Assembly: GCA_963823555.1 (NCBI GenBank)
Contig: CAWGMA010000002.1
Span: 608,001 to 672,000 of the forward strand
Length of the DNA: 64,000 nucleotides
Reading direction: 5' to 3'
DNA from: Candidatus Eiseniibacteriota bacterium
GTDB lineage: Bacteria > Eisenbacteria > RBG-16-71-46 > CAVPCR01
The translations under genes were made by a program, and so were the position numbers. This document shows positions 1 through 64,000 of this stretch, in pieces (positions within the stretch are counted from its first letter, which is position 1; every line of letters begins with the position of its first letter). A model generated the notes under the pieces. That model had not been told where the DNA came from. It saw nothing but the letters and a program-made list of their open reading frames with translations, and made no database searches.

Positions 1-1681
1 CGATGTCGCGCCGCGCGACCTCTTGCCCTCCTTCATCTATATCGCCGGCGAGCACGATCTCCCCGAGGGCAGCCTCGATCTGCCCTGGGCCAGGCGCCGT
101 CGCTACGGGGTCGGCGAGTTCGCCCGCGAGCGCGGTGCGGAGGTGCCGGGGCGGGTCGTCGCCTCCGCCAAGTCGTGGCTACGCCATGCCGGCGTCGATC
201 GCACATCGCCGCTCCTGCCCTGGGAAGCGCCCGAGGATGTCGAGCGGCTGTCGCCGCTCGTGGCACAGCAGCGCATCCTCGAGCATCTCCGCGACACCTG
301 GAACGCGCGCGCCGCGGAGAAGAATCTCCGCCTCGAGAAGCAGGAGGTGTATCTCACCGTTCCCGCCTCCTTCGACGCGGCGGCACGCGAGCTCACCGCC
401 CGCGCGGCGGCGGAGGCCGGTTTCGAGCACGTCACGCTCATCGAGGAACCGCAGGCCGCGTTCTACGCCTGGCTCGATCACCTGGGCGAGTCCTGGCGCG
501 AGAAGGTCGAGGTGGGCGATCTCGTCCTCGTCTGCGATGTCGGGGGCGGCACCACCGACCTCAGCCTGATCGCTGTCTCCGAGGAGGCGGGCAGCCTCGT
601 CCTCGAGCGCGTCGCCGTGGGTGATCACCTCCTTCTCGGCGGCGACAACATGGATCTCGCGCTCGCGCACGCCGTGGCGGCGAAGCTCGCGCGCGACGGG
701 CACAAGCTCGATGGCTGGCAGATGCGGAGCCTGTGGCACAGCTCGCGCGCCGCCAAGGAGCGGCTCCTGGCCGATGAAACGGTGACGAGCGAGCCGATCG
801 TCGTCCTGGGGCGCGGCTCCAGGCTGATCGGCGGCACGATCCGCACCGAGCTCACGCGCGAGGAAGTGGTGAGCGTGCTCGTCGATGGTTTCTTCCCGGT
901 CTGCGCGGCGAGCGATCGGCCGCATGCCGAGTCGAAGAGCGGCATGCGCGAGCTTGGCCTGCCCTACGAGGCCGATCCCGCCGTGACCCGCCACATCGCC
1001 TGGTTCCTGGCGCGCCATGCGCCGGAGGGCGAGAACGGGCGGCGCCTGCCGACTGCGGTTCTCATGAACGGCGGCGTCATGAAGTCGCCCGCGCTCGCGG
1101 GGCGAGTGATGGAGGTGCTCGGTGGCTGGGCGGGTCAGCCCCTCAAGCTCCTGGAGAGCGCCGATCTCGATCTCGCGGTGGCGCGCGGTGCGGCCTACTA
1201 CGGGCTCGCGCGGCGCGGGCGGGGCGTTCGCATCCGCGGCGGCACGGCGCGTGCCTATTACATCGGCATCGAAACCGCGATGCCCGCCGTGCCCGGTGTG
1301 CCCGCCCCGCTCAAGGCGGTGTGCGTGGCGCCCTTCGGCATGGAGGAGGGAAGCGAGGCGGCGCTCCGCGATCGCGAGTTCGGCCTCGTCGTCGGCGAAC
1401 CGGTCGCGTTTCGCCTCCTCGCCTCGAGCGTGCGCCGCGACGATGGGATCGGCGCCGTGGTCGAGAGCTGGGAGTTCGACGATCTCGAGGAGCTCGAACC
1501 CGTCGTGGCCACCCTGCCTGCCGCCGAGGGGACCGGCGGGACCACGGTTCCGGTGCGGATCGTGTCGCGCGTGACGGAGATCGGCACGCTCGAGATCTGG
1601 TGCGTCGCCCGCGATGCGGCCGACCGCCGCTGGAAGCTGGAGTTCAACGTGCGCGAGCAGGTGACGGAGCAACCAAGATGA
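1..1681 (+). CDS. Hsp70/DnaK-family protein (atypical), 5' end outside window
   Basis: Hsp70 motifs LTVPASFD, LIEEPQAAFY, VCDVGGGTTD, LLLGGDNMD and LAVARGAAYY in the ORF 23..1681; the N-terminal GIDLGTT motif lies upstream of the window. Confidence 0.9.
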   Translation, partial: DVAPRDLLPSFIYIAGEHDLPEGSLDLPWARRRRYGVGEFARERGAEVPGRVVASAKSWLRHAGVDRTSPLLPWEAPEDVERLSPLVAQQRILEHLRDTWNARAAEKNLRLEKQEVYLTVPASFDAAARELTARAAAEAGFEHVTLIEEPQAAFYAWLDHLGESWREKVEVGDLVLVCDVGGGTTDLSLIAVSEEAGSLVLERVAVGDHLLLGGDNMDLALAHAVAAKLARDGHKLDGWQMRSLWHSSRAAKERLLADETVTSEPIVVLGRGSRLIGGTIRTELTREEVVSVLVDGFFPVCAASDRPHAESKSGMRELGLPYEADPAVTRHIAWFLARHAPEGENGRRLPTAVLMNGGVMKSPALAGRVMEVLGGWAGQPLKLLESADLDLAVARGAAYYGLARRGRGVRIRGGTARAYYIGIETAMPAVPGVPAPLKAVCVAPFGMEEGSEAALRDREFGLVVGEPVAFRLLASSVRRDDGIGAVVESWEFDDLEELEPVVATLPAAEGTGGTTVPVRIVSRVTEIGTLEIWCVARDAADRRWKLEFNVREQVTEQPR

Positions 1682-4602
1682 CAACCACGATGTCCGGCGA
1701 CGACAGAGAGCGCTCGCGCTATCTGGTGGGGATCGATCTCGGCACCACCAACTCGGCGGTCGCGTACATCGACACCCGCGAGCGAACCGGTGACACGCCT
1801 CGAGTCCACGGCTTCGACGTGCCGCAGCTCGTGGCCGAAGGCGACACCCAGCCGCGATCCACCTTGCCATCCTTCCTCTACCTGCCGGGCGCTCACGAGC
1901 TGCCCGCGGGGGCCACGCGCTTGCCGTGGGATCCGGCACGCGATCACGCGGTCGGCGAGTTCGCGCGCCGGCAGGGGGCGCGCGTGCCGGCGCGTCTCGT
2001 CACCTCGGCCAAGTCGTGGCTCTGCCATGGCGGCGTCGATCGCACCGCCCGCATCCTGCCCTGGGGCGATGCCAGCGATGAGGTGGCGCGACTGTCCCCG
2101 GTCGAGGCCTCGAGCCGCTATCTCGCCCACATGCGCGAGGCGTGGAATCACGCCATCGCGGGCGGCGACGAATCTCTGTTCCTCGAGCGACAGGAGGTCG
2201 CGCTCACGGTCCCCGCTTCGTTCGACGAGGTGGCGCGCGAGCTCACGCTCGAGGCGGCGCGCCAGGCGGGTCTCACCCGGGTGACGATGATCGAGGAGCC
2301 GCAGGCGGCCTTCTATGCCTGGATCGTCGGCCATGAATCGTCGTGGCGGGAGTCATTGCACGCCGGGCAGGTCATCCTGGTCTGCGATGTCGGCGGCGGT
2401 ACCACCGACTTCACCCTGATCGTCGTCGATGAGGGGCAGAAGGGCCTCCGCTTCGAGCGCGTCGCCGTCGGCGAGCACCTGCTTCTCGGCGGGGACAACA
2501 TGGATCTCGCGCTCGCGCGCCGGGTCGAGGAGCGGCTCACCGGGAAGACCGGGAAGCTCGAGCCGCAAGCCTGGGCCGGGCTCGTGCACGCCGCGCGTCT
2601 CGCCAAGGAGGATCTGCTCGCCGAGGAGTCCGGCGCGCCCACGACCGTGCCCATCACCCTCCTCGGCAAGTCGACGAGCGTGGTCGGCGGTTTGCTCCGC
2701 GACGAGCTCGCCCGCGACGAGACCGCGGAGACGATTCTCTCGGGGTTCTTCCCCCTGGTGCCGCCGGATGCCGAGCCGGAGCGACGGAAGGCCGGCTTTT
2801 CCGAATTCGGATTGCCGTACGTCGCCGATGCGGCCGTGACGAAGCATCTCGCCTCGTTCCTGCGCCGGCATCGCGACGCGGCGGCCGAGATCAACCCGAG
2901 GAGCGTCTCGAAGACGGGCCTGGTGCGTCCCGATGCCATCCTCTTCAACGGGGCGGCGCTCACACCCGAGCCCCTGCGTCATCGCGTGCGCGATGCCATC
3001 GCCCAGTGGTTCAAGGGCGAGGATCCCGCGTACGAGCCGGTGCTGCTCACGAGCCCGAGCCTCGCCCTGGCCGTGGCGCGGGGTGCCGCCTACTACGGGC
3101 ACGTGCGCCGCGGCAAGGGTGTGCGCATCCATGGCGGGAGCGCGCGCGGGTACTACGTCGGCATCGATCTCCAGGCGGCGCCGCCGGAGGCGGCCCAGGC
3201 GGTGGCGGGGCTCGCGGATCCGGTCGCCGTCGTGTCGGTGGTCCGGCGCGGCACCGAGGAGGGCACCACGGTCGAGCTCGATCGTCCCTTCGAGGCGCAC
3301 GTCAACCGACCGGTGGCCTTCAACCTCTACTCCTCGAGCGTGCGCACCGATCCGACCGGTGATCTCGTCGTCGTCGAGCGCGACGCGGTGGTGCCGCTGC
3401 CGCCGATTCGCACCCTCCTCCGCTTTGGCAAGAAGACGGGAGAGCGGCGGCTGCCGGTCAGGATCGGCGCCCGGCTCACCGAGCTCGGGACGCTCGACAT
3501 CTACTGCTTTTCCAAGGAGACCGAGCACCGCTGGCGCCTCGAGTTCCAGCTCCGCGACGCGATGGCGGCCGCCGCCGAGGGCGAGGCGGCTCCCGGCGGC
3601 ATCGAGGATCGCGGCGTGACGATCGACGAGTCGATCGTCGAGGGGCTGGATGCCGTGATACGCGCCTGCTTCGATCCGACATGGGAGGGCGAGCCGATCC
3701 CGCCGGCGCGCGTCATGCGCGAGCTCCGCACCGTTCTCGATCTCGAGAAGGAGGAGTGGCCGCTTCCCGTCCTGCGCAAGCTCGGCGAGCTACTCTTGAA
3801 GGTGCGCGAGTCCCGGCGGAAGAGTGCGGCGCACGACGCGCGCTGGACCAACCTCGCCGGCTACGCCCTCCGCCCGGGCTTCGGCTATCCGATGGACGAC
3901 TGGCGGTTGAAGGAGCTGTGGAAGATCTGGCACGCGGGCATCCTGCATCCCGGCGACGAGCAATGTCGCACCGAGTGGTGGATCCTGTGGCGGCGTGTGG
4001 CGGGCGGTCTTTCGCAGGGGCAGCAGGAGCAGATCCATGCCCAGCTCGCGCCCTCGTTGGTTGCCGGCCCGGCCAAGCGCTCGAAGGAAGGGAAGCGCCT
4101 CGGCAAGCAGGAACAGGTCGAGATGTGGCGGTGCGCGGTGAGCCTCGAGGAGCTCGATCGCGCGCGCAAGGTGGATTACGGTCAGGCGCTCGCCGATCGC
4201 GTCGAGCGCGGAGCGACCGCGGCGGATCTGTGGGCGCTCGGCCGGGTCGGGGCGCGCGTGCCGTTCCACGGCCCCGCCAATCAGGTGGTGAACCGGCGCG
4301 CGGTCGAGGGCTGGATCCGGCGCCTGGTAGTCGGGGAGTGGCGCCTGCCGGAGGCGACGGCGGTGGCGCTCGCGCACATGGCGCGGCGCACGGGCGACCG
4401 GGAGCGCGACATCGACGAGGGCTTGCGCGCCGAGGCGGCCGAGAAGATCGCGCGAGCGGCAGCAGGGGCGGAGGGGAAGACGAAGCACGCGTTCGAGCGG
4501 GCGCGTGTGCTCGTTCTCGAGGGCGGCGAGCTCGAGCGCGAGGAGGCGAGCGAGGCCTTCGGCGAGGCGCTGCCGGCGGGGCTGGTGCTGGTGGGGGAGT
4601 GA
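1678..4602 (+). CDS. Hsp70-family protein with long C-terminal DUF3731-like extension
   Basis: VGIDLGTTNS, LTVPASFDE and CDVGGGTTD motifs; C-terminal region WTNLAGYALRPGFGYPMDDWR...EWWILWRRVAGGL; ATG overlaps the upstream TGA (ATGA). Confidence 0.9.
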   Translation: MTTTMSGDDRERSRYLVGIDLGTTNSAVAYIDTRERTGDTPRVHGFDVPQLVAEGDTQPRSTLPSFLYLPGAHELPAGATRLPWDPARDHAVGEFARRQGARVPARLVTSAKSWLCHGGVDRTARILPWGDASDEVARLSPVEASSRYLAHMREAWNHAIAGGDESLFLERQEVALTVPASFDEVARELTLEAARQAGLTRVTMIEEPQAAFYAWIVGHESSWRESLHAGQVILVCDVGGGTTDFTLIVVDEGQKGLRFERVAVGEHLLLGGDNMDLALARRVEERLTGKTGKLEPQAWAGLVHAARLAKEDLLAEESGAPTTVPITLLGKSTSVVGGLLRDELARDETAETILSGFFPLVPPDAEPERRKAGFSEFGLPYVADAAVTKHLASFLRRHRDAAAEINPRSVSKTGLVRPDAILFNGAALTPEPLRHRVRDAIAQWFKGEDPAYEPVLLTSPSLALAVARGAAYYGHVRRGKGVRIHGGSARGYYVGIDLQAAPPEAAQAVAGLADPVAVVSVVRRGTEEGTTVELDRPFEAHVNRPVAFNLYSSSVRTDPTGDLVVVERDAVVPLPPIRTLLRFGKKTGERRLPVRIGARLTELGTLDIYCFSKETEHRWRLEFQLRDAMAAAAEGEAAPGGIEDRGVTIDESIVEGLDAVIRACFDPTWEGEPIPPARVMRELRTVLDLEKEEWPLPVLRKLGELLLKVRESRRKSAAHDARWTNLAGYALRPGFGYPMDDWRLKELWKIWHAGILHPGDEQCRTEWWILWRRVAGGLSQGQQEQIHAQLAPSLVAGPAKRSKEGKRLGKQEQVEMWRCAVSLEELDRARKVDYGQALADRVERGATAADLWALGRVGARVPFHGPANQVVNRRAVEGWIRRLVVGEWRLPEATAVALAHMARRTGDRERDIDEGLRAEAAEKIARAAAGAEGKTKHAFERARVLVLEGGELEREEASEAFGEALPAGLVLVGE

Positions 4603-4763
4603 TGGCGAGTCCAGTGCTTCGCCTTTGCGTAAATGTTGCGAGCTCGGCTTTGCGAACCCAGTTTCGCGAAGTGTGATTGGCGAAGTGGTTATGCAGCGAG
4701 TTGATGGGCGGCGATCCGTGTGTGTGCCGGCCGCAGAAATATGCTCGTGGATGCAGAAAGTGC

Positions 4764-4792
4764 TTGCTCGGCGATGGCGACATCGTTAGTCT
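4764..4792 (+). promoter_or_regulatory. Putative sigma70 promoter of the HNH gene, with a palindrome in the spacer
   Basis: TTGCTC-17 bp-TAGTCT; the spacer contains CGATG-gcga-CATCG; RBS GAAGGAG precedes ATG 4850. Confidence 0.45.
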
Positions 4793-4849
4793 GATTGCGA
4801 GTTTCCCTCCCCGCGACAATTCAGCAAGACCCCCGGAAGGAGCATCGCC

Positions 4850-6306
4850 ATGTCGACCTCCGTTCCCGTGGTTGTGCCCGATCGTGTCGCGCCCACGCTT
4901 CCTCCCACCAATCTGACAGCCGAGACCCTGCACACGGAGTTCCTCCGCCAGGCCCGGGTCGCGAGCTGCAACACGTGGCGGCTCCTGGTCCTCATCCGGG
5001 AGATGGATGCCTGCGAGGGCTACGAGCACTTCGGGTGCACCACCCTCGCTCATTACCTCGAGCTCGTCTGCGGCATCACCGGGGTCGCGGCCCGGGAGCG
5101 GATCCGGGTCGCGTTCGCGCTCGAGTCGTTGCCGGCGCTCGAGGCGGCGCATTGCGGTGCGGCGAGCTCTCGTACTCCAAGGTGAGGGCGGTGACGCGGG
5201 TGGCGACGGCGGAGACGGAGGGGGAGTGGCTCCGTGCGGCGCGGGAGCGGACGGCGGAGGAGCTCGAGGTGATGGCGGCGCGGGCGACGCGGGGGGAGCC
5301 GACGAGGAGGCGGCTCCTCACGAAGGCGGTCAACGCGCACACGACGCGGATGGTGGTGGATCTCCCGGCGGAGGAGATGATGGTGGTGATGCGGGCGCTG
5401 GAGCGGATCCGGCGTGAGGCTGGCGGGAGCCTCTCGGGGTCGGAGGCGCTCGTCTACCTGGCGGCGGACTCGCTCTCGGGGGAGGTGGGGGAGGTCCGGA
5501 CGGCGGAGCGCTACGAGGTGGTGGTGCACGTGGGCGAGGATGGCGGGAGCTGGGTCGAGACCGACGACGCGGCGGGGGAAGCGCCGTTACCGCGGGAGGT
5601 CGTCGAGCGGCTCCTCTGCGACTGTGCGCTCCGGGTGGTCAGGGAGGGGAAGGAGGGGCTCGCGGCGAGCCGTCGCACGCGCACGGTGCCCGAGGTGACA
5701 CGGCGCGCGGTGGCGCTCCGCGATGGGCACCGCTGCCGGGTCCCGGGCTGCCGGCGGCGGCTGTGGCTCGACCTCCATCATCTCGTGCCGGTGTGGGAGG
5801 GCGGGCGGCATGTGCGCTCGAATCTCGTCTACCTCTGCCGGTTCCACCATCAGCTGGTGCACGCGGGGCTCTTGCGCTGCGAGCGGGTGGAGGGGGAACT
5901 CCGGTTCGTGGCGGTGCGGGGTGAGCGATGGGTCATGGGAGAAGCCGGGGCGATGGGAGACGAGGAGTTCTGGGAGTGGCTCCGGGAGGCGGAGGCGGGG
6001 GCTGAGGATGCGGAGTCGGAGCCGATGGAGAAGATGGAGACGATGGAAGCCGTGGTGACCGCAGGCGGGGACCCGGAGGAGCTGCGCTCGACTTACTACC
6101 GCTCGCGGCACCGGCGGCCGTGGCAGGCGCACGAGCGGCGGGCGGCCTACCGTGTTTCCGCGGAAACATCGGCCGGCCGCGTTCCAGCGGAAACACCTCC
6201 AGTATATGTTTCCGCGGAAACATCCCGCCGAGTTCCGGTGACACCCCCGGCCATGTTCCAGCGGAAACAGCTCGCAGAACTCTCTCAAGGGCGGAGTTCT
6301 CGCTGA
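4850..6306 (+). CDS. DUF222-domain HNH endonuclease (one frameshift near 5150)
   Basis: ORF 4850..5185 (ARERIRVAFALESLP) continues in another frame as GELSYSKVRAVTRVA; ERYEVVVHV and RLLCDC motifs; HNH RDGHRCRVPGC...HHLVPVWEGG...NLVYLCRFHHQLVH. Confidence 0.85.
6153..6269. repeat. Array of four 15-18 bp palindromic repeats, GTTTCCGCGGAAACA / GTTCCAGCGGAAACA
   Basis: Copies start at 6154, 6181, 6208 and 6255; 6153-6168 and 6206-6223 are perfect palindromes; the first three have a 27-bp period. Confidence 0.9.
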
Positions 6307-6330
6307 ACCAGTGGATCAGCCTGTCTCCGC

Positions 6331-6345
6331 TGGCACGACGTTTGC
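6331..6345 (+). promoter_or_regulatory. Putative sigma54 (-24/-12) promoter upstream of the peroxidase gene
   Basis: TGGCACGACGTTTGC matches the TGGCAC-N5-TTGC consensus. Confidence 0.6.
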
Positions 6346-6527
6346 GATATGCGCGCCAGGGTTCCTCCTTGCTGGCTGTCCAGCGCCACAGCTGAACACA
6401 CCAGGACATTGTTGCGATTATTGCCCTGGCACAACGTCGATGGATGAGTTGAGAGGTCGCCACAGCAAGTGGTAGCATCCTCCGGTTCCCACCCGCGCCG
6501 ACATCTGCAACCCAGAGGAGGCACCTC

Positions 6528-7964
6528 ATGAAGTGCCTGGCAGCTCTTGTCGTCGTGTGCCTTGCGTGCCTCCTGCCCACTATCACCTTCGCTGACCTGA
6601 CACCTCTCGAGCAGCTGGGCAAGGAGCTCTTCTTCGACACCAACCTCTCCACGCCGCCGGGCCAGTCCTGCGCCGCCTGCCATGCTCCGGAGTGGGGATT
6701 CACGGGCCCTGATACGGCGCTCAATGAGGCCGGTGCGGTCTATCCGGGAGCGGTTCACACCCGGTTCGGAAATCGCAAGCCCCCGACCTCGGCCTACGGT
6801 GGCGAGAGCCCCGTTCTCTACTACGACGATGTCGAGGAGGTGTGGATCGGGGGCATGTTCTGGGACGGCCGGGCGACCGGCTGGACCCTGGGCGATCCAC
6901 TGGCCGAGCAGGCTCAGGGTCCGTTCCTGAATCCCCTCGAGCAGAACAACCCCAGTCCGAAGCTGGTCTGCATCAAGGTCAGCCAGTCGGACTACGCCGA
7001 CCTCTTCGAGCAGGTGTGGGGGCCGGGATCCCTCGATTTCGTGCATGACGTCGCGGGCACGTACGAGCGCATCGCCCGCTCGATCTCGGCCTACGAGCAG
7101 TCGCCGGAGGTGAACCCCTTCTCCTCCAAGTTCGACATCGCGCCCGACCTCTTCACTCCGGAAGAGGAGTGGGGGCTCGAGCTCTTCAACGACCCGGCGA
7201 AGGGGAACTGCGCCGCATGCCATCCCAGCGACGGGACAGGCGCCCTCTTCACCGATTTCACGTATGACAATCTCGGTGTTCCAAAGAACCCCGAGAATCC
7301 CTTCTACTCGATGCCGCCCAAGTGGAACCCGAGCGGCTACGACTGGATCGACCCCGGTCTCGGCGGCTTCCTGGCTCGTGCCGGCTACGAGGGGCAGGCA
7401 GCGGAGAACATGGGGAAGCACAAGGTCCCGACCCTGCGCAACGTGGGACAGAAGCCGGGGAGCGATCTGGTGAAGGCCTATGGCCACAACGGCTACTTCA
7501 AGACCCTGAAGGAGATCGTCCACTTCTACAACACGCGCGACGTGGAGCCGTGGCCGGCGCCCGAGGTGCCGGAGAACGTCAACCGGGATGAGCTCGGCAA
7601 TCTCGGTCTGACCGACGAGGAAGAGGATGCGATCGTCGCCTTCCTCGAGACGTTGACCGATGGTTACGAGCGGCCTGTGCCGTACGCGCCTGGCGGAGCG
7701 CGCTCACCGGCGCTCGCCCTCGACATGCGCGCCTACCCCAACCCCCTGCGCGGGGACGGCGTGATCGAGTGGTTGAGCGAGAATCCTGCGACCTCGTTGC
7801 GGCTCTACAACGCGGCCGGCCGCCTCGTCGTCGAGCGGAGCGTCGAGGGCAACCGCATCTCGTGGCAGAGCTTCGCTGGACAGCGGAACCTGCCGTCCGG
7901 TGTCTACTTCCTCAAGATGGATGGGGTCGAGCATGCCCCCTTGCGCATCATCCTGAACCACTAG
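6528..7964 (+). CDS. Secreted di-haem cytochrome c peroxidase (bCcP/MauG family) with T9SS/FlgD-like C-terminal domain
   Basis: Signal peptide; two CAACH haem motifs; LGKELFFD, FWDGRA, QAQGPF and KVPTLRNV; tail AYPNP...LYNAAGRLV...LPSGVYFLK. Confidence 0.88.
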   Translation: MKCLAALVVVCLACLLPTITFADLTPLEQLGKELFFDTNLSTPPGQSCAACHAPEWGFTGPDTALNEAGAVYPGAVHTRFGNRKPPTSAYGGESPVLYYDDVEEVWIGGMFWDGRATGWTLGDPLAEQAQGPFLNPLEQNNPSPKLVCIKVSQSDYADLFEQVWGPGSLDFVHDVAGTYERIARSISAYEQSPEVNPFSSKFDIAPDLFTPEEEWGLELFNDPAKGNCAACHPSDGTGALFTDFTYDNLGVPKNPENPFYSMPPKWNPSGYDWIDPGLGGFLARAGYEGQAAENMGKHKVPTLRNVGQKPGSDLVKAYGHNGYFKTLKEIVHFYNTRDVEPWPAPEVPENVNRDELGNLGLTDEEEDAIVAFLETLTDGYERPVPYAPGGARSPALALDMRAYPNPLRGDGVIEWLSENPATSLRLYNAAGRLVVERSVEGNRISWQSFAGQRNLPSGVYFLKMDGVEHAPLRIILNH

Positions 7965-8040
7965 TCGGGTCGATCGAGCGGAGCCCTGGGCCTTTCCGCC
8001 AGGGCTCCGCGTCCACCTCACGCGTGCAGGAATCTCCGTC

Positions 8041-8925
8041 ATGATCAAGCAACCGGCGCGCTGGCCCCTCCTGCTTGTCGCCCTGCTGCTTGGCGCCGCC
8101 ACCGCGAGCGCGGCGGCGGCTCAGGTATGGAACGAGGCCGGCGACGCCGGCGATCTCCCCGCGACCGCCCAGGTCCCACTGGGTTCAGGAGCGCTCACCG
8201 CGATCATCGGAACGCTCTCGGCCGGTGGCGACGCCGACCTCTATCTCATACGGATCGATGATCCGGCCACCTTCGAGGCCTCGACCTGCAGCAGCGATCC
8301 CGACACCCAGCTCTGGCTCTTTGCGCGGGATGGGAATGGCATCACGTTCGATGATGACGATCCGGATTGCGGCGTGCTCTCGACGATCACGCCCGCGAAC
8401 GTGACCGTCGCTGGCAGCTACTACCTCGGCGTGAGCGCCTATGACTGGGACGCGCTCGATGCCCAGGGCCGCGAGATCTGGCTCGACGCGCCCTACGATG
8501 AGGAGCGGGCCCCCGACGGTCCAGGTGCACCCGGTCCGCTCGCAGCATGGGGAGGTGTCGCCTACGAGGAGGGGAGCTACGAGATCAGCCTCGCCGGCGT
8601 CTCGTGGCCGCAGATCGGGATCAGCGAGGTCCCGGCGCCGGCGGCCGTGTTCGTTCTCCACGGGAACACGCCCAATCCGTTCAATCCGGCGACGACGATC
8701 TCCTATGAGGTCCCGGTGTCGGCGGCGGTCGACCTGCGTGTTTACGACGCGACGGGGCGGCTCGTGCGCGTGCTGGCCGCGGGCTTCCAGACCGGACCCG
8801 CGGCGTATCGCGTCATCTGGGACGGCCGCGACGGCGCCGGCCGCCGGGCGGCATCGGGGACGTACTTCTATCGTCTCGAGGCGGGGTCATTCTCCGCCGC
8901 GCGGGCCATGGTGCTGATCCGGTGA
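8041..8925 (+). CDS. Secreted protein (PPC/DVUA0089-like domain) with FlgD-Ig C-terminal domain
   Basis: Signal peptide; DPDTQLWLF...DDD motif; tail PNPFNPATTISY...WDGRDGAGRRAASGTYFYRL. Confidence 0.75.
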   Translation: MIKQPARWPLLLVALLLGAATASAAAAQVWNEAGDAGDLPATAQVPLGSGALTAIIGTLSAGGDADLYLIRIDDPATFEASTCSSDPDTQLWLFARDGNGITFDDDDPDCGVLSTITPANVTVAGSYYLGVSAYDWDALDAQGREIWLDAPYDEERAPDGPGAPGPLAAWGGVAYEEGSYEISLAGVSWPQIGISEVPAPAAVFVLHGNTPNPFNPATTISYEVPVSAAVDLRVYDATGRLVRVLAAGFQTGPAAYRVIWDGRDGAGRRAASGTYFYRLEAGSFSAARAMVLIR

Positions 8926-8949
8926 AGCCTCCGTGGTAAGCTCCTCCCG

Positions 8950-10941
8950 ATGCCCCGGACCACCGCTCCATCTCCGCCCCGGCGCCGTCGCCAGGCCAAG
9001 CCCCCGGATGCCGTCACCGGTCGCGTGCGCGCGCATGATCCCTTCGAGCTCATACGCTGGCTGGCCCTGAGCCAGCCTGATCCGCGAAAGGCGCTCGCCG
9101 AGCTGGTGCAGAACAGCCTCGACGCGAACGCGCATCGCATCCGTGTGACGCGGCTCCGCGAGAAGGGTTGCACCTGCCTCCGCATCTTCGATGACGGCAC
9201 GGGCGTGATCCCGGAGATGGATCGGACCGAGGCGCTCCGCTACATCGCGACTCACATCGGCCACAGCAGGAAGCGCGACCTCTCCCCGGAACAGCGCCTC
9301 CAGCTCATGACCCAGGGGCAGTATGGCATCGGTCTCCTCGGGTTCTGGAGTCTGGGGCAGACGCTCGAGATGCGGACGAGCGTTCCGGGGCAGCGCGCGC
9401 ATCGCCTCGTTCTCCACCGCGACCGCGCCGACTACCTGATCGAGCCCTTGCGCGGCCGGTTGCCACTCGATGAGCTGTGGACCGAGATCGTGATCGTGGA
9501 CCTGCACCGCGGCGCGCTTGGAGCTCTGTCAGGCCGGCGAGCCGCCGACTACCTGGCAGCGGAGCTCCGCGGGCAACTCCTCGCCCGCGCGGTCGAGCTC
9601 CTCGTCGAGGACCGCCTGTCTCGTGGCAGAGCCCAGCGGCTCGTGCCGGTCAAGCCACCGCGGTTTCTTGGCGAGCAGCTCGAGGGGATCGGCCCGGTGG
9701 ATGTACCGGGTCACCCGCCCGTGCGCTTCGAGATCTATCTGAGCGGCGAGGAAGCCGCTGCCGGTGCCGACGAACCGCGCGGACTCGCGGTCTATGCCGC
9801 GGGAACGCTCGTTGCCGAGAGCTTCCACGCGCTTGCCTCGCTCGGGCTCGACCGGCCACCGTGGAATGACACGCGACTCTCGGGCATGGTCGACTTTCCC
9901 GGCTTCCAGGTCGCGCCGGGAAGCCGGCGCGGGATCGTTATCGATGACGCCGCGGAGAACTTCTCCCGCGCTCTGCGCGTCGTCGAGCCGGTGCTCACGG
10001 AACTCCTCGCCGACATCGAGCGACGGCGCGCCGACGAGTTCGATCGCTCGCTCATCCGCGACCTGCAACGCGCCTTCCGTGATTTCTATCGCCAGCGCCC
10101 GCGCTTCGCGTTGTTGCCCGTCGATGGTGGACGCGATCGCGGCGCGGGTCCAGGTGGGAAGGAGACCACCGGGGGCGAGGGCGGTGACGGTCGCGGCGAT
10201 GATCGTGGTCCGTCGCCGGGTGCCGACTCTCAAGAGCCATCCCAGGCGTCGGGCTCCCCCGAGCGGGAAGAGGATGTGTCGATCCCGCTCTCGACCGAGA
10301 CCGCGCATCTCTTTCCGCCCGGTCCGCTCATCGCGGTGCGTATCGTCCCCGCGATCGTCCGCGTCGAGTGCGGCGGCGAGCGCCGCGTGCGCGCGATCGC
10401 CCTCGATGCCACCGAGCGCGTGATCGTGGACGCAGTCGAGTTCCGATGGTCGGTCGACGGCCCGATCGGATTCCTGGTCCATGCCGAGGGTGATATCACC
10501 GGCGCCAGCATGCGCTTCCGCGCCGCGAGCGAGGCGGCGGAGGGCGCGCTCACGGCTGTCGCGAGCGCGGGTGGGCGGGAGGCGCACGCCGAGGCCCCGG
10601 TCGAGGTGCTGTTCGAGCTCCCGGGATCCGGTCGGACCGATGAGGGCATCCCGGAGCCGGAATTCGTGCATCAGCCCGGCGCGGGATGGCGATCGCGAAT
10701 GCAGGGCGGCCAATGGCAGGTCAACTCGGGTCATCGCGAGTACCGCGCCATCGCCGAGCAGCCAGCGCTCAAGCTGCGCTACCTGGCCATGCTCTTCGCG
10801 AAGGAAGTCGTGCTCCGTAGCCACCAGGATCCCCGACTGGAGAAGCCGCTCGAACAGCTCATCGAGGTTGCGGCCTATGCCGATCGCAATCTCGCCGGGA
10901 AGCGCGGTGCGCGGCGGCGAGGCAAGATCGAGGAGGGATGA
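8950..10941 (+). CDS. GHKL-family ATPase (HATPase_c_3/MORC-like) with C-terminal Ig-like region
   Basis: ALAELVQNSLDA (N box), IFDDGTG (G1) and GQYGIGLLG (G2) motifs. Confidence 0.75.
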   Translation: MPRTTAPSPPRRRRQAKPPDAVTGRVRAHDPFELIRWLALSQPDPRKALAELVQNSLDANAHRIRVTRLREKGCTCLRIFDDGTGVIPEMDRTEALRYIATHIGHSRKRDLSPEQRLQLMTQGQYGIGLLGFWSLGQTLEMRTSVPGQRAHRLVLHRDRADYLIEPLRGRLPLDELWTEIVIVDLHRGALGALSGRRAADYLAAELRGQLLARAVELLVEDRLSRGRAQRLVPVKPPRFLGEQLEGIGPVDVPGHPPVRFEIYLSGEEAAAGADEPRGLAVYAAGTLVAESFHALASLGLDRPPWNDTRLSGMVDFPGFQVAPGSRRGIVIDDAAENFSRALRVVEPVLTELLADIERRRADEFDRSLIRDLQRAFRDFYRQRPRFALLPVDGGRDRGAGPGGKETTGGEGGDGRGDDRGPSPGADSQEPSQASGSPEREEDVSIPLSTETAHLFPPGPLIAVRIVPAIVRVECGGERRVRAIALDATERVIVDAVEFRWSVDGPIGFLVHAEGDITGASMRFRAASEAAEGALTAVASAGGREAHAEAPVEVLFELPGSGRTDEGIPEPEFVHQPGAGWRSRMQGGQWQVNSGHREYRAIAEQPALKLRYLAMLFAKEVVLRSHQDPRLEKPLEQLIEVAAYADRNLAGKRGARRRGKIEEG

Positions 10942-11636
10942 GTGCTCCGGTCTTGGGAGCCGAGCGCGCGGCCAGGGTGCTGCTACCATGGGTGGTCGTC
11001 TCGCTGCTTGGAGGTATCGCGATGCCCCAGACCAGGACGGACCCCGTTTCCCTGCCGGCGCCCGATCGCACCGGGCGCATGAGCCTCGACTCGGCGCTCG
11101 CGGCGCGCCGCTCGGTGCGCGAGTTCAAGCCGACTCCGCTCACGCTCGCCGAGGCGGGCCAGCTCCTGTGGGCCGCCCAGGGTGTGACCTCGCCCGATGG
11201 CGGGCGCACGGCGCCCTCGGCGGGCGCGCTCTATCCGCTCGAGATTCATCTCGTCGCGGGAAACGTCGAAGGTCTGGCTCCCGGCGTCTACCGCTACGAT
11301 CCGAAGCGGCACCAGCTCATCCCGGTCGCCGATGGCGACCGGCGCCGGAAGCTGGCTGACGCCGCGCTCGACCAGGACTGGATGGTGGAGGCGCCGGCCT
11401 TGATCGCCATCAACGCCATCTACTCGCGCACCTCGCGCAAGTACGGTGAGCGGGCGGAGCGCTACGTGCACATGGAGGTGGGGCACGTCGTCGAGAACAT
11501 CTACCTCGAGGCCACCGCGCTCGGGCTCGGCACCTGCATGGTCGGAGCCTTCGATGACGATGCGGTGCGGAAGGTCCTCGACGTTCCCGACAGCGAGGCG
11601 CCGCTCGGCTTGATGCCGGTCGGGCGCCCGCGCTAG
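10938..11636 (+). CDS. SagB/ThcOx-family nitroreductase
   Basis: RRSVREF, QLLWAAQG, RTAPSAGALYPLE and EVGHVVENIYL motifs. Confidence 0.9.
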   Translation: MSAPVLGAERAARVLLPWVVVSLLGGIAMPQTRTDPVSLPAPDRTGRMSLDSALAARRSVREFKPTPLTLAEAGQLLWAAQGVTSPDGGRTAPSAGALYPLEIHLVAGNVEGLAPGVYRYDPKRHQLIPVADGDRRRKLADAALDQDWMVEAPALIAINAIYSRTSRKYGERAERYVHMEVGHVVENIYLEATALGLGTCMVGAFDDDAVRKVLDVPDSEAPLGLMPVGRPR

Positions 11637-11660
11637 CTCGCCGCACTCGCTGGCCGCCCG

Positions 11661-11912
11661 CTAGCCCGGTGCCTGGTCGAGGAGTGACGCCCGCGCCAGC
11701 ACCGCCCGCGCCGTCGTGCTGAGACCGCCGGCATCCAGCGTGCGCTCCAGGACTCGGCTCGCCATCTGCCGGCTGAAGAGCTCGTCCCGCTCCGCCGGCG
11801 CCAGATCGAAGAAGGTTGCCGATGGGCGGATGCCGCCCGTCGACGGATCCCGCTCGCGGAAGGCGCTGGCTGCGATCTCGATGAGGACATCCATCTCTTC
11901 ACGCGGGTTCAT
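11661..11912 (-). CDS. Small hypothetical protein, coupled to the sigma factor gene
   Basis: ATG overlaps the upstream stop (ATGA); 83 aa. Confidence 0.6.
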   Translation of the reverse strand: MNPREEMDVLIEIAASAFRERDPSTGGIRPSATFFDLAPAERDELFSRQMASRVLERTLDAGGLSTTARAVLARASLLDQAPG

Positions 11913-12535
11913 GGCATTGCCTCCACCAACGCGACCCCGGCCCGCTCGAGGCACTCCGCCATGAGCCGGCGTGCCCTCACGATGTTCTGGAGAAAAGTGT
12001 TGGTCTTCATCTTGACGGTGGTGGCCAGGGCGCGGTCAGGAGAGCGACCGGCATCCTGGATGCGGGCGTTGAGCGCGGCACGCGGCCGCTCCGGCAACCG
12101 GTCGATGCAGCCGAGGATGAGTCGGCGCAGGTTCGGGTCGGCGGGCGGATCGGGATCCGTCTGCGCTTCGGGCAGTCGCTCGAGCGACTCGAGATCGAGG
12201 GGTGTGGTCCGGCCGAGTCGTCTCACCTCGCCGAGGGCGAGGTTGCGCGTGATCCGGATGGCATAGCGGAGCGACGCGTTCCGCCCGCTCAGGTCGAGCG
12301 TCGGAGCGAGGACCCACATGCGGAGGAGTCCCTCCTGCAGCACGGCCTCGATATCCACGTCGCGGGCGAAGGTCTCGAGGCTACGGCGCAGCGGGATCTC
12401 GGCCGAACGGAGCCAGTCGGCGAACGCTTCCGGGTCGCCGCCGCGCACGCGCGCGAAGGCGCGATCGAGATCGCTATCGACCTCGATCGCCTTCGTCTCC
12501 CGCGGTTCCGGATGGCCGTCGGGCGGAGCAGACAT
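11909..12535 (-). CDS. ECF-type RNA polymerase sigma factor
   Basis: RVRGGDPEAF, DIEAVLQEGLLRMW, YAIRITRNLA and CIDRLPERPRAAL...IVRARRLMAECL (sigma regions 2 and 4); ATG 2 bp after the vWA gene stop. Confidence 0.75.
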   Translation of the reverse strand: MSAPPDGHPEPRETKAIEVDSDLDRAFARVRGGDPEAFADWLRSAEIPLRRSLETFARDVDIEAVLQEGLLRMWVLAPTLDLSGRNASLRYAIRITRNLALGEVRRLGRTTPLDLESLERLPEAQTDPDPPADPNLRRLILGCIDRLPERPRAALNARIQDAGRSPDRALATTVKMKTNTFLQNIVRARRLMAECLERAGVALVEAMP

Positions 12536-12537
12536 CT

Positions 12538-14902
12538 CTAGCCTCCAGGCACCATCTCCACCTCGAGACGGAACGTGAGGCCGTCTCGCTCCCAATCCAC
12601 ACTCCGAGGCGCCTCTGGCCAGGGCATGTGGTCCTTCGTCCGGAACGCAAGCCGGAGCGTGAGTCCAGCGGCGTGCTTCCCGCCGCTGGTGCTGAGCTTC
12701 TGATCCACCCTGGCCTCCGCCGTTCCTCCGCCGGCGAGCCGCACATGGATGGGGGTGCGTCTCTTGGGCATCTTGAAGACCGTGGTCGGCGACTCGAACT
12801 CGATCACGAGGAGATCCCCCTCGATGCGGATGCAGCGCGCGGGAATCCTCGGCACGTCTCGCAGATGGAAGAACGACGGCCCGGCATGCATCTCGGGGCC
12901 GGCATCCATCTCGGCCCCGAATCTCCACCCTCCCTTGGCGGTCCTCAGGTAGGACGCCGTGCCGGCGGCCACTCCCGGATGGACACCCGCCCCGCGCATG
13001 GCCATGAGCCCGGCGCCCTCGGCACTCACCCCGTAAGGCAGCTCGACTGCCAGTCGCACCCGGCGCCGCGGATCGCGGGGATCGACGGTCGGGTCCTCGG
13101 CGACGGCGACGAGGCTCGTGCGGCGGCTCGCGATGCGGTGCCGGAGCCCTAGCGCCTCGATCTGCCCGAGCGATTCCTGGCACCTGCGCGCGGCCATGCT
13201 GGCCAGCCGCGGCGAGCCGCATCTCCTCGTCCTCGATCGCCTCGCGGCCGTAGAGCGCCCCGATGGGAATCTGCGTTGATCCGTCAAGATCGGCGCCATC
13301 CCCCGCGGGGACGGTCCACCGCTGCTCCCAGGTCCGGGTTTCCCCGGTCCGGTGCCCGCTGAGCACGAGCTCACCGCCACGCGGGTCGAAGGCCAACGCC
13401 ATCCGCAGCGGCTCGCCGGCGAGCACGTCCCGCGCCCGCGCGGGCGCCTGGCCGATGAGCGCCGAGCCCGAGATCTCGAGATCGGTGAGGATGGGCGCCA
13501 CGGTCGCGGCGAGGAGGCGCGAGGTTGCGCGGTCCAGATCGTACCTGCCGGCGACCAGGAGTTCGATACCGCGTCCAGCCCGTGCCGCCGCCCGCGTGAG
13601 CGAACGGTTGGGAGAGTGCCCGATCCCGACCGTGTGGAGACGCGCGCCCGCCGGGAGATCCTGGAGCACGTGGGCCACGACCTCGTTCTCGAATCCGATG
13701 TAACCGTCGGAGAGGAGCACGACCTGGCGCAGCGAATCCGAGCGCAATGGCGAGAGCGCACGGCGAATCGCGTCCGCCATCTCGGTGCCACCGCGGGCCT
13801 GCAGGGCAGCGAGCTTCTCGATCGCTCGCGCGATGTTCTCGCCGCTGGCCGCCACGGGCCCGCCCACCAGCGTGGTGGTATCCCTGGCGAAGGCCAGGAT
13901 CTCGAAGCGATCATCGGGTGTGAGGCTTTGCAGGAGCCGGCTCGCCACCGCCTTGGCTGCCGCCAGGGGCTTTCCGCTCATCGATCCGCTGGCGTCGATG
14001 AGGATCGTGAGGTCGCGCGCGAACGCCGGCGCGGAGATGGGTGGAGTGATGGTGAGGAGTCCGTAGCGACCGCCATCGCCGGATAGTCCGGGGCCCATCA
14101 CCAGTCGCGCCTCGAGCGTGCTCGATCCCGCCTGCCAGGTGATGACCACGTCGCGATCCAGACGGGCCGGTTGCTCGAGGCGGACCACGGCTCCCTTGCG
14201 TGGCGGAGCGGCGCCCGCCCCTCCGCTGCCATCGCCAGCATCGGCCACGATGATGTCATGGCTCGACGATTGCGGCGCGAGTGTCCCGCCATCGCCGTCG
14301 GCGATCGCCAGCTCGAGCGAGAGCCGCGCCGGGGTGCCGCTGGCATCCGCGCGCTCGGCGGCGAGCCGATCGGCGTCGGGGACGCGGCCCGCCGCGCCCT
14401 CGTAGCGCACCCCGACGACGGTGGGGAATCGGTACTCCCACTCCGCGCGGGAGGTTTCGAGAGCCGGATGGAAGCCCAGGGGATGGAGGACGTCGATCTC
14501 GACCCGGACCTCGGCGCCCGGCGGCAGGCTACCGAGCTGTTGCGTGAAGGTGTCGGCGCGCTCCTGGGTGAGGAGGCCGGCGATGCGACCTTCCGCCAGC
14601 GCGTGCTGATAGGTTTTCTGCGCATCCTCGCAAGTTTCGACGTGGCCGCGGATGATCTTGTCGCCGCAGTGGATCGTGTAGCCGATGACCGCGCCGTCGG
14701 CGGGGAGCGGGAGCGTGTAGAGCACCTCGAGTGGCTCGGCGTGGGGGTTCGTGTAGTGCTGCTCGAAGGTGGTCCGGGCGAGGCCGGCCGCCGCATGGGC
14801 GCGGATCGCCGCCCCCGCGAGCGGGAAGGTGCGCCCGTCCACGGCGACAAGGCCGGTGGGGGCGGGTGGGGCGGGTCTGGGTTCGAGTCCGGTCGCTGGC
14901 AT
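12538..14902 (-). CDS. VIT + vWA domain protein (frameshift near 13190)
   Basis: VIT-like QHYTNPHAEPLEVLYTLPLP; MIDAS LIDASGSMSG, GGTEM and LLSDG; continues in the other frame as LGLRHRIASRRTSLVAV to TAG at 12538. Confidence 0.85.
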
Positions 14903-15100
14903 GGCTCGCTCCTTGTGGAGGGACTGGGTCGGCCCCGCCTCGGATTCCTGAGCCCGGCCCGGGCTCGAGCACCCGGCGGCCGGCGGGGCCTCTCATCGGT
15001 TCAATGCCGCGACCGCCCCGCTGGTGACAGGGAATCTGGTGGAATCCAGGCCCCTCTCGCGGGCCCGGACCAGCGCGCTTCCGGACCCTCAAGTGTGAAT

Positions 15101-15118
15101 CTGTCAAATCTCTGTCAC
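15101..15118 (+). promoter_or_regulatory. Pho-box-like direct repeat (OmpR/PhoB-type binding site)
   Basis: CTGTCA-aatct-CTGTCAC with 11-bp period, in the divergent intergenic region upstream of the TolC gene. Confidence 0.4.
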
Positions 15119-15275
15119 AACTCGCAACCTCGCCGCATCGGCCCCGATCCCACAATATAGGTCCCGGGAGGCGTGCTATGCTGCGTCCCTCCCTGTCTCA
15201 ATCTCCCCTCACAGGCTGGCGGGCCTCCCGCTTCCCCCGGCCCTGACGAACTTCGTTGCGAGGATCTGGACGAGT

Positions 15276-16895
15276 ATGACCTTCATTCGCCGCGGTGGCC
15301 TCGGCGCCCTGCTCGCCGTTGTTGCCGTTTCCGGAGTGGCCCTGGCGCAGTCGCCTCCCCCGTCCACCTCAGGTCGCGTCCGTCCGGGCATCATCTCCAA
15401 TCCCGATAGCGCCCTCGCCATGGCCCTCGCCGAGATCGAGGGAGATGATCTGGCGCTCGATGACGCGGTGGCGAGAGGACTTGCCCAGTCCACGATCGCC
15501 CGCGAGGCGGAGGCCGATCTGAGCGCCGCCCGCGGCGCCGTGCGGCGCGAGAAGGGTGCCTTCGATCCCGAGCTCTTTGCCGGGTCGGAGTGGCGAGGGG
15601 ATGAGATTCCCGCTGCCACGCCCTTCGCCGGCGCCGAGGTGCTCGAGACCGAGGACTCGAGGATCGAGGGAGGAGCCCGCATCCAGCTCCCGTTCGGCAC
15701 CGAGGTCGAGGCCTCGCTTGAGAGCGCACGACTCAGCACGAACTCCATCTTCGCGGCGCTCAATCCGCAGTACGACGCTGCGGGCAAGCTCGCCGTGCGC
15801 CAGCCCCTGCTCAAGGGTTTCGGCCCCTCGACGCGCAGCGAGCTCTCGGCCGCCGAGCGCGAGCTCGAGGCGGCGACAGCCCGGTACGATGATGCCACCC
15901 TCGCGGTCCGAACCGACGTCGAGAAGAACTACTGGGATCTCTACGCCGCGGCGCGAGATCTTGCGGTGCAGCGGCTCATCCGCGACGGCGCTGCCGCGCT
16001 CGTCCAGCAGGCCGAGCTGCGCGCCGGGGTCGGGCTCGTCGGACCTGGTGACGTGGCCAACGCTCGAGTGTTCCTTGCCGAGCAGGAGCAGGTCGTGATC
16101 GACCGCGAGGAAGCGCTCGATGCCGTGTCCGACAACCTTGCCTCGCTCATCGGCCAGCGTCCGGTGTTGCCGTCCCTGCGTTACCGGCCGACGGCGGAAC
16201 CGCCACGCGATTTCCCGGTCGAATCCCCGGATTCGCTCGTCAGCTGGGCGGTGACCCGGAACCGGGCGCTCCAGGCCGGGGAGCGGCGGGTGGAGGCGGT
16301 CCAGGCCCTGGCCGATGGCGCCAAATGGGATGCCCTGCCCACGCTCGACGTCTTCGGATCGCTCGGCGGCGTCGGTCTCGCCGGTGATCAGAGGGATGTG
16401 ATCTTCGGTGGCGACACCCTGCGGACATCGATCTATGGCGATCGCGGTGACGCCACCAGCGACGCCCTGGCTCGCGATTTCCCCAACTGGTCCGCAGGAA
16501 TCCGTGTCGAGTTCCCGCTCGGGCTGCGCGAGGGGCGGGGCGAGCGCGATCGCTTGCGGGCCGAGGTCGCCCGGGCCCGGGAGCAGGTGCGCGCCCAGGA
16601 GTATGCTCTCGAGCAGCAGGTTCGCGTCGCGCATCGCGAGCTCGCCAACTCGACGCGGCGCCTGGAGGCGGCGACCCGCGGGGTCGAGGCATCGCGCGAG
16701 CAGGTGCGCATCGGCAATCTCGAGTATCAGGCCGGTCGCTCGACCGCCTTCGAGCTGGTGCGACTGGCGGCCGACCTGGCCTCGGCCGAGCAGCGCTATT
16801 CCCAGGCCCTCGTTCGTACCGCCAAGGCGGCGGCGGAACTCAGGCGTCTAACCGCCGGCGTGTACCCGACGGGCACGGCGACCCCATCGCCATGA
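15276..16895 (+). CDS. TolC-family outer membrane efflux protein
   Basis: Signal peptide; VRQPLLKGFG, VEKNYWDLY and LEYQAGRSTAFEL motifs. Confidence 0.88.
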   Translation: MTFIRRGGLGALLAVVAVSGVALAQSPPPSTSGRVRPGIISNPDSALAMALAEIEGDDLALDDAVARGLAQSTIAREAEADLSAARGAVRREKGAFDPELFAGSEWRGDEIPAATPFAGAEVLETEDSRIEGGARIQLPFGTEVEASLESARLSTNSIFAALNPQYDAAGKLAVRQPLLKGFGPSTRSELSAAERELEAATARYDDATLAVRTDVEKNYWDLYAAARDLAVQRLIRDGAAALVQQAELRAGVGLVGPGDVANARVFLAEQEQVVIDREEALDAVSDNLASLIGQRPVLPSLRYRPTAEPPRDFPVESPDSLVSWAVTRNRALQAGERRVEAVQALADGAKWDALPTLDVFGSLGGVGLAGDQRDVIFGGDTLRTSIYGDRGDATSDALARDFPNWSAGIRVEFPLGLREGRGERDRLRAEVARAREQVRAQEYALEQQVRVAHRELANSTRRLEAATRGVEASREQVRIGNLEYQAGRSTAFELVRLAADLASAEQRYSQALVRTAKAAAELRRLTAGVYPTGTATPSP

Positions 16896-18073
16896 CGGAA
16901 GCAATTGACATGATGAATCGGGTTCCCATGAAGGCTCCCACCCCTATCGCCACACCCCTGTTGCTCGCCCTCGGCGTGTGCCTCGCCGCCGCCGCCGGCT
17001 GCCAGCGCGGCGGTCCGGGTGGTGGTCCGGGCGGCTTCGCGCCGCCCCCGATGCCGGTCGAGGTGGCGCCTGTCGTACAGGCTCCGGTGCTCGATCGGTT
17101 CGAGGCCGTCGGCACCATCGAGGCGGGGGAGGCGATCACGGTGGTCGCCGAGATCCCCGGCCTGCTCGTGAGCTTGCCTTTCCGCGAGGGGCAGAGCGTG
17201 AGCCGGGGCGATCTGATCGCCAAGCTCGACGATGAACAGCTGGCGGCCGAGGTGGCGCGTGCCGAGGCGCTCCGCGATCAGCAGCGGATCATCTACGATC
17301 GCGTGAAGGAGATCGTCGACCAGAACGCCGGCGCGCCTCAGGATCTCGACAATGCCGCGGCGGAGCTCAAGGTGGCGGATGCCAACCTCGCGCTGGCCCG
17401 CGCCCGCTTCGCCAAGACCCGCATCACCGCACCCTGGGACGGCAGGATCGGCGCGCGGCAGGTAAGCCCGGGGGCGTTTCTCCGCCCCGGCGATCCGATC
17501 ACCGAGATGGCTGCCATCCACGAGATCAAGGTTACCTTTGCGGCGCCCGAGCGCTACATGTCGCTGCTCAAGCGCGGCGCGCGGGTGACGGTGACGACGC
17601 CGGCCTACCCCGGAGTCGAGCTCACGGGCGTGATCGATGTCGTCGATCCGGTCCTGGATCCCGTGCTCAGGAGTGCGAAGATCATCGCGCGCGTCAAGAA
17701 CTCCGGCGATCGCTTCCGGCCCGGGATGTCGGCCAATGTGTCGGCCGTGCTGAGCGAGCGTGCGAACGCGCTCACCATCCCCAACGAGGCGGTGTTCGCC
17801 GAGGGCAATCAGACCTTCGTCTTCGTGGTCAAGCCCGACTCGACGGTGACGCGGACCGCCCTCGAGCTGGGGACGCGGTTGCCGGCCGTGGTCGAGGTGG
17901 TCGAGGGGCTCGAGCCCGGAATGAAGGTGGTGCGCGCGGGGCACCAGAAGCTCTTCGAGGGGGCGCGGGTGATGCCGGTCACGAGCCAGCCTGGTGGTCC
18001 GGCCTCCGGTGCTCCCGGCGGTCCTGGCGCCTCCGAGACAGCGGGTGACTCAGCCCAGGCGGAGAAGCCATGA
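16892..18073 (+). CDS. RND efflux periplasmic adaptor (MFP)
   Basis: Lipobox [30 protein letters not shown] and FRPGMSANV motifs. Confidence 0.9.
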
Positions 18074-20061
18074 CCATCACCGGACGGCCCATCCCCGCCG
18101 GGAGATCGACCTCGATGGGTGGATCGCCCGCGCCCGAGGCGGAACCCATGGTCCATCACGACGTCACCCGACTGTCCGATCAGGATCTGTATCTCTTCAA
18201 CGAGGGCACGCACGCCTACCTCTTCGATCACCTCGGCGCGCACTCGATGGAACGGGCGGGTGTGCGCGGCGTCTACTTCGCGGTGTGGGCTCCCAGCGCC
18301 GAACAGGTCTTCGTCTCCGGGGACTTCAACGGCTGGAGCCGCGACCGCCATCCGCTCCATCCGCGCGGGAGCTCGGGCATCTGGGAGGGGTTCATCCCCG
18401 GCCTCGAGCACGGAGCTGTCTACAAGTATCACATCGCCTCGCGGCACAACGGATATCGCGTCGACAAGGCCGATCCCTTCGGGTTCCGGCACGAGGTGCC
18501 GCCGCGCACGGCCTCGATCGTCTGGAATCTCGATTACACCTGGAACGACGCCGAGTGGATGGCGTCACGGCGCGAGCGGAACGGACTCGATCGCCCGCTC
18601 TCGATCTACGAGGTGCACCTCGGTTCGTGGGCGCGGGTGCCCGAGGAGGGCAATCGCTCGCTCACCTATCGTGAGCTCGCGCCGGCGCTCGCCGACCACG
18701 TGCTGCGCATGGGGTTCACGCACGTCGAGTTCCTGCCGATCATGGAGCACCCGTTCTACGGGTCGTGGGGCTATCAGACGACCGGGTTCTTCGCGCCCAC
18801 GAGCCGCTTCGGCACGCCGCAGGATTTCATGTTCCTCGTCGATTATCTGCACCAGCGCAACATCGGCGTCATCCTCGATTGGGTCCCCTCGCATTTCCCG
18901 ACCGACCAGCATGGTCTCGCGTACTTCGACGGCACCCATCTCTTCGAGCATGCCGATCCGCGCCAGGGCTACCACCCGGACTGGGGCAGCTCCATCTTCA
19001 ACTACGATCGCAACGAGGTGCCGAGCTTTCTCCTGTCGAGCGCATTCCTCTGGCTCGACCGCTACCACGTCGATGGTCTCCGCGTCGATGCCGTGGCCTC
19101 CATGCTCTACCTGGATTACTCGCGGCAGCAGGGGGAGTGGATCCCGAACCAGTTCGGCGGCCGCGAGAACCTGGGGGCGATCCGCTTCCTGCGCCGGCTC
19201 AACGAGGCGGCCTACGCCCGCTTCCCCGATGTGCAGATGATCGCCGAGGAGTCGACGGCGTGGCCCATGGTGTCCCGTCCGACCCATCTCGGCGGTCTCG
19301 GTTTCGGGCTCAAGTGGGACATGGGCTGGATGCACGACACCCTGTCCTACATGGGGCGCGATCCGATCTACCGGCGCCATCACCACAACAACCTCACCTT
19401 CCGCATGCTCTATGCGTTCCATGAGAACTTCATCCTGCCCCTCTCACACGACGAGGTGGTGCACGGTAAGGGCTCGCTCCTCGGCAAGATGCCGGGTGAC
19501 GACTGGCAGAAGTTCGCGAACCTGCGGCTCCTCTACGGTTACATGTACGGGCAGGCGGCGAAGAAGCTCCTGTTCATGGGCGGTGAGATCGGGCAGTGGG
19601 GCGAGTGGAACCACGACCAGAGTCTCGACTGGCATGTTCTGGCCCACGAGCCCCACGCCGGCATCGCGCGCTGGGTGGCCGATCTCAACCGCGTCTACCG
19701 CCAGGAGCCGGCCCTCTACGATCTCGACTTCCATCCCGCGGGCTTCGAGTGGATCGACTGCAACGACACCGATCAGAGCGTGCTCTCCTTCATCCGTCGC
19801 GCCAAGCACTCGAGCGAGGTCATCCTGGTGGTGCTCAACCTGACCCCGGTGCCGCGTTTCCACTACCGGGTCGGCGTCCCCGGGGGCGGGACCTGGCTCG
19901 AAATCCTCAACTCCGACGCCCGCGAGTACTGGGGCAGCGGGCTCGGCAACGCCGGGCGCGTGGATGCCGGGCCCGCGGGGGCGCATGGCCGACCGTGGTC
20001 GCTCGACCTGACGCTGCCGCCGCTCTCGGCGCTCTTCTTCAAGGGACACATCTGGAGCTAG
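18070..20061 (+). CDS. glgB: 1,4-alpha-glucan branching enzyme
   Basis: [47 protein letters not shown] and [12 protein letters not shown] (GH13). Confidence 0.97.
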
Positions 20062-20080
20062 GCGAGGGAAAGATCACCCG

Positions 20081-23000
20081 ATGAAGCTGAGCGAGATCTC
20101 CATCCAGCGGCCGGTCTTCGCGACGGTGATGAGCCTGGCGATCGTCCTCTTCGGGCTCATCTCCTTCACGCGGCTGCCGGTGCGCGAGTACCCGGACATC
20201 GATCCGCCGATCGTCTCGATCACCACCTTCTACCGCGGCGCCAGCCCGAGCGTGGTCGAGACCGAGATCACCGACGTGCTCGAGGAGCAGTTCTCGACCA
20301 TCGAGGGCGGTCAAGACGCATCACCTCCTCGAGCCGCGAGCAGGGCTCGGTGATCACCATCGAGTTCGAGCTGCAACCGCGACGTCGACGAGGCGGCCAA
20401 CGACGTGCGCGACCGCGTGTCGCGCATCCGCGGCCGCCTGCCGCGCGAGGCCGAGGACCCGATCGTCGCCAAGGTCGACGTCAACGCCCAGCCCATCATC
20501 TGGCTCGGCGCTGTCGAGCGACCGGCACACCGCCGCTCGAGCTCTCCGACGTCGCCGACCGCATCCTCAAGGAGCGGCTGCAGCGGCTGCCCGGCGTCGG
20601 CTCGGTCTTCATCGGCGGCGAGCGGCGCTACGCCATGCGGGTCTGGCTCGATCCGCAGCGCATGGCCGCCCACGGCCTGACCGCGCAGGACGTCGAGCGC
20701 GCCGATCCGCGCGCGAGAACGCCGAGATCCCCGGCGGCCGGGTCGAGGGCGCCGAGCGCGAGTTCGCCGTGCGCACCCGCGGCGAGCTGCGACACCCCGA
20801 GGAGTTCGCGCGCCATCATCGTCGCCCAGCGACGGCGACGACGTCGTGCGCCTGGGCGACGTCGCCGAGGTCGAGGTCGGCGCCGAGGACGAGCGCACCA
20901 TGGCCCGCTTCAACGGCCAGCCGGCCGTCGGCCTGGGCATCGTCAAGCAGACGCAAGGCGAGCACCCTCGACGTGGCGGCGGCGGTGCGCGCGCGCGCTG
21001 CCCGAGCTCAGGCCAGCTGCTGCCCGAGGGCATGCGGCTCGACGTCGCCTACGACTCGTCGGTCTTCATCCAGGACTCGATCGACGAGGTGCGCACAGAC
21101 CCTGCTCATCGCCATGTGCCTGGTGGTGCTGGTGATCCTCGTCTTCCTGAAGAGCTTCCGCGCCACGATCATCCCGATCGTCGCCATCCCCATCTCGATC
21201 ATCGGCACCTTCACCGTCGCCTACTTCCTGGGCTTCACCATCAACATCCTGACCCTGCTGGCGCTGGTGCTGGCCATCGGCCTGGTGGTCGACGACGCCA
21301 TCGTCGTGCTCGAGAACATCTTCCGGCACATGGAGATGGGCAAGCCGCGCCTGCGGGCCGCCTTCGACGGCGCCAAGGAGATCGGCTTCGCCGTCGTCGC
21401 CACCACCGTCGCCCTGGTGGCGGTGTTCATCCCGGTGGCCTTTCTGACCGGCACGGTGGGCCGGCTGTTCCGCGAGTTCGGCATCTCGGTGGCGGTGGCG
21501 GTGCTCATCTCGGGCTTCGTGGCGCTGACCCTGACGCCGATGCTCTGCTCGCGGATCCTGAAGCCGCTGCACGGCGGCGAGCCGCGAGCTGGGCCGACGC
21601 GCTCCTTCGACGCCTTCTTCGACTGGCTCGACCGCGATCTACGCGCGCGTCCTGCGCTGCGCGCTGCGCCGCGCGCTGGCTGGTGCATCGCTGGCGGCCG
21701 TGCTGCTGGTCGGCGGCAGCGGTCTGGATCTTCCGGCTGCTGCCGCGCGAGCTGGTGCCCACCGAGGACCGCGGCATCGCCTTCGGCATCGTCATCGCGC
21801 CCGAGGGCGCGACCCTCGAGTACACCGACCGCTACATGCGCGCAGATCGAGGACCGGCTGCTGCCGCTGCCCGAGCGGCGCGGGCCTGTTCACCGCCACC
21901 GGCCTCGGCTTCGGCGGCCCGGGCCGCGTGACCAACGGCTTCGTCTTCCTGAACCTGAAGCCGCGCGGCGAGCGCGAGCGCTCGCAGCAGGAGATCGTGG
22001 CCGCAGCTCTTCCCGCAGCTGCTTGGCGATCCCCGGCGTGCTGGCCTTCCTGATCAATCCGCCCAGCCTCGGCGGCCGCTTCTCGCTCGTCGGACGTCGA
22101 GTACGTGCTGCAGGCCGACAGCTACGAGGAGCTGCAGCCAGGCGGTGGGCATCATGATGGCCAAGGCCGGCGAGCTCGGCTACCTGGTCAACCTCGACTC
22201 GCGACCTGCGCCTCAACAAGCCGCAGCTCGACATCACGCATCGACCGCGAGCGGGCCTCGGGCCTCGGCGTCTCGGTGACCGACATCGGCACCACGCTGG
22301 AGACGCTCCTCGGCGGCCGCGTGGTCGGCGACTTCAAGCGCGGCACCAAGCAGTACGACGTCATCGCCCAGATGCGGCCGCGCGGCCGCGCCACGCCCGA
22401 CGTGATCGACGAGATCTACCTGCGGGGCACGCGGCGGGCTGGTGCAGCTGGCCAACGTGGTCAAGGTGCGCGGAGACGGTGGCGCCCAAGGAGCTGAACC
22501 ACTTCAACCGCGTGCGCTCGGCCACCATCACCGCCAACCTGGCCCCGGGCGTGAGCCTGGGCAAGGCGCTGGACGATCTCGACCGCATCGCGCAGCGACG
22601 ACCTGCCCGGCCGGCATCCAGCGCGATCTGGCCGGCCAGTCGCGCGAGTTCCGCGAGTCCAGCGGCCACGCTCTACTTCATGTTCCTGCTCGCCATCGTC
22701 TTCATCTACCTGGTGCTCGCGGCGCAGTTCGAGAGCTTCATCCACCCGCTGACGATCCTGCTCTCGGTGCCGCTGGCGGTGTTCGGGGCGCTGGTCTCGC
22801 TCTTCGCTCTTCGAGCAGAGCCTGAACATCTACTCGCAGATCGGGCTGATCATGCTGATCGGGCTGGTGACCAAGAACGCGATCCTGATCGTCGAGTTCG
22901 CCAACCAGCTGCGCGCGCGCGGCCAGGCGCTCGATCGAGGCGGTGGTCGAGGCGTCGCGGATCCGCCTGCGCCCGATCCTGATGACCTCGTTCTCGACGA

Positions 23001-23251
23001 TCTTCGGCGTCCTGCCGATCGCCATCGGCTTCGGCGCCGGCGCCGAGTCGCGGCGGCCGCTGGGCATCGCGGTCGTCGGCGGGATGCTGTTCTCGACCTT
23101 CCTGACCCTGCTGCTGGTGCCGGTGGTCTACACCCTGCTCGCCCGCTTCACCCGGGTCGAGGCGCCGGGGACCGAGCTCGCGGCGGAGGAGGCCCAGCAG
23201 GTGGCGGCGATGACGGGCCATGGCGTGAGCCCGGCCGGGGGCGCCCGCTGA
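20081..23251 (+). CDS. RND efflux permease (AcrB/MdtB-like), broken by many single-base indels
   Basis: [53 protein letters not shown] and RLRPILMT found across successive frames. Confidence 0.85.
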
Positions 23252-23285
23252 CGGCCGGCTGCGGCCGGTGGGGTTGACAGGGGCC

Positions 23286-24455
23286 ATGCGCTCGACCCAG
23301 CCGCCGCATGTCGTCACGATCGCGGATCTCCGCGAACGAGCCCGCCGCCGGTTGCCGCAGGCGGTCTTCGATTACATCGACGGGGGCGCGGAGAGCGAGC
23401 GCACGCTCCGCGAGAACGAGGTCGCCTTCGATCAGGTCCTCTTCCGCCCGCGCTCGGCGGTCGCGACCTACACCTGCGACCTCAGTACGACCGTTCTCGG
23501 CGAGCGCCTCTCCATGCCTGTCATCTGTGCGCCGGTGGGGAGCAGTCGCCTGTTCTGGCCGCGCGGCGAGGAACAGGCAGCGCGAGCGGCCGGCAAGGCC
23601 GGCACCATCTACGCCCTCTCGACCCTGTCCGGATGCCGCCTCGAGGACGTCAAGGCGGCCACAACGGGCCCGGCCTGGTACCAGCTCTATCTGATCGGGG
23701 GCCGGGAGGTCGCGCTCGCGGGCATCGCGCGCGCCCGGGCTGCCGGCTACTCGGCGCTCGTCGTCACCATCGACACGCCGGTCGCCGGCATGCGCGAGCG
23801 CGACTGGCGGAACGGCGTCAAGGAGCTCATCGCGCAGAACCTCTCGAGCGTGCCTTATCTCGGGCAGGTGCTCGAGCGACCCGGCTGGCTCTGGGACACG
23901 CTCAGGGACGGCGGCCTCATGGGGTTTCCGAACATCGTCTTGCCCGAAGGGCCCATGGCCTACGCCGACGTCACGGCGGCGCTCGAGCAATCGATGATCT
24001 CGTGGGGCGATTTCGACTGGATCCGGGAGGCGTGGCAGGGGCCGATCATCGCCAAGGGCGCGCATACCGCCGGCGATGCCTTGAAGGCGATGGACCATGG
24101 CGCCGCCGCGGTCGTGGTGTCGAACCACGGTGGCCGGCAGCTCGACGGCGTGGCCGCCACGCTCCGCGTGCTGCCGGAGATCGTCGATGTCGTGGGCGGG
24201 CGCGTCGACGTGCTCCTCGACGGCGGCGTCAGGCGGGGGAGCGATGTCGTGAAGGCGCTCAGCATGGGGGCGCGGGCCGTGCTGGTCGGTCGCGCCTACG
24301 CCTACGGCCTCGCGGCGGCCGGCGAGGCCGGGGTGTCCCGCGCTCTCGAGATCCTCCGCACCGACATCGTGCGCACGCTCAAGCTCCTCGGGTGCGCCTC
24401 GGTGGCCGAGCTCGATCCCTCCTACGTCCGCGTGCCGGCCGACTGGTCGGCCTGA
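23286..24455 (+). CDS. FMN-dependent alpha-hydroxy-acid oxidase/dehydrogenase (LldD-like)
   Basis: VFDYIDGGAESE, VVSNHGGRQLDG and LDGGVRRGSDVVKAL motifs. Confidence 0.93.
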   Translation: MRSTQPPHVVTIADLRERARRRLPQAVFDYIDGGAESERTLRENEVAFDQVLFRPRSAVATYTCDLSTTVLGERLSMPVICAPVGSSRLFWPRGEEQAARAAGKAGTIYALSTLSGCRLEDVKAATTGPAWYQLYLIGGREVALAGIARARAAGYSALVVTIDTPVAGMRERDWRNGVKELIAQNLSSVPYLGQVLERPGWLWDTLRDGGLMGFPNIVLPEGPMAYADVTAALEQSMISWGDFDWIREAWQGPIIAKGAHTAGDALKAMDHGAAAVVVSNHGGRQLDGVAATLRVLPEIVDVVGGRVDVLLDGGVRRGSDVVKALSMGARAVLVGRAYAYGLAAAGEAGVSRALEILRTDIVRTLKLLGCASVAELDPSYVRVPADWSA

Positions 24456-24460
24456 TCCGC

Positions 24461-26878
24461 CTACTCCTCGAACTCGAGCTCCCGGCGGATGCGGTTGAAG
24501 TCGAACCGCTGCCCCGCTGGCAGCCTGGCCTCGTGCCTCTCCATTTCCTTGAGCAGCGTGTCGACCTTCTTCCGGCCCGACCTGGTCTTCACCGCGGTCC
24601 GTGGCTTCTGGCCGCCGAGCGCCGGGAGCGGATGGTCCGCCCAGTCGGCATAGTGTCTCGCCTTCATCTCGCGGAGGACCCGATCCATCTCCTCCTCCGG
24701 CAGATCAAGGGGCGGGGCGTGCGGTGCCGCGATCTCGCGGGCGTCTCTCGCGGCGCTCAGCGGATCGGCGTGCTCGCGGGCGCGATGGGTGATGAGGGAA
24801 CCCAGTGACTCGGTGAGGCGCTGGCGGAGCGCATCGGCTCGCGCGATCGAGTTGCTCTCGAGGCGGAGCTTCTTGCCCGATACCGTGGCTGTCCCGATGA
24901 CGGTGTTTCCCCCTCCGACCTGCCTCGCGCCGGTCGGCTTCATGAAGACGTAGGTCGAGTCGGCTTCCTCGGCCGCAGGCGGATCCGCCATGGTTGCGAG
25001 CCGGCGTTCGATCTCCGCCCGGTCCTTGGGCGCGAAGGCGAAGTGGTCGATCGTGAAGAGCAGGGGATCTCCATCGGTGTTCTGGAGCTCCGGCCGCTGA
25101 GCGGCCGCCAGCCTGGCTCTTTCGATCTCCTCCTCCCAGCGGGCGATGAGCGTGCGCCCGATCGCCTCCCCGCGCATGCGCTCGATCGGGATCGGGCCCG
25201 TGCGGCGGAGCTTCTTCCGCGCCCGCTCGACGACGGCGGCGGCGGCCAGGGGTGGCATGGGGCTCGGATGAACGCCGCACAGCACCGTGGCCCCTTCGTG
25301 ATCGACCACGCGCGCGAGGATGGCGTCGCGCGGCGCCAGCAATCCAGAGGCCGACGTCTCCCGCACGATCCGGTTCTCGCCGGTCAGGAGATCGCTCAGG
25401 GTCAGGCTCCGTCCGGGCTCGACGGCGGTCACCTCCCACACCGAGAGCCAGGCGGCGCGCTGGGCGTGGAGCCAGGAGAGCGCCTCTCCTTGCAGCCGGT
25501 CAGCACGCTCATCGAGAAACCACTCGACGACCGGCTTCTTCGCCACGGGCTCGTGGTAGATGGCCCATTGCGGCAGGAGCTGATCCACGGCCGATGGATC
25601 GCGGAAGGCGCCGGCGGCCGCCGCCATCCAGCCCGGTCCGAATCGATCGCGGGCGAAGCGGTCCAGTGTGCTCGCGAGCTTGCGGTCCAGCTCATGGATG
25701 GGTGCGGGGGAGTCCTCGCCATCTGGAGGAGCGGCAGGCCCGCGCGCTGTCTCCCCGCGCCGCAGGCAGCACTGCTTGTACTTCCTCCCGCTGCCGCAGG
25801 GGCACGGCTGATTGCGACCGACGACCGGCGCCCTGTTGCCGGGAGCGTTCACCGCGAACTCCTCCGCCGCTTCGTAGGGGACGGTGAAGCGGACCTCGAG
25901 GTCATTCTGATCGAAGTAGGACTCGCAGATGGGATCGAACACGTCCTCTCCGAAGATGCTCCCGTGCTTGAGGAAGAAGGCGACGAGGGACGTCGCCGAG
26001 GCCGACATGATGCGGACGTCCCGTTCCTCCAGGGGCCTGAGCAGACCATCGCGGTCTCGGTGCTGCACGAGCGGGTAGGCGCCGGCGTTGGCGACGGGCC
26101 ATCCGTGCTCGAGCGCCTCGCGGAACATGCTCGGGGGCAGTTCAGAGCCCGCCTCGTAGTTCAGGGAGAGGATCGTGCTCCCCAGGTCGATCGAGCGCCG
26201 CCCGCGACGGGGCGCATCGGCCAGATCGATGAAGCGCTCGAAGCCCTCGAGCGAAGGAAAGAGGATGAGTCCCGTCGACTCCCCGAGCGCGCCGATGATG
26301 GACAGGCACGCCCCCTCGACGCCGTAGGCCGGGATATCCACGCGCAGGATCTGGCTGTCGCCCGCGACCTTCCACGGGGCGATCGCGTGGAGGGTCCTGG
26401 CGGCCGTGAACAGGTTCTTGACCGCATCGGGTCCAACGCGGCCACCTTCGAAGTAGCTCGGCTTCTTGCCGCCACCCTCATCGGCCGAGGCCTCGGCCAT
26501 GAAATCGAGGACCTCTCCGATCTCGGGCGTCGGGGCCACGACGATCGGAACCCCCGGCAGGACCGGTCGCACCTCCGCGGCAAGTCCCTGGTCGGCCACC
26601 CGGACGGTGGCGGGCCGTCGTGGTTCGCCGTTGAGGGGGGACTCGATGGCCGCGAGCAGCGCAGCGCCCAGCGCGGACCGTGGGTCCTCGGGGCGGATCA
26701 GCTTGTAGGACACGACGATGGCCCCGGGCATCTCCAGCCAGAGGATCATGTGTGGCCGGTAGGGGGTGTCCTCGGTGATGTAGAAGGGCGTCTCCACCCG
26801 CCCGCCGACCCACTCGGGTCCATCCTGCTCGATGCGGGTCCGCCGCCCGGCGAGACGTCTGATTCGGGCGAGTGCCAT
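24461..26878 (-). CDS. SEC-C motif multidomain protein with Xre/MbcA/ParS-like C-terminal region
   Basis: GRNQPCPCGSGRKYKQCC; C-terminal WADHPLPALGGQKPR. Confidence 0.75.
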   Translation of the reverse strand: MALARIRRLAGRRTRIEQDGPEWVGGRVETPFYITEDTPYRPHMILWLEMPGAIVVSYKLIRPEDPRSALGAALLAAIESPLNGEPRRPATVRVADQGLAAEVRPVLPGVPIVVAPTPEIGEVLDFMAEASADEGGGKKPSYFEGGRVGPDAVKNLFTAARTLHAIAPWKVAGDSQILRVDIPAYGVEGACLSIIGALGESTGLILFPSLEGFERFIDLADAPRRGRRSIDLGSTILSLNYEAGSELPPSMFREALEHGWPVANAGAYPLVQHRDRDGLLRPLEERDVRIMSASATSLVAFFLKHGSIFGEDVFDPICESYFDQNDLEVRFTVPYEAAEEFAVNAPGNRAPVVGRNQPCPCGSGRKYKQCCLRRGETARGPAAPPDGEDSPAPIHELDRKLASTLDRFARDRFGPGWMAAAAGAFRDPSAVDQLLPQWAIYHEPVAKKPVVEWFLDERADRLQGEALSWLHAQRAAWLSVWEVTAVEPGRSLTLSDLLTGENRIVRETSASGLLAPRDAILARVVDHEGATVLCGVHPSPMPPLAAAAVVERARKKLRRTGPIPIERMRGEAIGRTLIARWEEEIERARLAAAQRPELQNTDGDPLLFTIDHFAFAPKDRAEIERRLATMADPPAAEEADSTYVFMKPTGARQVGGGNTVIGTATVSGKKLRLESNSIARADALRQRLTESLGSLITHRAREHADPLSAARDAREIAAPHAPPLDLPEEEMDRVLREMKARHYADWADHPLPALGGQKPRTAVKTRSGRKKVDTLLKEMERHEARLPAGQRFDFNRIRRELEFEE

Positions 26879-26889
26879 GGTAGAGGCCC

Positions 26890-27885
26890 CTAGACCTCGA
26901 TCTCCTTGCCCACCCCCGCCGCGCGCGCGAGCTCGTAGACGCGCCGGGCCGTCGCCACGTCCTCGACGGCGAGACCGACCGACTTGAAGAGTGTGATCTC
27001 GTCCTGCGATGTCCGCCCCGGCCGCGTGCCGGCCGCGATCTCACCGATCGACGCCACGATGTGAGCCTCGGTGATTGCTCCCTCCTGGATCGCGAGGAGG
27101 AGATCCCCCGCCTCGGCAAGGCAGGCCGGTTTGTGATCGGCCACGACCGTGGACCGCCGGATCGCCTCCGTGTCGAGCTCGCGGGCGTTCGGCGAGTGCG
27201 ATCCGATGCCGTTGACATGGGTTCCCGGGCGCAGCTTCCTTCCGTCGAAGATCGGTGTCGCGCTCGAGGTCGCCGTGATGACGATGTCGCACGCCAGGCA
27301 GTCATCCGGGCTGCTGGTCGCCGTCACCGGGAAACCGAGGCTGGCGCTCATCTCGGACGCGAAACGGTCTCGCATCTCGGGCACGAGATCCGAGACCACG
27401 GCGCGATCGAGCCGCCGCGTCTCGGCCACCGCCATGAGCTGCGTGCGCGCCTGGGCGCCCGCGCCGAAGATGCCGGCGCTCCGTGAGTCCTCGCGGGCGA
27501 GGTACCTGGTCGCGACCCCCGAGGCCGCACCCGTCCGCATCGCGGTCAGGAACCCGGCGTCCATGATCGCCACGAGCTCGCCCGTGCGGGCGTCGTTGAG
27601 GAGGATCGTCCCGAAGATCGTCGGCAGCTGGTGGCGGGACGGATTGTCCGGGTAGACGGTCACCGCCTTGAGCGCCAGGGTGCCCGGATCGCCATCGGTC
27701 GCGCCGGCGATGTAGGCCGGCATGCCGAGGTGCAGGCCGTGATGCTCGTTCATGCGGATGGCCGTCCGCTGCGGCAGGATCGCGCGCCCGCTCGCGAGCT
27801 GACACAGGCCGACCTCGACCGCGGCGATCGTCTCCTTCATCGTCAGCACCGACTCGACATCGCGACGGGTGAGAAGCAGCGGCAT
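26890..27885 (-). CDS. Ornithine cyclodeaminase/mu-crystallin family protein
   Basis: [23 protein letters not shown] and [13 protein letters not shown] motifs. Confidence 0.93.
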
Positions 27886-27973
27886 TGTCCGATCTCCCGG
27901 CCGGCCGGGCCCGGTCCTTGGCTGGTGATGGCGAACAGCGGGAGCGATCTTCCAGTGGAAGGCTTCCCCGACA

Positions 27974-28486
27974 TCACATCGGTGAGAATCCCCGTTCGGC
28001 GAAGTACTCGTCCTTCATCCGCGCTTCCAGCAGGTTCAAGGACTCCAGGTGTCCCTTCTCCCAGTCGGCCAGGAAGCGGAACACCTTGGCCGACTCCTCG
28101 TCCGGGCAGTCCTGGGCCGCTTTGGTGTAGAAGTTGATGGCCGACAGCTCCAGCTCGCAACCCGCGGCGACCACGGCCATCTCGAACGACCCGCCCTTCA
28201 CGCGCTTCAGGAACTGCGGTGTGATGACTTCGGACTCGTCGAGCGGGGAGAGGTTCTCGGGAGTCGCGGGAACCGCCCATTCCCCCTTCTCGAGCAGGCT
28301 CTTGAAGTTCTGCTCGAGGAAGGCCTTGTGATGTTCTTCATCGGTGGCCAGGGACTGGAACATGAGACGGGCCGAAGGGTCGGTCGTGCGCTCGGCGGCG
28401 GCCTTGTAGATCTCGAGGCCCCGAAGCTCGGTGATGATCGCCGTCTTGACGGCGTCCAGGACGATCTGGCGAGTGGCTTGATCCAT
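27974..28486 (-). CDS. Ferritin-like/rubrerythrin-family protein
   Basis: Two E...ExxH diiron motif sets (DEEHHK, WEKGHL); RBS GAGGAG before ATG 28486. Confidence 0.85.
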   Translation of the reverse strand: MDQATRQIVLDAVKTAIITELRGLEIYKAAAERTTDPSARLMFQSLATDEEHHKAFLEQNFKSLLEKGEWAVPATPENLSPLDESEVITPQFLKRVKGGSFEMAVVAAGCELELSAINFYTKAAQDCPDEESAKVFRFLADWEKGHLESLNLLEARMKDEYFAERGFSPM

Positions 28487-29081
28487 GCAGAAACTCCTCG
28501 GTTTTGTTGGGCCGCAGCGCGACACCGGGAAGGGCCCGGCATTGTACCACGGCGGGCACCACCGGGCCCCTACAGCCGACGCGTTGGTATCCAGATCCGG
28601 GTTCCGCCCTGTGAGCGGTCGCCGGCTACTCGAGGAGCAGTATCTTGCTGCTCAGTGCTCCATCTGGTGTTACAAGCCGCGCGACCCGGAGCTCATTCCT
28701 CGAGAATCGGAATTGCAGTGGGGACTCGGAGGTCACGGGTCGCTCCGTCGTCATTGTCCAGGGAACGGAACATGAAACGGACCAGGGGGAGTCGTGCGTT
28801 AGGACGAACTGGCAGGTGGCTTGGTCCACACAGGAACTCCTTGTCTGGTCTGGATCAGCGAGTCTGTCATCGTGACAGGCGATCCAGGCGAACGGTGCAG
28901 GGGAGCCGCAGCCTGGTCACTAACCCAGAATGTGATCGCCCCTTTTTTCGCGGCGATCGCCGCATCATCTTCCTTGGTGTATACTGCTCGCACGCCGGTT
29001 GGCGCATCCCCGGCGCGTGATCGGGGATCGGGGCCTCCTGGCGGTCAGGAGCACCGTGGTGTGGTGGTGAGGGGTTTCGAC

Positions 29082-30891
29082 ATGACCGCCTCCGTGAAGA
29101 AGATAGTCAGCCAGATCTGCCGCGCCTTCGATAACGATCCGACCCGTCTGCTGGATATCGCCCGCGAAGTCCAATCGCAATGCGGCTGCATCTCGCCGCA
29201 GGCGATCGACGAGATTCACCGCATCCTCGCCGTACCCCGACTCACAGTGCAAAGTCTCGTCTCCTTTTACGCCTTCCTGGGGGAGGAGCCGAAGGGGGCC
29301 GTCGTCATCCGGCTGTGTGACGATGTCGTCGACCGCCTCTCCGGGTACGAGCGTGTCGCCCGGGCGTTCTGCGAAGAGCTCGGCATCGGTCTCGGGGAGA
29401 CGACCCCGGACGGCGCGATCACGCTCGAGCGCACGGCATGCATCGGGATGAGCGATCAGGCGCCGGCCGCGCTTGTCAACGAGGTCGTCATCACCGAGAT
29501 GTCGAGCGACATGGCGCGCGAGATCGTCGCCGAGCTCCGGGCGCACATGGCGCCGGAACGCCTGGTCCGGAAGCTCGGCGACGGCAACAACGCGCACATC
29601 CTCGTCCGCTCGATGGTGAAGAACAACATTCGCATGGCGGGCCCGATCGTCCTCGCCCCGGCGCGCCGCGGCGAGGCGATCCGCAAGGCGGCGGCGATGA
29701 GCCCGAGAGAGGTGATCAACGCCGTGAAGACGGCCCGCCTCCGCGGTCGCGGCGGGGCCGGGTTCCCGACCGGGATCAAGTGGGAGTTCGCGCGGGCCGC
29801 ACCTGGAGAACGCAAGTTCGTCGTCTGCAACGCCGATGAGGGCGAGCCCGGGACCTTCAAGGATCGCGCGCTCCTGACCGAGTTTCCCGATCGGGTCTTC
29901 GCCGGCATGACCATCGCCGGGTACGCGATCGGCGCCAACCAGGGGATCCTCTATCTCCGCGGCGAGTACGCCTACCTGAGGGAGTTCCTCGAGGACGTGC
30001 TGGCGAGGCGGCGCGCCGACGGGCTGCTCGGCAAGAGCATCGGCGCGCGACACTCCTTCGACTTCGACATCCGCATCGCGATGGGAGCGGGCGCCTACGT
30101 CTGCGGCGAGGAGACGGCGCTCCTCAACTCGTGCGAGGGTCTGCGCGGCGATCCACGCAACCGGCCACCGTTCCCCGCGCAGCGCGGCTACCTCGGGTTC
30201 CCGACGGTGGTCAACAACGTCGAGACGCTGGCCTGCGCGACCCGGATCCTCGAGTCGGGCCCGGCCACCTTTTCCGACTACGGGACCGCGCAGAGCTCCG
30301 GCACGAAGCTCCTCAGCATCTCGGGCGACGTGCGGCAGGCCGGGGTCTACGAGGTGCCGTTCGGCACCAGGGTCCGCGACATCCTGGCCCTGGCCGACGG
30401 CGGCGATGCCATCGCGGTCCAGATCGGCGGGCCGAGCGGTCGGATGATCGGCCCGGCGGATTTCGATCGCACGATCTGCTTCGACGATCTGGCCACGGGC
30501 GGAGCCATGGTGGTGTTCGGCCCCGGGCGGGACGTGATCGAGATCGCCCGCATGTACATGGAGTTCTTCGTCGATGAGAGCTGCGGCTACTGCACACCGT
30601 GCCGCGTCGGGAATGTGCTCCTGCTGCAAGGGCCTCGAGCGGGTTCTCGGCGGCCGCGGGGAGCCGGGCGATCTGGTCGAGTTCGAGGCGATCGCCCGGA
30701 CCATGAAGGCCACGAGCCGCTGCGGCCTCGGACAGACCTCGTTCCTTCCCGTTCTGACCTCGCTTGCGAGCTTCAGGCCGCTCTACGAGTCGCGGGTCAA
30801 GGAGGACCCGCGGAAGTTCCGTCGGTCGTTCGACCTCGCAGCGGCGACCGCCGAGGCGACGCAGATCCGCGCGGGAGGCACTCATGGGTGA
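29082..30891 (+). CDS. hoxF: NAD-reducing hydrogenase diaphorase subunit HoxF (frameshift near 30625)
   Basis: LRGRGGAGFPTG, CNADEGEPGTFKDR, GAYVCGEETAL, ESCGYCTPCRVG and SRCGLG motifs. Confidence 0.9.
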
Positions 30892-31596
30892 CGGCTGGCG
30901 CTTCATCCTCGATGGTAGTGAGATCGCAGCCGAGCCGGGCGAGACAATCATTCAGGCGGCGGACCGGCCGGCCTCTACATTCCCCGGCTCTGTCATCTGC
31001 CGGGTCTCGAGCCGTTCGGGAGCTGTCGCCTCTGCACGGTGAAGGCAAACGGCCGGCTGGTCGCTGCCTGCACCACGCCGGCGAGTGGCGGCATGGTCGT
31101 CGAGAACGACACCGAGGAGCTCAACGCTCACCGCAAGCTGCTGCTCGAGATGCTGTTCGTCGAGGGTAACCACTTCTGCATGTCCTGCGAGAAGAGCGGC
31201 AACTGCGAGCTCCAGGCGCTCGGCTACCGCTTCGCGATCTCCGCTCCCCGCTTCGAGTTCCAGTTTCCCATCCGGGAGGTCGACGCCTCGCACCCGGACA
31301 TCCTCATCGATCACAACCGCTGCATCCTCTGCGCGCGCTGCGTGCGCGCATCGCGCGATCTGGACCGGAAGAACGTCTTCGGCTTCGTCGGGCGGGGCGC
31401 ACACAAGCGGATCGCCGTGAGCTCCGGATCGCGGCTCAGGGATACCGACGCGGACGTGACCGACCACGCTCTTCAAGTCTGTCCGGTGGGGGCGCTGCTC
31501 AGGAAACGCGTCGGATTCGTCGTTCCCGTGGGCCAGCGGCTCTACGACAGGACGCCGATCGGGGCGGCCGCCACGCCGGAGGAAGACCAGCGATGA
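30884..31596 (+). CDS. hoxU: Hydrogenase Fe-S subunit HoxU (frameshift near 30965)
   Basis: IPRLC...GSCRLC...AAC, HFCMSCEKSGNC and CILCARC motifs. Confidence 0.88.
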
Positions 31597-32139
31597 ACAA
31601 GCCCAGGGTCGCCACGACATCGCTCTGCGGTTGCTTTGGTTGCCACATGTCACTGCTCGATCTCGACGAGCGCATCCTCGATCTGGCCGAGGTCGTGGCC
31701 TTCGACAAGTCGCCGATCAACGACTTCAAGGATTTCACAGCGCCCTGCGCCGTCGGGTTGATCGAGGGTGGCTGCGCGAACGAGGAGAACGTCGAGGTCC
31801 TGCGCCGCTTCCGCGAGCACTGTGCCGTGCTGGTCTCGGTCGGGGACTGCGCGACCATGGGCGGGATTCCCGCTCTCAGGAACATGGTTCCACTCGCAGG
31901 AGTGCCTCGAGGAGGCCTACGTGCGCGGACCCTCCGTGCACAACCCCGGCGGTCTCGTCCCGAACGACCCCGAGCTCCCGCTCCTTCTCGACAAGGTCTA
32001 CCCGGCGCACGAGGTGGTCAAGATCGACTACCACCTGCCCGGATGTCCGCCGAGCGCTGAGACCCTGTGGCGGGCGCTCACGGCCTTGCTCGGCGGCGAA
32101 GCGGTCGAGCTGCCCTACGAGCTCATCAAGTACGACTGA
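31593..32139 (+). CDS. hoxY: Hydrogenase small subunit HoxY (frameshift near 31895)
   Basis: SLCGCFGCHMS, VGDCATMGG and DYHLPGCPP motifs. Confidence 0.9.
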
Positions 32140-32147
32140 GGTGTGCG

Positions 32148-33596
32148 ATGACCACGAACGCGAAGAACCGTGTCGTCATCGAACCCCTGACGCGCGTCGA
32201 GGGGCACGGTAAGGTCACGATCCTCCTCGACGAGGCCGGGCGCGTCGCGCAGGCGCGGCTCCACATCGTCGAGTTCCGCGGCTTCGAGCGCTTCATCCAG
32301 GGGCGGCCCTACTGGGAGATGCCGGTGGCGGTGCAGCGCCTTTGCGGCATCTGTCCGGTGAGTCATCACCTGTGCGCGGCCAAGGCCGTCGACCGCCTGG
32401 TGGGCGGTGAGCAGCTCACGCCGACCGCCGAGAAGATGCGCCGGTTGATGCACTACGGGCAGATGTTGCAGTCCCATGCCCTGCACTTCTTCTACCTGGC
32501 CTCACCCGATCTCCTCTTCGGCTTCGGCTCCGACCCCGCCTTCCGCAACGTGATCGGCGTCGCCGCGAAGCACCCCGAGCTCGCCCGCCAGGGCATCCTG
32601 ATGCGCCGGTACGGACAGGAGATCATCCAGGCGACTGCGGGTAAGAAGATCCACGGCACCGGCGCCATCCCAGGCGGTATCAACAAGAACCTGTCGACCG
32701 CGGAGCGGGACGCGCTCTGCGCCGGCCTCGAGCCGATGCCGGCCTGGGCGCGCGACCGCGGTCGAGCTGGCGCGCGAGTACACGCTCTGCTCATCTGCGA
32801 GATGCTCGGCGAATTGCGGCTCTTCCCCTCGAACCACCTCTCGCTCGTGCGTGCTGACGGCGCGATGGACCTCTACGACGGCGGCCTGCGGGCGGTCGAT
32901 CGCCGAGGGCAACATCGATCTTCGATCACGTGGAGCCGCAGCATTATCTCGACCACATCGCCGAGGAAGTGCGGCCCTGGTCCTACATGAAGTTCCCGTT
33001 CCTCAAGGCTCTGGGCGCGGAGAACGGATGGTACCGGGTCGGCCCGCTGGCGCGGGTCAGCGCCTGCGACTTCATCGACACGCCCGAGGCCGAGGCCGAA
33101 CGGCAGGAGTTCAAGCGTGCGTTTCGGCGGCAAGCCGAGCCCGCTCACCATGGCTTACCACTGGGCGCGGATGATCGAGCTCCTGCACGCGGTCGAGAAG
33201 ATCGAGGAGCTGCTCCACGATCCGGATCTGCAGGGCAACGATCTGGTGGTCGAGCGGAGAGCGGCGGCAGCGAGGCAGTGGCCGTCATCGAGGCACCGCG
33301 CGGGACGCTCTTCCATCACTACCGGGTGGACGAGAACGACCAGGTGACGATGGCGAACCTCATCGTCTCGACGACCAGCAACAACGAACCGATGAATCGC
33401 GCGGTGGCAAGCGTGGCCCGGCGGTATCCTGGATGGCCGGCAGATCACCGAGGGGCTGCTGAACCACGTCGAGGTGGCGATCCGGGCCTACGATCCCTGT
33501 CTCTCCTGCGCCACGCACGCCCTCGGGCAGATGCCCTTGGTAGTCGAGCTCGTCGACGCCGAGGGCAGGATCGTCGACCGGAGGACGAAGGATTGA
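32148..33596 (+). CDS. hoxH: [NiFe]-hydrogenase large subunit HoxH, group 3d (several frameshifts)
   Basis: TRVEGHGK, L1 motif [22 protein letters not shown]2 motif [12 protein letters not shown] with C-terminal extension. Confidence 0.9.
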
Positions 33597-34078
33597 CGGC
33601 ACGGGTGCTGGTATACGGCTACGGCAACCCGGGCCGTGGTGACGACGGGCTCGGGCCGGCTCTGGTCCGAGAGCTGTGTGGTCACGAAATCGGAGACCGG
33701 GTGACGATGGAATCCGGGCTACCAGCTCGGGATCGAGGATGCCGCCCTCGTCGCCGAGCACGACGTCGTCGTCTTCGCCGACGCGGATCGCGGGATTCGG
33801 GCCCCTTTCGCGCTGCGCCGCCTCGAGCCGCGGTGCCGTGCGGAGTTCTCGACCCATGCGTTGGCGCCCGAGACCGTTCTCTCGCTCGCGCAGGAGCACT
33901 TCGGTGGTCCGACCGCGGGGTTCGTCCTGGGGATCCGGGGCTACGAGTTCAGCGAGTTCGGCGAGGAGCTGTCGCCGCCGAGCCCGGCGACAACCTGGTC
34001 GGCGCCGTCGACTTCATGACCGGCGCCTTGCGGAGCGGCGTGTTCGCCGGTGACGCCGCCGTCGACCAGGAGAGGTGA
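33593..34078 (+). CDS. hoxW: Hydrogenase maturation protease (HoxW-like, frameshifted)
   Basis: [13 protein letters not shown] motif; position directly after hoxH. Confidence 0.8.
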
Positions 34079-34083
34079 TCGCG

Positions 34084-34462
34084 ATGTCCGAGGGAAAGCC
34101 GATCGTCCTGTTCGTGGACGATGATCCCGACTATCGCGAGGTCGTGCGCACACTGCTCGAGACCAACGGCTACGAGATGATCGAGGCGGCAAGCGGCGAG
34201 GAGGGGGTCGAGCTCTACAAGAAGAGGAGACCCGACCTCGTGATCGTCGACCTGATGATGGAGGAGGTCGACACCGGTACGAGCTTCGTCAAGGAGCTCC
34301 GCCTGCTGGGCAACGACCGCGCCGATCTTCATGCTGAGCTCGGTGGGGGAGAACCTGAGCCTGACCGTGGACCCGGTGGCGCTGGGCCTCGCCGGCGTGT
34401 TCCAGAAGCCGATCGACAGCGCTACCCTGCTCGGTGTGCTGAAGGCGCGTCTGGGCCGCTAA
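34084..34462 (+). CDS. Single-domain response regulator (frameshift near 34320)
   Basis: LFVDDDPD, PDLVIVDLMM and KP motifs. Confidence 0.85.
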
Positions 34463-34513
34463 CGGGGGAAGATCGGCTCATCGGGTCGCGCTCGGTCCGG
34501 GTGGATCCCGGCC

Positions 34514-35904
34514 CTACGCCTCGAGCGCCGGCAGCTCGACGAAGAAGGTGCTTCCCTTCCCGGGCTCGCTCTCGACCCCGACCCTCCCGCCATGGGCCTC
34601 GACGATCCGCTGCACGATCGAGAGGCCCAGGCCGCTGCCCTTGGCTCCACCCGCGCTGCCCTCCCTTGTGCGGAAGGCGCACGAACTCCTGGAAGAGCCG
34701 GGCCTGGTCCTCCCTGGCGATGCCGTTCCCGTTGTCGCTGACCTCGACGCGTACCATCGGCTCCCGGTACAGGAGGCGAACCACGATGTGTCCGCCCTCC
34801 GGCGTGTACTTGATGGCGTTCGTGATGTAGTTGACGATCGCCTCTTGCAGGAGGCGCTCGTGCCCCAGCACCTGGGGCGCCGGGCGGAGATCTCGAGCTC
34901 CAGCCGGTGATGGCGAGCCTCGGCCATGTCCCTGTAATTCTCGACCAGGCGCGTGATCACCCGGAACAGATCGACCTTGGCGAACTGCGAGTTGATGAGG
35001 TCGGTCTCGAGCAGCGACAGGGTCTGGATGTTGATCATGAAATCGGTGAGATCGCCGAGCCGTTTCAGGCTGCGATCGAGCCAGTCGCGCTGCTTCTCGG
35101 TGATCGCTCCCGCCGCGCCCTCGCGCATGTTCTCGAGCAGCATGCTGACGGCGCCGACCGGGGCTCTGAGGTTGTGAGCCGCAATGTGAAGGAAGTCCTT
35201 GCGCTGCTGGGACAGCCGGCGCAGTTCCTCGTTGGCGAGGAGGATCCGCCGCTCCACGCTCCGCAGGGATCCCGTGAGTCCGAGCAGCAGGAACACGCTG
35301 GTCGAGAACAGCATGCCGTAGACCGCGACGAGCGTGAGCGCGTAGATGCCGGTGAGGGGTCCTTCCGGGCGGCGGCGCCGACGAGCAGCGGAGGGGTTGC
35401 CAGTCCCGACCACTCGACGACAACGAGCAACACGAAGAGGGAATAGGCGACCGCCGAGAGCGCGATCGCCGCCCGGCGGGAGAGCAGGATCGAGCTCACC
35501 ATCACGTGGAGCAGATAGAAGGTAGCGAACGGGGAACGGCCGCCCCCGACGAGCCACACCGCGACGGTCAGCGCCAGGAAATCGAGAATCACGGCGCCAT
35601 AGGTCACTGCCAGGAGGCGTCGCGAAACCCACCACACTTCGGGATCCCGGTACCGGCGGAAGAAGGCCCAGGCCGCACTGTTGTAGAGCGCGATGCAGAC
35701 GGCCAGGAGCACGAAGGCGTTCACATCGAACCGCTGCATGCGGAGCGCGTAACGGGCGAAGATCGATGCGAACAGGATGCCGACGGCGACCCGGGTGCGG
35801 ACCCGCGTGTAAATGTAGAAGTTCCGCCCGATGATCGCGCTGTGATCGGGGAATGCGGTCCCCGGCGCCGGGACCATCCCGGATGGGTCGGATTGTTTCA
35901 TCAT
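34514..35904 (-). CDS. Membrane sensor histidine kinase (frameshifted)
   Basis: Several TM helices; H box AAHNLRAP, N box [24 protein letters not shown] and [10 protein letters not shown]. Confidence 0.85.
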
Positions 35905-36099
35905 GTCGGGATGAGAATAGCAGCAAGCCCGGAGCGGGGGAATGCCGGATCCGTGGGACATCTTCCCGCCCGTCGTTACTGCAGCAGCAGCATCCTCCGC
36001 TGCGTCACCTCACCGCCCGCCCGCAGGCGATACCCCGGCTCACCCAGGCCATCCACAGTTCGTAGCCGTCCGGAATCTCACGCACCTCCATGTCCTCGA

Positions 36100-36816
36100 T
36101 CAATCGGCTGCCCGGCCGCCAAGCCGCGCGATCGCAGCGCGCGTGCCGCCGGGATCGTTAGTCAGGACCGCATCCACATCCATCTCGATGTAGCGCGGCA
36201 GCCGCCGGTTGAGATCCGGGTCGAGCGGACAGACGAGCTGCCCGCGCCGGTGGGCGAGGCGCACGTAGAAGGGATTCAGCTTGAGGAGCGTCCAGTAGGG
36301 CCCGAGAAGCTCGGTCGGCTGAGTCGGCAGCGGGTTGTGGATGGAGATATGACCGGTCGGGCACCCCGGGGCCACCGCCTTGAGCTGCTTCACGCGCTCG
36401 AGCTGGAACGAGATGGCGAAGACAGACCGCGCCCCGATGCGCTCGGCGATCGCTCCCGCCAGAGCTTGCGCCGCATCCGCGGTGGCGAATCGCGGATCCT
36501 TGAGCTCGAGGGCGAGGAGGATGCGCGGCGACATCCCGGCGAGGACCTCGGCGAGGGTCGGGATCCGCTCGTCGGGAAAGCGGTCGGCGAAGCGCGAGCG
36601 CACGCGCAGCGCCTGGATCTCGGCGAGCGTGACCGCGCTCACCGGCCGCGGATCGCCGGTCATGCGCTCGAGCGTCGCATCGTGATGGCAGACGAGGTGG
36701 CCGTCGGCCGTGAACCAGAGATCGGTCTCGATGATGTCGGCCCCGGCCTCGACCGCAAGCTGGAACGCGGCGGGCGTGTTCTCCGGCGCATGGTCGGAGT
36801 CGCCGCGATGGGCCAT
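36100..36816 (-). CDS. Glycerophosphodiester phosphodiesterase family protein
   Basis: AHRG...APENT, IETDL, HHDATLERMT and AVLTNDP motifs. Confidence 0.9.
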   Translation of the reverse strand: MAHRGDSDHAPENTPAAFQLAVEAGADIIETDLWFTADGHLVCHHDATLERMTGDPRPVSAVTLAEIQALRVRSRFADRFPDERIPTLAEVLAGMSPRILLALELKDPRFATADAAQALAGAIAERIGARSVFAISFQLERVKQLKAVAPGCPTGHISIHNPLPTQPTELLGPYWTLLKLNPFYVRLAHRRGQLVCPLDPDLNRRLPRYIEMDVDAVLTNDPGGTRAAIARLGGRAAD

Positions 36817-37121
36817 GACGTAGGGCCGCGGGCGGCCGGCGAGGGGATTGGGCTCGGTTCGGATCGGGGTCTCCCGGGTTCGGGTGACGGCGGCAGCCCG
36901 GCAAGGCTAGCCGATGCCCGCCCCGGCCGCCAGGAGTCGCGCGCGGGGGTTTGACAGCGATTTGACGACCAGTCACCGGCAGGCGGGATCGGAATCAAGG
37001 ATGGGGGATTCCGGCCCGCGTCGGGTGGGGCGAGGGCCCCGCCGGGGGGCGCCGGGCCGGGACTTCTCCATCCGGGCGACCCCGTCGGGCGCCGCTCGAG
37101 GCATCACCGAGGAGGGAGAGG

Positions 37122-37829
37122 ATGATCACGCTCAGACCGGCCGCCGAGCGGGGCGGCGCCGACCACGGCTGGCTCGACACCCGCCACACCTTCTCCTTCG
37201 CCGACTACCATGACCCGTCGCACAGGGGTTTTCGCGGGCTCCGCGTCATCAACGAGGACCGTGTCAAGCCCGGCACCGGTTTCGGCACGCATCCGCATCG
37301 CGACATGGAGATCATCACCTATCTCCTCTCGGGAGCGCTCGAGCACAAGGACTCGATGGGGAACGGATCGATCATCCGCCCGGGTGAGGTGCAGCGCATG
37401 AGCGCGGGCACCGGGGTCCTGCACAGCGAGTTCAACCCGTCGCCCACCGATCCCGTGCATTTCCTCCAGATCTGGATCCTGCCGGCGAAGAAGGGGATCA
37501 CACCGGGCTACGAGCAGAAGGCCTTTCCATCGTCGGAGCGGGAAGGAAAGCTGCGGCTCATCGCTGCCCGCGACGGCCATGCCGGCGCGATCACGATCAA
37601 TGCCGACGCCGCCGTCCATGCCTCGCTCCTTGGTTCCGGCGCCGAGGTGCGGCACGAGCTCGCGAACGGACGTCACACCTGGGTGCATGTGGCCCGTGGT
37701 GCCATCGAGCTCAATGGAGTGGCCATGGGCGCCGGGGATGGAGCGGCGATCTCGGATGAGACCACTCTCGTGCTGGCCGGGAGGGATGGCGAGACGCCGG
37801 CCGAGGTTCTGGTCTTCGATCTGGCCTAG
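37122..37829 (+). CDS. Pirin family protein
   Basis: GFGTHPHRDMEIITY, HKDSMGN, MSAGTGVLHSEFN and FLQIWI motifs. Confidence 0.95.
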   Translation: MITLRPAAERGGADHGWLDTRHTFSFADYHDPSHRGFRGLRVINEDRVKPGTGFGTHPHRDMEIITYLLSGALEHKDSMGNGSIIRPGEVQRMSAGTGVLHSEFNPSPTDPVHFLQIWILPAKKGITPGYEQKAFPSSEREGKLRLIAARDGHAGAITINADAAVHASLLGSGAEVRHELANGRHTWVHVARGAIELNGVAMGAGDGAAISDETTLVLAGRDGETPAEVLVFDLA

Positions 37830-37945
37830 CGATCGGCCGGCTCCGGCGTCGCCTCAGCTGTGGACAGCGAAGGCTTGTCTGTTCGTGTTTTGCCTGCCAT
37901 CCTATCCTCTCCACGGACGTTCTGCCCCCACGCCGGAGAGGATCC

Positions 37946-40900
37946 ATGCCCAGCCCCATGCTCCACGCCATGCTTCGCGCGGCCACCATGACCGCCATGG
38001 CCGCTGTCGTGCTCGCCGCCCCCGCCCCGGCCGCGGATCGGGATTTCGCCGCCATGGGTCCCGACCAGACGATCGCGGCCTTTCGGGTCGAATGCCTCTA
38101 CGACAACGAGGCCGGAATGGTCATGGGGGCTCGACTCCGCCACGGGCCGAGCGGCATGGTCCTCGACTGCCTCCGCATCCAGTCGGTACCGCAGGCCTTC
38201 ATGTACGTGAACACGCCGCCCTCCTCCGATCGCGGTGAGCCCCACACCTGCGAGCACCTGCTCCTCGGCAAGGGCGTGCGGGGACGCGCCGTGGCCTCGC
38301 TCGAGGAGATGTCGCTCGGCACGAGCTCGGCCTTCACCATGCGGCTTCGTACCTGCTACCACTTCCACACCGCGGCCGGCGCCGAGACCTTCTACGATCT
38401 CCTCGAGGCCAAGCTCGCTGCTCTCGTCCATCCCGATTTCACCGACGAGGAGATCCGGCGCGAGGTCTGCAACATGGGTGTCGCCGTCGACCCGTCGACC
38501 GGGGACGTCCACCTCGAGGAGAAGGGAACCGTCTACAACGAGATGGTCTCGAGCTTCGAGCGCCCGTGGAGCCCTCTCATGCGCCAGCTGGAGCCGCTTC
38601 TCTACGGTGCGCGCCATCCGCTCGCGCTCTCCTCGGGGGGCTTTCCCGATTCGATCCGCACCATGGTCCCCGGGCACATGCGGGAATTCCTCGCCGACAC
38701 GCATCGCCTGTCGAACATGGGCATGATCGTGACCATCCCGGACGAGATCGCCCTCGACGATTGCCTCGAGCGCCTGAGCGCGATCCTCGCCCGGGTGGAA
38801 CCGGAGGCCCGCCCCGGAGCCGATCCGGCCACGGCCTACGATCGCCTGCCGTCCGCGAGGCCCGCCGCGCCGGGCGCGGTGCGCGTCGCCGAGTTCCCGC
38901 ACCCGAATCCGAACGAGCCGGGGATGATCCTTCTCGGCTGGGCGCCGCGGCTCGATCTCGACCTCGGGGAGGCCCTTCTCCTCGACCTTCTCGTGGGCAA
39001 CCTGGCCGGCGGCGAGACCTCCGATCTCTATCGCCGGTTCGTCGACTCGCAGACCCGGGGCATGGACACCGGGGCCACGGAGATCTTGAGCTGGACCACC
39101 GCATACCCGGGGCACCCCTTCTTCATCGGTCTCGGCAATGTCCGCCCCGATGTGATGACACCCGAGAAGATCGAGGCGGTGCGGGAGGTCATCCTCGGTG
39201 AGCTGGCGCGGGTGGCCGACTTCGCCGATGGATCCCCAGAGCTTCGCGCCTACAACCAGCGGGCGCTAGGCCGCCTCATCGAGAGTCGCCGTTCCCTCCG
39301 CAAGTTCTTGAACTCACCACCCGGTTTCGGCGCCCGCAATCTCGGTGCCGCCTGGATGGAGCATCTCGACCACCTGGCCACGGCCGGCGGCGCTCGCCGT
39401 TCGCTGGCCATGCAGGAGCCATTCTCGGCCGTCGAGCAGCTGATCGCGTCTGATCGCAACTTCTGGCGGGAGCGCATCGCGGCCTGGCAGCTCGTGACGC
39501 GAACGCCGGCGGCGGTCGCCGTCAAGCCCAACCCGGAGATCCTGGCCCGCTCGGAGGCCGCTCGTGCCGACCGCATCGCCCGCTTCACCGCCGATCTCGA
39601 GCGCCGCTACGGAGTCGAGAGTCCCGAGGCGGCGATCGCGCACTTCCGGGAGGAGTATGATGCGGCCACCGCCGAGATCGACGCTGCGGCCGCGGACACC
39701 GCGCTGCCGCGCTTCATCGATCAGCCTCCGCTCACCCTCGATGACCTCCTGCGCTACGAGGTCGGGGAATTCCCCGGCGCGGATGGCGCCCCGCTCGTGA
39801 CCTCGATCTTCGAGAACCTGAGCGGAGCCACGATCGGCATGGCGTTCCGTCTCGACGTGGTGCCGGAGTCGCTTCTCGTCTACGTGCCGGCGCTGCCCAC
39901 GCTCCTGGCCGATGTCGGGGTGATCCAGGATGGGAAACCCCTGACCTACGACGCGATGAAGGAGGCGATCCGCCGGGAGATCCTCGAGCTCACCACCTAC
40001 TTCACGTCGGACCAGCGCACGGGACGCACCGAGCTCGCCCTGAGGGCCGGAGGGACGGATATCGGCGAGACCGAGCGCGCGCTCGGATGGATGGGGGAGG
40101 CCCTGTTCGCGCCCGACTGGCGGGTCGAGAACCTGCCGCGGCTTCGTGACGTGGTGGACGGTGCGCTGGCCCGGGCCCGCGACCGCATGCACGAGTGGGA
40201 GGAGATGTGGGTGCGGGAGCCCTCCGACGGCTACCGCCAGCAGGACGATCCGCTCTTCCTCCACGCGCAGTGCTTCCTCACCCAGGAGCATGCGCTGCAC
40301 CGGCTGCGCTGGCTTCTCAAGGACCCGGGCGCCGCCGAGGAGCTCGCCGCGACCAGGGGATTTCTGATGGATGTCGCGGATTTCGGCGAGATGAGCGATC
40401 GCGCCGGGCTTGTGGCCCTGGCCACGGCACTCGCCGACAGCGCGGCCGGCGTCGATCTGTCTCCGGCGGCGGGCCGGCTGGTCACGGCGGCGGCGGCGCT
40501 CCCCGTCGCGAGCCGGGAGGCGATCGCGGCGGCGGCACGGGATCTCAGGCAGAGCCTCCCTGCGCTTCCCGAGGAGACCCTGGCGCAGGACTGGAGCTAT
40601 CTCTGCGCGCAGATGGCGGCGGACCTCGCCGTACCACCGGCAACGGCATTGGCGGCGCTCGCCCAGGTCAGGAACCTCATCCTGCGCGCGGACAACCTGC
40701 GGGGTTTCCTGGTGGCGAGCACGAGGACGGCCGCCGAGCTCGAGCCCAGCATGGCGGCCCTGGCCGCCCGTCTGGGCCGCGAACCGGCGGTGCGGCAGAC
40801 CTACGGCGCGCAGCCCCGGGTCGCTCTCCGTGCCGGCGACCGCATCCCGGAGCTGGCCGTGGCCGGGGAGAAGGGCGGCCCGCCTCCGACCACGGTCGGA

Positions 40901-41608
40901 CTCCTGAATGAGAGCACGCGGAACGGGGTCGTGATGAACAGCGCCCCGGCGCCGAGCTACTTCGAGACCGACCGCGCCTCGCTCCTCAACTTTCTGGCCT
41001 CGCGACTCTATGCCGGCGGCGGCGCCCACAGTCTCTTCATGCGCACCTGGGGCGCCGGGCTCGCCTACTCGAACGGGGTGGGCTCGAGCGAGAGCCAGGG
41101 GCGGATCATGTACTACGCCGAGCGCTGTCCCGATCTCGCCCAGACCGTTCGCTTCGTGGTGGATGAGCTTGAGAACGCGCCCGCCGACACGTCGCTTGCC
41201 GAGTACTCGCTGGCGCAGGCTTTCTCCTCCGATCGCGGTGCTCAGCGCTACGAGCAGCGAGGCGAGGCGATGGCGGCCGACTTGACCGACGGCGTGACAC
41301 CCGAGGTCGTGCGCGATTTCCGCACCGCGCTCCTCGATCTCCGCTCCGACCCCGATCTCTACGGCGAGTTGCGGGCGCGAATGGAGTCCGTCTACGGGAA
41401 GGTGTTGCCCGGGGTGGGGGAGGCCGGAGTGCCCGCGCCGGGCGCCGGGCAGTCCTTCATCATCGGGCCGGAGAAGCAGTTCCAGTCGTATGACGGATAC
41501 CTGAAGGGAGTCGCGGGGGAGACGGTCCGCCTCTACCGTCTCTATCCCCGCGACTTCTGGATCACGCGTCCACAGACAGGCAACGCGCACCCAAGAACGA
41601 GAATCTGA
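37946..41608 (+). CDS. Secreted M16 (insulinase/PreP-like) zinc metallopeptidase
   Basis: Signal peptide; inverted zinc motif HTCEH; KGTVYNEM; GAGLAYS. Confidence 0.8.
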   Translation: MPSPMLHAMLRAATMTAMAAVVLAAPAPAADRDFAAMGPDQTIAAFRVECLYDNEAGMVMGARLRHGPSGMVLDCLRIQSVPQAFMYVNTPPSSDRGEPHTCEHLLLGKGVRGRAVASLEEMSLGTSSAFTMRLRTCYHFHTAAGAETFYDLLEAKLAALVHPDFTDEEIRREVCNMGVAVDPSTGDVHLEEKGTVYNEMVSSFERPWSPLMRQLEPLLYGARHPLALSSGGFPDSIRTMVPGHMREFLADTHRLSNMGMIVTIPDEIALDDCLERLSAILARVEPEARPGADPATAYDRLPSARPAAPGAVRVAEFPHPNPNEPGMILLGWAPRLDLDLGEALLLDLLVGNLAGGETSDLYRRFVDSQTRGMDTGATEILSWTTAYPGHPFFIGLGNVRPDVMTPEKIEAVREVILGELARVADFADGSPELRAYNQRALGRLIESRRSLRKFLNSPPGFGARNLGAAWMEHLDHLATAGGARRSLAMQEPFSAVEQLIASDRNFWRERIAAWQLVTRTPAAVAVKPNPEILARSEAARADRIARFTADLERRYGVESPEAAIAHFREEYDAATAEIDAAAADTALPRFIDQPPLTLDDLLRYEVGEFPGADGAPLVTSIFENLSGATIGMAFRLDVVPESLLVYVPALPTLLADVGVIQDGKPLTYDAMKEAIRREILELTTYFTSDQRTGRTELALRAGGTDIGETERALGWMGEALFAPDWRVENLPRLRDVVDGALARARDRMHEWEEMWVREPSDGYRQQDDPLFLHAQCFLTQEHALHRLRWLLKDPGAAEELAATRGFLMDVADFGEMSDRAGLVALATALADSAAGVDLSPAAGRLVTAAAALPVASREAIAAAARDLRQSLPALPEETLAQDWSYLCAQMAADLAVPPATALAALAQVRNLILRADNLRGFLVASTRTAAELEPSMAALAARLGREPAVRQTYGAQPRVALRAGDRIPELAVAGEKGGPPPTTVGLLNESTRNGVVMNSAPAPSYFETDRASLLNFLASRLYAGGGAHSLFMRTWGAGLAYSNGVGSSESQGRIMYYAERCPDLAQTVRFVVDELENAPADTSLAEYSLAQAFSSDRGAQRYEQRGEAMAADLTDGVTPEVVRDFRTALLDLRSDPDLYGELRARMESVYGKVLPGVGEAGVPAPGAGQSFIIGPEKQFQSYDGYLKGVAGETVRLYRLYPRDFWITRPQTGNAHPRTRI

Positions 41609-41651
41609 TGGCGCTTGCCGGCTGCGCCGGCTGCCGGTCCCGGCTGCTTCG

Positions 41652-42332
41652 TCAGGCCGTCACCTTCTTCTGCGCCTCGAGCACCGCGGCCAGGAAGCGG
41701 GATTCTCCCTGCGCGCCGAGGAGCTCGACCCGGTCGTTGATCACGATCTTCGGCACCCCGGAGATGTCGTAGCGCCGCACGAGATCAGGGAACTCGCTCG
41801 CTTCGACCACATCCGCCGTCACTCGCTCGCTCTCGATCGCGAACTGATGAGCCAGGCGCGCCGCGCCCGGGCAGTGCGGTCAGGTGGGGGTGACGAAGAC
41901 CTGGATGTGGACGTCCTCCTTGAGTCCGGCAAGTGTCTCCCGGGTCTCCGGAGTGAGGGTGGTCGTCCCGCTGGAGACCTCGACCAGGTCCTGGACCAGG
42001 CTTGCGAACTCGTAGCCGCTGGGGATTCCGATGTAGCGCACCCGCCCCTTGGCCGCTCCCTTGAGCGTGAAGGCCGGAATGTGGTCGATGCCCTCGGCCC
42101 GGGCCGCGGCCTCGTCGGCCACGAAGTCCCGTACCTCGAGCTGGATCGAGTCGGAGAGCGATGCCACCTCGGTCAGGAGCTCGCGCGTCTCCTTGCAGGT
42201 CATGCACTCCTGGATCGGCAGGATGATCTTGGATTCGCGTTGCGTGTAGAGCTCGATCGTGACCGGTGCGGTCAGGTTCTTGTCAAAGTGGTCCTTGAGG
42301 AGCTGGGTCTCCCGGGTCGGGATCAGGTTCAT
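41652..42332 (-). CDS. Two-domain thioredoxin-fold protein-disulfide oxidoreductase (AhpF N-terminal-domain-like), predicted selenoprotein with CMTC and UPHC sites
   Basis: In-frame TGA at 41880-41882 in VFVTPT*PHCP; the frame continues to GVPKIVIN...GAQGE and stops at 41652; hairpin after the TGA. Confidence 0.85.
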
Positions 42333-42445
42333 GGTTCTCTCCCTCCACCTGGTGAGAGCCAGGATGCCGGATGGAGGGTTCAGGCGGGGAGCGGGTCCGC
42401 CGACTTCAGCTAGAGCACGCTCCCGCCGGAGATTGCGCGTTCGCC

Positions 42446-43123
42446 CTACCGGTAGAGAGCCTTCACCGAGCCCCAGCTCGTCGGATCGACGGAGATGGGC
42501 GAGCAGAGGTTGACCGGCGAGGCACTGTTCCTCGGCGCCGCGGTTCCGGGCAAGAAATCGGCCGCGTTGTCATCGGTGTCCGTGCAACCCTCGTTGAGAC
42601 GGAAGCCGGCGTTCGTGTTGGAGAGCACCGGGCACGCGCCCGCGCCTTCGAAGCAGTTCGCGCTGCCGTAGCCCACCAGATCCACATAGCCCGGCGGGCA
42701 GGCGCCCGAAAGGGCGGTCGCGGACTGCACCAGCGCGACCTTCCCGCTCGTGGCCGACAAGGAGATCGTGCCGGAGGCGTCCGGCGTCGGGAGCGGCGTA
42801 GTTCCGCCGGCACCCTGGGCTTCCTGCACCAGATAGTACCCACCCGCGGGGATGGTCCCGCCCAGCAGCGTCACCTGCCACGTGCTTCCCGCGGACGAGG
42901 CGTACTGAACCGACCATCCAGAGACGTTGATCGGAACGCCGCTCCTGTTGAACAGCTCGATGAAATCGCTCGTGTAGGTCGATCCGCTGTTGCCACCGCC
43001 GCCGTACACCTGGCTGATGACCAGGTCGCTCGTGGCAAGAACGGGGGCCGTGAAGAGGATCAGGAGACCGACGGCAAGAAGAGAGGCCGAAATCCCAGGA
43101 GACCGCATGTAGAAACGGCGCAT
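42446..43123 (-). CDS. Secreted lamin-tail-domain protein with C-terminal SWGSVKALYR tail
   Basis: Signal peptide; LVISQVYGGGGNSG...DFIELFN; DTDDNAADF; tail ISVDPTSWGSVKALYR. Confidence 0.85.
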   Translation of the reverse strand: MRRFYMRSPGISASLLAVGLLILFTAPVLATSDLVISQVYGGGGNSGSTYTSDFIELFNRSGVPINVSGWSVQYASSAGSTWQVTLLGGTIPAGGYYLVQEAQGAGGTTPLPTPDASGTISLSATSGKVALVQSATALSGACPPGYVDLVGYGSANCFEGAGACPVLSNTNAGFRLNEGCTDTDDNAADFLPGTAAPRNSASPVNLCSPISVDPTSWGSVKALYR

Positions 43124-43619
43124 GGAAACCTCCCGCCGGGGGCCCACGAGGGCGCGGCTGATGGATGCTCTGGCATGAAGTGAAGGCGCCCGAGACGGGT
43201 CTCCGGAGGTCAGGAGGCCGGGAAACACTCCTCCTCTCCTCCTGGACGGCCACGGTGAGAGGTTGACCTTCGAGCATTCCGGGTATCTGCATAGGGAAGA
43301 GTTGGGTGTACAGGGACACTCTTCACCGGCTCGCAACCCTCACGGCCGGTCCCGAAACGCCGGGAAAGCATAGTCAAATCGAGCAGGACTATCAATGGCA
43401 AAGCCAAGAACTGCATACCACGAAGACCCATCGAAGGAACGATCAGCTACTCTGAGTTCGTCAATGGCTTGTACCCGTTGTTGGACAATGCCCACGGGTT
43501 GTATCAAATGGATGTGATCTCGGCATACCTGGGCCGGCGGTTTGGTTCACGCATCTCGGCGCCGCCGGCCAGGTTGCTCACGAGAAGGTCGAGCCGTGGG
43601 TTCAGGCCGGCCGGGATCC

Positions 43620-43780
43620 GGTGCTGCCGTCATCCGTCGAGCGGAAGATCCCCGGCGCGGCGCCCACCGCGATCAGGTCTCCGCCGGCAAGGACCAGCAG
43701 GTCCTCGAGATCGGTGGTGAATGCCGGGAACTGGTCGATGAGCATCCAGCTCGCACCACCGTCGGTGGCGCGGATCGTGG
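43620..43780 (-). pseudogene. Fragment of an Asp-box (BNR/YCF48-like) beta-propeller gene
   Basis: Minus strand reads IRATDGGASW...GIFRSTDDGST with no start or full ORF. Confidence 0.55.
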
Positions 43781-43921
43781 CGCCGCGGCATTCACCTCGG
43801 CAACAGGATCGACCACCGAGCGCGCCGCCGAGATTCGGTGGCCCAGTTCACCGTGCAGGTTCTCGGGTCAGATCTACAGCACGCACACCGGGCTGGCCTG
43901 CGATCCCGCCCGATCGCTCGC

Positions 43922-45637
43922 CTATCTCAGCCTGAGGAACTTGATCGCCCCCGGAGCCGATCCATCTCCGCCGAGCCTGGCGAAGTACACACCGGCCGGT
44001 ACCGCCGTGCCGGGCGTCCACACCCATCGTCCCCCGCTCCCCGTGAGCCGATCGACGAGGCGACCTTGCGCGTCGTAGATCTCGAGGATGCGCGGGCCGG
44101 CGCCGGCGAGCGCGAACTCAGCCGCCCAGCGCACGGGGTTCGGGCTCACCACGAGCTGGTCCATGGCGGGAGGTGCCTCGCCCGCGGCCACGTCGGTGGC
44201 ACAGCCGACGGCGAGGGCGCCGATCAACCCGCAGCCCGGTGGGGAGTGGGCGGGTGCACAGGGAGATGCCGGGGCGAGCGCGAAGTCCCCGACCTCCGGC
44301 TCGCAGAAGTCAGGGTCGAGTGAGAAATTCCCGTTCGCTCCGCCCTGGCCTGCGATGCAATCGTCCCAGTCTCCGCCTGCATTGGCGAAGATATCGGTGC
44401 AGGACACGACCGCGGAGCTTACAGCGGAGCAGCGGATGGCGGCGCCCTCCGTGCTCGAGCTGATGATCGAGTTGCTCACGGTCAAGTACGATGGGATCGA
44501 GTTGCCATCCCGACCGACCATGATCCCCGAGCTGTTTCCGGCCATCGTGCAGTGGTCGACCGTCGCCATGGTGTCGTAGAGCTGGAGCGCGCCACCGAAG
44601 GCGGATTCGTTGCCCGTGAACACGCATTCCTCGATCCTCTGCTCGCCGTTGGCGGCGCGACATCCGCCGCCCTCGTCGGCCGCCGAGTTGCCGGTGAAGA
44701 GGCACCGCCGCACGACCATGCTGGGGCCGGCTGAGAGCTCGAGTCCGCCGCCGAACCGAGCCGAGTTCGCGATGAACTCGCAGTCCTCCACGGAGACGGA
44801 GCCCTGGAGGATCCCCGCGCCGCCGTTGTGGGCGACGTTCTCTCGGAAGATGCAGCGGCGGATGGTGACGACCGTGAAGTAGCCCGTGAAGATCGCACCG
44901 GCGATCGTGTCCGAGGTGTTGCCGGTGAAGGTGCATTCCTCGATGAGCGGGTCGGCATGGTCCATGGCCAGGAGCGCTCCGGCAGCGGCCGAGTGGATCT
45001 GGTGCAGGTAGAACACCTGGTTGTTCTCGAAGTGACATCGCAGGAACATCGGTGTTGATGGTGCGTAGCAGGCAACGGCGCCCCCGGCGGCCTGCTGTCC
45101 CTGGACCACGTTGTCGAGGAAGGTGCAGTCCTCGAATCGAGCCGAGGAGCTGATGCAGGCGACGGCGCCGCCGCCGCCGTTGGTCCGGTTCTCGGCGCGG
45201 TTGGAACGGAACACGCAGTCGCGAAAGGTGGGCGCGGAGACGACGAGCAGGGCGCCGCCGCCGGCCCCGTTCAGGCTCAGCGTCCGCGAGTCGCCCCCCT
45301 GGATCGTGAAGCCGGCGATCGTGGTCGCCGCTCCGACCATGAGCAGATTGAACACGCGCCCCGGGAGTCCGCCCTGGCCGAGGGCGGCGTCGATCGTGGT
45401 CGCGCCCGCGCCCTGCTCGGAGACGATGATGCGGTTCTGGCCGTCGAAGTGGAGATCGCGGTTTCCGGGGCCCCAGTAGGTGCCGGGAGCGACGAGGACC
45501 GTGTCGAGCTCCGAGGCGGCGTCGATCCCGGCCTGGATGGTGGGCTGGTCGGCGGGGACGCGTATCGTTGCCGCGGGTGATGTGGTGGCAAAGGCCAGGA
45601 GGAGACCAAGGGCCAGACCGAACCTGCGCAGAAGCAC
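43922..45637 (-). CDS. Secreted right-handed beta-helix protein with short T9SS-like C-terminal domain
   Basis: Signal peptide; ATIRVPADQPTIQAGID; repeated C.F..N...GG units; PNP...IYDAQGRLV...GVYFARL; RBS AAGGAGG before GTG. Confidence 0.85.
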   Translation of the reverse strand: MLLRRFGLALGLLLAFATTSPAATIRVPADQPTIQAGIDAASELDTVLVAPGTYWGPGNRDLHFDGQNRIIVSEQGAGATTIDAALGQGGLPGRVFNLLMVGAATTIAGFTIQGGDSRTLSLNGAGGGALLVVSAPTFRDCVFRSNRAENRTNGGGGAVACISSSARFEDCTFLDNVVQGQQAAGGAVACYAPSTPMFLRCHFENNQVFYLHQIHSAAAGALLAMDHADPLIEECTFTGNTSDTIAGAIFTGYFTVVTIRRCIFRENVAHNGGAGILQGSVSVEDCEFIANSARFGGGLELSAGPSMVVRRCLFTGNSAADEGGGCRAANGEQRIEECVFTGNESAFGGALQLYDTMATVDHCTMAGNSSGIMVGRDGNSIPSYLTVSNSIISSSTEGAAIRCSAVSSAVVSCTDIFANAGGDWDDCIAGQGGANGNFSLDPDFCEPEVGDFALAPASPCAPAHSPPGCGLIGALAVGCATDVAAGEAPPAMDQLVVSPNPVRWAAEFALAGAGPRILEIYDAQGRLVDRLTGSGGRWVWTPGTAVPAGVYFARLGGDGSAPGAIKFLRLR

Positions 45638-45789
45638 GGGAGGACCCTCCTTGAGCGGCGGCGGGAGTAGAGACGCCTCCATTGTATCACTCGCCTGAGA
45701 TGGCCCCATGCTCATGTGCACGCTGGCGAGCCCGCCGTGCCGCCGCGCCGCGGCCGGGAGGGGAAGCCGATCATGGTCGCTGGCGGCGG

Positions 45790-45858
45790 CGAACAGCGGA
45801 AACAAGGCTCCTTGGATGTTTCAGCGGAAACACGTTTCCGGGTGTTCCAGCGGAAACA
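45790..45858. repeat. Second array of (GTT)CAGCGGAAACA palindromic repeats, intergenic
   Basis: Cores CAGCGGAAAC at 45794, 45822 and 45848; the third unit is identical to units at 6181 and 6255. Confidence 0.8.
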
Positions 45859-46015
45859 GGAGGGCAATCCCGGTGGTTGGTCGCGGCCCCGCCGCAGGTG
45901 GTCGGGCCACCCGCTCGTATCGCCAGGGTACCCGCAAGTGCAGGGGTGCGGGTTGCAGATGCGGAATCGTGGTCCGGGTCTACCGGTGCGTGGGTCCGCG
46001 GCGCCAGGCGGCCTC

Positions 46016-46140
46016 GGACATCATCCTCCGCCTCCCGTGAATTCACTCGCGAGATCGACGACTTTCGCAGGATGACATCCGTCGGTGCCTCAGGTTCCGC
46101 CACCAGGACGGGGCGCCGAGATTCGCTGGATCAGTTCACC
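46016..46140. repeat. Dispersed ~125-bp repeat, copy A
   Basis: Manual alignment to 61111-61234 gives about 99/125 identities with one gap. Confidence 0.85.
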
Positions 46141-46262
46141 ATCGGTGCGGGGGACGAAGAGCCCATCGGGGAGGAGGCAGTGAACGTGGGGGTGGAGGTT
46201 GAGGGCGCCGCCGAAGCGCTGGACGAAGGTGACCGCTCCCGACTGCGTTGGCAGCGCGATTG
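46141..46262 (-). mobile_element. IS91-family (HUH/Y2) transposase remnant
   Basis: GAVTFVQRFGGALNLHPHVHCLLPDG motif. Confidence 0.8.
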
Positions 46263-46310
46263 TATTTTCGGACACTACTCCCTACAGAGCTTTCGGGACG
46301 GACAAGTTAC

Positions 46311-48218
46311 TCATGACGATCCTTCGGCTCCGCCGCCGAATTCGCGACGCAGCGACTCCGCATCCCAGGCGGCATCGCGCACGCTGGCGGCTTCCTCGAA
46401 TTGCTCGCTGGCGAGCAAACGCTCTAGCTCGGCGATCATCTCGCGGGCGCGACTGAAGTAGGCGCCCTGGTCGTGGCGCATGGCGGCGAGTTCGCGCAGA
46501 TGCTCCTCGTCGCGGCGTCGGAACAGATCGGCGGCGCGGCGCGCCTGGAGGCCGCGGAGACCGAGAGCACGGAGCGCGTCCACCCCGAGCTGTAGCGAGC
46601 TGTCGAGGGTTTGACGGTATACCTTCTCGACGCCGGCCTCCAGCAGTTCATAGGCATGCACGCGGCCGGTGGCGCGCGCCAGGATCTGTAGGTGCGGGTG
46701 GTGCTGGCGGACAACGCGCACCAAGCGCGAGACCGCCTCGGGATCCTCCAGCGCGATCACGAGCAGCCGGGCCTCGGCCGCGCCCGCCACGCGCAGTAGA
46801 TCGGTGCGCGTGGCATCGCCGTAGTAGACCTTCAGGCCCAGCTTGCGCAGGATCTCCACGCGGTCGCTGTCGTTGTCGAGAACAGTACAGCCCACGCCGT
46901 TGGCCCACAGCAGACGTCCCACCACGTTTCCAAAGTCACCGAAGCCGGCGATGAGCACTGGATTGTGCTGTGGCGCGACGTCGCTCTCGCGATCGTCCAC
47001 CTCGTGGGTGCCGACGTGCGGTTGCAGCACGCGCTCCTGGAAGAGCAGCAGCAGCGGCGTCAGGGCCATGCTCAGCGCCACGACGGCTATCAGGGGCGAG
47101 GCAACGTCTGCCGGCACTACATTGCTCTGGACCGCAAAGGAGAAGAGCACGAAGGCGAACTCGCCACCCTGGGCCAGCGCGAAGGCGAAGAGCAGGTTCT
47201 GGTCGAGGCTCATGCGGAAGAGGTGGCCGAGGACAAACAGCACCACGAACTTCACCAGCAGCAGCGCCCCGACCAGTGCGGCGATCTCTCCCGGCCGCTC
47301 GGCGATGAGGGCGAAGTCGATGGACGCGCCGACAGCGATGAAGAACACGCCGAGGAGCAACCCCTTGAACGGTTCGATGTCGCTCTCGAGCTCGTGGCGA
47401 TACTCGCTGTTGGCGAGCACGACCCCGGCGAGGAAAGTGCCCAGAGCCGGGCTCAGCCCGACCTCGCGCATCAGCAAGGCGATGCCCACGACCAGCAGCA
47501 AGGACGCAGCGGTGAACACCTCGTGGAGGCGAGCCCGCGCGATGAAGCGCAGCGCGGGTCGCACCAGGAAGCGACCGGCGATCACGATCAGGGCGACGGC
47601 GGCGAGCACTGCCAGGGTCTGTCCCCAGGCCGGGAACCCCGCCACCCAGGTGATGGCTTGCGCATGGTGGTCATCGGTGTGATCGCCCGCCGAGGGCAGC
47701 GTTGCCAGCAACGGGAGCAGCGCCAGCAGCGGGATGACGGCAACGTCCTGACAGAGCAGTACCGCAAAGGCGCCCTGCCCACCGTCGGTCTGCAGCTGTC
47801 GCTTCTCGGCGAGGGTCTGCAGCACGATGGCCGTGGAAGACAGCGCCAGGCAGAAGCCGACTGCCACGGCGACCTGCCAGACGAGTCCCGCCGCCAAGCC
47901 GATGCCGGCGACGGCGGCAGCGGTGACCAGGATCTGCAGTCCGCCAAGCCCGAGAATCGGCGTCCGCAGCCGCCAGAGTAGCTGCGGTTGCAACTCGAGG
48001 CCGATGACAAAGAGCATGAGCACGACGCCGAACTCGGCGAAGTGCATGACGTCCTGTCCCTCCGCGCCCACCAGGCCAAGCGCGAACGGACCGATAGCAA
48101 TGCCGCCTAGCAGGTAGCCGAGCACCGAACCGAGACCGAGTCGCTTCGCCAAGGGCACGGCGATCACGGCCGTGGCCAGGTACACGAACGCGGAGACGAA
48201 GAGATCCTGCGCCGCCAT
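46311..48218 (-). CDS. Glutathione-regulated K+ efflux antiporter, KefB/KefC (CPA2) family
   Basis: RLGLGSVLGYL, AEFGVV, SEYRHELESDIEPFKGLLLG and KTN domain YGDATRTDLL. Confidence 0.93.
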   Translation of the reverse strand: MAAQDLFVSAFVYLATAVIAVPLAKRLGLGSVLGYLLGGIAIGPFALGLVGAEGQDVMHFAEFGVVLMLFVIGLELQPQLLWRLRTPILGLGGLQILVTAAAVAGIGLAAGLVWQVAVAVGFCLALSSTAIVLQTLAEKRQLQTDGGQGAFAVLLCQDVAVIPLLALLPLLATLPSAGDHTDDHHAQAITWVAGFPAWGQTLAVLAAVALIVIAGRFLVRPALRFIARARLHEVFTAASLLLVVGIALLMREVGLSPALGTFLAGVVLANSEYRHELESDIEPFKGLLLGVFFIAVGASIDFALIAERPGEIAALVGALLLVKFVVLFVLGHLFRMSLDQNLLFAFALAQGGEFAFVLFSFAVQSNVVPADVASPLIAVVALSMALTPLLLLFQERVLQPHVGTHEVDDRESDVAPQHNPVLIAGFGDFGNVVGRLLWANGVGCTVLDNDSDRVEILRKLGLKVYYGDATRTDLLRVAGAAEARLLVIALEDPEAVSRLVRVVRQHHPHLQILARATGRVHAYELLEAGVEKVYRQTLDSSLQLGVDALRALGLRGLQARRAADLFRRRDEEHLRELAAMRHDQGAYFSRAREMIAELERLLASEQFEEAASVRDAAWDAESLRREFGGGAEGSS

Positions 48219-48220
48219 CG

Positions 48221-48844
48221 TCAGGCCTTCTCGCGCGGGCGCAGGGCACGCTTTAGATCCACGTTGAGGCGTGGCGATGCGGAGACAGCCGCGATGTCCA
48301 CGCGGTCCTCCTGCAGAGCCTCCAGCACCTCCCGGTAGTCGCGGACGTGTCGGGCAATGGCCTCGTCGTCCATCGCGTGGGTGCCGTGCACAACGAACGG
48401 CGGCAGGAATTCCATCCCGCAGAGGCGCGCAGTCTGCTCCAGCGGCGCAAGCAACTGGCGAACGGTGAGGCGATTGGATCCTTGGGCACAGTAGGCCTCC
48501 TCGCGGCCGCCAGTGGTCACCACCTGGAGCCAGCGCTTGCCGCGCAGCGCGGTGCCCTGCGCGCCATAGGCCCAGCCGTGCTCAAGCACGAGGTCCTGCC
48601 ACTCCTTCACGATCGACGGCGTGCTGTACCAGTAGAATGGGTGCTGGCAAACGAAGACATCGTGGGCTAGCAACAGCTCCTGCTCGCGCCGCACGTCGAT
48701 GTCAAGGCGCGGATACATCTCGTAGAGATCGTGGAGGTGAACGTCGGGCAACTCCCGAGGCGCGGCAAGCAGGCGGCTGTTCACGCGCGATCGCTGCAGG
48801 GCGGGGTGCGCGAAGAGCACGAGCACGCGACGCCGCGCCATCAC
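48221..48844 (-). CDS. KefF/KefG-family NAD(P)H oxidoreductase
   Basis: LFAHP...SRVN, HDLYEMYP, QHPFYWYSTP and VLEHGWAYG motifs; adjacent to the kefC-like gene. Confidence 0.93.
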   Translation of the reverse strand: MMARRRVLVLFAHPALQRSRVNSRLLAAPRELPDVHLHDLYEMYPRLDIDVRREQELLLAHDVFVCQHPFYWYSTPSIVKEWQDLVLEHGWAYGAQGTALRGKRWLQVVTTGGREEAYCAQGSNRLTVRQLLAPLEQTARLCGMEFLPPFVVHGTHAMDDEAIARHVRDYREVLEALQEDRVDIAAVSASPRLNVDLKRALRPREKA

Positions 48845-48941
48845 GAGTCCCCCGATTGGATGCGCGTCAGCGTAGTGCCCTCATGGGGGAATGTACGCAG
48901 CATATCGTGCAGGGTGGTCTCCACTGTTTCGTGTTGTCTCC

Positions 48942-49012
48942 TGTCAACCTCAATGGGACCAAGTCGAGGTCTTGGATCAAGGGCCACTCTCATAGTGTAC
49001 TATATGCTGAAC
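48942..49012. repeat. ~70-bp direct repeat, copy 1 (possible mobile-element end)
   Basis: TGTCAACCTCAATGGGACCAAGTCGAGG...GCTGAAC matches 53108-53175. Confidence 0.8.
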
Positions 49013-49084
49013 TCGCGCGGTCGGGTCGTATCGAGCATCCGACGAGGCGAGCCGATGCGCGACAGCTGCCCATCAGGCAGCGCG

Positions 49085-49324
49085 ATCGGCTCCTGCGCAT
49101 AGCGAGTTCGTGTTTTGGGGATGGAGCAGATCATTACCGCGCCGCGTAGTCCCTGGCAGAACCCGTACGTCGAGCGGCTGATCGGCACCCTCCGCCGCGA
49201 GTGCCTCGACCACGTCATCGTGATGAACAAACGGCACCTGATAGGCATTCTCCGGAGCTACTTCCGCTACTACCACGGCTGGCGCACGCACCTGGCTCTC
49301 GACATGGACGCTCCGGAGGGGTGA
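49085..49324 (+). mobile_element. Integrase-core (rve, IS3/IS481-like) transposase remnant
   Basis: TAPRSPWQNPYVERLIGTLRRECLDH...YYHGWRTHLAL. Confidence 0.85.
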
Positions 49325-49374
49325 AGTGGACCATCCACTTCAGCGGACCGCCCGGACCCGTGGTTCCCCCTATG

Positions 49375-49500
49375 AGCGCCAACAACACCGGGGACAGCGC
49401 AGGGCGTCGAGGTGGAACACCCGGCAGAGCAGCTGGGCCCAGGGCAGTGCGCGGCGGCGGCGTGGCAAGGTGGTGGGTGCGGGCGCCGCAAGCGGCGCGG
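49375..49500 (-). mobile_element. IS91-family transposase C-terminal remnant
   Basis: WAQLLCRVFHLDALRCPRC motif. Confidence 0.7.
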
Positions 49501-49950
49501 TCGGAGTGGACTGTCTCCTTCTCGGCCCGGATGTCCCAGTTGATGAGATGCGTCTCCTCGGCAAAGAGGTATCCGCAGAGGTAGCGGATCATGGCCGCCG
49601 AACCACCACCATTGTTGCGAAGATCGAGAATGACCGCGCGGCTGTTGCCAAGAAAGTTCACGGCTGCCGTGGCGGCCGCGAATGCGTCATCGCCATGGGC
49701 GAACCGGTCGAAGCGGAGATAGTCGATCCCTCAGGGAAGGATCTCGGCTTTCACAAGACCGTAGTTGCCAGCACGCAGGATCTTCTCGCGCGCTCGACCT
49801 CGGCCGGATCCGCCTTCTGCTCGGCCGCCTGCAGCTCGCCCGGACGTGCGAACTGCGCGGGGGCGGGTCGGACCTGCATGAGAATGGCGAGGATCGTCAA
49901 GCCGGCACACGGGCCAGCCACGGGCGGGATGCCGTGGATAGGAAGCGCAT
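49500..49950 (-). pseudogene. Truncated S41 peptidase gene
   Basis: RBS GAGGAGG and ATG near 49950; YLRFDRF...AVILDLRNNGGGS; ends at the IS91 remnant. Confidence 0.7.
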
Positions 49951-50103
49951 GGAACCTCCTCGTGGTTCAGGATCTCGCGGCCGGGCCCGGGTCCTTCTTC
50001 CAGGTACACTCCCCGCGCTGCGCGCGTTGCAGGACTCCCCGCCACAAATCGCTTCTGCCCAGCCAGCCTCATTGCCAGGAGAGCGCCAGGGGCTCAAGAC
50101 GGA

Positions 50104-50134
50104 AGGGGCGGCCCCTCAACCGGAAGCCGCCCCT
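50104..50134 (-). terminator. Hairpin downstream of the DUF4397 gene
   Basis: AGGGGCGGC / GCCGCCCCT 9-bp stem; weak U-tract. Confidence 0.45.
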
Positions 50135-50158
50135 CCAGGAACCAGCAGTTCAGACGGA

Positions 50159-50971
50159 CTACTGACTCATCAGATTCTTGATCGATCCCCAGGTCGCCGC
50201 TTCGACCGGGGTGGCTCCCCGCGGGAGTTCGATCACCGTCCCGTCCACCAGAGCCGCAAACAGGCCGAACCCGTACGGGGCGCCCGGCGTCAGATAGCCC
50301 GAGGCGAAGACCACCGCGGCGCCACCGCCGAGACCCGATAGATCCGCCAGGAACGCGGCCACTACGTTACCGGGCATGCCCGCGGGGGTGACCAAGAGCG
50401 TATACATGCTGGGCGGCACCGAGATGTAGTCCATCGAGAATTGCTTGAAGGCCAGATTCTCGAACAGTGGACCGACACCCTCGGCCAGCACATCGACAGA
50501 GGGCGCATCTGGCGCACCGTGGAAAGCGAGGATATCCACGTTGCCGCCCGTGCCCATGGTGCGCAGCATCGGGAAGATCTCGAGATTGAACTCGGTCGAA
50601 ATTCCCTCGGGGTTCATGGGCAGACTGGGATCGAGAACGCCCGAAGCCATGACTACGTACTTCTCGCCAGCCGCGAGTATCACGGGGAAGGTGGCGAGGA
50701 TATCTCCAGGTCCCGTGCTGTTTCCAGGAGCCACGCCGATGTTCAGCATCACGTCGGCCTCCAGAGTCACGAGGCCAGTGGCGGTCCGGAAAGCGAAGTT
50801 GTCGATGGCGAGGCCGTCATTGATATAGATGTCCACTTCAGCCGCCAGGGGATCGGGCGAATTGTGAATGACCTGGACATCCGCCGTCTGCGCAGAGGCC
50901 ATGCTCACCACCAGGAGCATTCCCAACGCGGACAGGGCCAGAGCACGATGGGTATTCATAAGAGCAGTCAT
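50159..50971 (-). CDS. Secreted DUF4397-family protein with C-terminal TWGSIK tail
   Basis: Signal peptide; VQVIHNSPD...VDIY and FHGAPDAPSVDV repeats; tail TPVEAATWGSIKNLMSQ. Confidence 0.85.
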   Translation of the reverse strand: MTALMNTHRALALSALGMLLVVSMASAQTADVQVIHNSPDPLAAEVDIYINDGLAIDNFAFRTATGLVTLEADVMLNIGVAPGNSTGPGDILATFPVILAAGEKYVVMASGVLDPSLPMNPEGISTEFNLEIFPMLRTMGTGGNVDILAFHGAPDAPSVDVLAEGVGPLFENLAFKQFSMDYISVPPSMYTLLVTPAGMPGNVVAAFLADLSGLGGGAAVVFASGYLTPGAPYGFGLFAALVDGTVIELPRGATPVEAATWGSIKNLMSQ

Positions 50972-51441
50972 AGGATTCGCCTCCTCTCAATCATCGGTGT
51001 TGGGCCTGGACGAAGAACGCGACCCGAGCGGCGCGCTCTCAAACCTAGGATGGGAGGCAGGCGCGGGAGTTTCAGTTTGTCGATGTTAATTCTTAGTCAA
51101 GAGCCCATCCAGACATCTATGACTACGCGGCGCCGGTGCCGCCGAGCTGGGACTTCTGGGACGAGGAGGTCGTGGCCGAGCAGGGCCTCGGCATCTTGCC
51201 GACCCTCGGGGTGAGCGCCGAGTTCTATTCTAGCTCTGTCGAAGAGGGGAGCTTCTCACCGGCACCTGATCATTACTTGCCCCGAGCCGCTGGCCGAGCC
51301 ATTCTTATGGGTGAGGATCCTGGCTCAACGGCAGCCGGGAAGCGCCTCGGTTCCCAGCCGGGGCAAGCCGCGGTGCATGCAATCAGCCCTGCCCGGACCA
51401 TGCGAGTCCCGGAGCGGGTCGGGCAGCGGTCGGAGGTCGGG

Positions 51442-53022
51442 ATGCGCACCTCATGCCGCCGTCTTCTCGCCTGGAAGGTACGTTCCCCATCTCTTCCTCT
51501 ACTGCTCGCCGTCGTCGCCGCGGCGTCCATTCCTGTCATGGGTCTCGTGAACCTCTGCATGCCACCGCTGGCAAGTGCAGCCGTCATTCATGTTCCAATC
51601 GACTATCCGACGATATCCGATGCCCTGGGTTCCCTCCAGTTTGCATGGGGGGATACCATCCTGGTGGCTCCTGGCACGTACTACGAGTCGTTGGAAATCC
51701 CCTTTGGTGTCACGCTGCTTGGAAGTGGCGGTCCCCAGGTGACTGTGCTGCACCACGACACGAGAGCTATAACGTGCGAGCAACCCCTGCTAGGCGTTCC
51801 GTTCATCCTTGTTGGATTCACGATACGTGACGCAACTGATACTGCCCTGTCTTGCGGGTTGCATGACCAAGGTGATATCGAGATCAGAGATTGCCGGTTT
51901 GTTGGTAACACGGGGCTTGAGGGTGGTGCGATGACGATCGCCTTTATGGGGTCATCTACTGGTTCAATCCACGTCAGCGACTGCATCTTCGAGGACAATA
52001 CGGCACTCGATTGGGGTGCAGGAATTGCGATTGGAGGTGACGGCATCACCGGCATCATCGAAAACAACCGGTTCACCAGAAACGCAGCCCTCAAGGGAGC
52101 TGCGATCGGCACCAGGGCGATCAATCGTGAGGAATCGCCACCTCCACTGGTCATCAGAGACAACGCATTCATCGAGAATCAGGCAACTGCAGAGGGCGGA
52201 GCGGTAGTGATCATTGGTGGCCGACTGCTGGAGATTTCTGGGAACCTGTTCTCCGACAATTCGGCCGGCACGCATGGTGGTGCAATGGCCCTATTGGGCG
52301 GTGATGCCAGCATTACCGTTCGCGATAACATCGTCCTGCGCAGCGTGGCTGGCCAGATTGGCGGAGGTCTTGCCCTGCTGAATTCCGGAAGCAGTGCCGA
52401 GCAGAACACAATCGATGGCTGCTCAGGCCTTCGCGGGGGCGGCATAGCAGTCTACCAGCCAATGGGTGTCGCTCTGTTCAACAACCTTGTGACCAACTCA
52501 GGGATCGGAAGTGGGATTAGATATGAAGGACCAGGAGGCGGATTCGCCACCGGTTGTAATGACTCTTGGGGTAACGCCGGAGAGGACTTCGAGGGCTTCC
52601 TGCCTTCGAGCGACGACCTTTCTTTGGATCCGCAGTACTGTGCTCCAGAAGTGGAGGACTATGCCCTCAGGGCGACATCGCCATGCGCTCCGCCGCAAGC
52701 CCCTCCTGGATGCGGCCTGATCGGCGCACTGCCCGTGGGGTGTGGAATCACTAGTGTTCCGGAGGCAGGGGCGCCGACGACTCAGTTCTTGACGGTGGCG
52801 CCGAATCCCGCTTGGGGTCGACTCCAGTTCTATCCGGTGTCGCCGATGTCGATGGTGCTCAACATCATCGATTCGCAAGGGCGCATCGTACATCGGATCA
52901 AGCCGATCAACGGGCATTGGGAGTGGTTGCCTGGGCAATCTGTTCCGACTGGGGTCTACTTCGCGCTTCCGGAAGGGGGCGGTCAACAACCAGCACCTGT
53001 CAAGTTCGTCTATCTTCGTTGA
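51442..53022 (+). CDS. Secreted right-handed beta-helix protein, paralogue of 43922..45637
   Basis: AVIHVPIDYPTI; F..N.A..GG repeats; DPQYC...SPCAP..PPGCGLIGALPVGC; PNP...GVYF; visibly lower GC than its neighbours. Confidence 0.82.
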   Translation: MRTSCRRLLAWKVRSPSLPLLLAVVAAASIPVMGLVNLCMPPLASAAVIHVPIDYPTISDALGSLQFAWGDTILVAPGTYYESLEIPFGVTLLGSGGPQVTVLHHDTRAITCEQPLLGVPFILVGFTIRDATDTALSCGLHDQGDIEIRDCRFVGNTGLEGGAMTIAFMGSSTGSIHVSDCIFEDNTALDWGAGIAIGGDGITGIIENNRFTRNAALKGAAIGTRAINREESPPPLVIRDNAFIENQATAEGGAVVIIGGRLLEISGNLFSDNSAGTHGGAMALLGGDASITVRDNIVLRSVAGQIGGGLALLNSGSSAEQNTIDGCSGLRGGGIAVYQPMGVALFNNLVTNSGIGSGIRYEGPGGGFATGCNDSWGNAGEDFEGFLPSSDDLSLDPQYCAPEVEDYALRATSPCAPPQAPPGCGLIGALPVGCGITSVPEAGAPTTQFLTVAPNPAWGRLQFYPVSPMSMVLNIIDSQGRIVHRIKPINGHWEWLPGQSVPTGVYFALPEGGGQQPAPVKFVYLR

Positions 53023-53107
53023 ACAGGCCGGCTCGGAGCACAACACTACGGAGGTGTACGATGAGGAGAGCATTCCAAAGAGCCGGGTCAACTTCAGGCG
53101 TGTTTCG

Positions 53108-53175
53108 TGTCAGCCTCAATGGGACCAAGTCAAGGCCTGAATTAAGAGACACTTCTACACTATTATAGGCTGAAC
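53108..53175. repeat. ~70-bp direct repeat, copy 2
   Basis: TGTCAGCCTCAATGGGACCAAGTCAAGG...GCTGAAC. Confidence 0.8.
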
Positions 53176-53239
53176 CCAGGGGGTGAGCCATGGCCTATGA
53201 ACCCGGTCCCGAAGCCGTCGCTCGCGACGTGTACGTGGT

Positions 53240-53440
53240 GCGCCGACGATCATCCCGACGCACTGCCAGATCTCAGGGTACCTGGGCAGCTCCATGCCCG
53301 CCCAGCGGAAAGGAGCGAGCGGCGCGATCACCACGATCGCTCCCCACATGATGTTGTAGGCGGCGGCGAGATAGAGAACGAGCCGCATCCAGCTCGGGGT
53401 GGTGGTTGGGTCAGGCGGCTGCAAGGTGCTCTCCGGCATC
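53240..53440 (-). pseudogene. Truncated membrane-protein gene resembling the N-terminus of membrane-anchored peroxiredoxin-like proteins
   Basis: WMRLVLYLAAAYNIMWG...YPEIWQCVGMIVG, after which similarity stops. Confidence 0.5.
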
Positions 53441-53500
53441 TGTGCGGTATCTGCGCGGCATCCGTCCGGCAACCGTGCGGTATCTGCGCGGCATCTGCGC
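53435..53500. repeat. 11-bp tandem repeat, six degenerate copies (GG(C/T)ATCTGCGC)
   Basis: ggcatctgtgc ggtatctgcgc ggcatccgtcc ggcaaccgtgc ggtatctgcgc ggcatctgcgc. Confidence 0.85.
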
Positions 53501-53514
53501 GGTGCCTGGAATCG

Positions 53515-54283
53515 CTAGCGCGATCGCAGGGTCGCGAGGCCGCCGTCGACCCCGAAGACCTGCCCCGATACCCAGTCGTTGTCGGGGTCGAGGAGCCAGG
53601 CCATGAGCGAGGCGACGTCCGCCGGCCGGCCGATTCGCCCGAGCGCGTGCATCCCCTCCGATGTCTTGCGACTGGCTTCGCTCCGTGTGATCCGCTCGGT
53701 GAGAGGAGTCTCCACCTGCCCGGGCGCCACGGCGTTGACGCGGATGCGCCGTCCCGCGTAGGTGGCGGCCGCCGACAACGCGAGGCCCTGAACACCGGCC
53801 TTGGCGGCGGCGATCGCCTCGTGATTGGCGATACCGATGCGGGCCGCCGCGGTGGAGACGAGGACGATCGAGCCGCCGCTCGGCATCATGGCGCGAGCCG
53901 CGGCACGCACGACGGCGAAGGCCGAGCCCAGGTTGGTGCGGAGGGTCGCCTCCCACTCGGCGTCGGTGGTGAGGTGCGCCGGCTTGAGCAGCAGCGAGCC
54001 GACGCAGTTGGCGACGCCGTCGAGTCGTCCGTGGTGGTTGACCGCGTCCTCGATGCAGCGATCGACTTCTTCGCCGCGCGCGGCGTCGAGGACGAATGAA
54101 TGCGCACCTAGCTCGCTCGCAAGCGACTCGACCTTCGCCGCGTCGCGACTGGCCACGACGAGACGCGCTCCGCGCGCTCAGGCGGCGGCAGAGCTCCGAT
54201 CCGATCCCGCCGGTGGCGCCGAAGACGACGTGGGCCGGATTCGTCGGGATCTGTTCGGTCGTCTCCGATTCGCTGGTCGACAT
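53515..54283 (-). CDS. SDR-family oxidoreductase (frameshift near 54165)
   Basis: FGATGGIG, NCVGSLLLKP and IRVNAVAPG motifs; IAAAK in place of YxxxK. Confidence 0.85.
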
Positions 54284-54430
54284 GCCCTCGATCTCCCACT
54301 GTCCTGGCTGCTGAAGACTCCACGCGACTTGCTACTAGTAGTAGCCGGGCGAGGGGCGAGAGATTCCGGATCTGGAAGGTAGTCCAACGCCTCTAAGTAG
54401 CAACAACACTTGAGACAGAGGAGTCGTCCG

Positions 54431-54925
54431 ATGAGACCAGTACCGAAAAAGCCCAGGGCCGGCCAGGAGTCGGTCTGGGACTATCCTCGACCACCGCGGC
54501 TCGAGCGGGTTGGAAGGCGCGTTCGCGTCGTATTCAACGGGACCGTGATCGCCGACACGACCAGGGCATGGCGTGTGCTCGAAACCAGCCACCCGCCTGT
54601 CTACTACATCCCACCCGAAGATCTGAGGCGCGAGCACCTGGTTCCGGGTCGGCGCGCCTCGTTTTGCGAGTGGAAGGGCGGGGCCTCCTACGTCTCGGTG
54701 CGAGTGGGCGATCGTGCCGCCGAGTCGGCCGGTTGGACCTATCCCGAGCCGACGACGGCCTTTGCGCCGATCAAGGACCACGTCGCCTTCTACGCAGGGC
54801 CGATGGACGAGTGCAGGGTGGGTGAAGAAGTGGTCCGACCGCAGCCGGGCGGCTTCTACGGTGGTTGGGTGACCGACGACGTGGTCGGGCCGTTCAAGGG
54901 CGAGCCCGGAACCGAGGGCTGGTAG
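54431..54925 (+). CDS. DUF427 domain protein
   Basis: ESVWDYPRPP, LETSHPPVYY, SFCEWKG and PGGFYGGW motifs. Confidence 0.9.
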   Translation: MRPVPKKPRAGQESVWDYPRPPRLERVGRRVRVVFNGTVIADTTRAWRVLETSHPPVYYIPPEDLRREHLVPGRRASFCEWKGGASYVSVRVGDRAAESAGWTYPEPTTAFAPIKDHVAFYAGPMDECRVGEEVVRPQPGGFYGGWVTDDVVGPFKGEPGTEGW

Positions 54926-54953
54926 GCTCCTGATCGAGACACGGGGGGAACCC

Positions 54954-56015
54954 ATGGACCCGAGGCGAGAGCTCGATTCCTGCATAGTAGTCGGTGCCGG
55001 CATTGCCGGATTGTTGGCGGCGCGAACGCTCGTCGATCGCGGCTTCGAAGTCCTTGTCCTGGACAAGGCGCGGGGCGTCGGCGGGCGGATGGCGACGCGG
55101 TGGTTCGAACCGGCGGCCGGCGCTGCGGAGGTCGGGCGAGCCGTGTGGGATCATGGTGCGCAGTTCTTCACCGCGCGTGACGGTGCCTTCAAGGCATGGG
55201 TTGATGAGTGGCTGGAGGCCGGCGTGGCGCGGGTCTGGGCCGATGGCTTCGCGGGCGGCAAGCGTCTCGAGTCGTCCGACGGACACCCGCGCTATCGAGG
55301 CAGCGCCGGCATGTCGGAGATCCCGAAGCATCTGAGCCAAGGGATCGACGTGAGACTGAATGAGCGCGTGGCCTCCATCGATGAGGCCGAGGGGCGCTGG
55401 CGGGTTCGCGCCGATGACGGCGAGACCGAGCACCGCGCCGGAGCGCTCATCCTCACTCCGCCGGTGCCGCAGTCCCTGGCTCTCGTCGACGCCGGCGGCG
55501 TGCGGCTGCCGGAGGCGGTGCGTGGGTCGCTCGAGCGCATCACCTACGCGCCCTGCATCGCCCTTCTCGCACGGATCGACGGCGCGAGCCGGGTGCCCGA
55601 GCCGGGGGCAATGCGTCTCGACGGCGAGCCGATCGGCTGGATCGCGGACAACCGGAAGAAGGGGATCTCCCCCGAGGCGACGACCCTTACCGTTCACGCG
55701 GGTCCCGAGTTCAGCCAGGCTCACTGGGACTCGGCGTCGGATGAGGTTGCCCGCCTGCTTCTGGAAGCCGCTGCCGAGTGGATCGGAGGGGAGATCCTGT
55801 CGACGCAGGTGCACCGGTGGCGATACAGCCAGCCGGTCGACCTTCACCCCGAGCCCTGTCTCGTCTCCCCCGGTCCTCCACCGCTCGTCTTCGCCGGCGA
55901 CGCCTTCGGTGGGCCACGGGTCGAGGGCGCGGCGCTCTCGGGGCTGGCCGCCGCGGCGTGGCTGATCTCGCAAGCGGCGAGCGTTGGTTCACCGACGACG
56001 AGCGACCGGCGATGA
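54954..56015 (+). CDS. Renalase-like FAD-dependent oxidoreductase
   Basis: VVGAGIAG, DKARGVGGRMATR, DHGAQFFT, HRWRYS and GDAFGGPRVEGA motifs. Confidence 0.9.
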   Translation: MDPRRELDSCIVVGAGIAGLLAARTLVDRGFEVLVLDKARGVGGRMATRWFEPAAGAAEVGRAVWDHGAQFFTARDGAFKAWVDEWLEAGVARVWADGFAGGKRLESSDGHPRYRGSAGMSEIPKHLSQGIDVRLNERVASIDEAEGRWRVRADDGETEHRAGALILTPPVPQSLALVDAGGVRLPEAVRGSLERITYAPCIALLARIDGASRVPEPGAMRLDGEPIGWIADNRKKGISPEATTLTVHAGPEFSQAHWDSASDEVARLLLEAAAEWIGGEILSTQVHRWRYSQPVDLHPEPCLVSPGPPPLVFAGDAFGGPRVEGAALSGLAAAAWLISQAASVGSPTTSDRR

Positions 56016-56603
56016 GTCGCCCCGATGCCGACGTCATCATCATCGGTGCCGGGCTCGCCGGCCTTGGCTGCGCGCGGCGCCTGCAAGAGGCCGGCGTCTC
56101 GTTCCGGATCCTCGAGGCGACAAGCGGAGTCGGCGGACGGGTTCGCACCCACAGGTGGATGGATTCCGCCTGGATCGAGGGTTCCAGGTGCTGCTCACCG
56201 CCTATCCCGAGGCGCGCAGGTTCCTCGACTACGCCGCGCTCGATCTTCGTCCCTTCGTCCCCGGCGCCCTCGTCCGCCATGCGGGCGGCTTTCACCGCCT
56301 CGCCGACCCGTGGCGCCAGCCGCTCGCCGCGCTCGGAACGCTCTTCTCCCCGCTCGGCAGCCTCTCCGACAAGCTGCGGGTCGCCACCCTCCGCCGGCGG
56401 GTGCTCGCCGGCACGCTCGCCGACCTCGCCGCCCGCCCCGAGCGGTCGACCCGCGACGCGCTCGAAGCTCACGGCTTCTCCGAGGCGATGATCGAGCGCT
56501 TCTTCCGTCCGTTCTTCTCCGGCGTGTTCCTCGAGCGCGAGCTCGACACGTCGAGTCGGACGTTCGAGTTCATCTTCCGCATGTTCTCCGAGGGAGACAC
56601 GGC
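56012..56603 (+). pseudogene. Flavin amine-oxidase-family gene, 3'-truncated
   Basis: IIGAGLAG, GVGGRVRT, DGFRLDRGFQVLLTAYPE and FFRPFFSGVFL; similarity ends near 56603. Confidence 0.75.
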
Positions 56604-57214
56604 GCAACACCCGCGCGGAGTCTTCCGCATGCATGTGGGCGTAGGCGTTGTTACCCATCCCCGGGTAGATCGGACGCCCACGTCTCACCTGCTCGAAGAT
56701 CAGGTCCCGCGCTCCGTAGACGTGGGGTAGTCGTATGGCGGCGAACGGCATGCCGGCCGCCGCCGCCATCCGCTCGAGCTGCTCCTCGCTCTCGCGCTTG
56801 GCTCGACCGTAACCCATGGTCGAGGTCGCCGGCGTCTCCCGGTCGATCGGGCGCGATTGCGTGTCGTAGACGAGGAGGCTGCTCGAGTAGACGAACCGCT
56901 CGACGCCGGCGTCGGCAGCGGCGCGCATCAGAGCGACCGAACCGTCGACGATCGTCGGCCGCAGGAGCTCGTAGTCCTCGAAGGCCGCGCGCGCGCCGAG
57001 ATGAAAGATGGTGTCGATGCCATCGACGGCGCGCCGCAAGCTCTCCGCGCTCTCGAGATCCCCCTGCATCACCTCGACCTTGTCGAGGGGAGGAGCGCGC
57101 CGCGCAGCGGACGGCGCACCATCGCGCGGGGTCGTAGTCCTTTCTCGACGAGGAGGCGCACGACCTCGAGGCCGATGAAGCCTGTCGCGCCGGTGACCAG
57201 TACTCGTTCCACGG
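56604..57214 (-). pseudogene. NAD-dependent epimerase/dehydratase, 3'-truncated and frameshifted
   Basis: VLVTGATGFIG, FHLGA, FVYSSS, YGRAK and RLPHVYG motifs; similarity ends near 56604. Confidence 0.75.
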
Positions 57215-57293
57215 TGGGCGTCTCCTCTCCGGGCTGTCGCAGGCGCCGCCGTTGCCGCGAGCGCCTGCGGCCGCGCCGACGGTAGCGCCGGCG

Positions 57294-59627
57294 CTAACCG
57301 AGCTCCAGATCGAATTCGGGCGGGCCGACGGTGACGATGCCGAGGTAGCCGTCGACGGTGACGAGCTCGCCGTCGTCGAGCAGCTGGGTGGCATCGTGGA
57401 CACCATTGACGCAGGGGATCCCGAGCTCGCGAGCGATGATCGCACCGTGGATCAGCATGCCTCCGCGTCGCTCGACGATCGCCCGGGCCAGCGGCACCAG
57501 GTGCGTGATCGTGGGTTGAATGGCATCGCAGACGAGGACGTCTCCTTGCCGGAACCGTCCCATATCCTCGAGGTGCCGGAGGCAGCGGACGCGACCGGTG
57601 GCGACCCCGGGCGCCGCCGGCTGGCCGATCAGCTGCCTCGGTGTCTCGCCGCGATCGACGGGGGCGGATCCGCCTTCGACACCGGACCTGGCGACCGGCG
57701 GTGCCTCGATCTCGACCCGCTCGCCGCGCTCGCCGCGCGAATCGCGCAGGGCGTGCGCGATCCGGGCGATGGTCGAGGCGTCGGGCCCCGGCTCTCCGAT
57801 CAGCCGGCCGGCGGCCCTGAGCCGCCCCGCCGCCAGATCGAGGGCGCGCAGGAGCTGGCTCTCGATGCGGCCGACCAGCAGGTTGTCGTCGTCCCTGAGC
57901 TTCCAACTCAGGCGACCGGTCTCGATGACCTCCATCGCCTCGCCGTGGCGCTCGGGGCCGACCGCGTCGAACAGACGTCGCTCGAGATCCGCGGGGTCGT
58001 GACCCGCGACCGCTCCGTCATCGGCCTGGCGCGTACTGCCCACGTCCTCGGATCCACGAGTCAGTTCGAGAATGATCCTGACGAGCGGGCCCGCGTCGTC
58101 GGCGAGGCGGCGATGCTCGTGGGCGACGTCGAAGAAGCGCTCGCTCAGCTCTTCGAACCTGGCGGCCCACTGGTCGGCGCCGCCGCCGCCGCGAATCGAC
58201 TCCCGCACATCCGGCCACGGCAGCGGGCCGGCGCCTCGGGCCTCGACCAGCCGGCCGAGCGCCGCGCGCAGCTCAACGTGGTCCCGGAGGCTCTCCGCCA
58301 GCCCTCGCAACGCCCGGTTCCGCTGGCTGGCCATCAGCGTCTGGTCCCGGAGCAGGCCCACGAACGCGTAGGGGTCATCGGGGCGAACGGCGTCGTTGAA
58401 GTAGAGCGCCAGCCGCCGGACGCCGTGCGCGAACGGGATGAACTCGTCCCAGTAGATCTTCTTCCAGCGCTCGAAAGATTCGAGCCTCTCCTCGAGGGCG
58501 TCGGCGAGCTCGCGATCGCTCGACCGCTCGAGCTTGGCATCGGCCAGGCGCCGTCCCTCCGCCCGCAGCTCCGGGATCAGCTCGTCGGCGACGCGCCGGC
58601 GAAGACGACGGAGGCGCTCGTCGCCCGGGCGCAGGGTCAGGTACCAATCGCGTGGATCATCGGGGTCGGGGGCGCGTGTGGTGATCGGGCGGGATTGTAG
58701 GATCGTCAGCGCCTCGGCGCGCCCGGTCCATTCCATGTCCGGATCCCAGCGGAAGAGCTCCTCGACCGAGAAGAGCGCGGTCAGGATGGCATCGAGATCA
58801 CGGGTCTCGAGGAGAGGCTCGGCGTCGGAATCGGCGCCGTGCTCGCCCGCGGCCTCGCTTTCGCCATCGCCGGCCGCCAAGCGTGCGCCGGGCCTCCAGC
58901 TCACGACGCGCCTCGATTGGCGATCGATCTGCCAGTGATCGGGATCCACCAGCCCGTCGACCAGGAGGCTGCAGGGACCGGGCACCGCCTCGATGATCGC
59001 CTGCTCGGCGCCGGGGCTGCGAGGATCGCGACCGAACGCGACGCCCGACCGATCGGCGAGCACCATCTCCTGAACCAGCACGGCCATGCGACTGTGGGCC
59101 GGGTCCAGGTCGAGCTCGCGGCGGTAGAGGAGGGCCGCGTCCGACCAGAGGGAGGCCCAGACCAGCCGGATGGCATCGGCGAGCGCCGCGTCTCCGGAGA
59201 CCCCGGTCACCGACTCGTGCAAGCCGGCGAAGGATCGGCCGGCCGAGTCCTCGCCGGGAGCCGACGATCGGACCGCGAGCGACGCCGGCGCGCCAAGCGA
59301 TCTCCGCGCCTCGGTGATCGCCCGCGTGAGCTCGAGCGAGAGCGGGTGACCGAGGAAGAGGGAGCGAATGCGTAACGCCGCGTCCCAGATCTCCTCCCAG
59401 CGCATCTCGTCCAGCGACTTGCGACCGAGCTCCATGCGAATGGCGCCGTCGATCCCATGGCCGGCGGCGAAGGACTCGTAGGCGTGCACGGTGATCGCGA
59501 ACCCGGGCGGCACGCGAAAACCGGCGGCGGCGAGACGCGCGGTCGAGGATGCCTTGCCGCCGACGATCGCTTCCTCTCCGCACCTCGAGTCCGACAGCGG
59601 CACTACGAGGGGTCGGACGGAATCCAC
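57294..59627 (-). CDS. PEP-utilising enzyme (ATP-grasp, central domain, C-terminal His domain; PEP synthase/RPH-like)
   Basis: VGGKA, VPPGF, AVRSSAPGED...SFAG, MAVLVQEMV, DMEW, ILQSRPIT and GGMLIHGAIIARELGIP motifs. Confidence 0.88.
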   Translation of the reverse strand: MDSVRPLVVPLSDSRCGEEAIVGGKASSTARLAAAGFRVPPGFAITVHAYESFAAGHGIDGAIRMELGRKSLDEMRWEEIWDAALRIRSLFLGHPLSLELTRAITEARRSLGAPASLAVRSSAPGEDSAGRSFAGLHESVTGVSGDAALADAIRLVWASLWSDAALLYRRELDLDPAHSRMAVLVQEMVLADRSGVAFGRDPRSPGAEQAIIEAVPGPCSLLVDGLVDPDHWQIDRQSRRVVSWRPGARLAAGDGESEAAGEHGADSDAEPLLETRDLDAILTALFSVEELFRWDPDMEWTGRAEALTILQSRPITTRAPDPDDPRDWYLTLRPGDERLRRLRRRVADELIPELRAEGRRLADAKLERSSDRELADALEERLESFERWKKIYWDEFIPFAHGVRRLALYFNDAVRPDDPYAFVGLLRDQTLMASQRNRALRGLAESLRDHVELRAALGRLVEARGAGPLPWPDVRESIRGGGGADQWAARFEELSERFFDVAHEHRRLADDAGPLVRIILELTRGSEDVGSTRQADDGAVAGHDPADLERRLFDAVGPERHGEAMEVIETGRLSWKLRDDDNLLVGRIESQLLRALDLAAGRLRAAGRLIGEPGPDASTIARIAHALRDSRGERGERVEIEAPPVARSGVEGGSAPVDRGETPRQLIGQPAAPGVATGRVRCLRHLEDMGRFRQGDVLVCDAIQPTITHLVPLARAIVERRGGMLIHGAIIARELGIPCVNGVHDATQLLDDGELVTVDGYLGIVTVGPPEFDLELG

Positions 59628-60124
59628 TGGCGGACCTCCTGGAATCGGTGGACGTGGAGGTAGCGGATGACGTCGACGCGGAAGAGGGCGCAGGAGGGTG
59701 CGGCGACGAACGACTCGAGATACGGGTGGCGACGGATCAGCAGCTCGGCCCACCGATCATGATCGCCGCGGTCACGCGAGGTCTCCTGGACTCGACCGGT
59801 CACCGTGACCGCCTCGATCTCCATCAGCTCTCCCGAGCGATCGGGCCGATTGTCGATCAGGAGAGCGACATGATCGCACTCGGTGAGAAGGCGATACTTC
59901 CGCGTCGCGGTCGGTGTGGCGAAAACCGCGTGCCTCATGTCATCGGTGAAGGCGAAGGCCACGAGCGATCCGTAGGGCTGTCCCTCGCCCTGCGTGCAGA
60001 GCACGGCATAGGGTTGGCCTCGCACCAGACCACGGATCCGATCGCGAAGCGGCGGCTCCGGGCCGGCCGCGCCTGTGGGGTGCGGCGCTTCAGACTCGAA
60101 CAGCGGCTCGTCGGGTTGGGGCAT
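59603..60124 (-). CDS. Pyridoxamine 5'-phosphate oxidase-family protein
   Basis: YAVLCTQGEGQPYGSLVAF, FATPTATRKY and VALLIDNR motifs. Confidence 0.85.
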   Translation of the reverse strand: MPQPDEPLFESEAPHPTGAAGPEPPLRDRIRGLVRGQPYAVLCTQGEGQPYGSLVAFAFTDDMRHAVFATPTATRKYRLLTECDHVALLIDNRPDRSGELMEIEAVTVTGRVQETSRDRGDHDRWAELLIRRHPYLESFVAAPSCALFRVDVIRYLHVHRFQEVRQWIPSDPS

Positions 60125-60187
60125 GAGCAGAGGCTCCGTGGGTTGAAGGGCTGGTGTTTTGCCCGAGGCGATGCGCGGCCGCCGATT

Positions 60188-60766
60188 CTACTCCTCCCGC
60201 AGCGCGGCGATGATCCGTTCCGGATCGGCGTGGTCGCCGGCCTCGCGGCTCACCTGGGCGAAGACGACACGGCCGCCCGGCCGGATGACGAAGCACCCTC
60301 CCTGCTGCCAGGGGTCCCCCTGGATATCCTGCTGGCGCTTGCCGGCGCGCCAGGCGCGCCAGGCGTGGCGCAGGGTCCGGAATCCGACCGAGCTCGCGAC
60401 GCCGCGCCGGAGGCCGGCAGCGGCATAGGCGCGGAGCTCCGGGTCGGCGAAGAGCGGGTGCTCGACTCGCTCCGAATCACGGAAGTCGGCCGCATGCTCC
60501 GGGCTCCCGTTGCCGACGACGACCAGCTCGGCGCCCAGGCGGCGGATCTCGGGTAGTGAGTCACGCAACTGCGCGACCTGCTCGCGGCAGAAGAGTCACC
60601 CGAAGTGGCGGACGAAGGCGAGCACCACGGTCCGGTCCCGCCAGAGATCACCGAGCCTCTGGCGCCTGCCGTCAGGATCGAGCACCTCGATCTCCTCGAG
60701 TCGCTCGGCGGCGCGAGCGTCGTCATGCGTGCCGGTGCTCATGTTCATGCCCCTGCCCATGCTCAT
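60188..60766 (-). CDS. AhpC/TSA-like peroxiredoxin (PRXL2/SelU/SelL-like), predicted selenoprotein with ULFC site
   Basis: In-frame TGA at 60596-60598 in FVRHFG*LFCREQ; the frame continues to QQGGCFVI...AGDH; RBS AGAGGA before ATG 60766; hairpin after the TGA. Confidence 0.85.
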
Positions 60767-61110
60767 GCTTCCTCTCTGCTCTCCCGGTCGTTGGTCTGTT
60801 TCTCGAAGAGGTAGTGCGAGACCATCCACTCCTCTCCGTGTCGAAATCCCTTGTACTAGTCCAGCGATTCTCGGCCCGAACTCCCTGCCGCTATCCAGTT
60901 TCAAGCGTTGATCTTACGGCTCTTGTTCGGCCCTTCAGCCCCTGAATTCAGGAGGACCCACCTGGAGGCTTCTGGCACCCCCTGCGCTCGTACCCCCCTC
61001 GGCGCGGGTGAGGGTCCACCCGTCGCGGCCAGCGACATGGCCTGGAACAGGGCGGAGCGGACGTACCGCGTGCAGCTTGTCGGCAGGGCGACGGTGTGTG
61101 ACACGCGAGT

Positions 61111-61234
61111 GGACATCATCCTGCGCCTCCCGGAATTCAACCGCGAGATCGTTCACTCGCACAGGATAACATCCGCTCTCGCAACACGTTCAGCCGCGGG
61201 GGCGGGGCGCCGAGAATCGCTGGATCAGTACACC
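61111..61234. repeat. Dispersed ~125-bp repeat, copy B
   Basis: Aligns to 46016-46140. Confidence 0.85.
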
Positions 61235-61350
61235 GGGGTCGTATCTCATCCCGTGGAGATACGTGTCCCATCCCGGGGTTTCGATCGTTCAGGTCTGCAG
61301 CGCCGGCCAGATCGACAGGCGGCCCACCGATCCCGCCCGTGCCCTCCCTG

Positions 61351-64000
61351 TCAGCGGATCCAGACGACAGGCTTGCTGGTGTTGAACTGCGGAGCGTCCA
61401 CTCTCACGAAGTAGACGCCTGCGACCAGCGCTCGGCCAGCCTGATCCCTGCCGTCCCAGGCGAACTGGTGTCGGCCTGCAAGCAGCACTCCGCCCATCAG
61501 ATCCCGCACTTTTCGGCCAGACACGTCGTAGATGCCGGCATCGACTCTCCCCTCCGCAGGAAGATCGAGGACGATCGCCGCTGCGCCGCGAGCGGGATTC
61601 GGGAAGACCGACAGGAAAGTGCCACCAACCGGCAGGGCTTCCGCCACACCGGAGGGCATCGTCACCGTCAGAATGGCCGCGTAGCTGGTCTCGCTGCCAC
61701 AGGGGTTCGATACCACGCAGTCGTAGGCGCCGGAGTCGGCCGCCGCTACCTGCTGGATCGTCAGATCCCGAGTCGCCGCACCGAAGATCGTCGATCCATG
61801 ACCCGTCGCCCCGTCTTCCAGGGGAATGCCGTTTCGGCGCCAAGAGAAGGCCAAGTCCCAGTATCCATTGGCGGGATAGACCGAGAAGCTTGCATTCTCA
61901 CCCTCGCCAACAGTTTGTGGGAAGGGATGGACGGCGATCCAGGGTACCCCCGTCGTCAGGAAGCGTGCCGCGCCGAGGGTTGGGATGTTCACGCTCCCGA
62001 CCGACGTGAAGTCCCCACCCACGAACAGTTCCCCGTGGTAGGCCGCAACCGCGCGGGCCGTCGCGTCCACACCGCCATCCACTATGACCCAGGCTCCATC
62101 CTCGAACCGGGCGACCGACCCGGGGAAATCTCCGGTGGCGTAAAGGAATCCGCCCTCCGACTTGAGTGCGAAAACGGTTCCGGGAAGACCTGTCCCGACG
62201 GCGACCCAATCCCCCCCGCTGAAGCGCGCGACGTGGTTGAGCGGCGTGCCGGAGCCGGATGCGGCGAAAGCTCCGCCGGCGTACGTGGAGCCGCTATGCC
62301 GCTCGATGGCATAGACCGCGCCGTTGAGACCGCTACCCAGGGGGGACCAGGGAGTATCGGGGAGATCCAGGCGGTCTATCCAGGATGCGATGCACAGGGC
62401 CGAAGTGCCGTTGGCCGAAGTGAAGAGACCACCGGCCAGCATCACGCTCGTCGTGGCGTTCAACGAGTACCCCTTGAGGGAGAAGACGGCACCGTTGATT
62501 CCGGTCCCCATGGCTTCCCAGACCGACCCGTTCCACCGGGCGACGTGCAGGAGTGGATTTGGTCCCGAGCGCGTGAATCCTCCGCCGGCGACCGTTGTGC
62601 CTGCAAAGCGGCCGAGCGCGAGGACGTCGCCGTTGAACCCATCTCCGAGCGCTGACCACCCGGTCAAGAGGATGTCGTCCGATTCGGTCCACTGGGCCAC
62701 GCGCATGGCGCTCACTCCCCCGGCCGTAGTGAACTGACCACCGACGACCAGAACGTTCCTCTGGGGGGGACTGGTAATCGTATAGCCGGTGAGGGCCATG
62801 ACGGGGGCGTTCGTACCCGTTTCAAGAGGAAGGAGCTGCTGCCCGTCCCAAGCGGCGATGTGAGACGACTCGCCTTCCGGGAAGTACTGCGAGAACGAAC
62901 CGGCAAGCCCGACCCGGTTTCCATAGACGGCGAGGGCATTGACGCTCACGGGAGCGCTGCTGTCGTTCCAGGAGGTGCCGTTCCAGCGGGCGAGGTTCCG
63001 CACCGGGATGTTGAATGTGCCGCCGGCAAACAGCTCTCCGCGGTACTCCGCCATCGTGTAGACTGCCTCGCCGTTCGCCACACCGGCGCCGATGCCGCCC
63101 CCCAGCGCCTGCCACCCGCTGACGTCCCAGCGAGCCACCCGGCGGATCATCGCGGTCGTGCCTCCCGCATGGAACTCCCCTCCCGCGTGAAGGTAGCCAT
63201 CATAGCTGGTGAGGGAGTACACGGGCGCGCCAAGCGAGCAGGGGTTCCCGCAGTCCATCGTCAGCCAGCGAGTCCCATCCCAGAGGATGCACCACTTCTG
63301 CGGAACCCCCTGGTTGTCGATGTGCGCGAATGCCCCACCCACGGCCAGCATCCCGTTGTACACATGAAGCGCGTAGACGTCGTCGTCGAGACCGCCGTCC
63401 CCATCGGCGACCGAACTCCATGAGGAGCCGCTCCACTTGGCGAGAAACGGCATGCTCTCGAGACCGCCGTTCTGGAAATCCCCGCCGGCGTAGAGGTAGC
63501 TGCCATACGCGGCCAGCGCGTAGACGGGCCCGTCCAGAGAGCTCCCGAAGCTGACCCAAGTCGAGCTGGGGGCATCCCAACGCCGCGTGTTGTTGTTGAA
63601 GTTGCCCCCCGCGTAGAGCTGTCCGTTGTAGGTCGCAAGGGCATAGACGGAGGACCCTCCCAGCATCCCATTGCCCATCGGAGACCAGTACAGATCGTTG
63701 TAACGCGCCACAAACCTCGCTTGGACGCCTCCTGCGCTGGTGAACGAGCCGGCGGCAACGAGGATCCCTTCATGGATGGCCAAGGCGCGAATGGGGCCGT
63801 CCACTCCTCCCGCCAGGTCCCGCCAGACAGTTCCGTCCCATGACGCGACGTTGCTCACTTGGACTCCCCCGATGCTTGTGAACTCGCCACCGACGATGAG
63901 AAGCTCCTGGCGAGGACCGGCGCCGTCGGGATCCCACACAATCGATGCGTTGATCGGACCGTTGGGTGAGGTCACCCCCCCCGTGAAGGGCCCGGCACGC
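61351..64000 (-). CDS. Large secreted beta-propeller protein with Ig domain and FlgD-Ig C-terminal domain, 5' end outside window
   Basis: Repeats G.V.AL..Y.G.LYAGG.F...VARW.G..W; Ig motif DSGAYDCVVSN; tail PNP...WDGRDQAGR...GVYFVR. Confidence 0.85.
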   Translation of the reverse strand, partial: RAGPFTGGVTSPNGPINASIVWDPDGAGPRQELLIVGGEFTSIGGVQVSNVASWDGTVWRDLAGGVDGPIRALAIHEGILVAAGSFTSAGGVQARFVARYNDLYWSPMGNGMLGGSSVYALATYNGQLYAGGNFNNNTRRWDAPSSTWVSFGSSLDGPVYALAAYGSYLYAGGDFQNGGLESMPFLAKWSGSSWSSVADGDGGLDDDVYALHVYNGMLAVGGAFAHIDNQGVPQKWCILWDGTRWLTMDCGNPCSLGAPVYSLTSYDGYLHAGGEFHAGGTTAMIRRVARWDVSGWQALGGGIGAGVANGEAVYTMAEYRGELFAGGTFNIPVRNLARWNGTSWNDSSAPVSVNALAVYGNRVGLAGSFSQYFPEGESSHIAAWDGQQLLPLETGTNAPVMALTGYTITSPPQRNVLVVGGQFTTAGGVSAMRVAQWTESDDILLTGWSALGDGFNGDVLALGRFAGTTVAGGGFTRSGPNPLLHVARWNGSVWEAMGTGINGAVFSLKGYSLNATTSVMLAGGLFTSANGTSALCIASWIDRLDLPDTPWSPLGSGLNGAVYAIERHSGSTYAGGAFAASGSGTPLNHVARFSGGDWVAVGTGLPGTVFALKSEGGFLYATGDFPGSVARFEDGAWVIVDGGVDATARAVAAYHGELFVGGDFTSVGSVNIPTLGAARFLTTGVPWIAVHPFPQTVGEGENASFSVYPANGYWDLAFSWRRNGIPLEDGATGHGSTIFGAATRDLTIQQVAAADSGAYDCVVSNPCGSETSYAAILTVTMPSGVAEALPVGGTFLSVFPNPARGAAAIVLDLPAEGRVDAGIYDVSGRKVRDLMGGVLLAGRHQFAWDGRDQAGRALVAGVYFVRVDAPQFNTSKPVVWIR

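Follow-up and report, generated by a model that had tools for sequence, protein, structure and literature searches.

Structure of the cassette and of its copies

A DUF222-HNH gene is located between an ATG at position 4850 and the end of its second frame at position 6306 of the window, i.e., the whole analyzed stretch of 64,000 nucleotides, and it is broken near 5147-5160 by a +2 shift as judged against three in-frame paralogs (Table 1). The letters at 5147-5160 are a hybrid of two paralog alleles, and for this reason the frameshift may be an assembly artefact. In public reads, no run contained more than 0.19 of the words, and no RNA was among the holders listed. The gene belongs to a cassette of about 1.6 kb, of which five copies (A to E, copy A being the one in the window) are present in the genome (G000; four contigs, 4.62 Mb, 92.5% complete) with 91-95% nucleotide identity and in unrelated surroundings.

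Table 1. Coordinates of cassette copy A, its parts and the detached array in the window.
Feature	Positions	Strand	Basis or remark
DUF222-HNH cassette copy A (one of five)	4605..6269	+	blastn and alignment with four paralogs and one internally deleted copy
Left-end short repeats, TTCGCGAA type	4649..4675	.	each copy has 2-4
Likely promoter TTGCTC/TTGATC, 17 nt, TAGTCT	4766..4794	+	by eye, conserved among copies
5′ gene piece, 111 aa	4850..5185	+	long helix and helix-turn-helix, predicted ParB-type DNA-binding domain
+2 frameshift where paralogs differ	5147..5160	+	paralog alignment
3′ gene piece, 381 aa	5161..6306	+	rest of the predicted ParB-type domain, middle region, HNH, tail
Palindrome 1, perfect, TGTTTCCGCGGAAACA	6153..6168	.	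homology with copy C stops 5 bp beyond
Palindrome 2, CGTTCCAGCGGAAACA	6180..6195	.	homology with copy B and the deleted copy stops exactly here
Palindrome 3, perfect, TGTTTCCGCGGAAACA	6207..6222	.	homology with copies D and E stops 1-2 bp beyond
Palindrome 4, other reading frame, TGTTCCAGCGGAAACA	6254..6269	.	
Detached intergenic array: one decayed and two good units, 27 and 26 bp apart	45790..45858	.	

The predicted recognition helix begins at residue 78 (about window position 5081). In the 3′ piece, a middle region of the type strand-helix-helix is followed by a zinc-type HNH nuclease domain at about 5720-5865 and by an acidic disordered tail, which spans the palindromes. A Pfam search with the two pieces of the window gene resulted in HNH only (E 0.0026, under the cut-off), and PF02720 (DUF222) was unmatched. 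The promoter was not among the calls of a promoter scan.

The four 16-mers after the HNH part start at distances of 27, 27 and 47 bp, and a decayed fifth unit is located at 6295. Allowing up to two mismatches, the 14-mer was matched six times in the window compared to 0.17 expected matches, and none of 100 shuffles reached six; the remaining two matches form the intergenic pair at 45818 and 45844, with a decayed third unit at 45790. Palindromes 1 to 3 are in frame and translate as VSAET or VPAET, and palindrome 4 reads MFQRKQ. The original prediction had described four palindromic units, the first three with a 27-bp period and the fourth out of frame, as well as a second, intergenic array, and all of these could be re-found. 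The same is true for the arms shared with parS, as 12 of the 16 letters of the unit equal the consensus given there. Its placement of the array in a low-complexity tail had to be corrected, since the array is the right end of the DUF222-HNH cassette.

While the right edge of copy A consists of the palindromes, the left edge is ragged and lies at about 4579-4731, according to which paralog it is aligned with. Homology to copy A breaks off at 6173, 6195, 6195, 6223 and 6224, which is 0-5 bp past palindrome 1, 2 or 3 in all five comparisons. Clusters of at least two TTCGCGAA-type words occur only at the five cassette copies. Copy D is flanked by a 20-bp direct repeat consisting of the palindrome and four bases; besides this, no target duplication was found at the five copies, four of them have no left-end palindrome, and no terminal inverted repeats were seen in the cassette. 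For copies A, B, C and E, no usable clean empty site could be located in the sister-species genome (G001) or in G002. In most compared pairs of relatives, the homology does not end at a palindrome.

The reading frame is intact in copy B (457 aa) and in copy C (509 aa; C1:1650116, minus strand). The frameshifts in A, D and E are each located where paralogs differ and are each a hybrid of two alleles, and thus they may all be assembly artefacts. The copies are mosaic, with nine of the ten possible two-versus-three splits present, a pattern which stems from gene conversion or from assembly. A sixth trace is a 345-bp internally deleted copy (C2:373874-374218), which comprises the left end of the cassette up to the ribosome-binding site and the last 140 bp with two palindromes; as it is single, it can be a deletion remnant or a miniature element. 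In G001, two cassette copies of the GAT type were identified, in which the homology begins exactly at their own palindrome GATCCCGCGGGATC and which carry two further GATCCCGCGGGATC palindromes at the far end, in addition to one copy of the GTT type. Furthermore, another multi-copy family is present in G000 (C2:268432, C2:45360, C2:316163, C3:345846, and C4:667800), whose proteins of 640-790 aa combine two DUF222-like helical repeats with an HNH domain; no parS-like palindrome was found within 600 bp of these genes.

Upstream of copy A, two tandem Hsp70-like genes are located at 23-4602, the second of which is fused to DUF3731. The gene following this pair is different in each of the genomes G000 to G003, i.e., the position is a variable slot, and three relatives have other genes and no cassette behind the upstream Hsp70-like gene. 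No parA was found beside copy A. Downstream, positions 8950-10941 encode a protein of 663 aa, the N-terminal part of which is a GHKL (HATPase_c_3) ATPase domain, while the rest is without annotation. A long minus-strand ORF at 11909-14902 looks, by eye, like a VIT/VWA protein that continues into an ECF sigma factor, probably through a frameshift.

Predicted fold and putative cognate palindromes of the protein family

The DUF222-HNH family is very large: of 8,000 scored candidates, at least 3,087 were relatives. An AlphaFold2 model of an intact paralog was calculated from 113 sequences (pLDDT 78, above 90 over residues 21-140), in which helices 66-74 and 78-92 form a helix-turn-helix. The structure comparison proposed in the original prediction was carried out against 48,161 solved chains, and the ParB-parS DNA-binding domain 6S6H was the best match (Z 9.1, rmsd 2.4, 96 residues, residues 37-147), followed by Spo0J 1VZ0 at rank 2 (Z 8.1) and KorB at ranks 5 and 8 (Z 7.5), with SopB, VirB and P1 ParB ranking lower. 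For a helical domain, a Z of 9 in a predicted model is suggestive of a ParB fold but no proof of it. Foldseek resulted in nothing at E ≤ 0.001, with ParB, Spo0J and Noc chains among the weak rows. The hhalign comparison of the profile with an alignment of 24 ParB sequences was not significant (probability 0.6%), and the family profile matched only HNH among the sequences of solved structures. With Pfam HTH_ParB, one distant DUF222-HNH frame was found over the cut-off (G023) and one just under it (G010), and none in G000. The CTPase domain found no match in the model, in which just 36 residues lie ahead of the matched domain, and ParBc was not matched in 28 relatives. Of the idea that DUF222 is a ParB-like domain, the predicted DNA-binding fold (residues 37-147) is thus retained, whereas a CTPase and a significant similarity to the ParB profile are not.

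Residues 277-364 match HNH nucleases structurally, and the catalytic and zinc residues of HNH are invariant in 113 relatives. For the middle domain, a weak ribbon-helix-helix match was obtained (8IMH, Z 3.6). Among 28 close relatives, PF02720 (DUF222) was detected in 19 and HNH in 23; the protein P0002 matches HNH and not PF02720. The atlas neighbours are DUF222/13E12 clusters, and the named relatives, which share 44-54% identity, carry the label Eisenbacteria. Searches of Pfam, NCBIfam and folds did not reveal a DDE, HUH, tyrosine or serine recombinase domain. Similarity to IscB is limited to the HNH domain and far under the cut-off, PADLOC gave weak matches to the HNH stretch only, and by eye no LexA/SOS box is shared by the cassette and the upstream regions of recA, lexA, uvrA/B, recN, ruvB and radA. 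Six relatives (P0044, P0060, P0072, P0074, P0075, and P0105) carry an extra C-terminal PF17782 winged-helix domain, and none of the tested palindrome-derived peptides was found in them.

In 159 related loci (80 from genomes and 79 from metagenomes), the GTT/GAT word was found 97 times in 218 kb of gene sequence compared to twice in 408 kb of distant flank. It is present in 64 of these loci, and many of the 95 loci without it carry other words. In the 97 V[SP]A[EG]T peptides, V is encoded by GTT in 94 cases (background 14%), E by GAA in 70 of 71 (background 34%) and G by GGA in all 26 (background 14%). Of the in-gene sites, 89 of 97 are in one frame, and the word occurs in three frames. The DNA-level signal that the original prediction had proposed is supported by this codon use, in which rare codons are fixed, pointing to selection on the DNA and not on the VSAET peptide; free synonymous variation of the in-frame peptide, which it had considered as the alternative outcome, is not the case. 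The palindromes of other clades, for example CCCTCCGCGGAGGG, GGTTCCGCGGAACC, CCGCCACGTGGCGG, GATCCCGCGGGATC and GCATCACGTGATGC, encode other peptides and have both arms changed together, and some clades have a palindrome with the parS core CACGTG. Several types of the word are found side by side in Woeseiaceae and Acidobacteriota. Variation had been expected at the central 4 bp, but across the relatives it is mostly the outer arms that change. In a distant DUF222-HNH clade (L021, L026, L033, L034, L039, and L040; G023, G029, and G034), palindromes with a CCCGGG core like that of the Noc-binding site occur together with a different helix, WTKAR.

According to passages of PMC7383237, ParB uses R173 to read the outer G of parS, and N178 is in contact with the DNA. 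Residues 78, 79, 82 and 83 of the cassette protein were equated with ParB 173, 174, 177 and 178 by helix boundaries and not by residue-level superposition. In the set of 113 proteins, 16 have Arg-Ile at 78-79; of these, 13 have GAT-type peptides and none has a GTT-type peptide, and none of the 96 other proteins in which the region 78-79 is present has a GAT-type peptide. A tree of 128 relatives was built without the helix-turn-helix and palindrome columns, and the palindrome arm was assigned by a rule of our own to 134 of 178 rows (44 without assignment; six distant rows were dropped). On this tree, the arm changes about 22 times. Column 79 ranks first of 279 for changes on the same branch as the arm (9 observed versus 3.5 expected) and column 83 ranks fourth, while columns 78 and 82 alone reach ranks 59 and 81 and columns 291 and 205 come close to the score of 79. 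The set 78/79/82/83, which was chosen after the table was seen, beats all 150 random sets. Arg79 is present in nine rows, and the second arm letter is G in every one of them. The independent pairs for arm covariation number 2-4, too few for a p value. When a small residue at 79 was set against arm letter C, 10 independent pairs showed no signal. A pairwise logistic ranking of the columns was rejected: other columns came first and clade markers dominated. The original prediction had asked whether changes of the palindrome core covary with the recognition helix; across the 128 relatives, the palindrome arms change with this helix, and these sequence comparisons lend moderate support to a reader and a word that change together.

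Distribution of the palindrome in genomes, host genes and the parS array

In G000, GTTYCMGCKGRAAC was counted 45 times. Based on genes called in this analysis, 14 sites are at cassettes, 7 belong to the parS array, host coding sequence accounts for 5 and other intergenic positions for 19; 38 of the 45 sites lie outside the origin array. For the intergenic sites, 30 were seen and 0.07 expected, and for the host coding sites 5 were seen and 0.29 expected given the proteins and the codon use. The coding controls amounted to 0 versus 0.14 for the reversed word, 0 versus 0.07 for parS and 2 versus 0.51 for the GAT type. Neighbouring sites outside the parS array form 19 pairs, 11 with a distance of 27 bp and two with 26 bp. 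A single array contributes four of the 11 pairs, and a further three come from the homologous ends of copies A and E; a tandem-duplication signature is clear in one array and mixed elsewhere. A detached array with five units at exactly 27 bp lies between convergent genes (C2:583903-584034), and its spacers resemble the spacer at the end of copy B.

The search for carriers of the cassette gene covered 206 genomes of the phylum and scored eight candidates per genome. At least three sites were found in five genomes (45, 13, 6, 4, and 3 sites), all of which carry the cassette gene, in one case as a contig-end fragment. A sixth carrier has two sites, one in its gene and one upstream. The other 200 genomes have 0-2 sites, like the reversed-word control (0-3). 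The genome-wide count named in the original prediction therefore resulted in an enrichment confined to cassette-carrying genomes; as five of the six carriers are close kin, they do not represent six independent tests. GAT-type sites amount to 21 in G001 compared to 0-5 in 40 other genomes, and G001 has 3 GTT sites.

The gene of a DinG-family helicase (proteins 84% identical) contains a 20-bp GTT-type palindrome in G000 and a 20-bp GAT-type palindrome in G001, both centred on the same base, with five pairs changed on both sides and no indel. Behind tRNA-Leu, each of the two genomes has its own type in the same spacer. Because the same helicase codons carry the cassette-type palindrome of each genome, the sites appear, as far as aligned sequences can tell, to have been rewritten in place by the resident cassette type. 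Four of the 15 solo sites of G001 could be aligned (the helicase swap, one G000 near-match, one hairpin, and one without a site), and the exact in-place swap among these 15 is one case plus one shared tRNA spacer. No G000 site was found near the 11 solo sites of G002 and G003. Among the host coding sites compared, three of four arose by indel-free substitution, as in purF and in a secreted-protein gene of G000; the purF site needs just two silent changes and is thus weak alone. The fourth is located within a 17-residue insertion relative to a distant ortholog.

The real parS of G000, TGTTCCACGTGGAACA, is present in 16 copies upstream of parA-parB, about 6 kb from dnaA, on C3, where the single parAB of the genome is located (gene names of this region by eye, ParB confirmed). 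Nine cassette-type sites are interleaved among the 16 parS. The array constitutes a 2.2-kb minisatellite (C3:86451-88622), and all nine cassette-type sites have the same orientation. In the same region, G001 has 33 and G003 20 parS with zero variants, and the mixed array is found in one of the 206 genomes and in none of the other 205. The ParB recognition helix of G000 is that of G001, i.e., the host protein is unchanged. The commonest variant differs from the G000 parS at five positions, and the variant in the array is the commonest dispersed form. That the word could be an ordinary parS clustered at oriC, as considered in the original prediction, holds insofar as nine copies lie within the parS cluster, but the word is not the parS of this genome. 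The simplest reading would be one entry of the word into the parS array, followed by repeat expansion.

Proposed mechanism and comparison with known systems

Because the palindrome stands at the gene end, occurs in 45 genome copies and meets a predicted ParB-like fold, the enzyme likely reads the word and likely spreads it along with itself. We consider it fairly probable that the genes form a multi-copy, likely mobile nuclease cassette, in which the predicted ParB-fold domain reads its own palindrome and the HNH domain nicks nearby. The anatomy of the cassette, the number and ends of its copies, the constraint on the DNA, the association at genome level and the match of the predicted fold are shown by the sequences. 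In detail, a dimer would probably bind the 16-bp palindrome, with the helix-turn-helix residues 78, 79, 82 and 83 reading the outer arms, and the HNH domain would, with somewhat better than even prospects, nick at or near the bound sites. For the recombination route that would follow, the chances are about equal: strand exchange, started by a nick, would take place between two bound sites and move the cassette, and by one event of this kind the word would have entered the parS array and been multiplied there by repeat expansion. The exchange would also leave detached arrays and solo sites as footprints and overwrite similar host sequences with the word of the resident cassette. This mechanism is the best reading of the palindrome ends, the copy-D repeat, the detached arrays with cassette-like spacers, the swaps and the parS entry. 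Left unexplained by it are the ragged left ends of four copies and the relatives with only mid-gene sites.

The fold, codon and covariation results all fit binding without cutting, and the main rival is therefore a protein that binds the palindrome merely as an operator or anchor, for autoregulation or in a domesticated chromosome-organising or regulatory role. Its sites would have spread by ordinary mutation and selection and its gene would have been duplicated by host recombination; a palindrome site in G001 is indeed located about 30 bp upstream of the likely promoter, many relatives have a site inside the gene at fixed codons, and the substitution-only sites in host genes could be selected. 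This rival is nevertheless judged unlikely, since the ends of cassette copies coincide with palindromes, the HNH catalytic residues are invariant, and the host sites in the helicase and purF are in coding sequence and not at promoters. Moreover, a gene that is patchy (6 of 206 genomes) and differs in type between sister species fits a mobile element better.

The sites could also be parS mimics bound by the host ParB, with the cassette exploiting ParB loading and the mixed array representing parS variation, as would agree with the 12 of 16 common letters, the nine copies among the 16 parS upstream of parAB and the parS core CACGTG of some clades. This is improbable, because the identical recognition helix of ParB goes along with a variant-free array of 33 parS in G001, the 20 parS of G003 are pure and a mixed array was found in one of 206 genomes. 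In addition, the arms vary widely among cassette clades and follow the cassette's own helix, and the commonest variant is five letters off the parS of this genome.

Slightly less probable still are single-stranded hairpins (REP- or IS605-like, or RNA stem-loops) that are recognised by structure. Many solo sites are intergenic and near gene ends and tRNA genes, and one G000 site is part of a long perfect palindrome, but a loop is absent and the commonest variant breaks the pairing next to the centre. Symmetry beyond 16-18 bp does not exceed that of shuffled flanks in G000, G002 and the 159 loci, with a weak excess in G001 only, and the fold match is a reader of the double-stranded major groove, with no HUH domain detected. 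A fold-back (hairpin-templated) origin of the sites was rejected as well, being unsupported in G000, G002 and the 159 loci and weak in G001. Finally, the word could have arisen as a side effect of a conserved VSAET peptide together with minisatellite slippage or assembly artefacts, as the 89 of 97 in-gene sites in one frame, the paralog-hybrid-like frameshifts of three of the five copies and their mosaic structure might suggest. This is very improbable and for the family refuted by the fixed rare codons, and it is further opposed by the word in three frames, the 30 intergenic sites versus 0.07 expected, the different peptides encoded by different palindromes in other clades and the presence of the word in many independent assemblies.

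If the reading as a new class of mobile element is true, the family would offer dozens of natural reader-site pairs, like a library, and the long-unexplained 13E12 repeats would be accounted for. An HNH-nuclease-based mobility route would be added, the ParB/Noc specificity code would grow from two sites to a dozen natural pairs or more, and a selfish element would be seen to alter host coding sequence and a bacterial centromere. A cognate site per clade makes the family directly testable. Its mechanism is undescribed in the accessible portions of the literature found, although members mark inversion breakpoints in M. tuberculosis.

The cassette proteins belong to the DUF222 (PF02720)/REP13E12 family, which is often fused to HNH, and both are multi-copy with about 1.5 kb. 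According to the accessible passages, 13E12 members of M. tuberculosis are insertion elements that are induced by DNA damage and have phage attachment sites (PMC3381160), and they are inversion breakpoints (PMC13157036); the family is mentioned in passing in excerpts of PMC3592412 and PMC10589994. The descriptions of DUF222/REP13E12 in these passages are without a DNA-binding fold, a cognate palindrome or a mobility mechanism; here, a fold is predicted and a palindrome is present. No report linking DUF222/13E12-HNH to ParB or to a cognate palindrome was found in the openly accessible text portions.

ParB-parS, Noc-NBS and KorB-OB resemble the cassette in the predicted fold (37-147), the 16-bp palindromic site and the parS-like arms. 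In ParB, specificity lies at the start of the recognition helix (R173; passages of PMC7383237), as appears to be the case here. In contrast to ParB, Noc and KorB, the cassette protein has no CTPase match and no partner ParA, is fused to a nuclease and is multi-copy and patchy, and its sites are dispersed and in-gene with many natural variants rather than two or three. An adjacent parA and sites mostly at the origin, both features of ParABS, are lacking.

RAYT is a single-copy HUH enzyme that acts on hairpins, and IS21, Tn7 and Mu have repeated terminal binding sites. Compared to RAYT, the cassette encodes an HNH enzyme with a predicted duplex-reading fold, is multi-copy and has sites also in coding sequence; instead of a stem-loop with a loop and a free stem, it has a fixed word of 16-18 bp with no excess symmetry beyond it in G000. 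REP/REPIN-RAYT likewise combines a nuclease gene with its own dispersed intergenic palindrome in lineage-specific versions (PMC3337134 and PMC3479197). In comparison with IS21, Tn7 and Mu, repeated sites with fixed spacing at one end are a common trait, and homing HNH endonucleases are likewise site-directed HNH nucleases in a self-spreading cassette. Unlike these endonucleases, the cassette has no intron or intein, is free-standing between genes, carries intact sites and keeps its site instead of destroying it. Classical IS elements differ in that here no DDE, HUH, tyrosine or serine recombinase domain was detected. In G000, the right ends of the cassette are sharp at the palindromes and the left ends ragged, no terminal inverted repeats were seen, and the 20-bp repeat is found at copy D only.

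On this basis, the DUF222-HNH genes are tentatively, and with somewhat less than an even chance, proposed as a new class of mobile element, in which a re-programmable ParB-fold reader would guide an HNH nickase, recombine between its own palindromes, copy the cassette without a known transposase and overwrite host sequences including coding DNA and the parS array. The gene family is already catalogued, and the system itself is new and outside the known classes.
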